64,000 bases of DNA from contig JARKSN010000276.1 in NCBI GenBank assembly GCA_029974275.1, positions 16,009 to 80,008 of the forward strand. Reading direction: 5' to 3'. The stretch is from Candidatus Hydrogenedentota bacterium (GTDB lineage Bacteria > Hydrogenedentota > Hydrogenedentia > Hydrogenedentales > SLHB01). A model generated the notes under the pieces. It was given only the letters and a program-made list of their open reading frames with translations. It made no database searches and was not told where the DNA came from. The translations under genes and the position numbers were made by a program. Positions 1 to 64,000 of the stretch are shown one piece after another. Every line of letters starts with the position of its first letter. Position 1 is the stretch's first letter.

Positions 1-273
1 CGGGTACAGAGCAATATCCTGAGGCACAAGCCCCATCCCGCGCGGCATCGTACGCGATTGCCCATCCCAACGTTCGCCGCGCACCTCGACATGACCCGCG
101 GTAGGGCGCAATAGCCCGCAGAGAATCGAGATGGTCGTCGTCTTGCCCGCGCCGTTTGGGCCGAGAAGACCGAAAAACTCCCCGCGCGCAACCTCAAAAC
201 TCAGATTTTTGATTGCAGGACGGCTCGCCCCGGGATAGGTTCGCTCCAATCCTACAACCGAAATTTCGGCCAA
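1..273 (-). CDS. ABC transporter ATP-binding protein, 5' part (runs off the window edge)
   Basis: Not in ORF track. Manual minus-strand translation from TTG at 273 (G-rich SD upstream) gives ...IKNLSFEVARGEFFGLLGPNGAGKTTTISILCGLLRPTAG...MGLVPQDIALYP: Walker A and Q-loop. Confidence 0.9.
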   Translation of the reverse strand, partial: MAEISVVGLERTYPGASRPAIKNLSFEVARGEFFGLLGPNGAGKTTTISILCGLLRPTAGHVEVRGERWDGQSRTMPRGMGLVPQDIALYP

Positions 274-814
274 GCATCCCCCTCCCTCGCGAAAAAAACG
301 CCTTGCCCGCACAAGGACAACTCCCCCCTTCTCCCCCGCGACGCGCCAACCGGGGGTCACCTTTCAAACGAAACGAGGCAATCCGCTAGTCCCGGGTGAA
401 AAAATTACGCTTCGAGTAATAATCGTCCCGCACAGCGTCGCGAGTGTCGCGGGCCTTTTGCGAAAGCCACGAGGCCGGTTTAGGCAAACAAGGCGATTTC
501 TTGGTGGCGGCGCGAAGATGCTTCATCCCAATTTTCTCCCAAACTTCCGCGCGCAACCCATATACGCATGTCCATATCCGCGCGCGATAACCATGGACAC
601 GGCGATTATACCGGTATCCCCCCAGAGGCGCAACAAGCAGACAGCGGGAAGACGTCTGGCGCGCCGCCATGCCCTTCGCAACGCAACGGCCCCTTCCTGC
701 TTCCAAAAGGAAACTTCCACAACCCTCGCCCCATGTGCTAAAGTGCGAGGCATACGTATCGCGGGACGGATTCCTTCGTCTCGCTGCAACATCAGCTACA
801 AGGAGTCACTGATC

Positions 815-2722
815 ATGTCTCGACGCTTCCTCTCCTTCACATGCTTGTGCCTTGCCATCCTGGCGATGATGGCGTTGCCAGCCTGTCAGCCTGCTCAGGC
901 TCCCCCCCCCGCAGAACAATCTCCCGCGCCCGCCGCGCCTCCCGCGCCCGCCGCCGCGCCGCAACCGGCCGCCGAAGAGCCTCCTGCGCCGCAGACTCTG
1001 ACCGACGTCAAGATTCCCATGCGCGACGGCATCGAACTGGCCGCAGACATCTACTTGCCCGCAACGGACGGTCCGCAGTGGCCTACCTTGCTCGTTCGCA
1101 GCACCTACGGCCGCGCCGAAGGCAAAGCCGTCAGCCTTGCCAAAAGCGGCTATGCTGTCGTCGTCCAGGATGTCCGCGGCCTCGGCGGCAGCCAGGGCAT
1201 CTTCGGGGGGTTCCGCGACGACGGCTGGGGACCGGATCACGTTGACGGCGCCGACACCGTCCAGTGGATAAAGAGCCAGCCTTGGTGCAATGGCAAAATC
1301 GGCACCTTCGGCATGTCGGCGCTGGGCATTGTCCAGTCGCGCATGGCCCCCACGACCAAGGACCTGAACTGTCAGATTCCCGAAGCGGCGGCGTCCAGTT
1401 TCTACGGCGGGCTCTCTTACGAAGGCGGCGTCATGCGCAAGGAAATGGTCGAGGGCTGGCTAGGTCTGTTCAAGGAAAAAGGCGGCCTCGACGTGTTGGC
1501 CACGTGGAAACAACATCCAACCTATGACAGTTTCTGGGGCGACTTCAACGCCGACGCCAAAGCCGCCGATATCACCGCGCCTGCTCTCCATATCGGCGCA
1601 TGGTACGACATATTCTTGAGAGGCACCATCAACTCTTTCCGCACACGCCAGCATGACGGCGGCCCCGGAGCCAAAGGCAACCAGAAAATGGTCATCAAAC
1701 CAACCGCTCACGGCGACTATTTACCGGATTTGCCCTACAAGATGAAAAAGAACTTCCAGGATGTCCGCATCACCCCGTTGCGCAACAAGTTCACGGATTT
1801 CTGGATGAAAGGCGTCGGCGAAGTCGACTCGATTCCCGCAGTCCAGTACTACATCATGGGCGACGACACGGCCCCCGACGCGCCGGGCAACGAATGGCGC
1901 ACCGCTGACGATTGGCCTCCATTCGTGACAGCGGGAAGAACCTTCTACGCGACGCTCGAAGGCGCCCTCGTGCCCGAACGCCCCCAGAGCGCGCCTGCCA
2001 AGTTGACCTTTGTCTACAACCCCGCCAATCCATTCCCGACGAAGGGCGGCGCCAATCTGACCATTCCCGCCGGCCCCTATGACCAGCGCGACGTCAACAA
2101 AGGCCGCAACGATCTGATCACGTTCGCCACGGCTCCGCTCGAAGCGCCTGTCGAAGCGACAGGACGCGTCGTAGTCCGGTTGTACGTCTCCACCGACGTC
2201 CCGGACACTGATTTCACCGCAAAACTCGTGGACATCTATCCCGAAGGCGATGGACGCGAAATCCTCGTTGCGGACAGCATTCAACGGCTGAAATTCCGCC
2301 ACGGCTTTGAAAAGGCCAACCCCTTGCCCATCGGCTCGATCGGCCTCATCGAGATCGACCTCTGGCATATCAGTTGGGCCTTCCACAAAGGCCACAAAAT
2401 CGGACTCCAGATATCGAGCAGCAATACCCCGCGCTTCGAAATCAACCCCAACACCGGCGCCGATTTCCCCGGCGAAGAAACGCGCATCGCCAACAACACC
2501 GTCCATATGGGCAAACTGCACGCCAGTTGCCTGATTCTTCCCCAAAAAGGCGATGCCTGGGACACCGATTACGACGGCATCCAAGACGATGAGGAAGTTC
2601 GCTTGGGCACCGATCCGCACCAGGCCGATAGCGATAAGGACGGCCTTATCGACGGCGACGAAGTCCTCATCTTCAAGACCGATCCCATGAAGCCGGACAA
2701 TTTGCTGAATCCAGGCGCCTAG
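815..2722 (+). CDS. CocE/NonD-family serine hydrolase, predicted lipoprotein, with C-terminal DxDxDG Ca-binding (TSP3-like) repeats
   Basis: AGGAG at 801 then ATG 815; lipobox LPAC; motifs IPMRDGIELAADIYLP, QPWCNGKIG, GMSALG, GAWYDIF, DTDFTAKLVD; tail DTDYDGIQDDEE...DSDKDGLIDGDE. Confidence 0.88.
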   Translation: MSRRFLSFTCLCLAILAMMALPACQPAQAPPPAEQSPAPAAPPAPAAAPQPAAEEPPAPQTLTDVKIPMRDGIELAADIYLPATDGPQWPTLLVRSTYGRAEGKAVSLAKSGYAVVVQDVRGLGGSQGIFGGFRDDGWGPDHVDGADTVQWIKSQPWCNGKIGTFGMSALGIVQSRMAPTTKDLNCQIPEAAASSFYGGLSYEGGVMRKEMVEGWLGLFKEKGGLDVLATWKQHPTYDSFWGDFNADAKAADITAPALHIGAWYDIFLRGTINSFRTRQHDGGPGAKGNQKMVIKPTAHGDYLPDLPYKMKKNFQDVRITPLRNKFTDFWMKGVGEVDSIPAVQYYIMGDDTAPDAPGNEWRTADDWPPFVTAGRTFYATLEGALVPERPQSAPAKLTFVYNPANPFPTKGGANLTIPAGPYDQRDVNKGRNDLITFATAPLEAPVEATGRVVVRLYVSTDVPDTDFTAKLVDIYPEGDGREILVADSIQRLKFRHGFEKANPLPIGSIGLIEIDLWHISWAFHKGHKIGLQISSSNTPRFEINPNTGADFPGEETRIANNTVHMGKLHASCLILPQKGDAWDTDYDGIQDDEEVRLGTDPHQADSDKDGLIDGDEVLIFKTDPMKPDNLLNPGA

Positions 2723-2761
2723 CCGAATAGGCTCAAGACCGACAGTGGCCGTACGCAATAG

Positions 2762-2816
2762 ACCGCGAGTCCATGAACAGATCGGCAACGATTCCATGGG
2801 CTCGCGGTTTCTCTTT
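2762..2816 (+). terminator. Probable intrinsic terminator after first CocE gene
   Basis: Arms accgcgagtccatg / catgggctcgcggt (one G-U pair) followed by ttctcttt. Confidence 0.6.
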
Positions 2817-3215
2817 GGCGACTTCTTCGCTTTGATGACGGCGCGTATTTGAATTGCGGCCCCATGAAATCGCCCGCGCAGAAGGCCAGCCCACATATCA
2901 GAACAACGCCGACGCAACACCTTTGTTTCAAGCACATTGCAAAGCCATTCCAAATTCCGAAACTTCTGTACTCCCAATCCGGAATGTGCTATTCTCAATT
3001 CCGATAGTTATGATCTCGTCCCCGAAACGATCTAGGACGGATCGGCGGTGAATGTCCCGCAGGCGCACGCACGCAGCGGCACAGGAAGAGTCGCCGTTCG
3101 TGGGATGGCGCAACGTGGAAAGTCGCCAATCGAAACCCTTAGGGGTCGAGCGTACGGGATTTTCGAAGCATTTCGAGCGGCAAAAACCTACAATTCAGGG
3201 AGAGGCACGATCGTG

Positions 3216-5744
3216 ATGAGACTGTTTATCTTGTTTGCTAGCACGCTTCTGGCCTGCGAGATGGCCTGGTCCGCCCACACCAAGATCACGACGTCCGTGC
3301 CAATGACCGACGGCGTTCAACTCAGAACCGACGTCTACACGCCGACCACGGGGGGGCCTTCCTTCGCGGTCATCCTGGAACGAACCCCCTACGATCCGGC
3401 TTCAGCAGGCGCCACCACATGGACGGACCAAGGCTATATCTACATTTGCCAGACGGTCCGCGGACGTTACGGAAGCACCGGAACCTTCCGTCCATTTGCC
3501 GACGACGGGTGGGGCGATCACAAAGACGGGGCCGAAACCGTCGATTGGATATTGGGACAGCCCTGGTGCAATGGCAAAGTGGCCACCTACGGAGGTTCCG
3601 CCAACGCCATCACGTCCGTCCGACTCGGCGCCGCCTCGCAAAAACTGGTCTGCCAAGTCTTCCAGGAAGGCGGAACCAATTTCACCGATCACCTGACCTA
3701 CCAAGGCGGCGTGTACCGGCAGGGGCTTTGCGATGGCTGGCTGACCTATGGCGTGGGAACGCCCAGCTACAACGAATGGCGGCAGCACCTGCCCAGCGAT
3801 ACGGCGTTTTGGAGCTTTTACAATGCCGAGGCGCGGGCGCCGCTCGTGACGGCTCCCGGCATGCACGTCGGAGGCTGGTGGGATATCTTCGCGCGCGGCA
3901 CCATCAGCAACTTTGTGCAACGTCAATACCTGGGCGGCCCCGGAGCCAAAGGCAATCAGAAATTGTCCATGCGCCCCACGACCCACGGCGGGTGGGGCCC
4001 TGCGGGAGAATTCGTGCGCGCGCCGAATTTCGAGGATTTCAGGGTCACCCCGCGCCGTAGGGACTTCGCCCGTTACTGGCTGCTAGGCACGCCCAGCGCC
4101 TACATGTCGGAACCGCCCGTAAGCTACTACATCGTGGGGCCGGACACCGATTACACCCTGGGATGGCAATATCGGACTGCGGACAAGTGGCCCCCCTTCC
4201 CGCCCAATGAGACGCCACACTATTTGACGCACGCGGGCGCCTTGGAGACATCCGTGCCCGCTAGCGGTTCTCGCACCTACACCTTCAACCCATATAACCC
4301 GGCGCCGTCGCTGGGCGGGCAGGAATTGACCCTGCCCTCGGGCCCCTTCGACCAACGCCCCGTCAGCAACCGATCCGACATATTGAAATTTGAAAGCGCC
4401 GCGATGACCACTCCGCTCGAAGTCACCGGGCATTTCAAGGTTCGCTTGTTCGTCTCCTCGGACGCGCCCGACACGGATTTCACGGCCAAATTGGTGGATG
4501 TCTATCCCGCGCCAGACGGACGCGAAATTTTGATGCTGGATAGCATTCAGCGAGTGAAATACCGGCTCGGCAACGACCAGCCCCAACCCGCGCTGCAACC
4601 GGGACAAGTCGTCGAGATCACGATTGATCTGGGAGACATTAGCTGGATGTTCGCGACGGGCCACAAGATTGGGTTGCACATTTCGAGCAGCAACAGCACG
4701 CGTTTTCAGGTGAACCCCAACACCGGCGAAGACTTTCAGACCGGTTCCATGCGCGTCGCCCAAAACACGGTTCACATGGGAGGCGTATATGCCAGCGCGC
4801 TGCTGCTGCCACAGCGCACGCCTTCGGTGGACACGGACAACGACGGGTTCACGGACGAACAAGAGTGGAACACGCCCAATGGCGACATGGACAACGACGG
4901 CATCACCGACGCCGAGGAATACTTCGTGTTGGGAAGCAACCCGCGCGTCGCCGGCATCGTGCTCGCCACCATGACGCTCATCCATGCCGTAGACGGTTCC
5001 AACGTCGATGTCACGTTTTCCCGCCCTGTGGGACCCTCCGCCTTGGCGCCGGCCAATTACCTTCTTTCCGGATCAGGGAAAGGGACTATGGCCGACCATC
5101 CCCATACCGTCACGCGACAACAAAATTCCAACGTGTACCGTTTGACATGGAACGCCGGCGAAATGCGCACGGGGGGAGATATCACCATCACGATATCCAA
5201 TATCCTCGATGAAAATGGACGCGGCCTCCTGGCTCCGTACTCGCGGACCGAAGTGGGCACCGCCATGGGCGTGGCTCCCACCATCCTGCTCAAACCGACC
5301 GTGCCGAAAATAACCAGCCTGTGGCCCATCCAGGTCGCCGCCGTTTTGTCGGAGCCCTTTGCCGATATGGGGCCGCATTGCCTCATGTTGACCAACGCAA
5401 CCGTCAGCGACTTCGTCGTGAACGGCCTCGACGTCAACTTTTCGCTCTGGCCCAAGGCGAACGGAACCGTAACGGCGGTCGTCCCGGCCAACATCGCCCA
5501 CGATCTCGCCGGCAACGCCAACACCATATCCAATACCCTGGTGCATGAGTTCCTGAAGGTCGGCGGCGATCTGGACGGGAATGGCGAGGCCGATGCGGTG
5601 GACGTTCAGTTGGCGATCAACAGCGCCCTGCGTCTTCCCGCAAACGTCGACGCCGATGTCAACTGCGACAAAGTCGTCGACATCGTCGATGTGCAGCTCA
5701 TCATCAACGCGGCCTTGCGGTACAACGTGCAACTCTGTAAATAG
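3216..5744 (+). CDS. CocE/NonD-family hydrolase, secreted, with DxDxDG repeats, Ig-like region and C-terminal dockerin-like domain
   Basis: GGAGAGG then ATG 3216; signal peptide ending AWS-A; RTPYD, GGSANA, GGWWDIF, PTTHG; C-terminus GDLDGNGEADAVDVQLAINSAL...DVNCDKVVDIVDVQLIINAAL. Confidence 0.88.
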   Translation: MRLFILFASTLLACEMAWSAHTKITTSVPMTDGVQLRTDVYTPTTGGPSFAVILERTPYDPASAGATTWTDQGYIYICQTVRGRYGSTGTFRPFADDGWGDHKDGAETVDWILGQPWCNGKVATYGGSANAITSVRLGAASQKLVCQVFQEGGTNFTDHLTYQGGVYRQGLCDGWLTYGVGTPSYNEWRQHLPSDTAFWSFYNAEARAPLVTAPGMHVGGWWDIFARGTISNFVQRQYLGGPGAKGNQKLSMRPTTHGGWGPAGEFVRAPNFEDFRVTPRRRDFARYWLLGTPSAYMSEPPVSYYIVGPDTDYTLGWQYRTADKWPPFPPNETPHYLTHAGALETSVPASGSRTYTFNPYNPAPSLGGQELTLPSGPFDQRPVSNRSDILKFESAAMTTPLEVTGHFKVRLFVSSDAPDTDFTAKLVDVYPAPDGREILMLDSIQRVKYRLGNDQPQPALQPGQVVEITIDLGDISWMFATGHKIGLHISSSNSTRFQVNPNTGEDFQTGSMRVAQNTVHMGGVYASALLLPQRTPSVDTDNDGFTDEQEWNTPNGDMDNDGITDAEEYFVLGSNPRVAGIVLATMTLIHAVDGSNVDVTFSRPVGPSALAPANYLLSGSGKGTMADHPHTVTRQQNSNVYRLTWNAGEMRTGGDITITISNILDENGRGLLAPYSRTEVGTAMGVAPTILLKPTVPKITSLWPIQVAAVLSEPFADMGPHCLMLTNATVSDFVVNGLDVNFSLWPKANGTVTAVVPANIAHDLAGNANTISNTLVHEFLKVGGDLDGNGEADAVDVQLAINSALRLPANVDADVNCDKVVDIVDVQLIINAALRYNVQLCK

Positions 5745-5789
5745 GAAAGAGGAAACAAGGAGAAATCCCCTGACGATCCCGCCAAGGGA

Positions 5790-6392
5790 TCAGACGGGCT
5801 TTCTCCCGTCGAGAGCATGGGCGAGGGTGACGTCGTCCGCGCATTCGAGTCCGCTTCCCATCGGGACCCCATGGGCGATGCGGGTGACGGCGACGTCTGG
5901 CCAGGGCGCAATCTGCCGGGACACATACAGGGCCGTGGCCTCTCCTTGCGTCGTCGCGTTTGTCGCCAGGATCACTTCCCGCACCGCGCCGGCATGCAGT
6001 CGCTGCAACAAACGGTCGAGGGTCAACTCCGACGGCCCCACGCCTTCCAACGGGTCCAAGGCGCCATGCAACACGTGGTAGACGCCGCGATATCCCGCGC
6101 CTTTTTCAATCGCCATGACGCCAGAGGGCCGTTCCGTCACGCAAACAACGGCATGATCCCGTCGAGCATCCGCGCAAATGGGACAGGGGTCTTGTTCCGT
6201 CAGGTTGCAGCAAATCGAACACCGCCGCACACGGTCGCGCGCATCCTGGATGGCCGCGCTCAGAAACGCCGCTTCGTCATCCGGCGCGCTAAGAAGATGA
6301 AGGGCCAGGCGCTCCGCCGTACGTTTGCCTATGCCCGGCAGACGCCGGAACGCCTCGACCAAACGTTCCACAGACGGCGCGTTAACGAGCAT
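5790..6392 (-). CDS. recR: Recombination mediator RecR
   Basis: LPGIGKRTAERLA HhH, CxxC...CxxC zinc finger, YHVLHGALDP, EVILATN, RIAHGVPMG. Confidence 0.97.
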   Translation of the reverse strand: MLVNAPSVERLVEAFRRLPGIGKRTAERLALHLLSAPDDEAAFLSAAIQDARDRVRRCSICCNLTEQDPCPICADARRDHAVVCVTERPSGVMAIEKGAGYRGVYHVLHGALDPLEGVGPSELTLDRLLQRLHAGAVREVILATNATTQGEATALYVSRQIAPWPDVAVTRIAHGVPMGSGLECADDVTLAHALDGRKPV

Positions 6393-6427
6393 ATTCTCCC
6401 CTTCGGCAGGCTACGGCGAATCGGACA

Positions 6428-6946
6428 TCAGGCCTTCGTCGAGGCAAGCAACAGTTTTTCGCGGGTCTCGTTCCACTCCCGGAGCTTCGCCTGTTGCGTC
6501 AGGACATCGACCCGATCGAGAAAGATGAGACCGTCGAGATGATCGCATTCGTGTTGAATGATGCGCGCCAACAAGTCGCGCGCCTCAAACTCGACGCGTT
6601 TTCCGCGATGGTCCAGCGCGCGCACATGAATGAAAGCGGCGCGCGGCACCGGCGCATACACCTGCGGAAGACTCAAACAGCCTTCTTCCCCTTGCTCGAC
6701 GCCTTCCATTTCGAGTATTTCGGGATTGATCAGGCACATCGGAGCCGCTTTGGGTTCTTGCACCACGATGATGCGCTTGGCCACTCCGACCTGGGGACCT
6801 GCCAGTCCCACTCCCTCGTAGGCGTTCATGGTTTCCAACATGTCTTCCGCCAACGCCGCCACGTCGTTCGTGACCGCGTCGAACGCTTGGGCGACCCGGG
6901 TCAATGGGTCGTCGGGAAAATATACCACTCGCAGCGAAGCCATCAT
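6428..6946 (-). CDS. def: Peptide deformylase
   Basis: GVGLAGPQVG, EGCLS and QHECDHLDG motifs; AAGGAG upstream of ATG 6946. Confidence 0.97.
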   Translation of the reverse strand: MMASLRVVYFPDDPLTRVAQAFDAVTNDVAALAEDMLETMNAYEGVGLAGPQVGVAKRIIVVQEPKAAPMCLINPEILEMEGVEQGEEGCLSLPQVYAPVPRAAFIHVRALDHRGKRVEFEARDLLARIIQHECDHLDGLIFLDRVDVLTQQAKLREWNETREKLLLASTKA

Positions 6947-7157
6947 CCGCTCCTTCGTTTCCATGGTAACAAAAGCCGCCATGGGTCTCAATACCCCGCT
7001 CACGCTTCGCAACAGAAACAGTTCTTGGCGCCCAGGAATTTCCGCCGGCTTTCTTAGATCCGTTTCATGAAAACCATGCCGGGCTCGCCCCGAAGCGTCT
7101 TCAAACAGAACCGCTTTCCGGCGAAATGCGGCTACGCCATTTTGAAAGCGGCGCCCA

Positions 7158-9689
7158 TCATTTCGGAGACGCCGTCACCGGCTCCACCGTGGCGGAAGGA
7201 ACCTGAGCGGACGCCCCGTCTGCAGCCGTCTCAGAAACGCTGTCCTTGGCGGGCGGCGAATCAAAGCACACCAGATAGGGGTCCAACGGGTCCAACAAGA
7301 CGGGGAACGTCACCTGTCGCCCTTCAATAAGGTCATGCCCAGAAGCAGGGCCCGTGAATAGACGGCCATGGACCGGCGCCTTGCCGATATTGAGCATGAA
7401 CAAATACCCCTTCCCGTCTTTCTCGGCGTATTGAGTCCTCACGCCTTCCAGCGGATAGCCGTATTGATTGACGAGTCGTGGAATCTTCGGAAGCGATCCC
7501 ATGACGAAGGAAGCGTCCATGGCGTGCAGATATTTGGGGGCTGTGGCGTTACCTTGAACCAATACGGTCCTCGGGGTAAAGGGAAATGTTTCGTGCCGGG
7601 CTCCCCCGCGCTCGTTGTAGGGGAAGGGATTTCCGGAACGGATGATCACGCCGCCTTGCTCGACGTGATCCATCAAGAGGCTGAATTTTTCGTCGGAAAT
7701 GGCCTGTGCATGCGGAATGATCAGCACGCGCAACGATTTCAACACGTCACTCGTGCACTGTTCTTCGCTTACGAAACGCACGTTGAAGCCGGAGAAGGAA
7801 CATCCTTCATACGCCGCCAAGGCCGCGGCCAAAAAAGGATCGCCGTTGTCCAGAATGCGCGACGAGGTGGTCCACATGATCGCGGCATCGGCGGGGCGTT
7901 CCCGGAACGCCTGAATGACAGGCGCCAAACGATTGATGTCGAGAGCGGCGGTCGCATAGGCGTCGGCCAGTTCCGGAACATCCGCCAACGACGAAGCCCT
8001 GTCGCCCATGTTCAAGGCCAGGCCGCTCAGCCCCGCCAGGACGTTGTCCCACATGAGCGACGTCACGACATCCGCCAAGTCCGACGTTGACAAGACATCC
8101 CCGCCCAGCAAGGTCTGACCGAAGTCCACAATCGGCTTGTCCGGGGCGAACGAATGGAGCAGGGCGTACATTGCCGCTGGCAATGGATACGGCAGCGCAT
8201 AGGGCGACGCGTCGATCCGGGGTTGCGACACGCACGCCGTGAACGGAGACATGCCGCAGATTCTCTCGTAATCGATGCCGCGGCGGGCATCGCCGAGATT
8301 GAAAATGTCGCCGCTAAAACGCACGGCAAGCGGCAAGCCTTCCAAGCGTTTTTCGCCGTCCTGCTGCATCATGGCCACTACGGTTGAAGTTCGATCCATA
8401 TGGAAAAGCTGCAGATCGTACTGATAGGCGATCTTTTTATGGCTCCAATCGATTGGAATCTCCGATAAATCCCTGAGATGCATTTTCCACGCCTGGTTCA
8501 CATCATCGCGATCGGCGTAGTAAGCGCGGACGCGCTCGATAAACCGTTGGCGGTCGTCTTCGGTCAGGGGCGACATAGGCGGCAGGTCGATACACGCCAG
8601 CGCTTTCGCCGAAGGCGCGTCGGCAAGCAGGGAAGCCGCCTCGGAAAGGGCATGATCAATCGCCACGCCCCCAGCGGCGTAATCGATCGCGTCCCTCTCC
8701 GGCGTCAGAATCGAACGCAAATCCAACGCCAGCACAAGGTTTTGGTCCGCGGCCGCCGCCAGAATCGACTTTATTTCCTCGCCGTGCGTCTTTTCGGGTT
8801 CCAGGGATATCAGCTGGAAACCCAGCCGAGCAAGCCGCTGAATGTCATCCGCTCCGCCAGAAGGGAGAGTCGTTCCAAAGAGGAAAATGGGCCGGTCCAT
8901 CTGCCAGAAAAGCCCGTCGCGCCGCGTGATCGCCGCCGCATCGAACGCGGGCATGACGACGCGTCGCGCGCTGTCGGATCCTTCCAGGGAGAAGCGCGTG
9001 CGCACCCAACCGTTGGCGGCGTTCAGATAGCGGACGAGATCTTGCGCCTTGGGCCATTCCCCGCTCTCGAACGCAAGACGGATTTGCGCCATCGCCGCGG
9101 AACTCGTCGTCATCTTGACCTGGACGTAGTTCGACAGAGGCTCGGGCTGCTGATCCAGGTATGCCTTGAGCGCGGCATGGTCGGCTTCCGCCCGTTGCAG
9201 CGCGTTCCAAAGCTGCTGCTCGGATATGACGTGCGCCGCCGCCGCCGCCGTCGCGGAAGTCAAACTGCGTTGATGACTGACCGCTAATCGCGCCGTATAC
9301 TCGCCGGGAGGCAACGTCGACGGATCCAGCGTGAACCGGAAGGGATTGGGGCCCGCTATCACCTCCATTCGCAAGGAACCGGTCTGAAGCGTCTTGCCGG
9401 AAACATCAACGACATCGAGTTTGAGCCGCATGTCGATGGCATCGGCAGGGCACAGCAGGGTCCCGAAAAGCGTGACGGACTCGTCGCGCGATTGCGGTGG
9501 AACAGGGTCTATCCGCACCTGAACGCTCTTCCCAGACTGTTGCAGGAAAGGTTCAAACCAAATGCGCACATGGTCCTGGCTGGATGGTGCATCGGCGGAC
9601 GCCTTCGCTGCCACATCGGCTCCCGCCGCGTTCCAGCCGATCGCCACCAACCCAAGGGCCGCCATCGTCAGATAGATAAGACGAAACAT
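7158..9689 (-). CDS. Exported protein with degenerate GH42-like barrel and beta-galactosidase trimerization-like domain
   Basis: Signal peptide MFRLIYLTMAALGLVAIGWNAAGA after AAAGGA; segments FIERVRAYYADRDDVNQAW, APDKPIVD, FVSEEQ...LRVLIIPHAQAISD resemble GH42-type proteins. Confidence 0.55.
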   Translation of the reverse strand: MFRLIYLTMAALGLVAIGWNAAGADVAAKASADAPSSQDHVRIWFEPFLQQSGKSVQVRIDPVPPQSRDESVTLFGTLLCPADAIDMRLKLDVVDVSGKTLQTGSLRMEVIAGPNPFRFTLDPSTLPPGEYTARLAVSHQRSLTSATAAAAAHVISEQQLWNALQRAEADHAALKAYLDQQPEPLSNYVQVKMTTSSAAMAQIRLAFESGEWPKAQDLVRYLNAANGWVRTRFSLEGSDSARRVVMPAFDAAAITRRDGLFWQMDRPIFLFGTTLPSGGADDIQRLARLGFQLISLEPEKTHGEEIKSILAAAADQNLVLALDLRSILTPERDAIDYAAGGVAIDHALSEAASLLADAPSAKALACIDLPPMSPLTEDDRQRFIERVRAYYADRDDVNQAWKMHLRDLSEIPIDWSHKKIAYQYDLQLFHMDRTSTVVAMMQQDGEKRLEGLPLAVRFSGDIFNLGDARRGIDYERICGMSPFTACVSQPRIDASPYALPYPLPAAMYALLHSFAPDKPIVDFGQTLLGGDVLSTSDLADVVTSLMWDNVLAGLSGLALNMGDRASSLADVPELADAYATAALDINRLAPVIQAFRERPADAAIMWTTSSRILDNGDPFLAAALAAYEGCSFSGFNVRFVSEEQCTSDVLKSLRVLIIPHAQAISDEKFSLLMDHVEQGGVIIRSGNPFPYNERGGARHETFPFTPRTVLVQGNATAPKYLHAMDASFVMGSLPKIPRLVNQYGYPLEGVRTQYAEKDGKGYLFMLNIGKAPVHGRLFTGPASGHDLIEGRQVTFPVLLDPLDPYLVCFDSPPAKDSVSETAADGASAQVPSATVEPVTASPK

Positions 9690-9898
9690 GCATTTCCTTT
9701 CGTAATCGCCGCCCATATCCACGCCGGGGGAAGGGGCCGCGTCCCGCGCTACACCGGCCATTCTAGGAAGGTCACCGGAAAATGGCAAATTGGCGCCCTC
9801 ATCCGCGTCATAACAACGCGGCAAGCCCTATCAATGATGACGCGCCTCTATTCGGAATTCCTGCGGGGATCCGCCGGAGCGGATCGTGACGGCCATCG

Positions 9899-11284
9899 CT
9901 ACGGCAACACATACGCGGCTACTTCCCCCAACGCCTTCAGGAGTTCCTCGCCCGTGAAACCCGTTTCGTGACCGATACGGCCTGAAAAATACAGAACGGC
10001 CATCAAGACCGTCCACGCCACGCAGACCGCCGAGGCCGCCGCTAACAAACCTGCTCGCCGCCAAGCCGCCCGCGCCGCATCGCTCCCCAAAACGCGTTCG
10101 ATCAGCCACGCGAACCCAATCAGCCAAACAGGCCAGCAGGCGAGCATGGCCCGCGCGCCAAACGACGCCCCAAACCACCAGATGCACCATGCCGAGTTGA
10201 TGTACCAAAGCGCCAACCACGGCGCGCTCAGCGACAACGACCACTTCGCCTGGCCGCGCATGCCCGCAACGACAAGACCTATGGCGCATAACAGAACCAC
10301 CGGCGCGTAGACGAATAGCGAGTTGCGCGTTGAAAAAAGGGTGTTCAGGAGTTCAGGGCGCAGCCAATCGAATCCCTGTCCCTCGTAGCTGTCCACGAAA
10401 AACGCGCCGTATAGCCGTTTCCACGCGATCAACTGTGGAGCGGCTCCGAGGAACCCGCCGACAGCGTACAACGTCCAATGCGGGGCGCGCGCAAAAAGAA
10501 TTCGAACGCGCTCTCGCGGGCGTGATGAAACCATGCGGATAAATTCGCGCACGGCATAGGCCGCGCCCATGACCACGTCGGTGTAACGCACCGCGGCCAT
10601 GAACCCGTTGAGACACCCCAGCCCGAAAGTTGCGCGTTTCGAACGTGCCGCATCCGATCGAACCAGCCACCAAAAATACACCCCGGCAAGTCCCACATTC
10701 GTTGTGTGCGGATTGGGGGCCTGTATCGTGCAATAGGCGAATAAACTCGTGCCCAACAGCACCACCGGCAACGCCAGAGCGGCGGCGCGTTCTCCCGCGA
10801 AACGCGCCGCCAGCCGCCAGCTCAACGCTATCCCGATCCACCCGATAAGGATGTTCGCAAGCGAATACAGGTACGTGTAGCAAGCCGAGTATCCGTCGTA
10901 GGGCAACTGTCGCCCCAAGACGACATTGGCTATCCACGTGGCCGCATGCCCCAGCCAGATCGTCGGCGCGAGCAAGAGCCCCATGCCCACGGCGTATCGA
11001 TTGGGCACAAGACCCGTCGCGGTTCGCTTTGATATCTCATCCGGTTGGTCCGCGGCGAAAGGGTTGTTGTAGAAATAGGCGTATTCGTTGGCGAAGTCGA
11101 GATCGCCGTCCATGGCGAGCGAACGGGCATAGGCGTAATAATGCTGCTCGTCCCAGCCCTGGATGCTATGACGGGTTTCGCCGGTGGTCTGAAACACGGA
11201 GTACAGCGCCGTGCATACAAGGAAAAGGCCTAGGCAGATGCCTGCTCCCATGCGGCGCCACCGTGATTCTTCATGCAACGTCAT
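9899..11284 (-). CDS. Polytopic membrane glycosyltransferase (GT-C fold)
   Basis: DEQHYYAYARSLAMDGDLDFANE after first TM helix; many TM segments; WWFGASFGARAM near C-terminus. Confidence 0.65.
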   Translation of the reverse strand: MTLHEESRWRRMGAGICLGLFLVCTALYSVFQTTGETRHSIQGWDEQHYYAYARSLAMDGDLDFANEYAYFYNNPFAADQPDEISKRTATGLVPNRYAVGMGLLLAPTIWLGHAATWIANVVLGRQLPYDGYSACYTYLYSLANILIGWIGIALSWRLAARFAGERAAALALPVVLLGTSLFAYCTIQAPNPHTTNVGLAGVYFWWLVRSDAARSKRATFGLGCLNGFMAAVRYTDVVMGAAYAVREFIRMVSSRPRERVRILFARAPHWTLYAVGGFLGAAPQLIAWKRLYGAFFVDSYEGQGFDWLRPELLNTLFSTRNSLFVYAPVVLLCAIGLVVAGMRGQAKWSLSLSAPWLALWYINSAWCIWWFGASFGARAMLACWPVWLIGFAWLIERVLGSDAARAAWRRAGLLAAASAVCVAWTVLMAVLYFSGRIGHETGFTGEELLKALGEVAAYVLP

Positions 11285-11465
11285 GCGAGACCCATTCTCC
11301 GGCTTACATGTTCGCGGCGTTGAAACAACGCCGGTGTCCGAAATCGTTTTTCCCCTCCCGTCGGCCGGATACCGTGCACTCACCCCATTTCTTGCGGGAC
11401 GACAGACCGATCGGGTCTAATGGCCCCATTGTATACTGAAAGCGTCTAGAAAGGATTCTTGTCGG

Positions 11466-12977
11466 ATGTGGTTGAACTCCCGTCGTGCGTGCATGCGTCT
11501 TGTTCAGGATATTGGGTTTTGTTGGTTGCTGCTGGCTGGCGCACTATTGGCCGGGTGCCGTGAGCCCGTCGTTCCCGGAGCCAAGCCGCCTGAACAAACC
11601 GTGGCGCCCCAACCGATTACCGTCGATTCGGCGTCACGCCCGAACGTGATTCTTATCGTGGCGGACGCGTTGCGCGCGGACCGCGTGTTCGGAAAACGCG
11701 GCGACATTGCGCTCATGCCAAACCTGAGCCAGTTCGCCCAGGAATCGTGGAACTACGCCCATGCAACGTCCCAAGCGTCCTGGACCAAGCCCTCGGTCGC
11801 GTCGTATCTGACGGCGCTCTATCCCGGCGTGCACCGGACGCTGTTTGGCGTCCATGTGCAACTGCTCCCAAATGATCCCGTCGAGGCCGACTCGTTGCCT
11901 CGCGAATTCGAAACGATGCCCAAGTACCTGAAAAGCCAAGGGTATGCAACGGCGTGCCTTCAGACAAACGCCAACGTCAGCGGCGCATTCGGGTTCGCGG
12001 AAGGTTTCGACGCCTACTTCTTCAAAGGCTATCCTGAATGCCGCGCGAACCAGGTCACGGACAAGGCCATCGAGACCATGGACGCGATGAAGCGTCCTTT
12101 CTTCTACTACATTCACTACATGGACACGCACCTGCCGTATGATCCGCCCGCGCAGCGCCTCGACTCTTTCGGGCCGTTGCCCGCCCTCGAACCGTCGGAT
12201 GAGAACATCCTCAACAATTACGAGTCGGCCTATATGGACTGGGTGCTGAACGCGATCGGGAAGAAACACGCGCGCGAGTTCGGCGAGTTATCGGAGGGCG
12301 GCAAGGAACGCATCCGAATGAAATACGATGCCGAAGTCCAGTTTCTCGATGCAGAACTCGGGCGGTTGCTGACGCACATACGGCTCCAGCACCCAAACAC
12401 CATCGTGATTGTCACCGCCGACCACGGCGAGGAACTGTGGGAACATGGCGGCATGGGACATGGCAGGACGGTATACGAGGAACTGGTCCATGTGCCGCTC
12501 ATCATTGCGCAGCCCGGAGCCTCCGCGCGCGTGGTGGAGGCCCCAGTCGAACTGATTGATTTATTGCCGTCCCTGGCGGGCATCCTTGGCACGCCTCCGC
12601 GCGACGCCTGGCAGGGCGTCGATATCCTCTCGCATCCGGATGCGCTCCCGATGGAGCGGCCGACGTTCAGCATGACCATGTCGTCGATGCGGCGATCCGC
12701 GATCAATCTGCAGAGCGTGACGATAAGACCTTACAAGCTGGTCCGCGATTTACACGCGCAGACGTTCCGCGTGTACGATCTCCAACGCGATCCCGGCGAG
12801 CTCTCCCCGTTGACCTCGCCCGACGCCGCGCTGTTGGCGCGCTTGGAGACGGCCAGCCAGAAATTGCGCGAACGGAACGCGGCGCACCCATCGATACAAA
12901 CGCCTGCCGCCGCCCAAACGGTCGACCCCGAAACGCTCCGGCAGCTTGAAGCGTTGGGCTACAAGCCCCGGCAATAG
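11466..12977 (+). CDS. Sulfatase-fold lipoprotein (alkaline phosphatase superfamily)
   Basis: Lipobox LLAGC; PNVILIVADALRAD, SWTKPSVASYLT, YIHYMDTHLPY, TADHGEE, YDLQRDPGE. Confidence 0.85.
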   Translation: MWLNSRRACMRLVQDIGFCWLLLAGALLAGCREPVVPGAKPPEQTVAPQPITVDSASRPNVILIVADALRADRVFGKRGDIALMPNLSQFAQESWNYAHATSQASWTKPSVASYLTALYPGVHRTLFGVHVQLLPNDPVEADSLPREFETMPKYLKSQGYATACLQTNANVSGAFGFAEGFDAYFFKGYPECRANQVTDKAIETMDAMKRPFFYYIHYMDTHLPYDPPAQRLDSFGPLPALEPSDENILNNYESAYMDWVLNAIGKKHAREFGELSEGGKERIRMKYDAEVQFLDAELGRLLTHIRLQHPNTIVIVTADHGEELWEHGGMGHGRTVYEELVHVPLIIAQPGASARVVEAPVELIDLLPSLAGILGTPPRDAWQGVDILSHPDALPMERPTFSMTMSSMRRSAINLQSVTIRPYKLVRDLHAQTFRVYDLQRDPGELSPLTSPDAALLARLETASQKLRERNAAHPSIQTPAAAQTVDPETLRQLEALGYKPRQ

Positions 12978-13017
12978 GCGCGTCCTCTAACCGGAAACAA
13001 GGAACGGCTTGCGGGAT

Positions 13018-13046
13018 TTGTATCGGCCAACCCAAGTTGCTATGCT
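13018..13046 (+). promoter_or_regulatory. Putative sigma70 promoter of the dehydrogenase-rfbD-rfbB-kinase run
   Basis: TTGTAT-N17-TATGCT with extended TG. Confidence 0.5.
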
Positions 13047-13128
13047 TGGCCCCTGCAAGATCAGGCGGCAAAAAACGCCTTTTGCCGGGCATATTCCCTG
13101 TCACAGGACATAACACAACGAGGTTCTC

Positions 13129-14310
13129 ATGAGCACAGTGCTGATTATCGGCGCAGGCGGGGTCGGCGGCGTGGTGGCGCACAAGTGTGCACAGGCGCGC
13201 GAGGTCTTCTCGCGAATCGTGTTGGCGAGCCGCACGCTGGAGAAGTGCGACCGCATCAAAGAGCAAATCGGCGGCGGCATCGAGACGGCGCAGGTCGACG
13301 CGGACAATGTTCCGGAACTCGTCGCGCTGATACGCAGAGTGCAGCCGGACCTCGTGCTGAACGTCGCGCTGCCGTATCAAGACCTCCACATCATGGACGC
13401 GTGCCTGGAAACCGGCGTGAATTACCTCGACACGGCAAACTACGAGCCGTTGGACGTGGCGAAGTTCGAGTACAGTTGGCAGTGGGCGTATCACGACCGC
13501 TTCCGCGAAAAGGGCATCATGGCGTTGCTCGGCAGCGGCTTCGACCCCGGCGTGACGAATGTCTTTTGTGCGCACGCCCAGAAGAATCACTTCGATACGA
13601 TTGAATATGTCGACATCGTCGACTGCAACGCGGGCGACCACGGCCACCCCTTTGCGACAAACTTCAATCCGGAGATCAACATCCGCGAGATCACCCAACG
13701 CGGACGCTATTGGGAAAACGGCCAATGGGTCGAGACGGAGCCGCTGGAACACTCGCAGACCTTCGACTTTCCCGGCGTCGGCCCGCGCAAGGCGTTCTTG
13801 CTGTACCACGAAGAGTTGGAGAGCCTCATCCAAAACATCAAGGGACTCAAGCGCATCCGTTTCTGGATGACCTTCGGCGAGGCGTACCTCACGCACCTGC
13901 GCGTGCTGCAGAACGTTGGCATGACGCGCATCGACCCGGTGATGTACGAGGGGCATGAGGTTGTGCCGATCAAGTTGCTCAAGTTGCTGCTGCCTGACCC
14001 TGCCTCGCTCGCCGAAAACTATACCGGCAAGACCAGCATCGGCTGCATCATCGAAGGGCTCAAGAACGGCGAACGCAAGAAGCTGTTCATCTACAACATC
14101 TGCGACCATGCCGAATGTTACAAAGAAGTGAAGGCCCAGGCCGTCTCGTACACCACCGGCGTCCCCGCAATGGTTGGCGCGATGATGATGGTCAAAGGCA
14201 TCTGGACCGGCAAGGGCGTCTACAACATCGAGCAACTCGACCCCACGCCGTTCCTCGAAGAACTTGGCAAGCGCGGCCTCCCCTGGCACGAAGAATGGCT
14301 GCCGACGTGA
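13129..14310 (+). CDS. Carboxy(nor)spermidine dehydrogenase (saccharopine dehydrogenase family)
   Basis: GAGGVG, ALPYQDLHIMDAC, YLDTANYE, GSGFDPGVT, FATNFNPEINIREI, YHEELESL, AVSYTTGVP. Confidence 0.9.
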   Translation: MSTVLIIGAGGVGGVVAHKCAQAREVFSRIVLASRTLEKCDRIKEQIGGGIETAQVDADNVPELVALIRRVQPDLVLNVALPYQDLHIMDACLETGVNYLDTANYEPLDVAKFEYSWQWAYHDRFREKGIMALLGSGFDPGVTNVFCAHAQKNHFDTIEYVDIVDCNAGDHGHPFATNFNPEINIREITQRGRYWENGQWVETEPLEHSQTFDFPGVGPRKAFLLYHEELESLIQNIKGLKRIRFWMTFGEAYLTHLRVLQNVGMTRIDPVMYEGHEVVPIKLLKLLLPDPASLAENYTGKTSIGCIIEGLKNGERKKLFIYNICDHAECYKEVKAQAVSYTTGVPAMVGAMMMVKGIWTGKGVYNIEQLDPTPFLEELGKRGLPWHEEWLPT

Positions 14311-14427
14311 CGCCAAGCGATCCCGATAACAAGACGTCAAGATCCGCCACAGTCCGCCTCATAGCCATGGCGGCGGAAGACGTTGCTCCATCGCGGTTTT
14401 TGGGTGAATTCGCGGAGAAATGACCCT

Positions 14428-15276
14428 ATGGCGACCCTGATTCTCGGTGCGCGCGGGCAATTGGGCCGTGATCTATGCGCGACGTTCGCGCGCTTGGGTG
14501 ATGTCGTCGGCATCGACCTTCCGGAACTGGATGTCGCCGATCGCCATGCGGTAGACCGCCAGATTGCCCTGTGTCATCCCGCATGGGTGATCAACGCGGC
14601 GGCATACACGGACGTGGAGAAGGCCGAGTCGGACCGGGACGCCGCTTTCCGCACGAACGAGACCGGGGCGCGGGTCGTGGCAGAGGCCGCCGCCGCCGCC
14701 GGCATTCCGGTGGTCTATTACAGCACCGATTTTGTGTTTGGCGGCGATGCCTCCAATGCGCGGCCGTATGAATGCGACGATCCGATCGCGCCGCAGGGCG
14801 TTTACGCGGCGTCGAAGGCCGCCGGTGAAACGGCCACGCGCTTGGCCAATCCGCGTCACTTCATTATTCGCACGGCGTGGCTTTACGGTCCGGGCGGCAA
14901 CAATTTCGTCGAGAAAATTCTTCGGGCGGCGCACTCGCGTCCGCAATTGAAGGTTGTGGACGACGAGGTCGGATCGCCGACCCATACGCTCGATTTGGCC
15001 GATGCGACATTGGCGTTGTGCCGGACAGAGGCATACGGCACGTATCATGCCGTGAACAAAGGCTCCTGCAACCGCTATGATTTTGCGCGGGAAATTCTCC
15101 GGCTGGCGGGATTGACGACGCCCATCGGACCGTGCAGGGCAAACGAATTTCCGTCGCAGGCGCCGCGGCCTGCCTATTCCGTGTTGTCGAATGCGAAACT
15201 AGAGGCCACTACGGCCTATCGGATGCGCCCGTGGCGCGAGGCGCTGGTCCATTATATGGAGAGGAGAAACGCGTGA
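14428..15276 (+). CDS. rfbD: dTDP-4-dehydrorhamnose reductase
   Basis: GARGQLG, NAAAYTDVEKAE, STDFVFGG, YAASK, RPAYSVL. Confidence 0.93.
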   Translation: MATLILGARGQLGRDLCATFARLGDVVGIDLPELDVADRHAVDRQIALCHPAWVINAAAYTDVEKAESDRDAAFRTNETGARVVAEAAAAAGIPVVYYSTDFVFGGDASNARPYECDDPIAPQGVYAASKAAGETATRLANPRHFIIRTAWLYGPGGNNFVEKILRAAHSRPQLKVVDDEVGSPTHTLDLADATLALCRTEAYGTYHAVNKGSCNRYDFAREILRLAGLTTPIGPCRANEFPSQAPRPAYSVLSNAKLEATTAYRMRPWREALVHYMERRNA

Positions 15277-16277
15277 GCATCCAACGAATTCTGGTGACGG
15301 GCGGCGCGGGGTTTATCGGGTCGGCGTTCGTGCGCTATCAACTGCGCACCTATCCTGATGTGCATATTGTCAATCTCGACAAGCTGACCTACGCGGGCAA
15401 CCTCGATAATCTGAAGGGCATCGACGAGTCGCGCTATGCGTTCGTGCATGCGGACATCGCCGACGCAGCCGCTGTCGAAGCCGCCATGCAGGGCTGCGAT
15501 GCGGTCGTCAATTTCGCCGCCGAGACGCACGTCGATCGCAGCATCATGGGCGCGGCGGAGTTCATCGACACCGACGTGCTGGGCGTACACAACATCGTCG
15601 AGAGCGCCCGGAAACTAGGCGCCGAACGCGTCCTGCTCGTGTCGACCGACGAGGTCTACGGCAGCATCGCGTCCGGCTCGTTCAAGGAGAGCGATCCCGT
15701 CGGACCGCGCAATCCCTATTCGGCCAGCAAGGCCGGGGGCGAGTTGATGGGGATGGCGTTCTTCCACACCTTCGGCGTGCCGGTGATCATCACGCGCGGA
15801 TCGAACACCTACGGGCCGTACCAGTATCCCGAGAAGGTGCTCCCGCTGTTCGTGACCAATGCCATCGACGACGAGCCGTTGCCGCTGTATGGCGACGGAC
15901 GCAACGTGCGCGATTGGCTGTTTGTCGACGACCATTGCAGCGGCATCGACACAGCCCTGCGCAAAGGCGTCCCCGGCGAGATATACAACATCGCGGGCGG
16001 CAACGAGCGCGAAAACATCGTTCTCACGCACAAGATTCTCGATGCCGTCGGCAAGGGCAAGGACCTCATCACGCCTGTCAAGGACCGGCCCGGCCACGAC
16101 CGCCGTTATTCAATCGACGCGAGCAAATTGCACGCGTTGGGCTGGGCGCCTGCCATGGACTGGGACCAGGGCGTCGAGTGCACGGTGCGGTGGTACCAAG
16201 AAAACGAATGGTGGTGGCGCAAAATCAAAACCGGCGAGTTTCTCGCATATTACCGGCGGCAATATGCCGACCGATGA
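15273..16277 (+). CDS. rfbB: dTDP-glucose 4,6-dehydratase
   Basis: GTG start overlapping rfbD stop; TGGAGFIG, DKLTYAGN, AAETHVDRS, STDEVYG, YSASKA, DRPGHDRRY. Confidence 0.95.
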   Translation: MSIQRILVTGGAGFIGSAFVRYQLRTYPDVHIVNLDKLTYAGNLDNLKGIDESRYAFVHADIADAAAVEAAMQGCDAVVNFAAETHVDRSIMGAAEFIDTDVLGVHNIVESARKLGAERVLLVSTDEVYGSIASGSFKESDPVGPRNPYSASKAGGELMGMAFFHTFGVPVIITRGSNTYGPYQYPEKVLPLFVTNAIDDEPLPLYGDGRNVRDWLFVDDHCSGIDTALRKGVPGEIYNIAGGNERENIVLTHKILDAVGKGKDLITPVKDRPGHDRRYSIDASKLHALGWAPAMDWDQGVECTVRWYQENEWWWRKIKTGEFLAYYRRQYADR

Positions 16278-18054
16278 GGAATTCGTGAAAGGGCCGCGCC
16301 CTCCGGAAGACGAGGCCGCAGCGGCCATCCACGACAGCGAGCTCATGCTTGAAGCGCTGCTGGATTGCTTCAAGGATCGCGTCCATATCAAGGACATTCA
16401 TTCCCGATTCATCCGCGTCAACAAGGTTCTCGCGGATAATCTTTCGCTGGCCGATCCCGCCCAAGCGATCGGAAAGACAGACGCCGACTTTTTCACCCAG
16501 GAAGAGGCTGCGCATTTCCGGGAGATCGAGCAACAGGTGATGCAAACGGGCGTTCCGCTGCGAGACATGGAAATCGTCGCGTTGCATCCCGTCACCAAAG
16601 CCACGACCTATCTCTTGTCGTCGAAGGCGCCCGTGCGAGACCGCGCCGGACGCATCGTCGGAATCGCGGGCATCACCCAGGACGTGACCGAAACGAAGAC
16701 GGCCAAAGAGGCCCGCCGAAAAAGCGAAGAAAAATTCGAGACGGTGTTTCAAACGAGTCCGCAGGCGATCGTGATCACGCGTCTTTCGGACGGGACAATC
16801 GTGGAAGCCAACGAAGCGGCCGAGCGCCTCACGGGGTTCCGCCGCGACGAGGGCATCCACCACACCACCGTCGAACTCGGCATCTTGCGGCCCGAAGACC
16901 GGGACGACTATTTGAATGCTCTTGTCGCCGACGGAACGGCGAAGCGCCGCGAGACGCCTTACTTCACCAAATCCGGCGCGCAACGCACGGCCCTTCTCTC
17001 CGGCGAGCGGATCGAAATCGATGGAGAGCCCTGCCTTCTGCATGTCATCGAAGATATCACGGAAATCAAGGAGGCCGCCCTTGCCCTGCGCGAGAGCGAG
17101 GCAAGGAACCGCGCGTTGCTTGCGGCCATGCCCGACTCCATCTTTTTGCTGAGCGAAGACGGGACGGTGATCGATTATTCGGGGCCCGCGGATGGATCCC
17201 GTTCCCTATATGCTTCAATCCTTTCGAAGCATATAGGGGCGCTTCTGCCAAGCTCTCTCGTGGGACAAGCGATGCGCGCCATCCGGCAGGCGCTGAACAC
17301 GCGATCGGTCCAGTTGCTGGAGTTTCAGACGCCTGGGCCGACGGGGCCGCACGATTATGAGGCGCGGCTGGTCGTCTGCGGCGAGCGATCGGTCATGGCG
17401 CTGCTGCGCGACATCACGTTTTACCGCCGTCTTGAGAGACAAGTGCTGGAAGTGAGCGCGCGCGAGGAACAGCGTATCGGACACGACTTGCACGATGGGC
17501 TCGGACAAGAGTTGACCGGGATCGCCTTCCTCACGAAGGCGCTCGCCGACAGACTGCGCACGCTGTCGCTTCCCGAGTCCGAGGATGCCCAGCGCCTGGT
17601 CGATCATGTGAACAAAGCGATTGGCAGAGTGCGAGCGTTGGCGCGAGGACTTTCGCCAGCGGGCATGGAGGAGCGCGGCCTGATCGTCGCGTTGGAAGGT
17701 CTTGCGCGAGACACGTCCGTCGTTTTCAACATCCCTTGTGCGTTTCACTGCGATATCGATGGCTTTCCTGGAGAATCCGGCGTGCAAACCCAGCTTTTCC
17801 GCATCGCGCAGGAGGCGGTGCATAACGCCGTGCGACACAGCGGGGCCTCGAAGATCGAAATAACGTTGACGGAAGACAAGGAGGGCATGGCGTTGCGCAT
17901 CCGCGACAACGGCGCCGGGTTCGACGAAAACCGCACCGCTTCCTCCGGCATGGGACTGCACATCATGCGCTACCGGGCCTCGATGGCAAACGGCACGCTC
18001 TCGGTTGCGTCGCAGCCCGGCAAAGGAACCGTCATCGCCTGCATTCTGCAGTAG
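16264..18054 (+). CDS. Cytoplasmic multi-PAS sensor histidine kinase (HisKA_3 type), no adjacent regulator
   Basis: Three PAS-like segments; H-box RIGHDLHDGLGQELT; RIAQEAVHNAVRH; DNGAGF; GMGLHIM. Confidence 0.9.
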   Translation: MPTDEEFVKGPRPPEDEAAAAIHDSELMLEALLDCFKDRVHIKDIHSRFIRVNKVLADNLSLADPAQAIGKTDADFFTQEEAAHFREIEQQVMQTGVPLRDMEIVALHPVTKATTYLLSSKAPVRDRAGRIVGIAGITQDVTETKTAKEARRKSEEKFETVFQTSPQAIVITRLSDGTIVEANEAAERLTGFRRDEGIHHTTVELGILRPEDRDDYLNALVADGTAKRRETPYFTKSGAQRTALLSGERIEIDGEPCLLHVIEDITEIKEAALALRESEARNRALLAAMPDSIFLLSEDGTVIDYSGPADGSRSLYASILSKHIGALLPSSLVGQAMRAIRQALNTRSVQLLEFQTPGPTGPHDYEARLVVCGERSVMALLRDITFYRRLERQVLEVSAREEQRIGHDLHDGLGQELTGIAFLTKALADRLRTLSLPESEDAQRLVDHVNKAIGRVRALARGLSPAGMEERGLIVALEGLARDTSVVFNIPCAFHCDIDGFPGESGVQTQLFRIAQEAVHNAVRHSGASKIEITLTEDKEGMALRIRDNGAGFDENRTASSGMGLHIMRYRASMANGTLSVASQPGKGTVIACILQ

Positions 18055-18099
18055 CGCACAGGCCATCGACCTCGGGACAGCGGGGAGATTTCGGCGGCG

Positions 18100-18987
18100 T
18101 CAGGCCTCGTATCGTTTCAGTAGGCCGTCGTAGGCGTCGATGCGCCGATCGCGCAGAAACGGCCAAATGCGGCGAACCGATTCCGTCCGCCCAAGGTCGA
18201 TGTCGGCAACAAGCGTCTCATTCTGGGTCGCGCCGGCGCCGGCCAACAATTCGCCCTGGGGTCCTGCGACAAAAGAGCTTCCCCAAAAATCCACCCCCGC
18301 CAGCACGCCGCTGGGATCGGGTTCGTGGCCGACGCGGTTCACGCTGAGCACGAAAAGACCGTTGACAACGGCATGAGCGCGCTGGGCGATGGTCCAGGCA
18401 TCGCGTTGGCGCTCTTTTTCGGCGCGGTCGTCGCGGGGATCCCAGCCGATGGCAGTGGGATAGACGAGCAGTTCCGCGCCGCGCAAGGTCATCAAACGCG
18501 CCGCTTCGGGAAACCATTGGTCCCAGCACACCAGCACGCCGAGGCGCCCCACGGAAGTGGCAATCGGCGCAAATCCGATATCGCCGGGCGCGAAATAAAA
18601 CTTCTCGTGAAAACCGGGGTCGTCGGGAATGTGCATCTTGCGGTACATGCCCGCGATGGAACCGTCGCGCTCGAAGACGACCGCGGTGTTGTGGTGCAGT
18701 CCCGGCGCGCGTTTCTCGAACAACGACGCCACCAACACAATGCCGAGTTCCGCCGCGACCGCCGACAACCATTCGGTCGCCGGACCGGGAACGGTCTCGG
18801 CGAGATCGAAACAGGCGACATCCTCGGTCTGGCAGAAATAGCGCGTTGTGTGCAGTTCCTGCAGCACGACAAGCTCCGCGCCTTTCCCGGCGGCTTCGCG
18901 CGCCATCGCGATGCTCGTCGCGAGATTCGTGTTTTTGTCCTCGCCGCAGGCATGCTGCAACAAGGCGGCGCGTATGATCCTGCTCAT
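18100..18987 (-). CDS. aguB: N-carbamoylputrescine amidase (carbon-nitrogen hydrolase)
   Basis: LQELH, YRKMHIPDDPGFHEKFYF, VCWDQWFPEAAR, YPTAIGW; coupled to agmatine deiminase. Confidence 0.9.
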   Translation of the reverse strand: MSRIIRAALLQHACGEDKNTNLATSIAMAREAAGKGAELVVLQELHTTRYFCQTEDVACFDLAETVPGPATEWLSAVAAELGIVLVASLFEKRAPGLHHNTAVVFERDGSIAGMYRKMHIPDDPGFHEKFYFAPGDIGFAPIATSVGRLGVLVCWDQWFPEAARLMTLRGAELLVYPTAIGWDPRDDRAEKERQRDAWTIAQRAHAVVNGLFVLSVNRVGHEPDPSGVLAGVDFWGSSFVAGPQGELLAGAGATQNETLVADIDLGRTESVRRIWPFLRDRRIDAYDGLLKRYEA

Positions 18988-20048
18988 GGCAATACTCCCT
19001 GTGGAAACTGCATTGACGCGCAATGCACCGAGCCGAATTGCAACACCAACCCGATCCCGTCGATCGGAATGATCTCGCGATCGGGAAAACATGCTGTAAC
19101 GACTTGCAAGGCGTCGGCGTCTTGCGGGCAATGGTATGTCGGCGTCAACACTGCACCGTTAATAATCAAGAAGTTTGCGTAGGTCGCGGGTAAGCGATCG
19201 CCCTCGTCGTTGTATACAGGACGCGGCATAGGCAGCGGGACCAAACGGTACGGATCGTCGCTCGCCGTGCGGAACGTGCGGAGCTGCGCCTCCATGGCAC
19301 GAAGGCTATCGGCTTCTTCGCCCCGCGCATCGCCCGCCGAAACGTACGTCAGCGTGTGGGCGTCGCAAAACCGGACCAGCGTGTCCACGTGCGCGTCTGT
19401 ATCGTCTCCTTCGAGCCAGCCATTTTCGATCCACAACACCCGGGAAGCGCCAAGGATCCGATGCAACTCCCGCTCGAGGTCCTCCCGCGCAAGATGCGGA
19501 TTGCGGTTCGGCGATAGCAGACACCGGGAGGTTGTCAGCAGCGCGCCATGTCCGTCCGATTCGATCGATCCGCCTTCGAGGACAAGGCCCAAGGTCGTCA
19601 TGGGAGTCGAGGAAAAGGCCCCAAGCCGCGCCAAGCGACGGCCTATTTGGTTGTCGTCGTATGCGGGATATTTCAAGCCCCATCCGTTGAACGCAAAATC
19701 GAGGAGTTCGGGCCGACCCTCGCGCAAAATTGCGATGGGCCCATGGTCGCGCGCCCAGATGTCGTTCGACGGAACGGGCAGGAACTGCACGTTACGCGCC
19801 AACGCCGCCGTGTTTTCCAAGAGAGCCTGGGTATGCGCAACGTCCGAACACGCGAGGACGACGCGCTCGCGTTGGCTGATCGCAACCGTCATGGCAATCA
19901 AAGCCGGTTCCACGCGCGGCAGCAGCCCCTTCCAATCGCCTTCGTCGTGCGGCCACGTGAGCAGCACGCCCGACTGCGGCTCCCATTCCGCGGGCAGCCG
20001 CACGTCCGCTAACGGCACGGAAGACATGCTGTGAGGATCATTATTCAT
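18984..20048 (-). CDS. aguA: Agmatine deiminase family protein
   Basis: LPAEWEPQ, DIWARDHGP, LEGGSIESDG, DDTDAHVD, ATYANF, GSVHC. Confidence 0.92.
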   Translation of the reverse strand: MNNDPHSMSSVPLADVRLPAEWEPQSGVLLTWPHDEGDWKGLLPRVEPALIAMTVAISQRERVVLACSDVAHTQALLENTAALARNVQFLPVPSNDIWARDHGPIAILREGRPELLDFAFNGWGLKYPAYDDNQIGRRLARLGAFSSTPMTTLGLVLEGGSIESDGHGALLTTSRCLLSPNRNPHLAREDLERELHRILGASRVLWIENGWLEGDDTDAHVDTLVRFCDAHTLTYVSAGDARGEEADSLRAMEAQLRTFRTASDDPYRLVPLPMPRPVYNDEGDRLPATYANFLIINGAVLTPTYHCPQDADALQVVTACFPDREIIPIDGIGLVLQFGSVHCASMQFPQGVLP

Positions 20049-21994
20049 GGACGGATGAATCGCCATTCTTCGCATCGCCCGCGATCGTGTGCGAGACGCA
20101 CTGAGAGATCTGCGTCACGGCGGGCGATTCTTCCAGCGCCTTTGTCAAAACGACGCGATCAATGACTGCCGGCGTCGCGTTTGGGTTGCATAACGTCACC
20201 TCCAAGGAATTTCCGCTGCACGTTGCGCGCGCGTCTATCCCGTCGACGCATTCGCCCAAAACGCGAGGAACCCATTCCGGGCCCGAAACGTCCGCAATCG
20301 CCAGGGAAACGGATTGTCCCTGCTGCAGCGAAATAACAAGACGATCGCCGCACAGGAACGCCGGACAAGCGTTTTCGCTCATGAAATACGCCGGGATGTC
20401 AATGCGGTCCGGCTCGCTTCGGACGCCAACCTTGAGACTGCTCTGGCGAAACCACATGACGACGGTTTCGTTTTCTTCGCCCCATCCCCCCAAATGCACC
20501 GGGGCGTATAGACGACGGAGGGTATCGAGACCCTTCTGCTCGCGGGGAGGCATCGCATTCTCCCATGTGTCTCCCGGAAAAAGCGAGATGATATCGGGAT
20601 TTCTGGCAAAGAGGTAGCGCGCATTCGCCAATTCATGTCCCAAAAAACCTTTCCCAAAATCTTCGGGAGGGTGACGCGGCAAATAATAATCGTTCAAGCC
20701 CAACATGTCGAGGCTCGGCAATTTCGACCAAAACGGCAGACATCCAGCGGCGACCACGGCAAGCAACGGCTGTTCGTCGGCAAAGGCCTTGTTGAGCAGA
20801 ACGCCCAAGGCCTGGCCCTTCCACTCGAAACGCTCGCGGACCGCCCTCCGGTTCTCGGGATTGGCGAACTGAATGCACGAAAAAAGCCCGAACAGAATGG
20901 CGATCCCGATCAATCCTCCGCGAGCGCCTAACCGTCTGCCTTCCTGCCGCACATAATCGCGGAGAAATTCGCCCCCCTCCACCACGGCAAAGGAGAGTAT
21001 CGTCAGCGGAGGAAGCATATGCCGCCACGCCGGAAAAATGTCCCCCCCCGGCGACGGCTACATAGACCAACCACGGCGCGAGCAAGGATCCCAGAAAAAT
21101 GGCGCGTTGACGGTGCGGAGCGCCCAACGCCGCACCCATCCCCAGGTATGCAATGGCCAAAACAGAAAAAGGAGCGAGCGACCCCAGGCCGTTGATGACA
21201 TACACAGCGCCATTCTGGAAATGGTGCCACGAGGGAGCCAACTTCACCAAAGCCGTGTTGGGCACGAACTCTCCGTAATATCCGATGCGGAAAGCCAACT
21301 GCCCGGAACAGAATAGAACCGGCAAGCAGGGCAACAGAAACAAAATGCGCCACGACCAACGGCGGCGAGACAGCGCCCGCGCCAAGCTAATTCCCGCCAA
21401 GGCGGCAACCGTGAAGAGGGGACCGTCCGGCCGCGTAAGACACATGCCGCCAAGGAAAGCGGAAGCCGCAAGGGCGGGCGCGGCGCGAGGATATTCCTCA
21501 TCCAGCAACGGGAAACAGGATGCGATTGCCCACGCCAGACAAACGGCGTAGAGCGGCTGCTCCAGTCCGCCAATCGCCCAAACGGCGCTGGGGGCCGCCA
21601 AACAAAAGAAGAGCGCGCCCGCGGAAATCGACGACCAAGACGCGCCTTTGCGTTCCGCGCGAAGATAGGCCAGCGGCAAGGCGAAGACCGCGACCGACAT
21701 GAACAAAAGGCCCGCCAATCGCGACGCGCCCACCAATCCCACGTGAAGTCCCTTGGATATTCCGGCGACCGTCAACACCCACAACAGATTTGAGTACCCC
21801 TCAACGCGTTCGCCGTCGTTCCACGTCAGCCCCTTGCCCTCCAGAAAACGCTCCGCGTATCGCAACGAAATGAGGGCATCGTCCGAGATAAAGGGATAGT
21901 AATGCAACGCATGCGCGAACAACAGACAAGAAGCCGTCAACACGAACAGCGCAAGGAATGCGAATTCCTTTTTCCGGGCTGGAAGATGTTCCAT
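20041..21994 (-). pseudogene. GT-C-type membrane glycosyltransferase (DDAxISxRYA family), frameshifted at G8 tract 21042-21049
   Basis: ORF 20633..21994 has DDALISLRYAER, GERVEGYSN, TRPDG, PNTALVK. ORF 20041..21018 has AAGCLPF, DMLGLND, GHE. Removing one G gives continuous ...AGGDIFPAWRHMLPPL..., 650 aa. Confidence 0.8.
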
Positions 21995-22092
21995 AACGCT
22001 TACGGCGCTTTCTCCGCGAACGGCCCCGCGTGTATCACGGCTTCCCTTTCATTGGGCTTTGCCTCAATCCGATCCCTGGCGCAGCGCGCGCC

Positions 22093-23349
22093 CTACTTGC
22101 GCCTCTTGATTTCCGGAGCCTCCCGGATGCAAGCGCCAAGGACGCGAAAGGCTTGGCCGAACATGGCCGAGACGTTTCGATGGAACCCGGCGGCGCCCGT
22201 CGCGGGAACCTGGAAGCCGTCGGGCGTTTCGGGGACGTGGCCCCAGTGCTGAAAAAGCCGACCCCATTCGCTTTCGAGACAGGCTTTCATCTGGCGTTCG
22301 CTGTTGCGCTGGTACCAGTAAAAATCGTGGTAGAGCACGCTGGCGATATAGGCCCACGGAGCCATCCAGGTCTTGAGCGACCACTCGATCGGCTTTTTGA
22401 GGGGCCCCCAATAGATTTTGTGTTGCATCTGGCTCGCGAAGGTCATTTTCTTGAACGGCCCGACGAAATGCCAGTTCTCGTTCGCGGCATCCACGTCGCC
22501 GACGACCTCGATGTCGCGCACGTCGCCGCAGCCGAGGCCGAGGTCGTGCGCCAGACGGATAAACTTGCAGTCGCGAAGCGGATCGAACCCCATCAACTTC
22601 GCCGCGACGGCATCGATGGCCACTTGGTCGGACGACGCAAGCAGCACGTTCTTGACGTGCGGCAGCATGCACCGCGGGCCGGGACCGTCACCCGCAAATG
22701 TGCCGTCCATCACCGCAAACACGCCGCGATGAATCTTCTTCTGAATCATGAGCAAATCGACAAGCGTCTCGTGAATGACCGGATGCGTCCAGTGGCGATG
22801 CTCATTCAGCAGCCCCCCGAACGCGTTCTTCATCGCGCCGGTGGTCGTAGTGAAAACATGGGTCTTGACGGTCGGCAGGTGGATGATGTTTTCCCCGATG
22901 AATCGCTTGGGAATGGAAAAACCCTTGGGGTACACCTCGTTGAGACACAGAAACTTCTTGGCGAGATCGCCCACGGCGTCGCGAATATTGATCCATTCCT
23001 CGCCCTCGTACAAATGCACGTTGCGCAGGCCATAGGCGTTGACGACATCAATCTGCTTGTTTTCGCGCTCGCCCAGGTGCGAATCGATCACCACGGTGCG
23101 GTTATGGCAAGCGTGGATAAGGTCCCCCGAATACCCGTCGCGCAACAGCGCGCCGATCACGCCGTCCAACTGCCACGGCGTCGTCGAACTGGCCGGAAAA
23201 AAGAAATGCCACGAGATATTGACCTTGAGCGCCGTGTCGGCGTCCTTGGCGATGACGTCCTGATACCCGGCGAGATTCAGCAATTCATGATAATCGGACC
23301 GGACGCGCTCGGGACTCGTCCGCAACACGGCGACCTTCGATCGGGACAT
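22093..23349 (-). CDS. DUF362 domain-containing protein (cytoplasmic)
   Basis: LKVNISW, TTPWQLDG, LPTVKTH...TGAMKNAFG, DGTFAGDGPGP, DQVAIDAVAAKLMGFDP. Confidence 0.85.
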   Translation of the reverse strand: MSRSKVAVLRTSPERVRSDYHELLNLAGYQDVIAKDADTALKVNISWHFFFPASSTTPWQLDGVIGALLRDGYSGDLIHACHNRTVVIDSHLGERENKQIDVVNAYGLRNVHLYEGEEWINIRDAVGDLAKKFLCLNEVYPKGFSIPKRFIGENIIHLPTVKTHVFTTTTGAMKNAFGGLLNEHRHWTHPVIHETLVDLLMIQKKIHRGVFAVMDGTFAGDGPGPRCMLPHVKNVLLASSDQVAIDAVAAKLMGFDPLRDCKFIRLAHDLGLGCGDVRDIEVVGDVDAANENWHFVGPFKKMTFASQMQHKIYWGPLKKPIEWSLKTWMAPWAYIASVLYHDFYWYQRNSERQMKACLESEWGRLFQHWGHVPETPDGFQVPATGAAGFHRNVSAMFGQAFRVLGACIREAPEIKRRK

Positions 23350-23364
23350 GCACTAGCTCCTTGT

Positions 23365-24309
23365 TCACTTCAAGAATTCAATATAGGGCCCGAGATAGGG
23401 CTTGCCATAAATGACACCCAAACAGATGAGGCCCCAAATCGCGATGTTCGCCAAAAAGGGCTTATCCATCACCACCGCGCGGCTAGGGCTGCCGCCTTCG
23501 TTCAGGTGGTACGAAAGATAGAGATAGCGAAACAGCCCATACATGACCGACGGCACGCTCAAGATCAACATGCGCGTGTTGAACACGTGAACCGTGCGAG
23601 CATCGACGGTGTACAAAATGTAGCAGACCAAGGTGGTGCTCGTGACGATGGCGATCATCTGATCCAAAAACGCCGGACTGTAGTGTTCCAGCACCCGCCG
23701 GTGGGTGACGGCTCCGTCGGCCAAGGAGATCAATTCGGAACGTCGTTTGACGAACCCCAGGAACAGGGAGATGTTCAACGTGCACAACAGCAGCCAATAA
23801 GAAGGCTCGGTGAAGGTCGCGAAGGCTCCGGCCAAAATGCGCAACAAAAACCCAACAGCGATGAACATCACGTCCATGATAACCCAATGCTTGATGTTCC
23901 GCGAGTACAAGACGTTGGCGACGATATAGCCCGCAATCACCAGGGCCGCCAAGAGGTTGGTGAAAAAAAACGCAACGCCTATCGAGCCGGCAATCAGAAC
24001 CGCCATCCAAGCAACGGCGAGTTTCGGCTCGACGCGCCCCGCAGGAAGAGGACGCCTGCGTTTTTGGGGATGATTCCGATCCCGTTCGAGATCGAACAAG
24101 TCGTTAACAATATAGACGGCGCTCGAGGCGAGACAAAACGCGACAAAAGCCGCCGACGCTTGCCCAAACCTTTCGGGGACGAACAGTTCCTTGCCAAAAA
24201 CAGGCGCGGCAAATACGAAGGCGTTCTTCGTCCACTGATGCCACCGCATCAACTGGAAGAGCAAGCGAATCTGTCTGAGAAACATGCGTACGTCCACTGC
24301 TTGCCCCAT
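23365..24309 (-). CDS. Polyprenyl-phosphate phosphoribosyltransferase (DPPR synthase, UbiA superfamily)
   Basis: LMRWHQWTKN, YIVNDLFDLERDRNHPQKRRRPLPAG, GFLLR, KRRSE, RRVLEHYS, YGLFRYLY. Start may be 24285. Confidence 0.88.
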   Translation of the reverse strand: MGQAVDVRMFLRQIRLLFQLMRWHQWTKNAFVFAAPVFGKELFVPERFGQASAAFVAFCLASSAVYIVNDLFDLERDRNHPQKRRRPLPAGRVEPKLAVAWMAVLIAGSIGVAFFFTNLLAALVIAGYIVANVLYSRNIKHWVIMDVMFIAVGFLLRILAGAFATFTEPSYWLLLCTLNISLFLGFVKRRSELISLADGAVTHRRVLEHYSPAFLDQMIAIVTSTTLVCYILYTVDARTVHVFNTRMLILSVPSVMYGLFRYLYLSYHLNEGGSPSRAVVMDKPFLANIAIWGLICLGVIYGKPYLGPYIEFLK

Positions 24310-24403
24310 CTTGGCGTCTAGATCGGCGCGGCTCCGTCTGCTGTCCATTTGCCCTATCGAGGGGCATATGGTACACCATCGTAAGGGGAAAGGGAAACTG
24401 GAT

Positions 24404-25144
24404 ATGGCAGACAGCCTTGATACGGAATCTCCGCGAGCGACAATGCGTTCCGCGTTGGCGGCTGTGGTTCCATGCTATAACGCCGGCGGCCGGGTGCGGC
24501 CCGTGCTGGAACGACTTGCCGCCTTTCTCGACCACGTCATTGTCGTGGACGACGGAGGCACGGACGGCCTTCCGGCGCGCCTGGAAGGGCTCCAGCTACA
24601 GGTGGCGACGTTCGCGCAGAACCGAGGCAAAGGCCATGCCCTGCTCGAGGGCTTCCGGTTAGCGCGGGCAATTCCTGGCGTAGAGGCAGTGGCAACGCTT
24701 GACAGCGACGGCCAACACGATCCGCGCGAACTGCCGTCGCTGTACGAAATGTTTCTTCGCGAACGAGCCGACCTACTCATCGGATCGCGGACGTTCGACG
24801 AACGGCACGTTCCGCTGCGTAGCCGCCTCGGCAACAAATTCACGATCGCCATGACCGGCCTGATCATCGGGCGCCGCCTGCCCGACACCCAGTCTGGCTA
24901 CCGCATCCACTCGATCCGGCTCGTTGACCGCATTCTCGACGATGTAACGCCGGGACGATACGAGACGGAAATGGAGATTCTCGTGCTGGCGGTGAAACAG
25001 GGATTCGCCACGATCGCGGCGCCTATTCAGACAATTTACGAACCGGGCAATACGAGTTCGCATTTCGACGCGTTGCGGGATTCAGCCCGCATCTGCAAAA
25101 CGCTTTTGCGCGCTTCGATGCGGTTTCAGCGCCCCTCAACGTAG
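24404..25144 (+). CDS. Glycosyltransferase family 2 (DPM1-like)
   Basis: VVPCYN, VVDDGGTD, NRGKGHAL, DSDGQH, DTQSGYR. Confidence 0.9.
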   Translation: MADSLDTESPRATMRSALAAVVPCYNAGGRVRPVLERLAAFLDHVIVVDDGGTDGLPARLEGLQLQVATFAQNRGKGHALLEGFRLARAIPGVEAVATLDSDGQHDPRELPSLYEMFLRERADLLIGSRTFDERHVPLRSRLGNKFTIAMTGLIIGRRLPDTQSGYRIHSIRLVDRILDDVTPGRYETEMEILVLAVKQGFATIAAPIQTIYEPGNTSSHFDALRDSARICKTLLRASMRFQRPST

Positions 25145-25202
25145 CCCCCGAAACCGCTGTCCCTGTCGGGCGGCGATCGTTTCCACCCAGAAAAGAGGGC
25201 CG

Positions 25203-26459
25203 CTACGGGGCCGCGCCGGGATCGACCGTGGGAATGAAATCGACGCAGAGAATATACTTGCATCTGTCCGCCGCGCGGAAAGTCGTCGAGATGGTGCGGC
25301 ACAACACGCCCGACACGACCGAAATATACGGCTCCGTGACGTAACGCGCCAAACCGGTCTTCAACAAAAACACATAATCCTTGTACGAATGGTCCACGCC
25401 GCGGTCAGCCGCCTCGAAAATGAAACAACGCGGATCGCGACGGTCACGAGGACTCATAACGGTGCGGGTCACCTGAATGCCGTTTTCGTCCAAGGCGTAA
25501 ATGCTGTCGATCTGCTTGTGTTGCGACACAATATCGTTGAGGTAGACGTCGAAATCCGACCCGGCGGCGTTGGCGAGAACGCACAAAATGCCGTTGACAA
25601 TCGCGTCGTAATGCTGGGCCTCGGCCTGCTTCTGGCCAATCTTCTTCACCAGGTATTCCCGGAACGTTCCGCCCAAATGGATGGTTTGCTCCTTGGCCAA
25701 CTGGATGGCGTTGTCGTTGATGGATGTCGGATGCCCCAGGAAAAATCCCTGAAGAATGTCGGCATTGATATCGAGACAGAAAAGGGCCTCCTGCTCGGTT
25801 TCCACGCCTTCCCCGACCGCCAACGCGCCGATCTGATGGGCGAGGTTGACAAGGGAACGGAACACCTCCTGCTTGTGATAGAGCCGGTCTATCTCCGCCA
25901 CGAGCGACCGGTCTATCTTGAGCAAATCAGGCTTGAGCACCGCAACGCGCTCGAGATTGGAATGACCGGAACCAATATCGTCAAGGGCGATCAGAAATCC
26001 GCTTCGCCGGCAAACCTCCACGAATTGGATCAAGGCGTTCATGTCATGAACCGACGATTCGCGAATTTCCAAAACGATATTGGCGGGATTGAGGTCGAAA
26101 CGATTCACTTCCGTCACCAGCCTGGCGGCCCCGGCGATCCCGTCGTCGATAATCTGGGTATCGAAATTCACGAACAGCGTGGAGTCAAGATGCCCTTGGA
26201 AATGACGGGCATAGGTTTCAAGGGCCCGGGCGCGGCAGTGTTCATCCCACTCGGCCGACTGGCCCTTGCGAGCCGCATAATCGAACAATTGCATTGGGGG
26301 CACGGGATCGCCCGTGACCGGATGATACGGACGCAACAAGGCCTCAAAACCGACGATCCGCCCCTGCTTGGCAGAACAAATGGGCTGGTAGTGCGTTTCC
26401 AGCAAATCCTGCTGGATAATGGCCTCGATTACGTCATCGTCCAGAGGCTTATACGGCAT
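25203..26459 (-). CDS. EAL-domain c-di-GMP phosphodiesterase with YkuI-like C-terminal domain
   Basis: YQPI, EALLR, DDIGSGHSN, KIDRS, EGVET, QGF motifs; C-terminal YVTEPYIS sensor-like region. Confidence 0.88.
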   Translation of the reverse strand: MPYKPLDDDVIEAIIQQDLLETHYQPICSAKQGRIVGFEALLRPYHPVTGDPVPPMQLFDYAARKGQSAEWDEHCRARALETYARHFQGHLDSTLFVNFDTQIIDDGIAGAARLVTEVNRFDLNPANIVLEIRESSVHDMNALIQFVEVCRRSGFLIALDDIGSGHSNLERVAVLKPDLLKIDRSLVAEIDRLYHKQEVFRSLVNLAHQIGALAVGEGVETEQEALFCLDINADILQGFFLGHPTSINDNAIQLAKEQTIHLGGTFREYLVKKIGQKQAEAQHYDAIVNGILCVLANAAGSDFDVYLNDIVSQHKQIDSIYALDENGIQVTRTVMSPRDRRDPRCFIFEAADRGVDHSYKDYVFLLKTGLARYVTEPYISVVSGVLCRTISTTFRAADRCKYILCVDFIPTVDPGAAP

Positions 26460-26646
26460 AATATCCCCGCTCCGCGCTTATACGACCCTTCGCAACGCCC
26501 CCTACACTCCTGCTGACGAAGTAGAGTTTAGCACTAGTGCCCACCCGATTTCATATCGAAAAGAAAGGAAGAGAACGGGCGACGCCGCGCAAAAGCGCAA
26601 AAGGCGATTTGCAGGACGATGCGATCTTCACCTACTCTGATAGCCT

Positions 26647-27399
26647 ATGCAGAAACACGAGGAATGCGAAGTGCATGAAACGCCATCCCGACCGACGCAA
26701 ACGCCGCCGCGCGACACGTCATGGCGAATGTTTGACACAATCGCCGGCCGGTACGACGCGCTGAATCGTCTGCTGTCATTTCGGCGCGACGTGGCGTGGC
26801 GGCGCATGCTGGCAAACCTGTTGCCGCCCGGCGATCATTTGCGCACGCTCGATCTCGCCACCGGCACCGCGGACGTCTTGCTGGCCCTGAAACGCTTCAA
26901 TCCGCGCGTCGCGTCCGGCGTGGGCGTCGATATGTCGCGCAACATGCTCCGCCATGCCAAGGACAAGATCGCCGCACGGGGCTTGTCCGACGCGTTACGC
27001 CTTGTTCGCAGCAACGGCGTATGCATGGGCCTCGCAGACGCCTCGTTCGACGCGGTCACTATCTCCTTCGGCATCCGCAACATGCCGGACGCGCTCGCGA
27101 CGCTCCACGAGATTCGCCGTGTGCTGCGGCCCGGCGGACGCGCCTTGATCCTCGAATTCGCGTTGCCAAAGAGCAACGTCATGCGCGCACTGCACCTGTT
27201 CTACCTGCGCCACGCTCTCCCGCATATCGGGGGGCTGGTTTCGGGCAATTTCGCTGCGTACCGATATCTCAACACGACCATCGAAACCTTTCCGTACGGC
27301 GAAGAATTCTGCGCGCTCATGCGCGAGGCGGGCTTCCGCAGCGTTGTCGCGCACACGCTGACGTTCGGCGCGGCGAATCTCTACCAGGGGGACGCATGA
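26647..27399 (+). CDS. menG: Demethylmenaquinone methyltransferase (UbiE/MenG)
   Basis: MFDTIAGRYDALNRLLS, LDLATGTAD, ISFGIRN, AYRYL; heads men cluster. Confidence 0.92.
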   Translation: MQKHEECEVHETPSRPTQTPPRDTSWRMFDTIAGRYDALNRLLSFRRDVAWRRMLANLLPPGDHLRTLDLATGTADVLLALKRFNPRVASGVGVDMSRNMLRHAKDKIAARGLSDALRLVRSNGVCMGLADASFDAVTISFGIRNMPDALATLHEIRRVLRPGGRALILEFALPKSNVMRALHLFYLRHALPHIGGLVSGNFAAYRYLNTTIETFPYGEEFCALMREAGFRSVVAHTLTFGAANLYQGDA

Positions 27400-28820
27400 C
27401 CGGTCACCCAGAGATGCGCCCGTCACCGGAAGCCTATGCACAGGCCCTTCTCGCCCCCGAGCAGGTAAGGCCCGTATTGGCGGCTCTCATCGAGCAAACG
27501 TTGGATGGCCTTGAAGCGCGTGGCACAGCGCACGCATGGCGCATCGAGGCTCCGGTGCAACCGATCGATCCCGTGGAATGGCTCGCCGCGCAGGAGGCGC
27601 CGGTCAAGGTCTACTGGGCCGATCGCGCCGGACGTTTTCGCGTCGCAGGCGTGCATGCCGCGGATCGCATGGCGTGCGCCCATGCCGACGAGACCGCAGA
27701 TATCTTCCGCCGCATCGCAACACGCGTCGCCTCCGGTCACCCCAATCTGCGATATTTCGGCGGCCTTCGCTTCTCCGATCAGGGGCAACGCGACGCCACG
27801 TGGGAACCATTCGGCTATGCGTCATTCGTGCTGCCGCGATTCGAGTTGTTGACCCACGGCGACCAGTCCTATCTTGCCTGCAATCTTTTCATCGATCGCG
27901 ACACATCGCCCGAAACCCTCCTCGACGAGACCCTGGCCGCGCTCGATGCATTGTCGTTCTCGCCCGCGCCATGGCCCGCATCGAACATTCGCATTCTCGC
28001 GCGCGGCGATGCGCCGGATTCCTCGCTCTGGAACGAAGCCGTTGCGCACACGCTTCGGCGCATCCGCAAAAACGACGCGGCCAAAGTCGTATTGGCGCGC
28101 GCGACGCGCTTCTCCTTCGATGCCCCGCCGCACCCCTTGGCGTTCATGGCGCGGCTTACGGCGCTGCCGTCGCGCGCATACCGCTTCCTCTATCAGCCCC
28201 AGCCGGGCGTTGCGTTTCTGGGCGCTTCCCCGGAACGGCTGTATTCGCGACACATGCGGCATATCGAGAGCGAAGCGGTCGCGGGAACGCGTCCTCGCGG
28301 CGCCACGCCAGAAACCGACGGCGCATTGGGCGAAGCGCTGCGCGCCAGCGACAAGGAACAGCGCGAGCATGCCTTCGTCGCAAAAGCCGTCCATGCCGCG
28401 CTGCAATCGTTATGTTCGGCGGTGCATTCCGATGCCGCGCCGACAGTGCTGCATCTGCCCAATTGCCAGCACCTGTATCGCCGGTTCGAAGGTTTCCTCG
28501 ACACCCGCGACGACGAAGCCATCCTGCGCGCGTTGCATCCCACCCCCGCGGTCGGCGGCGCGCCCACCGACCGGGCCTGCGCGATCATTGCGGAAGTGGA
28601 ACCCTTCGACCGGGGGTGGTACGCTGGCCCAGTTGGATACATCGGATGTGACAACGCCGAATTTGCCGTGGCGATCCGGTCCGGTCTCGTCGAAAACGAC
28701 ACGGTAACGCTGTTTACCGGCGCGGGCATTGTCGAAGGATCGGACGCCCATGCGGAGTGGGACGAATTGGAGAACAAAATGGGCGCGTTTCGAAGCGCGT
28801 TGGAAGACCATGCCGACTGA
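27396..28820 (+). CDS. menF: Isochorismate synthase
   Basis: ATGA overlap with menG; KVVLAR, GASPERL, AVAGTRPRG, LHPTPAVGG, RGWYAGPVG, AGIVEGS. Confidence 0.93.
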   Translation: MTGHPEMRPSPEAYAQALLAPEQVRPVLAALIEQTLDGLEARGTAHAWRIEAPVQPIDPVEWLAAQEAPVKVYWADRAGRFRVAGVHAADRMACAHADETADIFRRIATRVASGHPNLRYFGGLRFSDQGQRDATWEPFGYASFVLPRFELLTHGDQSYLACNLFIDRDTSPETLLDETLAALDALSFSPAPWPASNIRILARGDAPDSSLWNEAVAHTLRRIRKNDAAKVVLARATRFSFDAPPHPLAFMARLTALPSRAYRFLYQPQPGVAFLGASPERLYSRHMRHIESEAVAGTRPRGATPETDGALGEALRASDKEQREHAFVAKAVHAALQSLCSAVHSDAAPTVLHLPNCQHLYRRFEGFLDTRDDEAILRALHPTPAVGGAPTDRACAIIAEVEPFDRGWYAGPVGYIGCDNAEFAVAIRSGLVENDTVTLFTGAGIVEGSDAHAEWDELENKMGAFRSALEDHAD

Positions 28821-30552
28821 AGCGGGAATGTGGAACCTTGCATGGGCGGAGTGGTTGATTGAGGAACTCGTCCGTCAGGGCGTGGGGGCTTTCTTTATCT
28901 CGCCGGGATCGCGATCGGCCCCCCTGACGGCCGCGGCGGCGCGCAATCCACGCGCGCGGACATTCGTCCACTTCGACGAACGCGGCGCCGGCTTCGCGGC
29001 AGTCGGCTTTGCCAAGGCCGCGGGACGTCCCGCAGCCCTCATCGGCACATCGGGCACGGCGGCGGCAAACTACTTTCCCGCCATCGTTGAAGCGTCCCAG
29101 TCCCACACGCCCCTCCTGATCATCACGGCCGATCGTCCGTCGGAACTGATCGACGCCGGAGCAAACCAAACGATCGACCAAACACGGCTGTACGGCGCAT
29201 ACCCGCGGTGGCGCGCCGATATGCCATGTCCCTCACCGGACGTTCCTGCGGAATATGTGTTAACGACCGCCGCGCAAGCCGTCTACCGCGCCACGCGCCC
29301 TCCCGCCGGGCCCGTGCATCTGAACTGCCGGTTCCGCGAACCGCTGTTGCCGGACACGCCCCTGTCTACTCCCGCTTCCCTCGAAACCTGGGCATCACAG
29401 GGGCTGCCCTACACGCACTACCCTGCGGCGCCGCAGCACCCCTCGGACGCAGCGCTGGATGCACTGCAATCGGCAATTGCCCCCGCGCGACGCGGACTGC
29501 TCATCGTGGGCGCGTTGAACTCCCGCTCCGAACGCGATGCCGTGCGCGAAGTGGCGCAAGCGCTGAACTGGCCCACCTTCGCCGATAGTACGTCGGGACT
29601 ACGCCTCGGCAACCCCCAGCCTCCGTTTGTTCCTCAGTATCCGCTGCTTCTCGCCGGCGATTTCTTGTCGCGCGCCCCCAAGCCGGATGTCGTCGTGCAT
29701 ATCGGCGGCCCGATCACGGCGAAACGCCTTCAAACCTACTTGCGAGACGCGCACCCGCCAATCCACGTGCGAGTGGCGGCGCATCCAAACCGCGTCGATC
29801 CCGATCACGGCATTACCCTGCGCGTCGAAGCAGGCATCGAGCACACCTGCCAAGCAATGGGGCGAATGCCGATCGCATCCCCGGACATGGATTGGGCTAC
29901 GTCGATTTTCGCGGCCGCCGCGCAGATAGAACGCTGCGTGGACGAATGCTTCGCACAAAACCATTCGCTCAGCGAGCCCGCCGTGGCTCGCCTCCTCTCG
30001 CGGCATCTCGCGGAAGACGCCGCCCTCTTCCTCGGAAATAGCATGCCGATTCGCGATATGGACACGTTTGCCTCGCCGCACGGCGCGGAGGTCCCCGTCT
30101 TTGCCAACCGGGGCGCGAGCGGCATCGACGGCAACGTCTGCACGGCGGCGGGCATCGCGCTGGGGTTGGGGCGCCCCGTCACCGCCGTGATGGGCGATCT
30201 CGCGTTGCTGCACGACATCAACGGCTTGGCCCTGCTGAAGCAAACCCCGGTCGTGCTGGTCGTGCTGAACAACAACGGCGGCGGCATCTTCCATTTCCTG
30301 CCCGTTGCGAAACACGCCGACATCTTCGAGCCGTTCTTTGTCGCCCCGCACGGCCTGCGCTTCGAGCACGCAGCCCGAATGTTCGGCATCGAGTATGCCG
30401 CGCCCACGGACGCGACGCAGTTTGCCCAAGCCTACGCCCACGCGATCCAGAAGCGAGTTGGCGCCATCATAGAGGTGCAAACGATCGCCGCCGAGAACCT
30501 GCGGACGCACACGGCGCTGGAGGGGAGCGTCCGCCGCGCCGGAAAAGAATGA
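28810..30552 (+). CDS. menD: SEPHCHC synthase
   Basis: SPGSRSAPL, DERGAGF, TSGTAAAN, NRGASGIDG, GDLALLHD, NNNGGGIF. Confidence 0.96.
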   Translation: MPTEAGMWNLAWAEWLIEELVRQGVGAFFISPGSRSAPLTAAAARNPRARTFVHFDERGAGFAAVGFAKAAGRPAALIGTSGTAAANYFPAIVEASQSHTPLLIITADRPSELIDAGANQTIDQTRLYGAYPRWRADMPCPSPDVPAEYVLTTAAQAVYRATRPPAGPVHLNCRFREPLLPDTPLSTPASLETWASQGLPYTHYPAAPQHPSDAALDALQSAIAPARRGLLIVGALNSRSERDAVREVAQALNWPTFADSTSGLRLGNPQPPFVPQYPLLLAGDFLSRAPKPDVVVHIGGPITAKRLQTYLRDAHPPIHVRVAAHPNRVDPDHGITLRVEAGIEHTCQAMGRMPIASPDMDWATSIFAAAAQIERCVDECFAQNHSLSEPAVARLLSRHLAEDAALFLGNSMPIRDMDTFASPHGAEVPVFANRGASGIDGNVCTAAGIALGLGRPVTAVMGDLALLHDINGLALLKQTPVVLVVLNNNGGGIFHFLPVAKHADIFEPFFVAPHGLRFEHAARMFGIEYAAPTDATQFAQAYAHAIQKRVGAIIEVQTIAAENLRTHTALEGSVRRAGKE

Positions 30553-31451
30553 CGCCGATGTCCAAAGCGCTGCCGTTATTCTTCAAGGAATATGGAAATC
30601 CGAAACATCCCGCCGTCATGTTGCTGCACGGTTTTCTGGGAAACGCCAACGATTGGATCTCTGTCGCAGAACGCTTCGCGGACGCGTTCCATGTCGTCAC
30701 GCCCGATCTGCCCGGGCATGGAAGGTCCCTGCTGAACGATCCGGACGCGATCTACGATATCCCGCTCACCGCAACATCCCTCTTACGACTGCTCACTGCG
30801 CTCGACATCCACCGCTGCGCCGTGGTCGGATATTCGATGGGCGGACGGCTGGCGCTCTACATGGCCATCACGCACCCGAACCGCATACGCGCCGCCGTCA
30901 TCGAATCCGGCACGCCCGGCATTGCTTCGGAAAGCGAACGCGCCGCGCGCCGCGCCCACGATGCGGCCCTCGCCCTGGAGTTCGAGAAGGAAAGCCTTGC
31001 CGAAGTCCTCACGCGCTGGTACGCCCGGCCGCTGTTCGACTCGCTCCGACGTCACCCGCGTTTCGAGGAACTGCTCCAAACACGCTTGACCAACGATCGG
31101 TTGGAGGCGGCGCGAGCGCTGGTCAATCTCGGCGCAGGAAGCCAGCCCAATCTCTGGCCCTCCCTGCCCGAGCATACCGTCCCCACGCTGATGCTCGTTG
31201 GCGAGCACGACGCTCGTTACATCGACATCGCGCGCGCCATGACAGCGCAATCGCCCGCAATCCGCATGGAAATTGCGTCCGGCGCCGGACATAACATACA
31301 CTTCGAAGTTCCCGAGGCGTTTGTGCAAAGCGTCCGCGCATTTCTCGAAAATGTATTGCGGGATCGCCCAGCGCAGCCCCGTCTTTCGCGATACAATGGC
31401 ATGTCTGACGGAACCTCGGGATCCTTAACCTGTAAAAGGAACCAACGATGA
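30549..31451 (+). CDS. menH: SHCHC synthase (alpha/beta hydrolase)
   Basis: [27 protein letters not shown]; lies between menD and menB. Confidence 0.9.
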
Positions 31452-32272
31452 TTTCAATGCCATGGACCCCTGCGGGCCCTTCTTACGCCGACATCCGCTA
31501 CGAAAAAGCCGAGGGCATCGCAAAAATCACCCTCAACCGCCCGGAGGTCCGCAACGCCTTCCGTCCGCAAACCATCGACGAGATCATGCACGCACTCAAC
31601 GATGCACGATTCGATGGCGCCATCGGCGTCATCATCCTGACCGGCGAGGGCAAGGAAGCTTTCTGCTCCGGGGGCGATCAACGGATACGCGGGGACGCAG
31701 GCTACCGCGACGACGCGGGCGTCCATCGCCTCAACGTGCTCGACCTGCAACGGCAGATGCGCACCTGTCCAAAGCCGATCATCGCAATGGTCGCGGGCTA
31801 CGCAATCGGCGGCGGCCACGTGCTGCACCTCATGGCCGACCTCACCATCGCCGCCGACAACGCGGTTTTCGGCCAAACCGGCCCGCGCGTCGGCTCCTTC
31901 GACGGCGGCTTTGGCGCGTCCTACATGGCGCGGGTCGTCGGTCAAAAGAAGGCGCGCGAGATATGGTTTCTCTGCCGCAAGTACGACGCACAACAAGCGC
32001 TCGACATGGGATTGATCAACACCGTCGTGCCCTACGATCGCCTCGAAGAAGAAACGCTGCAATGGTGCCGCGAAATCCTGGCCAACTCGCCCATGGCGAT
32101 CCGCTGCCTCAAAGCCGCGCTCAACGCCGATTGCGACGGACAAGCCGGCCTTCAGGAACTCGCCGGAAACGCCACCATGCTATTTTACATGACCGAAGAA
32201 GGCCAAGAGGGCCGCAACGCCTTCCTCGAAAAGCGCCCGCCGGATTTCTCGAAATTCACGCGAAACCCTTGA
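31448..32272 (+). CDS. menB: 1,4-dihydroxy-2-naphthoyl-CoA synthase
   Basis: [42 protein letters not shown]. Confidence 0.98.
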
Positions 32273-32498
32273 CGCGAGTCCCAAACCCATTCACGCCCCA
32301 CGAGTGCAAGCCCAAACAAGCAACTCACCTGCTTTCCTATTCACATGATATCTTCACATCCCTGCCGCACCACGCACATAGCAATTCGTCAACATTTTGT
32401 CAAACGCGCCATACATCCGCAACAACAATCCGTCAAAACAACACACATTAAATTCGCAACCCCCCCGCACAACAATGAATTACATAATGCCGTCATGT

Positions 32499-32514
32499 CG
32501 GCATGAATATTGCT
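32499..32514 (+). promoter_or_regulatory. Putative sigma54 (-24/-12) promoter of PEP-CTERM gene
   Basis: CGGCATGAATATTGCT has GG-N10-GC and is close to consensus TGGCACG-N4-TTGCW. Confidence 0.65.
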
Positions 32515-32654
32515 TGCTTTATCGCGGCTGCGGCGATGCCACTCCCGAAGTGCTGAACCAAGCAAGGGAGGGCGATGCTTCCAATGAAACGATTCCAATG
32601 AATGGAACGCTTACGGCGTGGATGATGCTTGGCTGAAGCGCAAGAAGATAGGAA

Positions 32655-33395
32655 ATGTTTGGAAAAACAAGGACGACCGTTCACGCCCTTGCCTTGGTTT
32701 TGCTATTGACTGTTTGCAGCGGACATGCGTTTGGCTTGCTGTTTACAGGGACAAGCGGAAATCTGGCGGCTTCGGTCGAATTCGAATTGGTGGCAGGCAA
32801 CCTGCAAGTCACGCTGACCAATACGTCCATGGCCGACGTCCTGGTTCCATCGGATGTGCTGACCGGCGTTTTCTTCACGCTGGCCGGCGATCCTGCCTTG
32901 ACATCGCTTTCCGCCGTCCTGACGGCAGGCAGCACCGTGTTTTTCGGAGGGACAGACCCCGGAAACGTGGTGGGCGGCGAATGGGCCTATGCATCAGGCC
33001 TGAACGGGGCGCCTCGGGGCGCGAACCAAGGCATTAGCAGTTCCGGACTAGGCCTGTTTGGCGCGGCCACCTTTCCGGGATCGAATCTGCAAGGGCCCGT
33101 TGCGGTCAACGGCATGCAGTATGGCCTTGTCTCGCTGGGAGATAACCCGGCTACGGGCAATGCTCCGGTGACGGGATCCAACGCCTTCATTCACAACTCG
33201 GCCGTGTTCACGCTGGGCAATTTGCCCACGGACTTTTCACTGCACGATATTTCCAACGTGAGTTTCCAATATGGAACCTCATTGACCGAACCCAATTTCC
33301 CTGGAGATACGCCGGTGGTGCCGGAACCCGCCACCTTTGTGTTGCTGGGCATAGGCATCGCGGCCTTTGCCACACGGCGCACGAGAAAAACATAA
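32655..33395 (+). CDS. PEP-CTERM exosortase-dependent surface protein (possibly XDD4 family)
   Basis: Signal peptide; Gly/Ser/Thr/Asn-rich body; C-terminal VPEPATFVLLGIGIAAFATRRTRK. Confidence 0.92.
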   Translation: MFGKTRTTVHALALVLLLTVCSGHAFGLLFTGTSGNLAASVEFELVAGNLQVTLTNTSMADVLVPSDVLTGVFFTLAGDPALTSLSAVLTAGSTVFFGGTDPGNVVGGEWAYASGLNGAPRGANQGISSSGLGLFGAATFPGSNLQGPVAVNGMQYGLVSLGDNPATGNAPVTGSNAFIHNSAVFTLGNLPTDFSLHDISNVSFQYGTSLTEPNFPGDTPVVPEPATFVLLGIGIAAFATRRTRKT

Positions 33396-33475
33396 CAGCG
33401 GCTACTTCTCTATCCTTAACTCCCTGGACTTTCGCCAACGGATGACCATGCCGTTGGCGAATGATCTTTTCGCGA

Positions 33476-34123
33476 TCAGTCTTCGCTTGAAGAATCCGGT
33501 TCCACGGGGGCGGTTTCGACAAACGGCGCGGGAAAAGGAAGAGTCGGTTCGACCGCAAAAGGCAGTTCCATTTGCTGATGCCGGATGAATTTGTACCGCT
33601 TGAGCAACCGCAAGGTCTGTAAGGTAGGCGAGGGATACGCGACGTTGGCGCTGACCTTGTGGAGAAGGTCCTGCAAAATGGCAGGGAATTCCATGACATG
33701 CTTGATGTTGGCTGCCTGCAACAGCGAGACGGCGCGGCGGCGTTGCTCGGCGGAAACCGGGAGTTCGGACAGAATCAGGATCGTGACAAAAGGCTGGCCG
33801 GCAAAGACTTCACGGGCCAACGCCAAGGCGCTTTCCTCAGCGAACTGAAATAGCACCGGGTTCGCCTCGATAACCGAGGGGTAGAAACGGTCGGCATGCC
33901 ACGCACGAACCTCGACGACGGCGCGTTCTATAAGGGGCAGTTCCTCCGGGGGCAGCACAAAAGCAGGTTCGCGCATGGAAACCGTCCGGGTATTCTGAAG
34001 GAACATCTGCGGGCTATGCTCGGGAACCCGCTCGCGCCACGGCTCCTGCTGCCAGTTGGTCAGCGTCTGAAATAGATTGAGTTCGAAAAACTCCCGGACC
34101 AGTTGAAGGCTGACGTCCGCCAT
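33476..34123 (-). CDS. Hypothetical protein
   Basis: AAGGAAAGG SD then ATG 34123, 13 nt downstream of TPR gene; globular composition. Confidence 0.7.
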   Translation of the reverse strand: MADVSLQLVREFFELNLFQTLTNWQQEPWRERVPEHSPQMFLQNTRTVSMREPAFVLPPEELPLIERAVVEVRAWHADRFYPSVIEANPVLFQFAEESALALAREVFAGQPFVTILILSELPVSAEQRRRAVSLLQAANIKHVMEFPAILQDLLHKVSANVAYPSPTLQTLRLLKRYKFIRHQQMELPFAVEPTLPFPAPFVETAPVEPDSSSED

Positions 34124-34136
34124 GACCGCCCTTTCC

Positions 34137-34964
34137 TTACTTTTCCTGAGGCAACAGAGATTTTGCGAGCTTGTGTTCCGGGTCAATCGCGAGTATTTGC
34201 CTGGCGACGACGTGAGCTTGCTCCGCCCGATCTAGACGCTGGTAACACACGCCCTGCCGCGCCAGGATATCCACCCAGGTGAAATTCTCCCCGAACGCCG
34301 TGTAGTAGGTCTCGGGCTGCGCATGAACGCTTGCCGCGCGATACTCTTCGACAGCCGTAGCGAATTGGTCCATCGCCATGGCGACTTCGCCGCGCAGGAA
34401 ATGCCCCTCGACACTGTCCGGAGCCAACTCGAGCGACTTTTTGATAAGCGCATCGGCCTCGTCGAAGGTTTTCAGGGCCAGCGACGCGTTCCCGGTCAGC
34501 TTGGCGGCGCGCCCCAGCACCCATAACACGGCGAAACTGCGTCCGCCGCACAACAGAGCCGCCTGCGCCTGCCGCAACGCAACGTCCCATCGCCCTTCCA
34601 AAAACGCCGTCTGGGCCAGCCCCAGTTGAGCGCGCCAATTCGACGGATCCAATGTTAACGCTTTCTCGAACTCAGCCTTGGCCGGAGCCGCCATTCCCCC
34701 GGTCAACAAGGCGGATCCCAAATCCAGGCGCGCCGCCGTCATCTCGGGCTTGTGCCGGACGACAGAATGGAGCAGATCGATCGCACGGGACGACTGCCCC
34801 ATCCGAAGCAGACATTTCGCCAATTGATGGCGCGCCGCCAGGTACGCGGGATCGAGCTTCAGGGCTCGCTCAAAACACTGGAGGGCTCGCTTCAGATCGC
34901 CCTTCATGGAGGCCGTGATCCCGTCGTCGAAGTAACTCTCCGCGTTCTCTCCGCCAAAGGGCAT
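34137..34964 (-). CDS. Tetratricopeptide repeat protein
   Basis: Repeated helical units such as ALKLDPAYLAARHQLA, ALTLDPSNWRAQLGLA, LELAPDSVEGHFLRG. Confidence 0.85.
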   Translation of the reverse strand: MPFGGENAESYFDDGITASMKGDLKRALQCFERALKLDPAYLAARHQLAKCLLRMGQSSRAIDLLHSVVRHKPEMTAARLDLGSALLTGGMAAPAKAEFEKALTLDPSNWRAQLGLAQTAFLEGRWDVALRQAQAALLCGGRSFAVLWVLGRAAKLTGNASLALKTFDEADALIKKSLELAPDSVEGHFLRGEVAMAMDQFATAVEEYRAASVHAQPETYYTAFGENFTWVDILARQGVCYQRLDRAEQAHVVARQILAIDPEHKLAKSLLPQEK

Positions 34965-34977
34965 GGCCCCCCCCTTC

Positions 34978-36072
34978 TTATCCACGCCCTCCGCGTACGG
35001 CTTCGAGCGCCGCGCGCGTCTGCGCTTCGGTGATATCCTTCCGTTGAATCACGTGCGCCATGCCATCGGCAAGGATGAACTTCAACGCGCCCCCCACCGC
35101 TTTCTTGTCGTGCTGCATGGCTTCGAGCACAACGTCCACAGGCATCTCGGGCCAAGCGACCGGCAAACCGTATGCCTCGATGCAATCCCTCTGCCGTTGT
35201 ACAAACGCCTCATCCACGAGGCCAAGCTCCTGGGCCAGCGCCGCGGCCGCATGCATGCCCAACGCGACCGCCTCTCCATGAAGAAAACGGGCATACTTGC
35301 CGGCGGCCTCGAAACCATGACCAAAGGTGTGCCCATAGTTCAAAATGGCGCGGAGCCCCTGCTCGCGTTCGTCCTCCGCGACAATGCTCGCCTTGATCTC
35401 GCAACTGCGGCGGATGGGATACTCGAGCGCCGTCAGATCCTTGGCCAACAACCGCTCTGCGTTCGCTTCCATATATGCAAAAAGCGTCGCGTCGGCGATA
35501 ACGCCATGCTTGATGACTTCGGCAAGGCCCGCGCGAAGCTCGCGGTCCGGCAACGACCGGAGCAACGTCAGATCGATCACGACGGCGATCGGCTGGTGAA
35601 ACGACCCGATTATGTTCTTGGCAAGCGGATGGTTGACGCCGGTCTTCCCCCCGACGCTCGAATCGACCTGGGCCACGATCGTGGTCGGAACTTGCACAAA
35701 GCGAATGCCGCGCATGTACACGGCGGCGGCAAATCCCGCCACATCGCCCACAACCCCGCCGCCCAACGCCACGACAATGCTCGAACGATCGAGACCCGCC
35801 CTCAAAAACTCTCCGCAAAGCCACTCGATTCGATCAAGACGCTTGTTTTCCTCGCCAGCCTGCAGCACGCACAGACGAGGCCATAGCCCTGCCTCTCCCA
35901 GCAACTGGTCCACGGCCGCGCCGTACAACGGGGCTACGTTGGAATCCGTAACGATCGCGACCGCGCCGCGCGCGCCCAACCTCGACAAGACATCCTGGAG
36001 AACCGGCACCGTGTCCAATCCAATGTGGATGGGATACGACCGCTCTCCAAGCGACACGTCTATCTGCGTCAT
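34978..36072 (-). CDS. aroB: 3-dehydroquinate synthase
   Basis: GGGVVGDVAGF, VPTTIVAQVDSSVGGKTGVN, LNYGHTFGH, HGEAV, HDKK. Confidence 0.97.
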   Translation of the reverse strand: MTQIDVSLGERSYPIHIGLDTVPVLQDVLSRLGARGAVAIVTDSNVAPLYGAAVDQLLGEAGLWPRLCVLQAGEENKRLDRIEWLCGEFLRAGLDRSSIVVALGGGVVGDVAGFAAAVYMRGIRFVQVPTTIVAQVDSSVGGKTGVNHPLAKNIIGSFHQPIAVVIDLTLLRSLPDRELRAGLAEVIKHGVIADATLFAYMEANAERLLAKDLTALEYPIRRSCEIKASIVAEDEREQGLRAILNYGHTFGHGFEAAGKYARFLHGEAVALGMHAAAALAQELGLVDEAFVQRQRDCIEAYGLPVAWPEMPVDVVLEAMQHDKKAVGGALKFILADGMAHVIQRKDITEAQTRAALEAVRGGRG

Positions 36073-36151
36073 ACGGTAGGCGCTCCTTGCGTCAAAAACA
36101 GTCGGATATGGAAACGCTTCATGCAAAGGCTTCCTCAAGCCGCCTCAACGG

Positions 36152-37186
36152 CTAATGATTGAGCTTGACGGACTTGCCGGTCAGCGCAGACTTTTCCGCC
36201 GCGAGGATGATATCGAGCGATTTTTTCGCGTCTTCGCCTGTGCAAAACGGCGTGGCGCGGCCCAGCGAGGCGAGCACGAAATTGCCGCACGCATTGAGCC
36301 CCCACTCGTCGTCGTCATTGGTTGCGGCCTGAGCCGTCGGAAATTCGATCTCGCATTGCGGGTTCACCAGATACGCCACAACGGGCTTTCCGGGAAACTC
36401 GCACACGCGCAACGTGCCATTGGCGCAATGAAAGATCGTGTAGTTGGCCTCGCACCCCTTCACCGTCCACGAGGCGCACAACGTCCCCATTGTGCCGTCC
36501 GTAAACGTGAAACTGGACACGAAGTTGTCCTCGACGTCCGAGTTTTTCTTTTCGAGGCGGTTCATGTACCCCGAAATCTCCGCCACCTCCTTGCCGGTCA
36601 AAAAACGAATCAGATCGGCCTTATGCACCCCGAGGTCCGCCATCGCGCCAAAACGCGCCTCCTTCTTCTTGAAAAACCACTTGCCCGTCGGACTCCAATT
36701 TTCGGGGCCGGAATGACCGAACATGGAATTCACCACCAGAATCTTGCCCATCAGGCCGCTGTCGAGAACTTCCTTGGCCTTGACGTGAGCCGGAAAGAGA
36801 CGCTGCGTCTGGTCCACCATGAGCAGCTTCTTGGCTTTCTTGGCGGCATCCACCATCTTCTGCGCCTCGACAGAACTCGTAGCCATCGGCTTCTCGACAA
36901 GAACGTGGCAGTCGGCCTTCAACGCCGCGATCGTCGCCGGACCATGCAAATAGTTCGGCGTGCAGATGGAAACGCCATCCAAATCCATCTCTTTCAACAT
37001 CATCGAAAAATCGTGGAATATCTGCGCATCGGGCGCAAACTCCTGCGCCAATGCTCGCGCTTTCACAACGTCGATATCGCAAAATGCGACCACCTCGGCC
37101 TGCGGACAACGCGCGTAATCAGGAACGTGCAGATACTTGGCGATTTGGCCGCACCCAATAATGCCTACCCGGAATTTCTTATCCAT
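36152..37186 (-). CDS. Gfo/Idh/MocA oxidoreductase
   Basis: GIIGCGQIA, CTPNYLH, VLVEKPMA, DLGVH. Confidence 0.92.
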   Translation of the reverse strand: MDKKFRVGIIGCGQIAKYLHVPDYARCPQAEVVAFCDIDVVKARALAQEFAPDAQIFHDFSMMLKEMDLDGVSICTPNYLHGPATIAALKADCHVLVEKPMATSSVEAQKMVDAAKKAKKLLMVDQTQRLFPAHVKAKEVLDSGLMGKILVVNSMFGHSGPENWSPTGKWFFKKKEARFGAMADLGVHKADLIRFLTGKEVAEISGYMNRLEKKNSDVEDNFVSSFTFTDGTMGTLCASWTVKGCEANYTIFHCANGTLRVCEFPGKPVVAYLVNPQCEIEFPTAQAATNDDDEWGLNACGNFVLASLGRATPFCTGEDAKKSLDIILAAEKSALTGKSVKLNH

Positions 37187-37349
37187 GACGATTCCCCTTC
37201 TTGGGCTGTTTCCACGAAAGAACAGACTTCGCTCCGCGAGAGCCGCACGGAGCCACTGACCCATTCACCAAACCTCGAAAGAGCATTCTACCGGCTCATG
37301 TCGAACGGCGCAAATCCTCGAATAGCTGTTTTTTGTCTGGACGCTAATT

Positions 37350-37358
37350 TGTTATACT
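37350..37358 (+). promoter_or_regulatory. Extended -10 promoter element for the small protein / WYL protein operon
   Basis: TGtTATACT in a T-rich intergenic stretch about 45 nt before ATG 37401. Confidence 0.45.
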
Positions 37359-37400
37359 TTGTCCTTTGTGTTTTGTATCGAAATTAAGGATGGGCATGCT

Positions 37401-37607
37401 ATGCAGGGCGTCAAATTGCACGGGGGAATCGCCCTTATTGAGGTGACGGATCCAATGCTGCTGACGGAGATAGAGAGCGATCCGGCGTTGCGGCGTTTTT
37501 TGGGCGAACGGCTGTCGGATCGGTGTGTTGCGGTACAGCCGCAGGCTGTGACGGAGGTGGTCCGGCGGTTGCAGGGAATGGGGCATTTGCCGAGGGTTGT
37601 CGAGTGA
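37401..37607 (+). CDS. Small (68 aa) protein, candidate p8/Tfb5-like fold
   Basis: TAAGGA SD then ATG 37401; stop overlaps next start (GTGA); similar to an internal segment of the downstream protein. Confidence 0.75.
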   Translation: MQGVKLHGGIALIEVTDPMLLTEIESDPALRRFLGERLSDRCVAVQPQAVTEVVRRLQGMGHLPRVVE

Positions 37608-40111
37608 GTCAGCCGTTTACGACAAAGGAATGTCTGCGGGGATATACGAACGAGGCGTTGGGCGCGATCTGCGATCGGTGGCGTTTGGCGGCGCAGAGCA
37701 AGGAGAGCCGCATTCGCGCGATCGAGCATATTTTGCGTGAGCCGTTGCATGTGCAGGCGGCCCTTCAGGAGATGGAGGGGGCGGCGCTGCGGTTGGTGCA
37801 TTTGGTTTGGGGAAGCCATCCTGTGTTTGCGGGGGATGTGTTGGGGGTGCGGGGGCTGTATCAGGCGTCGCATCCGGCCAAGCTTTTGGGCGATCTTGCG
37901 GGGCGGGGTTTTGTGTTGGCATGTCCGCAGGAGCGAGCAGGCGTTTTTTCGCTGGAGGATGTGGCGCGAGAGCATGGGCCTGGGGAGATGGGCCCGTTGT
38001 TGATGGTTCCGGATGCCGTGGGGGAGCAGCTCGCGGTTGCGCCTTCTCCCCCTTTGTCGATAGCGGTTCCGGTGACGGAGGCATCGGCGGAGGGCGCGTC
38101 TTCTCGCGATCGGGCGACGTCGGTTTTTTTGGAGACGCTTCGTGCGGTGGAGGTGTTGTCGCCTCGGGTGACGGCGCAGGGGGAGGTGCACAAGGCTGAT
38201 GAGGCTCGGGCGCTTGAGATGGTGCGGGAGTCTTCCATTTCGGCCGAGGCGTTTAGCCTTGCGTTGATGGAGGCGCGCGAATTGGGCTGCGTCGAGGCGC
38301 GAGAGGGGCGGTTGTGCACGACGGAGCGTGCGAGCGCGTGGACGGAGTTGGGCCGGGCCGATCGCGCCCGTGATTTGTTCCGGGCCTACGTTGCGTCGCC
38401 GGGGTTGTCGGACGTGAAACTGTTCTTTCCGGAGTTGTTTGACGCAATGTGCGAGCGTTTGCCGTTGCATTCGTTGCGGCGGACGTATCACAAGGCGTTG
38501 GCGGCGGCGATTCTTCGCGGGCAGGCGGAGGGGGCGTGGCATCGCATCGCGGATTTCATTCATGCGGCGTACCACATGGACCGCAACGTGTTGTTTTTGG
38601 AAGCGCGGTGGCGCGCGATTCAGTCGCAGGCGCACGATGCGTCGCACGCGTGGCAGGAGCGTTCGTGGCAAACGCATGAGACGCGGTTGTTCTCGTGGAT
38701 GATCACGTCGTTATTGCGGGACCTGGATATGGTGGATATTTCCCGGGGCGGCGAAGCGTTTCGGGTGACTCCCTTGGGCCGTTATGCCTTGGGCGTGGGC
38801 GCGTGCCCGGATGAGGCGGACTTGGTCGATGGACGTGCGCTGGTGGTTCAGCCGGATTTCGAGGTGCTGCTGTACATGGATCGATGCACGCCGGAGCTTC
38901 GGCGCAAGTTGGACACGTTTTGCGAGCGAGTGCGCGGCGGTCCTGTCAGCACGTACAAATTGACGAAGGAGGCGTTGTATCGCGGGGCGCGCTCGAACAT
39001 GTCCGCGGCCGATTTCATGCGGATGTTGGGCCGGTATGCGATGAAGCCCATTCCGGAGAATGTGCATCGGCAGGTTGCGACGTGGGAGCGCCGGCTGGAG
39101 TCGTTGGTGATTCGGAGCCGGTGCGATGTGGCGGAGTATCCGACGCCGCAGGCGGCCAAGCAGGCGGCGGCGATTCCCGGAGCGCGGTTGGTGGGCGATC
39201 GTTTTGTATTGATGACGGAGCCGCCTCGGGAGGTGAGCGTTCGGGTGGACTATCGGCAGCCGTTGCGGCGTTTCATGAGGCCCGAGAAGGGGTTTCAGTT
39301 CCGGGTTCCCTGGGAGAAGAGTCATTTGTTTCTGAGGTCGATGCTGGGCGATATCGCTGATCTTGAGACGGACGCTTCCGGAGGGGTGACGGTGCGACTG
39401 TCGCAACGCAAGATTGGGGCGATGGATGATTGGTCGCTTGTGGCGGCGCAGCTGGAGGCGGTGAGCGAGGAGCCTTTGCCCGCGCGATTCCGTTTGATAA
39501 TCCGGGCGTGGATGGGGGATGTTGAGCCGGCGCTTTCCGGTTCGGCGCCGTTGGTGCGTTTTGTCGATCCGGACGTGTGCGAGAGCGTTTTGGAACTGGC
39601 GGCGACCAAACAGATGGTCGAGGGGCGGTTAGGGTTGTATACGCTTGTGCTGCGCAAAGGGCAGGCGACGTCGTTCCGAAATCTGCTTAAGGAGCATGGC
39701 ATTCGCATGGTGGCCGGGGAGGCGTTTGCCGACACGCAGCCGCCCGAGACGTGGGTAGGGGATTGGGTCCGGCGCCATGGCCATGGACAGGAAATGGAGA
39801 AGACGGCGGGCGGGGACCATCGCGAGGGACGTCATGCGCCCACGCAACCGGATGAGCAGTTGCCGGCGTATTCGCCGCGCATCGTGCGGGAGATTGTCGA
39901 AGAGGCCATAGCCCGTCGGCATGCGATCCTGATTGCGTACCAGTCGGCGTGGGGGCCGACCCCTTCCATTCGGAAGGTCAACCCCGTGTCGCTGGATTTG
40001 ACGAACCGGACGCCGACGGTGAGCGGTTATTGTCACTTGCATGGCGGCGCGCGCAGTTTCAAGCTTTCGCAAATTACGGGCATTCGCGTTTTGGAGGATG
40101 AAACGTTCTGA
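37604..40111 (+). CDS. Helicase-associated (XPB N-terminal / Helicase_C_3-like) domain protein with C-terminal WYL domain; no helicase motor motifs
   Basis: LVVQPDFEV...YKLTKEALYRG...PIPENVHRQVATW; C-terminal EAIARRHAILIAY...RKVNP...GYCHLHGGARSFKLSQI (WYL). Confidence 0.85.
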   Translation: MSQPFTTKECLRGYTNEALGAICDRWRLAAQSKESRIRAIEHILREPLHVQAALQEMEGAALRLVHLVWGSHPVFAGDVLGVRGLYQASHPAKLLGDLAGRGFVLACPQERAGVFSLEDVAREHGPGEMGPLLMVPDAVGEQLAVAPSPPLSIAVPVTEASAEGASSRDRATSVFLETLRAVEVLSPRVTAQGEVHKADEARALEMVRESSISAEAFSLALMEARELGCVEAREGRLCTTERASAWTELGRADRARDLFRAYVASPGLSDVKLFFPELFDAMCERLPLHSLRRTYHKALAAAILRGQAEGAWHRIADFIHAAYHMDRNVLFLEARWRAIQSQAHDASHAWQERSWQTHETRLFSWMITSLLRDLDMVDISRGGEAFRVTPLGRYALGVGACPDEADLVDGRALVVQPDFEVLLYMDRCTPELRRKLDTFCERVRGGPVSTYKLTKEALYRGARSNMSAADFMRMLGRYAMKPIPENVHRQVATWERRLESLVIRSRCDVAEYPTPQAAKQAAAIPGARLVGDRFVLMTEPPREVSVRVDYRQPLRRFMRPEKGFQFRVPWEKSHLFLRSMLGDIADLETDASGGVTVRLSQRKIGAMDDWSLVAAQLEAVSEEPLPARFRLIIRAWMGDVEPALSGSAPLVRFVDPDVCESVLELAATKQMVEGRLGLYTLVLRKGQATSFRNLLKEHGIRMVAGEAFADTQPPETWVGDWVRRHGHGQEMEKTAGGDHREGRHAPTQPDEQLPAYSPRIVREIVEEAIARRHAILIAYQSAWGPTPSIRKVNPVSLDLTNRTPTVSGYCHLHGGARSFKLSQITGIRVLEDETF

Positions 40112-40122
40112 GCGTTTTTGCT

Positions 40123-41736
40123 TCATCGATGGCGCTGCCGGTGCAGGGACAGCGGCTCGAGGAGGAAAGGGTACACAGGGAGCGAGGCGATGGCGATGAG
40201 CACAAGCGCACTAGCAAGGAGCAAGGCAACGTCGGCATGCCGCGAACCAGACAGGAAGGGCGCGTAGCGCGCCGCAACAAACGCCAATCCGGCCCAGAGC
40301 GCGCAATACAGCCCCACGCTCGTGCGCGAGCATAAGCCCCGCCGCACGCCTGCACGGGCAAGGAACAAGAGACCGGCTGTTGGCACGCAAAAAATCACGC
40401 ACGCCAGCGAAAGCCCGATGACGGAAACGATGGGCGGGTAGTCTATTGTTATCCCGACAATCGCCATTGGCAAGCCAATCGTAGCCGCGGCGATAACGAA
40501 GGCGCCGCTCGACATCAATGCCCAGCAGCCACATACGTATGCGAACGCAAGCGCCATCACGGACATTGCATACATGAGGGCGAGGTCCTGCAACCAATAG
40601 TGTATGGAGGGCCCCTTGACCCCGACGGCCGCGCCAATCAGGTGAAGCAGAAGCACGTACACCGCCACTGCCGCAACCAAAACGCCTATGCTCACGAGTA
40701 AGGCTTTGGCCGCTGCAAGGAGCCGTATACGGGCAAGCGTTCGCGTGGGGATGGGACGCGTGAAGACAAAGACGTTTTGGGCCGAGGGGCGAATCCATTT
40801 TTCCTGGACACTGAGCGCGCTCCAGACGAATAGGGCCGTGGGCAATCCCCAAATAGCCCCGAGGAAAACCCCCATGAACGACATGACCTGCAGCAGGCTG
40901 GACGGCTCTACTCCGGCGATGGTTCCGAATGCGGGCGCCACCAGCAAGGCAAAGAAGCCGAAAAAGAGCAGCGTGATCTTCGGCAACCAACCATAGCGCG
41001 TGCGCCACTCGTACCAGCCTTGCGCATGTTCCGGCGAAGCGAAAGCCATGGGCGCGCGGAACAGGGACAGGTTGATCTCCTTCGACTGAAGACGACGTCC
41101 GCTCCGTTCACGCAGTACGGCGGGTAGGCCGATCAAATAGCCCGCGAGAACCGCGCACAGCATCATCGCAAGCTGCTGCGGCGCGGACGCTTCGGCAAAC
41201 CCTACAACAATTCCAGCGACAACCTCGCGCACAAAAGGAAATGGCGCGCACACGACCATGACAACCGCCGCCGCCACGGCCCCGTTGCGCCACCACGCAA
41301 TGCCCTGGACCAACGCGAACAACGACGTGAACACGAACGGCGATAGAAGCCACGATGTTGTAGCATTAGCGTGCCGATCAACAGCAAAGGCGACGCCAAC
41401 CGTCAAAAATAGGGCAAGCGCGACGATGGCGACGCGGCCAAGATATTCGATCGCGGCCAGGCGGGCCGTGCGTAGCGGCAGTGCAAATAACGCCCACGGA
41501 AACGCAAGGGATCGTTCCCCAACGTCCGCGCCGTTGGACAAGGTCATCGCCATCAATACCAGCATGCTCATGACCAGCGCAACGCCCGTAAAACCGCCGT
41601 ATTCGTGATACTTGATCCAGGAATGAACGGCACATTCGCAAACAAACACGGCGGGCGTCCCCATAACGACCGCCAAGAACGGCCACCGCAACATCCGCCA
41701 TTGCCGCCAGAGAAGCGCTTGAGTCGGTGTACGCAT
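40123..41736 (-). CDS. Polytopic membrane protein, probable ABC exporter permease (two repeats)
   Basis: ALLWRQWR...LFALPLRTARLA, repeated as WYEWR...FTRPIPTRTLA; downstream of ABC ATPase. Confidence 0.7.
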   Translation of the reverse strand: MRTPTQALLWRQWRMLRWPFLAVVMGTPAVFVCECAVHSWIKYHEYGGFTGVALVMSMLVLMAMTLSNGADVGERSLAFPWALFALPLRTARLAAIEYLGRVAIVALALFLTVGVAFAVDRHANATTSWLLSPFVFTSLFALVQGIAWWRNGAVAAAVVMVVCAPFPFVREVVAGIVVGFAEASAPQQLAMMLCAVLAGYLIGLPAVLRERSGRRLQSKEINLSLFRAPMAFASPEHAQGWYEWRTRYGWLPKITLLFFGFFALLVAPAFGTIAGVEPSSLLQVMSFMGVFLGAIWGLPTALFVWSALSVQEKWIRPSAQNVFVFTRPIPTRTLARIRLLAAAKALLVSIGVLVAAVAVYVLLLHLIGAAVGVKGPSIHYWLQDLALMYAMSVMALAFAYVCGCWALMSSGAFVIAAATIGLPMAIVGITIDYPPIVSVIGLSLACVIFCVPTAGLLFLARAGVRRGLCSRTSVGLYCALWAGLAFVAARYAPFLSGSRHADVALLLASALVLIAIASLPVYPFLLEPLSLHRQRHR

Positions 41737-41790
41737 GTCAACCTCCTACGTATTCAAAGCCTGTGTTCGGCATCTTGGACCCATGTGTCC

Positions 41791-41875
41791 TTGTAGCGCC
41801 CGGTCTCCGTGCCGGGCGCCTTGCGCATCCGATACAAAGACCAAGACCGCCCGGCACGGAGACCGGGCGCTACAA
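41791..41875. repeat. Inverted doublet of GTAG-type REP sequences (REPIN-like)
   Basis: ttGTAGcgcccggtctccgtgccgggcg (41791-41818) and its exact reverse complement (41848-41875); each has an internal palindrome cgcccgg...ccgggcg; 29-bp spacer. Confidence 0.8.
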
Positions 41876-41930
41876 AGAAGGTCTTCGCGCGGTTGTATGG
41901 TCCGCTCATTATGGTTGCGCTGCGCATGGG

Positions 41931-42848
41931 CTACGCACCCTTCTTCCCGCCACGCACGTGGGCGACAAAAATATCCTCCAGGGTTGCGGCGTTGTCTTCG
42001 ACGATCTCGGCGTTCAGTTGCGTCACGGCTTGGCGGAACTCCTCGGTCTTGCCGTTGCAGATGGCGGTCCATTCGCGGCCGTCGCCCATCGGCGCGATAT
42101 CGTCCCAAAGCAGTACGCCGGGCAGTTGGGGCGGTTCGTTGGCGGACGTCGCGAGGCGCACGGTGACGCGCCGGTGCTGGCGCTGCAACTCGTCGAGCGG
42201 CGCGCACAATACGATGCGACCCTCGTGCACCATCGCGACGTGATCGACCATGCGTTCCACTTCATCGAGCAGGTGCGACGATAGCAGCACGGTGCGGCCT
42301 TCGTTCACGACGCCGCGAATGATCGTCGTCAGAATGTTGCGCCGCACCACCGGGTCAAGTCCCGACGACGGTTCGTCGAGCAGCAGCAATTCCGGCCTAT
42401 ACGCGAGCGCGATCAGCAGCGCTGCCTGGGCGCGTTGACCACGGCTCAGGTTCTTCACGCGCGCGGTCGGGTCGAGTTTGAAGGCGTGAAGCAGTTCGGC
42501 GGCGTATGCGTCGTCCCACTTTGGATAGAATGCGCGCGTGTAGGCAATCAGCTCACTGACCCTCATCCAGCCCGGTATCTCGCGGTTTTCAGACAAATAT
42601 CCGATGCGATTCCGCGTTTGTTCCGGCGCCTGGACGGGGTCGATGCCGACTGCGCGCACCGTGCCCGCGTCGGGCTTGAGCAGGCCGAGCAGGTGTTTAA
42701 TGATCGTGGTCTTGCCTGCGCCGTTTTCGCCGACAAGTCCCATCACGATGCCCTTGGGCACGCGGAGGCTGACGCCGTCGAGCGCTTGCGTTTTCCCAAA
42801 CTTTCGCGATAGGCCGTTGACTTCGATCGGGTGGACGGACTCACTCAT
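41931..42848 (-). CDS. ABC transporter ATP-binding protein (YtrB-like)
   Basis: GENGAGKTT, LSRGQ, LLLLDEP, SSH. Confidence 0.95.
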   Translation of the reverse strand: MSESVHPIEVNGLSRKFGKTQALDGVSLRVPKGIVMGLVGENGAGKTTIIKHLLGLLKPDAGTVRAVGIDPVQAPEQTRNRIGYLSENREIPGWMRVSELIAYTRAFYPKWDDAYAAELLHAFKLDPTARVKNLSRGQRAQAALLIALAYRPELLLLDEPSSGLDPVVRRNILTTIIRGVVNEGRTVLLSSHLLDEVERMVDHVAMVHEGRIVLCAPLDELQRQHRRVTVRLATSANEPPQLPGVLLWDDIAPMGDGREWTAICNGKTEEFRQAVTQLNAEIVEDNAATLEDIFVAHVRGGKKGA

Positions 42849-43245
42849 GGTTCGTGTCTCCTTGGCCCATGCCCAGGGCCTTCGCGCGGTCCCGCACCGC
42901 ATCCAACGCTTGCTCCAACCCAAACCCTAACTGCCGCGCCGCAACCAGCAGCGCGTCCGCATGTTCTGACAGGATTCGCACGCGTTCGCGCCGGGCCAAT
43001 GGCGATCCGCGTTCCGACACGTAGGTCCCCGCGCCGCGCCGCGTCGTCAACAGCCCTTCGCCTTCCAGATCGCGGTAAGCCCGCGCGACGGTATTGGGGT
43101 TGATGACGAGTTGCTCCGCGAGCACCCGGATCGGGAGGACCTCGTCGCCCGGTCTCAAGCTGCCCGACGCGATGAGGTACTTGATCTGGCTGATGAGCTG
43201 CAGATAAAGCGGCATGCCGTTTTGTGGAGATATTCGCAGTCGCAT
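42841..43245 (-). CDS. GntR-family regulator, YtrA subfamily
   Basis: PLYLQL, IRVLAEQLVINPNTVARAYRDLE, RGAGTYV; short C-terminus; heads ABC operon. Confidence 0.93.
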   Translation of the reverse strand: MRLRISPQNGMPLYLQLISQIKYLIASGSLRPGDEVLPIRVLAEQLVINPNTVARAYRDLEGEGLLTTRRGAGTYVSERGSPLARRERVRILSEHADALLVAARQLGFGLEQALDAVRDRAKALGMGQGDTNHE

Positions 43246-43267
43246 ACGCGCCTCCTTCGTTGAGAGT

Positions 43268-43307
43268 ATTGTATTAACATTTTAATACAATTTGGGCCGC
43301 GTGTCAA
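43268..43307 (-). promoter_or_regulatory. Sigma70 promoter overlapped by palindromic GntR/YtrA operator
   Basis: Minus strand TTGACA-N17-TAAAAT; perfect 10-bp inverted repeat ATTGTATTAA-catt-TTAATACAAT (43268-43291) covers the -10. Confidence 0.85.
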
Positions 43308-43393
43308 GCGGCCTTTGGAAAGGTCGCCTTCTCCAGCGATCCGGGTCGCGTGAACCGCTGAGGCCGGGGCGTTGGAAGTTCCTCGGGGCGCGG

Positions 43394-44104
43394 TCAGACG
43401 ATCGCCAGGAAGACGATGAGTTCGAGTTCGATGATGAGGTGCGCCGTAAAAGGCAGGAGAGCGTTGCGGCGGGCGATGGCCCAAGGGGTCAGCGCCAAGC
43501 TGAATGCCAACATGGCGAGCGTCTCGGGCCAGGGCTTTTGGAGGTGGTAGATGGTTTCGCTGACGGGAATGATCAGCCAACCCCAACGCGGCAAAACGGC
43601 CAATGCGCGTCGCGCCATCCAATAGCGATGCATGAATTCCCAGCCTGCAAGCCAGGAGAGAGTCCACAACAATGTCGAACCTGCCAGGAGCAGGCGATCG
43701 CTCAAGGGGAACTGGCCCCAACTCGGATAGATGGCGCGCAGGCCGGGCGTCACGGCTACAACCATCATCGCGGCGATGCCGCCGACCAGCGCCACGCCCA
43801 ACACGATGAAGTCGACGCGTCGCCAACCGTGGAACGTGAACCACGACCGGTCGAGATCTCTCGCGCAAAAAAGAAGCGGCAGGAGAAACCAGGCAATGAA
43901 CTTAAAGAGGTCGAACCTGCCAATGTGCCACCGAAACGCCTGCCATTCGACGAGAAAATGCACGTGCCAAGCGGCCAGCGTGTCGATCGCCAATACAACC
44001 GCTACGTAGACCGCGGCGAACATGAAGGATGCAAGGGGGGCATGGATCGTCTTGGCGATCGCTGCGCCGGCGGGCTCTGGGGGGAGGTCGTTCATGCGCT
44101 TCAC
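43394..44104 (-). CDS. CPBP (Abi/CAAX protease) family intramembrane protein
   Basis: Multiple TM segments; WEFMHRY, HLQKPWPE, AHLIIE; GTG start overlaps nth stop (ATG 44095 alternative). Confidence 0.7.
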   Translation of the reverse strand: MKRMNDLPPEPAGAAIAKTIHAPLASFMFAAVYVAVVLAIDTLAAWHVHFLVEWQAFRWHIGRFDLFKFIAWFLLPLLFCARDLDRSWFTFHGWRRVDFIVLGVALVGGIAAMMVVAVTPGLRAIYPSWGQFPLSDRLLLAGSTLLWTLSWLAGWEFMHRYWMARRALAVLPRWGWLIIPVSETIYHLQKPWPETLAMLAFSLALTPWAIARRNALLPFTAHLIIELELIVFLAIV

Positions 44105-44778
44105 TTCCCGATTCTCTTGCCTTCTTTTGTCTCGGGAAAGGGGCACAACTCACGCACGGGACACTGCGAACATTGGGGGGCGCGCGCGGTGCACAGGTCG
44201 CGTCCGTGAAAAACGGTCAGATGCGACCATAGACTCCATTTCTCTTGCGGCCATATCTTCATCAGGTCTAGCTCAATCTTTTTCGGGTCTTTGCTTTTTG
44301 TAAATCCGAGCCGTCGCGTGATGCGCATGCAATGCGTATCCACTACGACTCCCGGCGTGTTGAAACAGGCGCCGAGGAGAACGTTGGCTGTCTTGCGGCC
44401 CACGCCGTCGAGCTGCAGCAGTTCGTCCATGGTCTGCGGGACTTTGCCGCCGAATCTCTCGAGGATAGTCGCGCAGGCGCCGCGGATGTTTTTCGCTTTC
44501 ATCCGGTAGAATCCACAACGACGAATAACCTCTTCGAGCGCGCCTTCCGGCGCGCGGACATAGTCCTCCGGCGTGAGGTATTTGCGGAATAACGCGGGCG
44601 TGACTTGGTTCACGCGCGCGTCGGTGCACTGCGCGGCGAGGATTGTCGCGACAAGCAGTTGAAGCGGATCGCGATGGTCCAACGAGCATTGCGCGCCGGG
44701 ATAGCGCGCCACGAGTCGCATGAAGACCTCGGCGGCGCGCGTTTGGGCCGCCGTCAAGGCCGGCGGAGTTTTTGCCAT
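44101..44778 (-). CDS. nth: Endonuclease III
   Basis: LLVATILAAQCTDARVN, LDGVGRKTANV, VDTH, C-x6-C-x2-C-x5-C cluster. Confidence 0.96.
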   Translation of the reverse strand: MAKTPPALTAAQTRAAEVFMRLVARYPGAQCSLDHRDPLQLLVATILAAQCTDARVNQVTPALFRKYLTPEDYVRAPEGALEEVIRRCGFYRMKAKNIRGACATILERFGGKVPQTMDELLQLDGVGRKTANVLLGACFNTPGVVVDTHCMRITRRLGFTKSKDPKKIELDLMKIWPQEKWSLWSHLTVFHGRDLCTARAPQCSQCPVRELCPFPETKEGKRIGK

Positions 44779-44903
44779 TTCATGCGTTCCTTTGTCGGAG
44801 GCCGATTTGGTGCAAGGGATTGCGCGCGCGCCGAGGGACATTGCGCCGCCTCGGACTTTTCAGGCGCGGCGCCAAGGCTCGATGTCTCCTTTTTGCGTGA
44901 CGG

Positions 44904-45581
44904 TCACGCGCCGCCTTCGCGGACGACGTATTCAACGGCGCATTGGATAAGTTGGCTGGCGCTATCCAGGTTGAGTTTCTTTTTGATGCGTTCGCGGTAA
45001 GTGGCGACGGTTTTGAATCCGACGTTGAGCGCCTCGGCGATCTGGCGCGTTTCGGCTCCGCGGCCAATCATGCGGAACACTTCGAGTTCGCGGTCGCTCA
45101 GGGTTTCGACGAGGGCGACGGGATGGCTGCGTTGGGAGTCGGTGACGATGTTGAGGAGCCGCTCGGTCATTTTCTCGCTGACATACACGCCGCCGTCGAG
45201 AACGCGTCGGATGGCATGCACCATTTTTTCGTCAGCTTCTTGTTTCATGATGTAGCCGCGGGCGCCTGCGTGAAGAGCGCGTTCGGCGTAGAGGATTTCG
45301 TCGTGCATGGATACGACCAGCATGGATAGGGTGGGAAATTGCCCCCGGAGTTGTTTGATGAGGTCGATGCCGCTCGAAGTTTTGAGGGTGATGTCGATGA
45401 TGGCTAGGTCCGGGCTGGCAGCTGCAATCACGTCGATCGCTTGGGGGGCGTCTTCGGCCTCGCCGCAGACTTCCATGTCGGGCTCGTCTTCGATGAGATA
45501 GATGAACCCCCGCCGGACAATCGAGTGATCGTCCACCACGACAATGCGTTTTTTCTTGTTCTGGGCATCTTGTGTCGTCAC
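44904..45581 (-). CDS. NarL/FixJ-family response regulator
   Basis: VVDDH, IIDI, SMH, GYIMK; LuxR HTH LSDRELEVF...KTVATYRERI. Confidence 0.95.
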   Translation of the reverse strand: MTTQDAQNKKKRIVVVDDHSIVRRGFIYLIEDEPDMEVCGEAEDAPQAIDVIAAASPDLAIIDITLKTSSGIDLIKQLRGQFPTLSMLVVSMHDEILYAERALHAGARGYIMKQEADEKMVHAIRRVLDGGVYVSEKMTERLLNIVTDSQRSHPVALVETLSDRELEVFRMIGRGAETRQIAEALNVGFKTVATYRERIKKKLNLDSASQLIQCAVEYVVREGGA

Positions 45582-47170
45582 GGTCTTTCGCTGTCCTTTG
45601 ATTCGGAGTCCCTGTCTGATTTGGCGCTGGGCCACACGCACACCACCGCGGCGCCGCCTTCCGCTCCCGCTCGGAACTTGATTGCTCCGTTGATGATACG
45701 AGCGCGGTGTTTCATGATGCCGAGTCCCAATCCTTTGGCGCGTTCGGATCCGGCCTGCATGCCGACGCCGTTGTCTTCGACGGTCAATACCAGGCGGCCG
45801 GCTTCCGTCGCGAGGCTGACCTTGATGCGGGTCGGATCAGCGTGCTTCACGGCGTTGGTCACCGCTTCCTGCGCGATGCGGTAGAGATGCTCGGCCACCG
45901 CGTCCTCGGTAATGACGACGTCAGTATCATACGCAAATGAACATGGGATGCCAAACAATTCTTGGGTGCTGTCGGCCAATTCCTTCAGGGCGGTTTGGAG
46001 GCCCATGGCCTCGAGGGCGACGGGGCGCAGCCCTTTGGCCAGGGAACGGGTCTTGACGATCGATTCCTTGAGCATGCGCGTCATTTCTTCCGCTTCTTGG
46101 GCGAAACGGGAGTTTTCGGCCCCAAGCTTTTTGGCCATCCCGCGCGCAAAACACAGCATTCCGGTCAATTCCTGGCCGAGGCCATCGTGCAGATCCCGGG
46201 CGATGCGCCGTTGTTCGCGGGCGCTGGCCTCGAGCATTTCGCGTTCCAGTTTGCGGCGCGCGGTGAGGTCGCGCAGGATCACAAGCGCTTCGTTGTGCTT
46301 TCCGGGAATAACCCTCACTTCGACGTCCAGAAGGTCGGACGCCATCTTGGCTTGGTACTCAAAGAGCTGCGGTCCGCGGCGTTCCAGGGCATACGCCACG
46401 CCGCGCAGCAGATCAGGGTCGTCTTCAAAAGGTTGTCTACGAAAGGAATTGCGACGTATTTCCGAGGGGGTTCCGGAGCGGGAAAGCCTGTTTTTTTTGA
46501 GGGGATAACGGCTTAGCGCGCCGTTTTTGTGCATCAGCAGAACAAGGTCGGGGATGGCTCCGAGCAGGGCGCTTTGCCGGTTTTCGGCCTGTCGCAGAGC
46601 CTCCTCGGTGGTTTGGCGTTCGTGTGCCTCGCGAACAAGCTGCGTCAGCTCTCTGTCGGTTTGGGACTGTGTCCGTCGCAATTCCGCCAACGACCAGATC
46701 GCCGCGGTGGCGGCGAAAAGCCAACTGCTCGCCAGCAACGCATACGCGAGAAACGAAATGGAATGGCCCGTCGCCGCTTCATGCACGCTTAGGGAAGCCA
46801 ATGCCGCGACGCAGCATAATCCGGCGGAAGCGGCGAAGCATAGGGCGGCGCGGCGCGGCGTCAAATGCCGCAACGATAGATATCCGAGGGCTGTTCCGCA
46901 CGCGATGGCGAGACAGGCGATGAGGCTGAGGAGAATCGGCGGCAGGGAGAGGGAAAATTGGGCTGTGGCGGATATCGCTGCCACGACTCCAATCAGAACG
47001 AGGAATGACGCAGGACGCGGAGCGCTTGAATTCAGAACGCGCGCGTCGGGATCGTGTGGCATGCACGGGGTTGGGGTTGGGGTTGGTCTGGCATGGGGCG
47101 CGTCGGTCGGAAGCGTCATGCTGTGGCATTCGCGGGAATCTGTCGCGTGCGCCGGCGTTTCTGAGGACAT
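45578..47170 (-). CDS. Membrane sensor histidine kinase (HisKA_3 type) with PAS
   Basis: N-terminal TM helices; RIARDLHDGLGQELT; RIAQEAVTNAVKH; DNGVG; overlaps regulator start. Confidence 0.92.
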   Translation of the reverse strand: MSSETPAHATDSRECHSMTLPTDAPHARPTPTPTPCMPHDPDARVLNSSAPRPASFLVLIGVVAAISATAQFSLSLPPILLSLIACLAIACGTALGYLSLRHLTPRRAALCFAASAGLCCVAALASLSVHEAATGHSISFLAYALLASSWLFAATAAIWSLAELRRTQSQTDRELTQLVREAHERQTTEEALRQAENRQSALLGAIPDLVLLMHKNGALSRYPLKKNRLSRSGTPSEIRRNSFRRQPFEDDPDLLRGVAYALERRGPQLFEYQAKMASDLLDVEVRVIPGKHNEALVILRDLTARRKLEREMLEASAREQRRIARDLHDGLGQELTGMLCFARGMAKKLGAENSRFAQEAEEMTRMLKESIVKTRSLAKGLRPVALEAMGLQTALKELADSTQELFGIPCSFAYDTDVVITEDAVAEHLYRIAQEAVTNAVKHADPTRIKVSLATEAGRLVLTVEDNGVGMQAGSERAKGLGLGIMKHRARIINGAIKFRAGAEGGAAVVCVWPSAKSDRDSESKDSERP

Positions 47171-47285
47171 GGTTCTCCACTTGCTCCGACGTCATGGCAT
47201 CAGTATTAAAGGGCAAGTATACCGGAGATATCGTCGAAAAAAAACGCGCGCGGGCCAAATTCCGGGAATGGCGGCACGACCGAAA

Positions 47286-49676
47286 TCAGCGCCGCCGCGG
47301 GGACGGCGCGGCGCTGATTTTTCGCCGGAGTCCCAGGGCGATGTCGAGCGCTTCTTCCATGCGACGCACGAAACGGAACGTCAGCTTGTTTTTGGCGGAA
47401 GCGGGGACGTCGTCGAGATCGCGTTCGCATTGCTGCGGCAAGATTACGGTGCGGATGCCGGCGCGCGCCGCCGCAAGCACTTTTTCTTTGATGCCGCCGA
47501 CGGGCAACACGAGCCCGCGCAACGTGATTTCGCCGGTCATGGCCACTCGCGGCTTCACTTTTTTTCCCGTCAGGAGGGAGGTGACGGCAGCGAGGATCGC
47601 CACGCCCGCACTGGGGCCATCTTTGGGGACGGCGCCTGCCGGAACGTGGATGTGGATATCGAACGTTGAGAAATCTTCGTCCGGGATGCCCAAAAGACGT
47701 GCGTTGGCGCGAACATAGCTCATAACGGCTTGGGCCGATTCCTTCATGACATCCCCCAGTTGTCCGGTCAACATAAGACCGCCCTTGCCCGGTACGCGGG
47801 TGGCCTCGATGAAGAGGATATCGCCGCCCGTCACGGTCCAGGCCAATCCCGTGGCGACGCCGGGCACGCTTGCGCGTTCGGCCGCTTCATGGAATACGCG
47901 TTCGCGCCCCAGATAGACGGAGAGGTTTTCAGGCGTGATGATGACGGCCGTCTTCTGTCCGTCGGCGAAGAGACGGGCGCATCCGCGGCATACGTTCGCG
48001 ATCTCGCGGTCGAGATTGCGAACGCCTGCTTCCTGGGTGTAGGAGGAGATGATTTTTCGCACGGCTGCTTGCGCGATTTTCAGATTTCTGGAAGGAATGC
48101 CGTGGGCGTGAATTTGCTTGGGAATGAGGTATTTCCTGGCGATATGGAGTTTTTCCTCGGCGGTATAGCCAGGAATTTCGATGATTTCCATGCGATCGCG
48201 CAAGGCCCAGGGAATCGTGTCGAGCATGTTGGCGGTGGCGATGAACATTGTGCGCGATAGGTCGAATGGGACGTTCAAGTAGAGATCCGCAAACACGTGG
48301 TTCTGCGCCGGATCGAGCACTTCGAGGAGGGCGGACGACGGGTCGCCGCGAAAATCCGATCCGACTTTGTCGATTTCATCCAGCATGAAGACGGGGTTGT
48401 TCGATCGCGCTTTGCGGATGTGCTGCATGATGCGTCCCGGGAGCGCGCCGACGTAGGTCTTGCGATGACCGCGGATCTCGGCTTCATCGCGCATGCCCCC
48501 CAACGACATGTGCGCGAAGTTGCGTCCTAACGCCCGGGCGATGGACTGCCCCAGGGAAGTTTTGCCGACGCCGGGCGGGCCGACGAAGCAGAGAATGGGG
48601 CCGGTGGCGTCCGGCTTGAGTTTGCGCACGGCCAGGTATTCGAGGATGCGTCGCTTCACCTTGTCCAGGCCGTAGTGGTCTTCGTTGAGGATGGTCTCGG
48701 CGCGCGCGATGTCGAGTCGATCTTCCGTGGAAACATTCCAGGGCAGGTCCACGATCCAGTCGAGGTAGGTCGTAATGACATGGTATTCGGCGCTGCTTTC
48801 GTTCATTTGTTCGAGGCGATCGGCTTCGCGCAAGACTTCTCGCTTGACGTCTTCTTTTAGGGCAAGCGCTTCGATTTTCTCCCGGTAGCGCTTCGCCTCG
48901 GTCGGTCCTGGATCGCCTTCGCCGAGTTCGCGCTGAATGGCCTTCAATTGCTGTCGCAAGAAGAACTCGCGCTGGCCTTTGTCGATGGCGCTTTTGACGT
49001 CGTTCTGGATTTTGTCAGACAGTTCCATCAGTTCGACTTCGCGCGCGAGGATATAGGTCAAGCGTTCCAGACGGCGTTTGCGATCGACTTCCGATAGAAT
49101 GCGCTGCTTTTCGGGTATGGAGATGTTGAGGTTGCTCGCCACCAAGTCCGCCAGGAACCCAGGGTCCTCAATGTTGTCGATAACGGCTTGGGCGGCGTCG
49201 GGAATGCTGGGCGCGAGCGCAATCAGGCGCGACATTTGGTTCTTGACCGTTGTGGCGAGCGGGGCAATCGCGTCGGGATCGCCGGGTGTGTCCTCAAGGG
49301 GCTTCACCTGAACGATCCGGTAAGGTTCGCGCTGGATCAGCTTTTCGACGTGGCAGCGTTTGAGCGCCTGGATCAGGACGTTCGCGGAGTCGTCTGGCTG
49401 CCGTTGGAATTGCAGGATGCGCCCGATGACGCCGATTTCGAAGGCATTATCGAGGCCGTTGTTGTCGATCCGCGGGTCTCGCAGGGTCAGCAGGACGACG
49501 AATTTGTGTCCCATGACCGTTTCCTCGAGGAGGGTGACTTCCGTGGCGTTGCTTACGCTCATTGGCATCATGGCCATAGGGAAAACGACTTGATTCGGCA
49601 TCGTCAACAGGGGCAGGGCGGCAGGAAATTCAGCCGCCGGAGCAAGCGTGGCGTTGTCGGAATTGGATAGCGTCAT
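47286..49676 (-). CDS. lon: ATP-dependent protease La
   Basis: DHYGLDKVK, GPPGVGKTS, GHRKTYVGALPG, PKDGPSAG, GGIKEK. Confidence 0.97.
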   Translation of the reverse strand: MTLSNSDNATLAPAAEFPAALPLLTMPNQVVFPMAMMPMSVSNATEVTLLEETVMGHKFVVLLTLRDPRIDNNGLDNAFEIGVIGRILQFQRQPDDSANVLIQALKRCHVEKLIQREPYRIVQVKPLEDTPGDPDAIAPLATTVKNQMSRLIALAPSIPDAAQAVIDNIEDPGFLADLVASNLNISIPEKQRILSEVDRKRRLERLTYILAREVELMELSDKIQNDVKSAIDKGQREFFLRQQLKAIQRELGEGDPGPTEAKRYREKIEALALKEDVKREVLREADRLEQMNESSAEYHVITTYLDWIVDLPWNVSTEDRLDIARAETILNEDHYGLDKVKRRILEYLAVRKLKPDATGPILCFVGPPGVGKTSLGQSIARALGRNFAHMSLGGMRDEAEIRGHRKTYVGALPGRIMQHIRKARSNNPVFMLDEIDKVGSDFRGDPSSALLEVLDPAQNHVFADLYLNVPFDLSRTMFIATANMLDTIPWALRDRMEIIEIPGYTAEEKLHIARKYLIPKQIHAHGIPSRNLKIAQAAVRKIISSYTQEAGVRNLDREIANVCRGCARLFADGQKTAVIITPENLSVYLGRERVFHEAAERASVPGVATGLAWTVTGGDILFIEATRVPGKGGLMLTGQLGDVMKESAQAVMSYVRANARLLGIPDEDFSTFDIHIHVPAGAVPKDGPSAGVAILAAVTSLLTGKKVKPRVAMTGEITLRGLVLPVGGIKEKVLAAARAGIRTVILPQQCERDLDDVPASAKNKLTFRFVRRMEEALDIALGLRRKISAAPSPRRR

Positions 49677-50059
49677 TTGGGCCCTGCCTTGGGAATGCGG
49701 ACGTGCAGGTAGCCGTTTTCGTATTGCGCCTCGATGTGGTCGAGTGCGGCGCAGGGGGGCAGCTTGATAACGCGGGTGAAGTAGCCGTAGGGGATTTCGA
49801 TCTGGTGGACGTGTCGGGTCAGTTCGGGTATGTTCTTGGGGCGACTGCCCGATATCTTCAGTATCCCGCATTCAACCTGCACGCCGATTTGCTCTTTATC
49901 CACGCCGGGAAGTTCCGCAACGATAATCAAGCATTCGTCGGTCTCGAAGATGTCCACGGGCGGCTGCCAGGTTGCGGCGTGGGGCGGGTCGAAGGAGGGA
50001 CCATGGCTCAGGCCTCCCATGACTGAAAAAACTTGCGAGAAATAGTGCGAGTGAGGCAT
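49673..50059 (-). CDS. Hsp20/alpha-crystallin small heat shock protein
   Basis: WQPPVDIFET, AELPGV, EIPYGYFTRVI, AQYENGYLHVRIPK; stop overlaps lon start. Confidence 0.92.
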   Translation of the reverse strand: MPHSHYFSQVFSVMGGLSHGPSFDPPHAATWQPPVDIFETDECLIIVAELPGVDKEQIGVQVECGILKISGSRPKNIPELTRHVHQIEIPYGYFTRVIKLPPCAALDHIEAQYENGYLHVRIPKAGPK

Positions 50060-50105
50060 GCAATCTCCTTCGCGGCGCCCCCGCGAGGCGGCCATCGTTA
50101 CGAGC

Positions 50106-50154
50106 AGTATAGAGCGGGATGGCGATTGAAGCAACCCCCTCTCCTTTCTATAAT
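50106..50154. promoter_or_regulatory. Back-to-back sigma70 promoters with overlapping -35 elements
   Basis: Plus: TTGAAG(50126)-N17-TATAAT(50149). Minus: TTGCTT(50134)-N17-TATACT(50111). Confidence 0.6.
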
Positions 50155-50195
50155 GCCCGTGCAAGCGTTGCATAGCGCACTGCGGAGGAGAGGAC

Positions 50196-50891
50196 TTGAA
50201 ATCCGTTGTCGTCATTCCCACCTACAACGAGGCCGACAATATTGGGCCGTTGATCGAGGCGATTCAGGGGGTCATGCCCGGTCTCGACATTATTGTCGTG
50301 GATGACAATTCTTCCGACGGCACCGCCGCCATCGCCGAGGGAAACGCCGGCGTTCACGTGATCCGCCGTCCGGGCAAGCAGGGGTTGGGCACGGCCTATG
50401 TCGCGGGGTATAAGTATGCCATTGGCGCGGGCTATGACCGCATTGGCGGGATGGACGCGGATTTCAGCCATGATCCGAAGGTTTTGCCGGCGCTGTTTTG
50501 CTTGCTGGACTCGTTCGACGTCGGTTTGGGCGCGCGCTATGTTCCGGGCGGCGGCACGCGCAATTGGGGCTTGCACCGGCGTCTGCTGAGCGGCGCAGCA
50601 AATCGTTTCGCGAAGTGGATGCTTCATATGCCGGTTCACGACGCCACCGGTGGATATCGTTGCTATCGCCGTGACGTGCTCGAAGCCATCGACCTCGATT
50701 CCTTGCGTTCGCAGGGATACTCGTTCCTTGTCGAACTGCTCTACCGATGCGTCAGGAAAGGTTACCGCGTGGGCGAAACCCCCATCATTTTCGAAGAACG
50801 CCGCGCCGGCGCCTCGAAACTCGATCGACGCGAGATTTTTCAAGGCGTTGTGAATCTGTTCCGCCTTCGTTTCGGCGGGAACGCGGGGTAG
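50196..50891 (+). CDS. Polyprenol monophosphomannose synthase-like GT2
   Basis: GGAGAGG then TTG; IPTYNEADNI, VDDNSSDGT, GLGTAYVAG, MDADFSHDP, DATGGYR. Confidence 0.9.
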   Translation: MKSVVVIPTYNEADNIGPLIEAIQGVMPGLDIIVVDDNSSDGTAAIAEGNAGVHVIRRPGKQGLGTAYVAGYKYAIGAGYDRIGGMDADFSHDPKVLPALFCLLDSFDVGLGARYVPGGGTRNWGLHRRLLSGAANRFAKWMLHMPVHDATGGYRCYRRDVLEAIDLDSLRSQGYSFLVELLYRCVRKGYRVGETPIIFEERRAGASKLDRREIFQGVVNLFRLRFGGNAG

Positions 50892-50897
50892 GCGTCT

Positions 50898-52652
50898 ATG
50901 ATGCGCCATTGGGCGTTGTGGCTCATTCTGATCGCAGCCGGGGCTTTGCGCTTTTGGGGGCTGTCGCAACAGGGCATTCTGGCCGTGGATGAAGGCCGCT
51001 ATGTTCTCGACGCGCTTAGCAAGCACGAAGAGGTTCGCATCTATGGGGACCTGTTCCGCGCACGGCAAGCCGAACGAGCGGGCGGGCCCGGATTCGAACT
51101 CTCCAAGGCGTTGCCAATGGCCGAAGCGAAACTGCGCGAACACGCTCCATTCTCGCCCAAACTGCTCTACAGCTACCTGACCGCCGCCGTCATGATCGCG
51201 ATGGGATTCAAGGTCTGGGCGTGCAATGTTGTCGAGGCGGCGGCGGGGCTTCTGATGATTCTGGCGACGTGGGCGTTTGTCCGGTCGCTCGCGGGAGAAC
51301 GCGCGGGACTGGTCGCGGCGGGCGTGCTGGCAGCGTCGGCCTATCATGTCTACTATTCGCGCAACGGCTATCCGCAGACGGCATGCGCATTGTTCGTACT
51401 CATGGCGGTGTTGGTCCATTGGCGCGGCGAGCGCGTGGCGCGTGCGACGAGCGATCGCGATCGAGTCCGTCTTGTGCGGGACATTCACAATGGATTTGCA
51501 GGCGTGTTGGCGGGCTTGAGTTTTTGGGTCAATTATCAATCGGCGGGGGCGTTGCCGCTGCTGGCGGCGGTCCATCTGCTCATGAGTGCGCGGGGCGGCT
51601 CGGCGATCGAAAAACTCGGTCGTTTCGTGCGCGGGGGCGTCGCGATGGCCCTTGGATTCGCGACGGTCATCGTCGTTGCCGAAATCGTCTCCTATCCGGC
51701 GATTTTGCTCTTCCGCAGCCAGGGGTTGCAATATCCACACGGCACGTTTCTGGAACTTTTGGCGCCGCGTTTCACGGCGCAGACGCATGTGGGCTATAAC
51801 GCATCAGGCCTGTTGTTGTTCCCGTATTTTTTGTGTCTGTTTGAAGGAGTCATTTGGTGCGGCATTGCGTTATTTCTCGGAATGGCGGCTGCGGTGTTGT
51901 GGAAAAAAGACCGCGAAACAGAAGGCTCGGCGGCGGGGAATTATGAACGCGTCGTGTATTTTGCGGCGGCGGCATTCGTTCCGTGGATCATCTTTTCCGT
52001 CAAGACCATGCAGGGCGCGCGCATGTTTCTATACCTCTTGCCGTTTGTGGCGGCGTGGATAGGCGTGGCCGTTTCGACGATTTGGACTGTGCGCAGTCCG
52101 CGGCGCCGGGCGCGCCGGGCGGCGACGGCGGCGTTGCTTGCATTGGGGGCGTGTTCGAGCCTGTATCATGTGCGGGAAATCCTTGCCATGCGATCGGCAT
52201 ATCCGGAAGTGATCCGCTATGCGCGGGAGCATCAACACGCGCCTGTGTACGCGGCGTGGTCCGCCGTGCTCGAGAGCTATCTGCACGATTCCGGACTCAA
52301 CGGCGGCGCGCTTGAGGTCGGCGCCGCAAACGATGTAAGCACGCCGCAGTTGTATGTGAGCGATTGGCAGGAGCTTTATTACGGCAATTATCCAGATCAG
52401 CCCAATCCGTTCGGGAAAGAAGTCAAGCCTGTAGCCGAGTTCGAGCATGATTTTGGGCGTATTTTTTTGGAAACGGAGGCGTTTCCTTCCTACGGGCGGA
52501 CGTGGCATAGCATTCGGTGGGTGCGCGGGCTCGACTTGGGGCGCGCCCGCAAGCTGCTTGTCTACGATCTGCGTCAAACCCGGCTGCGCGGGCCTGGAGA
52601 TGATCCTATGGGCCTCCCTGAACTTTGGATCACGTTTCCGGGCAAGCGGTAA
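50898..52652 (+). CDS. GT-C membrane glycosyltransferase (PMT/ArnT-like)
   Basis: GALRFWGL...VDEGRY after first TM; GLVAAGVLAASAYHVYYSR; many TM segments. Confidence 0.7.
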   Translation: MMRHWALWLILIAAGALRFWGLSQQGILAVDEGRYVLDALSKHEEVRIYGDLFRARQAERAGGPGFELSKALPMAEAKLREHAPFSPKLLYSYLTAAVMIAMGFKVWACNVVEAAAGLLMILATWAFVRSLAGERAGLVAAGVLAASAYHVYYSRNGYPQTACALFVLMAVLVHWRGERVARATSDRDRVRLVRDIHNGFAGVLAGLSFWVNYQSAGALPLLAAVHLLMSARGGSAIEKLGRFVRGGVAMALGFATVIVVAEIVSYPAILLFRSQGLQYPHGTFLELLAPRFTAQTHVGYNASGLLLFPYFLCLFEGVIWCGIALFLGMAAAVLWKKDRETEGSAAGNYERVVYFAAAAFVPWIIFSVKTMQGARMFLYLLPFVAAWIGVAVSTIWTVRSPRRRARRAATAALLALGACSSLYHVREILAMRSAYPEVIRYAREHQHAPVYAAWSAVLESYLHDSGLNGGALEVGAANDVSTPQLYVSDWQELYYGNYPDQPNPFGKEVKPVAEFEHDFGRIFLETEAFPSYGRTWHSIRWVRGLDLGRARKLLVYDLRQTRLRGPGDDPMGLPELWITFPGKR

Positions 52653-52721
52653 GGGGCATGGCGACGATCGTTTTTTCCGCCATGTCTGCCCGCGTTTTTG
52701 TTTTTGGGTTGGCACGTTCGA

Positions 52722-52750
52722 TTGACTGGCTTGGGGGGGCGTGCTATTCT
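52722..52750 (+). promoter_or_regulatory. Putative sigma70 promoter of exeAB with G7 run in spacer
   Basis: TTGACT-N17-TATTCT with extended TG; GGGGGGG at 52733-52739. Confidence 0.55.
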
Positions 52751-52835
52751 GCCCCGGATAGTTCGAGCGTCTTGGGAGATTGTCGCGTCGGTGGCCAATC
52801 CGCCGTAAATGCGGCGCAACCGAAGCAAGACCAGC

Positions 52836-54763
52836 ATGTACGAAGCATTTTTTGGGTTACGCGAGAGGCCCTTTAATCTGACGCCGGACCCGCGTTTTCT
52901 TTTCCTGAGCGAAAAGCACAAGGAAGCCTTTGCGCATCTGCTGTATGGCATAAAAAATCGCAGCGGATTCGTGATGGTGACCGGCGAAATCGGCACCGGG
53001 AAGACAACGATCTCCCGCACCCTGCTGCAGCAGCTCCACGATGACACCGAGATTGCATTCATTTTCAACCCGTTCCTATCGCCTGAAGAGCTGCTGCGAA
53101 AAATCAACGAGGACTTCGGCATCGAGTCGAAGGGCGAAACGATCAAGGACCTGGTTGACGAGCTAAACGCATATTTGCTCGATCGCGGCGCGTGCGGCAA
53201 GAACTGTATTTTGGTGATCGACGAGGCGCAAGACCTTGCCCCGAACGTGTTGGAACACGTGAGGCTGCTTTCGAATCTCGAAACCGAGACCCAGAAGCTA
53301 TTGCAGATCATTCTGATTGGGCAGCCCGAGCTTGCCCAGCACCTTGAATTGCCGGAATTGCGCCAACTGAATCAACGCATTACGGCGCGTTACCACCTTT
53401 TCCCCCTGGACCGTTCCGAGACGGTGCAGTACATTGCATTTCGTCTGCGGGCAGCGGGCGGGTTGCGCAGGGTTCGTTTCACCCGGGGCGCATTGCGGGC
53501 GGTGTACCGCTATTCCGGCGGCGTGCCGCGCGTCATCAATTCGATCTGCGATCGTGCGCTTCTGGTCGCATACACGCAGGAAGCCCGCGATATCACCGTT
53601 GCAACCGTCCGAAAAGCGGCGCAGGAGGTTCGTGGACAACGCGTTGTCGCGCCCCAAAAACGGCAGCCGCGACGCTGGCGGGCATGGGCTCCGGCGCCGG
53701 TGTTTGTTCTTCTGGCGCTTGTTTTGGCGATGGCGGCAAATGTCGCGTACGAATGGGCGGCCGATCGCAAGGCGATGGCTCCTTCCACGACGGAGCGATC
53801 GGACCTGATGGATCGAGATCCGTTGGCGGCTCGCGCCGTGGCGGCGGGTGAAGTGTTGGCGCGCGAAGCGGCACAGGGGTCGGAATCATCTCCTGCTCTT
53901 GTCAGGGCTCAGCGTTCCTTGGATGAGGCGTTGCTGTCGTTGGACAGCGTGACGGCCCGCAACGCTGCCGCGGCAGGATTGCTGCATGCGTGGAACATGG
54001 CGTTATTGGGCGGGTATCCCGAGGGGGATGATGTGAGCCAGTTAGCCAAGTTCGCTGCGGTGAACGGTTTGACGTTGACGCCTGTGCAGGTTTCCGTCGA
54101 GCAGCTTGCGGCGATAGGGCTTCCCGCGTTTGTGCGGATTGCCGGCGACCGGGAGGTACTCTGGCTCGGAGTCGTCGGGATTGATAACGATCAAATCCGG
54201 TTGACGGCGCGCGTCGGCGAAATCGTGCCAGCGTCTTGGAATGCCTTCGCCGCCCGTTATCAGAGGCAGGCAGCCATACTGTGGCGTGATGCCGGAGGGG
54301 CGGCGTTGCGAAAAGGAATGACCGGCGACGCGGTGCAGGAACTGCAGCGGCGACTCAAGGCAGCCGGACTGCTCCAAAACGGCGCTCCGGGCGTGTTTGA
54401 CGACGCGACAAACGTTGCCGTGCAGGAATTGCAGCGGCTGACCGGTCTGAACGTCGATGGCGTTGTCGGTTCCAACACACGGATGGTTCTTGAGAGCTGG
54501 GGCGGCGGCGCCGTGCGAGAGGCTTTTGCGGGCGGCAAGGCGCGCATGCTTGCAGCGAGAGCCGCTTCGTCCAAAGGTGAAGTTTCCGCCGCGTCTACAG
54601 CGCCAATTGAAACGGATCCTTCTGCAACTTCGGTTGCCGTATCGCCCTCCCCGTTGACTTCGGAAGAGGGGGCTCCCGATGCGCTCTCTTCTTCTGACTC
54701 CGGGTCTTTTGTCGAGGCGCCAAGCGTTCCTGCGGCGTCAACGCAATCGGAGGAAACGACGGG

Positions 54764-54767
<4 letters not shown>
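52836..54767 (+). CDS. exeA: ExeA/GspA-like AAA ATPase with TM helix and peptidoglycan-binding domain
   Basis: MYEAFFGLRERPFNLTPDPRF, GEIGTGKTT, IDEAQ, GQPEL, QRITARY; LRKGMTGDAVQELQ...DGVVGSNT. Confidence 0.9.
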
Positions 54768-56014
<1,247 letters not shown>

Positions 56015-56123
56015 CTTGTTTTTTCACAAAGCTGCGCTCCGATGTCGGCACGTTTCACTGCGCAGGGCAGGAATATCGGGAAACAGGAAAGGGCCTTTCT
56101 CGATCCTCATGCGATGCGCTGAC

Positions 56124-56158
56124 AGAAAACGGAGGCGGTTCTCGGACCTTCGCCTCCG
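56124..56158 (-). terminator. Probable intrinsic terminator after rluB
   Basis: cggaggcg / cgcctccg stem followed by ttttct on minus strand. Confidence 0.55.
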
Positions 56159-56160
56159 GG

Positions 56161-56877
56161 TCACGCGAGGCCGGTGAGTTTTTGTAGCCGTTTGACTTCG
56201 TCTTTGTTGAGACGGCGCCATTCGCCGGGCTTGAGGCCGTCGGTCGTGATGCCCGCCATGGAGAGGCGCCGCAGTTCGCGCACTGGATGTCCCGCTTCTT
56301 CGAGCAGCCGTTTCACTTCATGCTTGCGGCCTTCACGCATCACCAGGCGGATGTTGGTCGACCGTTCGGCATGTTTGAGGATATCGACCACGGCCGCTTT
56401 CGCCACGCCGTCTTCGAGTTTCACGCCCGCGCGCAGCAATGCCGCCGTTTGTTTGCTCATGAGCCCGCGCACCTTGGCGAGATACACCTTGTCAATTTGG
56501 TATCGCGGGTGCGTGAGACGCAACGCCATTTCACCGTCGTTCGTCAAGAGCAACGCTCCCTCGACGTCGCGATCGAGCCGCCCCACGGGGTACACGCGCG
56601 CTTGCACGCCTTGAATGCAATCAAGGACCGTTTTGCGTCCAAACGGATCGATCGCGCTGGTGACGATGCCTGCGGCCTTGTTGAGGAGGATGTAGACCTT
56701 CTCCTCGTGACGTTCGACGGTTTTGCCATCAACAGCAACGACGTCTTGTTCGACATCGACCGACTGCCCCAGCGTAGCGACGTTGCCATTCACCGTGACG
56801 CGACCCGCCGTAATGAGCGTTTCCGCATGCCGCCGCGACGCCACCCCGCATTCGGCAAGAAAGCGTTGCAGTCGCAT
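56161..56877 (-). CDS. rluB: rRNA pseudouridine synthase (RsuA/RluB family)
   Basis: MRLQRFLAECGVASRRHAE S4 domain, YPVGRLD, LLLTNDG, EGRKHEVKR. Start could extend to 57000. Confidence 0.85.
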   Translation of the reverse strand: MRLQRFLAECGVASRRHAETLITAGRVTVNGNVATLGQSVDVEQDVVAVDGKTVERHEEKVYILLNKAAGIVTSAIDPFGRKTVLDCIQGVQARVYPVGRLDRDVEGALLLTNDGEMALRLTHPRYQIDKVYLAKVRGLMSKQTAALLRAGVKLEDGVAKAAVVDILKHAERSTNIRLVMREGRKHEVKRLLEEAGHPVRELRRLSMAGITTDGLKPGEWRRLNKDEVKRLQKLTGLA

Positions 56878-56983
56878 GACATGGACGGGTTTTGGCGAGG
56901 GAGCAGAGGACGTAGCGCGTTGGGGACGTGAAAACGGCTCCTGCTGCGCGAGAGCGCCGCGTTTCCCCTCGCCTCTATTTTTC

Positions 56984-58288
56984 TCATGCGCTGGCGACAT
57001 AGGCCTCGATCGAATCGCGCAGGGTTTTCAATATCCATGCGCGCTTCGCGTCGTCGGTTTCGAGCAGCGTGAAGCGGAAGCCGTCGTGGCTGCATTGGAA
57101 GCCTGTAAGCGGCACGACGACGATGCCCGTCGATCCCATGAGGTAGTATACGAAGCGTTTGTCCGGCGCGACGTTGACGACGAGTTCCTCGATACGCGTC
57201 CGAATGCGCCGGTCATCGATGGGGAGGGTCTGCCGGTCGTTGAGCACGCCCGGCTTGAACATCACGGTGCAATAGAAAGCCCCGCTGGGCTTGTTGAACA
57301 CCACATGTTCGCAGTGAGCAAAGGCGCGGTGCGCTTCTTGAGCCCTGGTTTCGAACATTTTTTCGCGGAACAGAAGATGTCCGGGATACCGGGAATCGCC
57401 CATCACGCGCGGGATTGTCATTTGCGGCAATGTCGTGGATGAGACCTCGAGGCGTTTTGCGGCAAGCAGACTGTCCACGTACGTTGCAAAGTTTGCGTCT
57501 CTTTTTTTGTTCAACACTTCGAGCCATCCACAGCGCGAGCCCGGCCACGGATATTCTTTGCTGATGCCGCGCATGGCCAGCGCGGGCACGTCGCCGACCC
57601 ATTCGCTGAGGTGTAGCCGGGGGCTTCCGTTGTACACGATGTGAACATATATCTCGTCCGCGATGATGAAGAGGTCGTGTTGGCGTGCGATTTCGGCGAT
57701 TTCCTCGAGTATCTCGCGCGGATATACCGCGCCGGTCGGGTTGTCGGGAGATAGCAGAAGAATGCCGGCGATCGCGTCGTTGTATTTGACCTTCATCCGA
57801 ATGTCCTCGACGTCCGGCATCCAGCCGCGTTCCGGCAAAAGGTCATAGGTCAAGGGATTGTAGCCGGAATGGGCCGCTTCCGCGGAGGAATGCGTGCTAT
57901 ACGCAGGCGATGGCCCCAACACGCGGGCCTCGCGCCGCAAAAAACCGTACACCTTGGCCACGGCGTCGCCAAGGCCATTGAAGAACATGATGTCGTCCAT
58001 GGTGATCTGGACGCCGCCGGGCCGCGCGTTGACGTGCTCGGCCAAAAACTCGCGGGTCTGCAGCACGCCTTGCGTGTCGCAATACCCCCACGATCGCGGC
58101 TGGTCCACGGTCTCATGGACGATCCCGCGAATCCAATCCGGCACGACTTCGCCTTTTTCGATGGGATCGCCGATGTTTTCCCAAATAATCGCACGACCCA
58201 TTTTTTGGATTTCGCGTGCGACGATTACAATCTCGCGGATTTCGTAGCTGAGACTTCCCGCCCCAGCGTGGACGATATTTCTTCTCAT
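56984..58288 (-). CDS. PLP-dependent aminotransferase class I/II (AlaA-like)
   Basis: LSYEIR, NIGDP, PDNPTGAVY, ADEIY, GISKEYPWPGSRCGW, GAFY. Confidence 0.9.
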   Translation of the reverse strand: MRRNIVHAGAGSLSYEIREIVIVAREIQKMGRAIIWENIGDPIEKGEVVPDWIRGIVHETVDQPRSWGYCDTQGVLQTREFLAEHVNARPGGVQITMDDIMFFNGLGDAVAKVYGFLRREARVLGPSPAYSTHSSAEAAHSGYNPLTYDLLPERGWMPDVEDIRMKVKYNDAIAGILLLSPDNPTGAVYPREILEEIAEIARQHDLFIIADEIYVHIVYNGSPRLHLSEWVGDVPALAMRGISKEYPWPGSRCGWLEVLNKKRDANFATYVDSLLAAKRLEVSSTTLPQMTIPRVMGDSRYPGHLLFREKMFETRAQEAHRAFAHCEHVVFNKPSGAFYCTVMFKPGVLNDRQTLPIDDRRIRTRIEELVVNVAPDKRFVYYLMGSTGIVVVPLTGFQCSHDGFRFTLLETDDAKRAWILKTLRDSIEAYVASA

Positions 58289-58552
58289 GTCGGCTCCATC
58301 TCTCGGCGCAGGACCGCTTTGGGCGCGCCTATACACAAATCATGCGCATGAACGGCGGAATGGCCCCGTTATGCAGCGTGGTTTTGCCCGGGAATGCAAG
58401 AGGCGATGATACGCCAGGAAGGCCTCGATTTCAATGGCGCGGTTCGGCCATGATGGAGAAAGCTGGCCATTTTGTGGCGGAAAAGCTATACTAGGGGCTG
58501 TATTCCCGAGTCAACCGCCCTGCGTTGCCTGGGCAGGAAGAGGAGAATCCGC

Positions 58553-59488
58553 ATGCCTCACCATTCCCGACGTGATTTCTTGAAATATACGGCCACGGCT
58601 GGCGCGGCGGCAGCGCTGGGGGGAGGCGTTCCGGCATTTGCCCAGGATGCGGCGCCGAGCATGGTCATCGCTCGTTGGAGCGGGGCTCCCGTGCCCGAAG
58701 AGGAAGTGGCGGCGATGGCGATCAAGCTGACGACGGAGGCGATCGCCGCTTTGGGGGGGATGGCGCGCTTTGTCAAGAAAGGCGACGCGGTTTGGGTGAA
58801 ACCCAATATTGGCTGGGACAAGAAGCCGGAATTTGCCGCCAACACGAATCCGGATGTCGTGGGCACGCTCGTGAAGCTTTGCTATGACGCGGGCGCCAAA
58901 AAGGTCAAGGTGGGCGATCTCACGTGCAATTCGCCCAAGGCGACGTACGCGAACAGCGGCATCGAGGCGGCGGCGCGCGCGGCGGGCGCCGAGGTGGTAT
59001 TGGTCGACAAGGACCGTTTTCGCGAGGTGACGTTGGGCGGCAAACGCCTCGAAAAATGGGCCGTCTATCCTGATATCGTCGAATCGGACTTGGTGATTAA
59101 CGTGCCGGTGGTCAAGCATCACGTGATATCGAAGATCACGGCGTGCATGAAGAACTACATGGGCGTGATCGGCGGCAACCGATCGGCGTGGCATCAAGAT
59201 ATCCCAAATTGTTTGTGCGATATCACGGCGTACATGAAGCCGAAGTTGTCGGTGTTGGATGCGATTCGCATTCTTACGGCAAATGGGCCGACGGGCGGCA
59301 ATCTTCAGGATGTCAAGCGGACAGATACGGTTGCAGCGGGCACGGACATTGTCGCGCTCGATGCGTTCGGCGCGGAGCTTTTGGGGCACAAGTCGGCGGA
59401 CCTCGAATTTCTCGTCGAGGCCGATCGACGCGGGCTCGGCAAGATGGAATATCGCTTGTTGTCGCCTAAGGAGTTGTCTGTCGCGTGA
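58553..59488 (+). CDS. Tat-exported DUF362 domain protein
   Basis: AGGAG SD; SRRDFLK twin-arginine signal; VKPNIGW, ANTNP, VPVVKHH, MKNYMG, ANGPTGG. Confidence 0.88.
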   Translation: MPHHSRRDFLKYTATAGAAAALGGGVPAFAQDAAPSMVIARWSGAPVPEEEVAAMAIKLTTEAIAALGGMARFVKKGDAVWVKPNIGWDKKPEFAANTNPDVVGTLVKLCYDAGAKKVKVGDLTCNSPKATYANSGIEAAARAAGAEVVLVDKDRFREVTLGGKRLEKWAVYPDIVESDLVINVPVVKHHVISKITACMKNYMGVIGGNRSAWHQDIPNCLCDITAYMKPKLSVLDAIRILTANGPTGGNLQDVKRTDTVAAGTDIVALDAFGAELLGHKSADLEFLVEADRRGLGKMEYRLLSPKELSVA

Positions 59489-61182
59489 CGCCGTCGACGG
59501 GAGCCCGCATAACGCGTTGGGCGCGCCGCATGGTGCAGGCGGCGTGTTTAACGTTGTTCGTGTGGCTGTTTCTGGCGGCGGCCTTCAAGCTTTCCGGCTT
59601 GAGCGATGCGGCGCTGGGCGGCTTTTTTTATAGCGATCCATTGATTGCGCTGGGGACGTGGGCATCGTCGCGCGCGGTGGGCGGTCTTCTCGTTTTTGCC
59701 TGCGTGACGATTGTCGCGACGCTCGCGTTGGGGCGGGTGTTCTGCGGCTGGATATGTCCGCTGGGCACCATTCACGCCGCGGCGAGCGTATGGCGCCGCG
59801 CCAAGCCGATGGTTCTTGCGCGCACGGAGTCATGGTCGAAGCGGCAGCGCGTGAAGTATTATCTGCTGGCCGCGTTTGTGGGCATGGCGCTGTTCGGCGG
59901 ACATTGGTTTGGCCTTTTCGATCCCCTGTCGTTGCTCTACCGCACATTGACGGCGAGCATTGGGCCGGGCGTTCAGCATGCCATCAAGGCAGGCACAACG
60001 GCTGTGTTTCAGGCCGATCCGCATGTTGGCCCCGTGCGCCTGGCGGCCGTCACGGAACCGATCTATCGTTTCTCGCGCGATCGGGTGTTTGGCGAAGGCC
60101 AGCAGAGCTATGAGGGCGGCTTTTTCATCCTTGCGCTATTTGCCGCAATCGTTCTGTTGAATCTATTTCGCAAGCGTTTCTGGTGCCGCTATATCTGTCC
60201 GTTGGGCGCATTGCTCGGCCTGTTGGCGAAGAGGCCGTTGTTGCAGCGAATTTGCGCCAAAGATCGGTGCACGAACTGCGCGTTGTGTCGCCTCGATTGT
60301 CAGGGCGGCGCGATTCCCGATCGGGCGACGCAGTGGATGCCGTCGGAGTGTTTCATGTGCATGAACTGCGGCGCCGCATGCGATGCGCAGGCCATTCGAT
60401 TCACGTTCGCGTCGCCGTTCAAGCCCCAGCCGGGCCCCAAACTCGACCTTGGCAAGCGCGCGATGTTGACGGCGGGCGCGGCGGGCGTGGCGGGGATGAT
60501 CGGGATGCGGCTGCCGCCGTTGGCGCGGGGCGATTTGTTCCACCCTGCCTTGATCCGGCCTCCGGGCGCGCTTGCCGAGCCCGCGTTTTTGGCGCATTGC
60601 ATTCAGTGCGGGCTGTGCATGAAGGTATGTCCGACGAACGGGTTGCAGCCGACGTTGTTCGAGGCGGGCCTCGAGGGATTGTGGACGCCGCGGCTGGCGC
60701 CGAAAATTGGCGAATGCGAGTACGAGTGCAACCGATGCGGTCAGGCATGCCCCACGCACGCGATTGAGCCGTTGCCTCTCGAAAAAAAGAAGGAAGTTCG
60801 CATCGGGTTGGCGGCTTTCGATGTTTCGCGGTGTTTGCCGTACGCGTATGGACGCGAGTGTCTGGTGTGCGAAGAGCATTGCCCCACGCCGAAAAAGGCG
60901 ATCTATTTCATCGAGGTGGATGTTCCCCTGCGCGGCGGCGGCACGCGGCGGCTCAAGCAACCCCGAGTGGATACCGACCTGTGCATCGGGTGCGGGGCGT
61001 GCGAGCGGAAATGCGTGTTTGTCGATGTCGCGGCCATTCGCGTGACGAGCGCGAACGAAACGCGCCATCCGAAAAATCAGCCCATGTTGGCCGGATCCCA
61101 GGAACTGTTGCCGCCATGGAACAGCCCGCAGGACGCATCCGGCGGCGCTTCTCCCTCCGACCCCTACGCCAACCCGTATTGA
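59485..61182 (+). CDS. Membrane polyferredoxin (NapH/MauN-like fused to NapG/MauM-like)
   Basis: GRVFCGWICPLG, RFWCRYICPLG, LIRPPGA, multiple CxxCxxCxxxC motifs; GTGA overlap with DUF362 gene. Confidence 0.88.
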   Translation: MTPSTGARITRWARRMVQAACLTLFVWLFLAAAFKLSGLSDAALGGFFYSDPLIALGTWASSRAVGGLLVFACVTIVATLALGRVFCGWICPLGTIHAAASVWRRAKPMVLARTESWSKRQRVKYYLLAAFVGMALFGGHWFGLFDPLSLLYRTLTASIGPGVQHAIKAGTTAVFQADPHVGPVRLAAVTEPIYRFSRDRVFGEGQQSYEGGFFILALFAAIVLLNLFRKRFWCRYICPLGALLGLLAKRPLLQRICAKDRCTNCALCRLDCQGGAIPDRATQWMPSECFMCMNCGAACDAQAIRFTFASPFKPQPGPKLDLGKRAMLTAGAAGVAGMIGMRLPPLARGDLFHPALIRPPGALAEPAFLAHCIQCGLCMKVCPTNGLQPTLFEAGLEGLWTPRLAPKIGECEYECNRCGQACPTHAIEPLPLEKKKEVRIGLAAFDVSRCLPYAYGRECLVCEEHCPTPKKAIYFIEVDVPLRGGGTRRLKQPRVDTDLCIGCGACERKCVFVDVAAIRVTSANETRHPKNQPMLAGSQELLPPWNSPQDASGGASPSDPYANPY

Positions 61183-61189
61183 CGTGCGT

Positions 61190-62227
61190 CTACGAAACGG
61201 TCAGACTGCGCACATAGCGCACCAGTTCCACGACATGGTCGAACGGCGTTTCCTTCAACAATCCGTGATCGAGGTTGAAAATATGACCTTGCCGGTTTCC
61301 CGCGGCAACGCAATCGCGCGCGGCGTCGCGGATGGCATCGAGGGGACCGGCGACCAGCAACCGATTGCTGAGGTTGCCCTGCAGCGCGCGCTGGGGACCT
61401 AGCTGGCCGCGCGCCTCGCGAAGGGATATCTTGCCCGACAAACTGAGGATATCCGCGCCCGACGCGTCGAGGTCTTCCAGCACGGGCCAATCGCGCGCGA
61501 ACACAATGGTCGGCGCTTTGTCCTTGAGCGCGGCAAAGATGCGCTGCTGATAGCGCAGGGCGAACTCCTTGTACAGCGCCGGCGAGAGCAGATAGGCGGC
61601 GGATTCGAAAAGTTGCACCGCCGCCGCCCCCGCCGCGATCTGAAGCAACAGGTAATCGATCGTCATGCGGGTCAGCTTGTCGAGAACCGCATGCGCGGCC
61701 ATCGGTTCCCGGTGCAGAAAATCCACCGCCCGATCCGCCGAGACCCCGAAACTGCCTCCCTCGAGCAAAAACGCCAACAGCGTCCACGGCGCGCCCGCAA
61801 AACCCAACACCGGCAGTTCCCCCTCCAGCGCGGACCGAACGAGGCGCAACGTCTCCGGCACAAACGACAGGGCCTCGGCCACATCGTACAACGTCAGCGC
61901 CCCAAGGTCCTGCGTGCCGCCAATGGGACCCTCCAGCACGGGGCCAGGCCGGAACACGAACGACGCGCCCATCGGGGCCAGAGGCGTCAAAATGTCCTGG
62001 TAAAAAATGATCGCGTCGACGCCATAACGCCGCGGCAACAGCGAAATGCGCGCCGCCAGCTCCGGATGACGAAACAACTCTTCCAGCGGCAACGGCGCTT
62101 CTTCCCGAATGCGAACATACTCCGGGTCCGTCCGGCCGGCCTGACGCATCAGCCAGACAGGCGTTCGCTCGGTCTTTTCGCCCCGCGCCGCGCGCGAGAA
62201 CAGGAAATCGCGGCAATTCTCTTGCAT
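61190..62227 (-). CDS. hemE: Uroporphyrinogen decarboxylase
   Basis: PVWLMRQAGR, DAIIFYQDIL, GFAGAPWTL, LQGNL, IFNLDHG. Confidence 0.93.
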   Translation of the reverse strand: MQENCRDFLFSRAARGEKTERTPVWLMRQAGRTDPEYVRIREEAPLPLEELFRHPELAARISLLPRRYGVDAIIFYQDILTPLAPMGASFVFRPGPVLEGPIGGTQDLGALTLYDVAEALSFVPETLRLVRSALEGELPVLGFAGAPWTLLAFLLEGGSFGVSADRAVDFLHREPMAAHAVLDKLTRMTIDYLLLQIAAGAAAVQLFESAAYLLSPALYKEFALRYQQRIFAALKDKAPTIVFARDWPVLEDLDASGADILSLSGKISLREARGQLGPQRALQGNLSNRLLVAGPLDAIRDAARDCVAAGNRQGHIFNLDHGLLKETPFDHVVELVRYVRSLTVS

Positions 62228-62296
62228 GATCGGCTGCACCGTCCCTCTGTCAGCGGTTTCGCACGGCCGGGGGCTTGCGCCGACCCCGCATACGTT

Positions 62297-62330
62297 GAGC
62301 GGGAGGGCCCGTTTCCGGACCCTCCCGCTC
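62297..62330. other. Intergenic stem-loop between DUF1559 gene and hemE
   Basis: Perfect 11-bp arms gagcgggaggg / ccctcccgctc; no U-tract on either strand. Confidence 0.5.
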
Positions 62331-62369
62331 GGAATGATACGCCTCAAGACGAGGCCGTGTCACGAAGAA

Positions 62370-63476
62370 TCAACCACCGTCGGAGGTGCCGTTGGAGACG
62401 TCGTTCAGCCAGTTGACGCCGTCACCCGAGCCGGCCGGGGTCTTCGCCGTTACTTTCAACGGGAACTTGGATCCAAGCGGGGCAACCCACCGGATGAATT
62501 CCACGTGTCCGTCCATGAACAGCACGTTAGCGCCGCCCGGAACGTGGTTCGAGATCATGACGCCGGCGGTGTCGTTCAGCCACTGGCTCTGCGTGAAGAT
62601 GTCCCACATCACCGGGATTTCGCTCTGGGCCTGGTTGGAGGCGGCCGGGTTGTTGATATCGGTGATCAGGAAGCGCTCAACGCCTTCGCGGGTGCGGAAG
62701 ATGGTGTCAGGAACGCGTCCCGTGCAGCCTTCTTCCCATCCCTGCGCGTTGCCGCTGCAGCCGCCGCTCACGTCGCCGCGCGTCTTTATGTTGAGATCGC
62801 CATTACGCGTGCAATAGTACTGATTGCCCCAATCGGGCGTGGCCTTTGTGGTGGTGGCGCCGTAGCGATTCCGGTCCATCGTCTTGGCGTTGCCGCCGGG
62901 GATATAGGGGCAATTGGCGCCTACGGGCGATTCGACATAGTATCCCGCCACGTTGACCGCATTGCTGATTTTGGCGAAGGTGCTGTGCGCGCTTTGGCCT
63001 TGTGCTTGCGTACGCGTTGCATAGGGCCAGTAGATGTACGAGCGCGCATAGGACAGATGAAGCGCCAAGCAGGCCGTCGTGGCGTTGCCCTTCTGCATTT
63101 CATCCTGAATCTTCTTGAGGCCGTCATCGAATCCGATGCTGAGGCCGTACACGGCGGCGCCGCTATCGGACGGGCAACGAAGGATGTGGGGATCGCTCAG
63201 ATACTCGGGATAGGTGCTGAGCACATCCGGAGCAGGGCTGATTACGTTCCATCCATCATGCACGGTGCGATTCGTTTCGGGGAAATAGTCTTTGTTTTCG
63301 CCCGAATACATCTTCAAGACGATGCCCATCTGTTTCAGGTTATTCTGGCAGGACGAACGGCGGGCGGCTTCACGAGCGCGCGCCAGAGCCGGCAGCAGGA
63401 TGGCCGCCAAGATACCGATGATAGCGATAACGACCAAGAGCTCTATCAGCGTAAAGCCTTTTTTACGATTACTCAT
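62370..63476 (-). CDS. Prepilin-type N-terminal cleavage/methylation protein, DUF1559 with H-X9-DG C-terminal motif
   Basis: [71 protein letters not shown]. Confidence 0.92.
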
Positions 63477-64000
63477 GTTGAGATCACTCCTTGCTTCATT
63501 GTTGCGGCCTTATTTCTCCCCATGCCTTTGCGTGCATTCACGGCCGCCCTATGCACAGGCGCTCCCATCACCGTCGATTACAGAAACCGTCTCAATGCTT
63601 CGGGTTTTTTGTCCCCAAGCGAACTTCCTTCTTTTGTGTGTCACTACACCCCCCTTCTGGACTTTCCTTTGTCCCCTACTATTCCTACTCCTTCCCTTGG
63701 CTACGTGTCGTGTCATTCCCGATGCCTCGCGCATCCCCTGCATGACGAATTCCACGCCCACTGGCAAGGGTTAGTATAGCAAGGAAATCCCGGATTGGCT
63801 AGAGAATAATTTTCCGGACTTCTGGCAAAATTAGTATGCTCTTCGTACTGTAATGCCCGGCGCGTTGTCCGGCTTTTCCGCTATCTCCAAGCAATGCGAA
63901 GAGGGCAAGATGTTTATGCGCGATTTTTCGCGTATACGGGTGTCAGGCGAGGGCAAAAGCTACAGGATGGGCCCCTGTCTCCACAATATGTTACAATACA

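Follow-up and report, generated by a model that had tools for sequence, protein, structure and literature searches.

A conserved bacterial gene pair related to the TFIIH subunits p8/Tfb5 and p52/Tfb2, candidate partners of XPB

The 68-aa and 835-aa products of a two-gene operon in a 64-kb window (the whole stretch of Hydrogenedentota DNA that was analysed) are probably bacterial homologues of p8/Tfb5 and p52/Tfb2 of TFIIH, respectively, acting as partners of the helicase XPB with control by single-stranded DNA (ssDNA) through a WYL domain. In eukaryotic TFIIH, p8 and p52 keep the DNA motor XPB in place and control its activity; this XPB-p52-p8 sub-module consists of ERCC3, GTF2H4 and GTF2H5 in human and of Ssl2, Tfb2 and Tfb5 in yeast (PDB 6TRS, 3DOM and 6NMI). 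The same interpretation had been offered in a first-pass annotation of this DNA, and it is supported here by the homologies of both products, the domain order of the large protein, a translational coupling that is kept across loci, the presence of one XPB gene in the genome and the adjacency of the pair to XPB in Deinococcus. The features of the locus are as follows.

37350..37358, + strand: TGTTATACT, a putative extended -10-like string (sequence reading), 43 nt upstream of the small-gene ATG
37386..37390, + strand: AAGGA, Shine-Dalgarno-like (from sequence only), 10 nt before the small-gene ATG
37401..37607, + strand: small gene (ORF, ATG start), 68 aa, probable Tfb5/p8 homologue
37604..40111, + strand: large gene (start at the GTG within GTGA), 835 aa, homologous to p52/Tfb2 and ending in a WYL domain
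37718..38803, + strand: residues 39–400 of the large protein, aligning with the N-terminal domain and MD1 of p52
38819..39115, + strand: residues 406–504, clutch (fold of p52 MD2 and of the XPB N-terminal domain; Pfam Helicase_C_3)
39116..39508, + strand: residues 505–635, alpha/beta insert separating the clutch from the C-terminal domain (secondary structure of the AF2 model)
39509..39706, + strand: residues 636–701, p8-like C-terminal domain with homology to the small protein (hhalign); candidate equivalent of the p52 CTD
39779..39853, + strand: residues 726–750, low-confidence linker (pLDDT <50)
39869..40108, + strand: residues 756–835, WYL domain

The start of the large gene overlaps the stop of the small gene by GTGA. 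The two-gene unit of the first-pass annotation is thus confirmed as real, with a 68-aa product as quoted there and a large ORF of 835 aa. The unit had also been credited with its own extended -10; the string is present, but a two-hexamer scan of 37150–40350 called no promoter or sigma-70-type site.

The AF2 model of the large protein (pLDDT 87.8) has a mostly helical N-terminal half, as predicted, and a Foldseek search of the PDB with this model returns p52/Tfb2 as the top matches (E 3.5e-10), the p52-p8 crystal structure (6trs_B) being matched with E 5e-8. The proposed likeness to p52 is thereby borne out. Its domains follow one another in the order known from the p52 structure of Chaetomium, namely NTD, MD1, MD2 (clutch) and CTD. 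The XPB-N-terminal-type domain, placed beforehand at about 38840–39100, corresponds to a Pfam Helicase_C_3 match at residues 413–504 (nt 38840–39115, E 1.7e-16). This clutch has the fold of the XPB N-terminal domain and is homologous to residues 28–114 of the XPB from the same genome (prob 94). At the sequence level, Pfam Tfb2 (PF03849) gives sub-threshold matches in 16 of 59 large-family members (best E 2.5e-4) and none at E<=10 in the window's own protein, and phmmer finds no match for the latter among PDB sequences. No SF2 core such as that of an XPB helicase is detected in the protein, in agreement with the earlier statement that helicase motifs are lacking: neither a Walker A motif nor a helicase-core Pfam domain is found, and the NCBIfam XPB equivalog NF045503 is matched over model positions 1–99 of 548 only (29 bits against a cut-off of 610). 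A literal DEAD string does occur at residues 403–406, in a stretch where the 59-sequence consensus has no majority residue.

The small protein adopts a beta-alpha-beta-beta-alpha fold with a short C-terminal strand, which can be superposed on Tfb5/p8. When folds are compared, unrelated ferredoxin-like domains tie with Tfb5, and Foldseek gives no match at E<=1e-3, with polyketide acyltransferase subdomains in the top rows. A probable relationship to p8 is indicated by the family profile. When a profile of 109 small-family sequences was compared with PDB sequences, the five best matches were all yeast Tfb5 (E 2.7e-4 to 4e-4, Tfb5 residues 6–56), in line with the p8 likeness proposed in the first-pass annotation; human and Chaetomium p8 are absent from these matches. 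A narrow profile of 44 sequences gives only chance-level PDB matches, without Tfb5, and the small protein alone matches no family in Pfam, NCBIfam or PADLOC. Pfam Tfb5 (PF06331) is matched by three of the 109 family members (best E 0.068) and not by the window's protein.

A segment of the large protein (about 39545–39705) had been noted to resemble the small one. With the narrow alignment, residues 10–62 of the small protein find large-protein residues 648–700 as the best match, a weak one (E 0.012, prob 3.6); the 109-sequence profile places the similarity firmly at residues 636–701 (prob 90, E 1.6e-6). As judged by these profiles, the homology between the small protein and residues 636–701 mirrors the relationship between p8 and the p52 CTD. 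The VIA alignment, however, puts the CTD, the end of p52, on residues 505–544 instead, so that residues 636–701 are a likely rather than a certain equivalent of that domain. The small-family profile also matches the extreme C-termini of 18 proteins of 618–793 aa, and in all 18 Helicase_C_3 lies immediately before the p8-like C-terminus; the insert (residues 505–635) is missing there, the p8-like domain directly following the clutch. In a Roseiflexaceae orthologue without a WYL domain, the p8-like domain is the last one.

The small ORF is a conserved gene evolving under constraint as coding sequence, against one of the refuting conditions named in the first-pass annotation. It has 57 database relatives including itself (58–80% identity), its divergence from 29 loci by codon position is of the coding type (0.28/0.14/0.59), and it lies directly upstream of the large gene in 29/29 related loci, counting those that contain the 5′ end of the large gene. 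The same arrangement is seen in the Roseiflexaceae locus, and 27 of 31 loci retain the overlap between the stop codon of one gene and the start codon of the next. The first-pass annotation regarded a free-standing p8-like partner as unusual. This does not hold: 285 representative clusters are found at E<=1e-3, and among the best-matching atlas clusters the commonest phylum is Chloroflexota or Planctomycetota.

An XPB-type helicase encoded elsewhere, as the proposed function demands, is present: a single XPB lies on another contig of the same genome (G000:C110, scoring 865 bits where the cut-off is 610). A 212-aa ORF overlapping the start of this XPB gene (L007 10078–10716) was considered and set aside; it has no Pfam family, atlas match or similarity to the large family, and may be no gene. 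XPB occurs in 121 of 135 Hydrogenedentota genomes and the pair in 36 of the 135, of which 35 also have XPB. XPB being near-universal in the phylum, it does not need the pair. None of the 35 genomes with both has them on one contig, so the case for a link to XPB here is made by homology and by the gene order in Deinococcus. The genome also encodes a second p52-like paralogue of 610 aa (L044), present phylum-wide, whose C-terminus matches the p8 profile weakly but at the expected place (prob 6, E 0.006). This paralogue could be the real partner of XPB instead of the pair.

In both Deinococcus plasmid records that contain the pair (NZ_CP097153.1 and NZ_CP115166.1), the gene order is XPB, small, large, and the small and large genes overlap by 4 nt. 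The Deinococcus small proteins are homologous to the small family (prob 99.1 and 98.7), and the large protein of the first record is homologous to the large family (prob 99.5), aligning to the window family over columns 34–827 of 837. Pfam WYL does not match this protein at E<=0.01. The genes carry generic annotations (‘hypothetical protein’, ‘helicase-associated domain-containing protein’), and a literature search found no published function for the latter. A p52-like gene also overlaps the end of XPB in a Paenibacillaceae locus.

These contexts weigh against the alternative that the pair works without XPB, its clutch being partnered by the clutch of the 610-aa paralogue or by a different protein to form a scaffold for a different DNA transaction. 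The separation of the pair from XPB in Hydrogenedentota, its patchy distribution beside a near-universal XPB, and the presence of several p52-like paralogues per genome (two here; three in the Roseiflexaceae genome, one adjoining recO) would all suit such a role. We nevertheless consider it unlikely, given that the Deinococcus pair directly follows XPB, that the Paenibacillaceae gene overlaps it, and that the XPB profile detects the XPB N-terminal fold in this genome only in XPB and in the large protein; Pfam Helicase_C_3 additionally matches the 610-aa paralogue.

The C-terminal WYL domain, also predicted beforehand, is matched by Pfam (PF13280) at residues 764–829 with a score that exceeds the gathering threshold (E 1.6e-11), and it has the WYL fold. 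Residues R772, Y779, R790, R817, F819 and R828 are invariant in the family. The domain's matches are PafBC, BrxR, CapW and DriD, two of which, CapW (9c5g) and DriD (7tzv), have been solved bound to ssDNA according to the titles of the PDB entries. The titles describe BrxR and DriD as transcription regulators and PafBC as a transcriptional activator, which raises the possibility that the large protein is a WYL-type regulator of this kind: promoters would be bound by domains of winged-helix type in the p52-like N-terminal half, WYL would serve as the sensor for ssDNA or a nucleotide signal, and the small protein would have an auxiliary part, with XPB uninvolved. The most N-terminal domain of p52 is itself described as a winged helix in the accessible part of PMC6422496, and MarR_2 is weakly matched in 2 of 59 large-family members (best E 0.041). 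However, Pfam detects no HTH family in the window's protein (E<=1), the domain order differs, with WYL at the very end behind a disordered linker, the alignment to p52 runs the length of the protein, which retains the XPB-type clutch, and the orthologous pair lies within an XPB operon in Deinococcus. A regulator thus appears unlikely to us.

For the preferred reading, partners of XPB, a working model may be drawn by analogy with TFIIH. The small protein would pair through its beta-sheet with the p8-like domain of the large protein (residues 636–701), and the clutch (406–504) would dimerise pseudo-symmetrically with the N-terminal domain of XPB. Together, the two proteins would cradle the second RecA lobe of XPB and control how fast it hydrolyses ATP. 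The WYL domain, on its flexible linker, would bind ssDNA or another ligand and thereby recruit or switch the XPB complex where DNA is unwound or damaged. From this analogy we infer both the activation of XPB and its control by ssDNA. The 610-aa paralogue may then be the constitutive partner of XPB and the WYL-bearing pair a conditional one.

The effect on XPB could also have the opposite sign. According to the accessible text of PMC7708078, p52/p8 both activates the XPB ATPase and limits it, capping its DNA-stimulated activity as a ‘speed limiter’. The pair might accordingly bind XPB as a brake or decoy in competition with the constitutive 610-aa partner, keeping XPB switched off until ssDNA reaches the WYL domain. 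Two p52-like paralogues stand beside one XPB here; no second partner is apparent in the Deinococcus operon context itself, and we regard a brake as unlikely. A role in defence was rejected: the PADLOC matches are WYL-domain models only, the ORFs beside the pair include no defence genes, and tblastn finds the pair in no phage and in just two plasmid records, both non-mobilizable Deinococcus megaplasmids.

The profile of the p8 family also matches residues 134–186 of XPB (prob 67, E 5.2e-5). A broader scenario, which we put forward tentatively, is that a complete translocase module of XPB, p52 and p8 exists in bacteria, all of it derived from a single cassette of two dimerisation domains (clutch-type followed by p8-type), found at the N-terminus of XPB and at the C-terminus of p52-like proteins, with its second half also existing as free p8. 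The lower lobe of TFIIH would then be an old prokaryotic rather than a eukaryotic invention, to which WYL adds a response to ssDNA in this lineage.

The TFIIH partners of XPB have been reported as not found in bacteria, and the role of bacterial and archaeal XPB is still called elusive in the accessible part of a 2026 review (PMC13024598). A full-text literature search found no description of bacterial p52 or p8 homologues; most subscription journals lie outside that search, and an earlier description is possible. The accessible portion of PMC6222260 holds nothing on p52 or p8. A conserved bacterial p52-like protein and a probable Tfb5 relative picked up by sequence profile provide candidate partners for bacterial XPB and bear on the origin of the XPB-p52-p8 part of TFIIH. 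The WYL domain suggests a specific hypothesis, namely that ssDNA gates the action of a DNA translocase, and the occurrence of the three genes as one operon in two cultured Deinococcus strains (Deinococcus aquaticus PB-314 and Deinococcus sp. QL22) makes the idea genetically testable.

Among known systems, the XPB-p52-p8 sub-module of TFIIH is the closest. The accessible text of PMC6422496 describes the p52 clutch as having the XPB N-terminal fold and p8 as the dimerisation partner of the p52 CTD. The alignment of the large protein to p52 extends from the N-terminal domain to the end of the clutch, and the protein has a domain of ∼65 aa homologous to a free-standing, probable Tfb5 homologue of ∼70 aa, in a genome that encodes XPB. 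It differs in size (835 aa, compared to 428–452 residues in the matched human p52 chains), in the ∼130-aa insert between clutch and CTD, and in the extra C-terminal WYL domain. Moreover, the Hydrogenedentota pair is unlinked from XPB and accompanied by a second p52-like paralogue, and its similarity falls below the Pfam thresholds for Tfb2 and Tfb5. The Deinococcus Helicase_C_3 protein without a helicase core shares the small-large gene order and the 4-nt overlap; there, the pair directly follows XPB. In PafBC, DriD, BrxR and CapW, which act on transcription, WYL is joined to a wHTH at the N-terminus, whereas in the large protein WYL is appended to a p52-like scaffold in which no HTH family is detected. 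Archaeal XPB-Bax1 offers a precedent for a prokaryotic XPB with a dedicated ATPase-modulating partner; Bax1 is an XPG-related nuclease that binds the thumb and HD2 regions (both from the accessible part of PMC13024598). In contrast to Bax1, the Hydrogenedentota pair has no nuclease domain and resembles the p52/p8 side of TFIIH.

The two genes of the pair form a unit on the plus strand, flanked on both sides by opposite-strand genes. The coordinates read in the sequence bear out the GTGA stop/start overlap described in the first-pass annotation. A candidate promoter element and an AAGGA motif were read from the sequence, and a two-hexamer promoter scan over the pair region called no promoter.

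Features of the pair and of the XPB locus in the same genome
36152–37264, opposite strand to the pair, upstream neighbour ORF
37350–37358, candidate promoter element TGTTATACT
10 nt 5' of the small gene's ATG, plus strand, AAGGA
37401–37607, plus strand, small gene (68 aa)
37604–40111, plus strand, large gene (835 aa), GTG start within the small gene's GTGA stop
40123–41736, opposite strand to the pair, downstream neighbour ORF with a largely hydrophobic sequence
1760–10081 of L007 (a locus on contig C110), minus strand, XPB-addB-addA-like cluster

Two other ORFs of the window were noted from their translations. One (32655–33395, plus strand) carries at its C-terminus what resembles a PEP-CTERM sorting signal (VPEP, then a run of hydrophobic residues, then basic ones), and the other (44101–44841, minus strand), 4 kb downstream of the pair and on the opposite strand, resembles endonuclease III (Nth) by eye.

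Both genes are real and travel together. Database searches returned 64 relatives of the large protein at E≤1e-3, 63 of them strong (E≤5e-169), nearly all with Pfam PF13625 and PF13280 and, where the source is named, from Candidatus Hydrogenedentes/Hydrogenedentota. For the small protein there are 57, itself among them, and its conservation is far higher than that of the large protein (58–80% versus 36–59% identity among relatives). A gene-order survey covered 36 related loci from species-representative genomes. The small gene lies directly upstream in every one of the 29 Hydrogenedentota-type loci in which the large gene's 5' end is present, and likewise in a Roseiflexaceae locus (L040). Among 31 junctions, including that of the window, 26 are 4-nt NTGA overlaps, one is a 1-nt overlap and four are gaps of 4–46 nt. 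Compared with 29 loci, the small ORF diverges by 0.28 at first, 0.14 at second and 0.59 at third codon positions, the pattern of a translated gene; the small ORF proposed from the sequence is thus conserved and under coding constraint.

Published descriptions of p52 give the layout NTD, MD1, MD2 and CTD, in which MD2 (the clutch) has the same fold as the XPB N-terminal domain and the CTD the same fold as p8 (PMC7708078; PMC6422496). Pfam assigns Helicase_C_3, the clutch family, to residues 413–504 of the large protein and WYL to residues 764–829. The clutch is homologous to residues 28–114 of the genome's own XPB (probability 94), and the match to the NCBIfam XPB model is confined to the N-terminal 99 positions of that model. 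The large protein has no Walker A motif and no helicase core; residues 403–406 read DEAD, at positions without a majority residue in the consensus of the family. When an AF2 model built from a 59-sequence alignment (pLDDT 87.8) was compared with the PDB using Foldseek, the best 18 matches were all TFIIH complex entries, including the p52-p8 crystal structure 6TRS (E 3.5e-10 to 1.5e-5), followed by the WYL proteins PafBC, CapW, BrxR and DriD. Pfam Tfb2 ranks third in frequency among the families matched by the 59 homologues (16/59, best E 2.5e-4) and has no match to the window's own large protein. These comparisons and the predicted model indicate that the large protein is homologous to p52/Tfb2 and carries a WYL domain in addition, as the first reading had suggested.

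The small protein alone matched no Pfam, NCBIfam or PADLOC family, and a narrow profile of it returned nothing meaningful from the PDB. A wider profile search of 1.84 billion representatives gave 285 relatives at E≤1e-3. Among the 150 listed, 108 are free-standing (55–115 aa) and 18 are proteins of 618–793 aa with the p8-like domain at the extreme C-terminus, immediately preceded by Helicase_C_3 in 18/18. Five of the latter carry an N-terminal SWIM zinc finger and one a SAP domain (P0227, P0252, P0262, P0267, P0268 and P0253), so that other DNA-binding additions stand where WYL would be. Both organism-named clusters (n=2) are labelled Chloroflexota/Chloroflexi; in the three best-matching atlas clusters the commonest phylum is Chloroflexota or Planctomycetota.

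The five top-scoring PDB sequences for a profile of 109 small-family proteins (A4) are yeast Tfb5 (residues 6–56; E 2.7e-4 to 4e-4). The same profile aligns to residues 636–701 of the large family (probability 90, E 1.6e-6), the very segment for which a likeness to the small protein had been pointed out. The small protein would thus relate to residues 636–701 as p8 does to the p52 CTD, and is, by profile comparison, a predicted Tfb5/p8 homologue. With the TFIIH matches of the large protein, the similarity to p8 and p52 proposed earlier extends to both products.

VIA aligns the p52 CTD with residues 505–544, directly after the clutch, whereas by sequence profiles the p8-like domain is at 636–701. 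Residues 505–635 are an insert missing from the 618–793-aa proteins, where the p8-like domain directly follows the clutch. The 125 positions of Helicase_C_3 seem to cover the clutch and the start of the p8-like second domain; the last third of the model overlaps that domain, and 8 of the 109 A4 members match the model. Residues 134–186 of the genome's XPB (L007 8330–10081), right after its N-terminal domain, match the p8-family profile (HHalign probability 67, E 5.2e-5), and XPB is the second-best genome match of the A4 HMM (E 0.1). Since XPB has this p8-like stretch, its N-terminus and the p52 C-terminus may be copies of one duplicated clutch-plus-p8 cassette.

An XPB-type helicase had been expected elsewhere in the genome, and a single one is present (865 bits), on contig C110, a different contig from the pair. 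Its gene is followed immediately, in the same orientation, by helicase-nuclease genes resembling addB (1051 aa) and addA (1149 aa), which suggests co-transcription with genes for double-strand-break end processing. A 212-aa ORF (L007 10078–10716, minus strand) shares 4 nt with the start of XPB; with neither a Pfam family nor an atlas relative, and with low atlas recognition, it is possibly not a gene. Across the phylum, 121 of 135 genomes encode XPB. The 835-aa form is present in 36 of the 135 (35 of the 54 genomes in the window's family, plus one from a different family), 35 of which have XPB, the exception being an 80% complete genome; this co-occurrence is weak evidence, because the genomes are kin. 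Pair and XPB are never on the same contig in the phylum.

Two complete Deinococcus megaplasmids (NZ_CP097153.1 and NZ_CP115166.1) have the gene order XPB, small gene, large gene. The small proteins (99 or 115 aa, annotated 'hypothetical protein') match A4 (probabilities 99.1 and 98.7), and the large proteins (811 or 805 aa, 'helicase-associated domain-containing protein') are encoded with a 4-nt overlap with the small gene. From the first record, the one compared, the large protein aligns to columns 34–827 of 837 of the window family (probability 99.5) and has no Pfam WYL match at E≤0.01. In a Paenibacillaceae locus lacking the small gene, a p52-like gene overlaps the end of XPB.

The genome also encodes a second p52-like paralogue (610 aa; L044 6713–8545, minus strand, contig C155), upstream of murB, with Helicase_C_3 at 462–578 and no WYL domain. 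The match of its C-terminal 55 residues to the p8 profile is weak, and relatives occur in most of the 135 phylum genomes (matching columns about 297–525 of the large-family alignment). It may be the constitutive partner of XPB. In a Roseiflexaceae genome (G135), three p52-like proteins end in a p8-like domain; the gene for one of them (634 aa) is directly upstream of recO (L046 432–3165).

The mechanism we propose starts from what was observed, namely the homologies, the order of domains, the coupling of the genes, an XPB in the genome and, in Deinococcus, the position of the pair next to XPB; its steps are inferred from TFIIH (PMC6422496; PMC7708078). The small protein would dimerise with residues 636–701 and the clutch with the XPB N-terminal domain, so that the assembly would cradle the second RecA lobe of XPB and set its ATPase. 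The WYL domain, tethered by a disordered linker (726–750), would bind ssDNA, which could target or switch the complex. This domain has invariant R772, R790, R817, R828, Y779 and F819 across the family, and its solved relatives CapW and DriD are ssDNA-bound according to their PDB entry titles.

A 2012 paper did not find bacterial homologues of p52/p8, no account of a bacterial p52 or p8 turned up in our full-text literature search, and a passage of a 2026 review describes the function of XPB in bacteria as elusive (PMC13024598). The large protein of the window agrees with TFIIH p52 in the published domain layout. What sets the window apart is that the pair lies away from XPB, that a WYL domain is fused to the large protein, that a second paralogue co-exists with it and, from the profile matches, that the small family is apparently tied to Tfb5 at the level of sequence.
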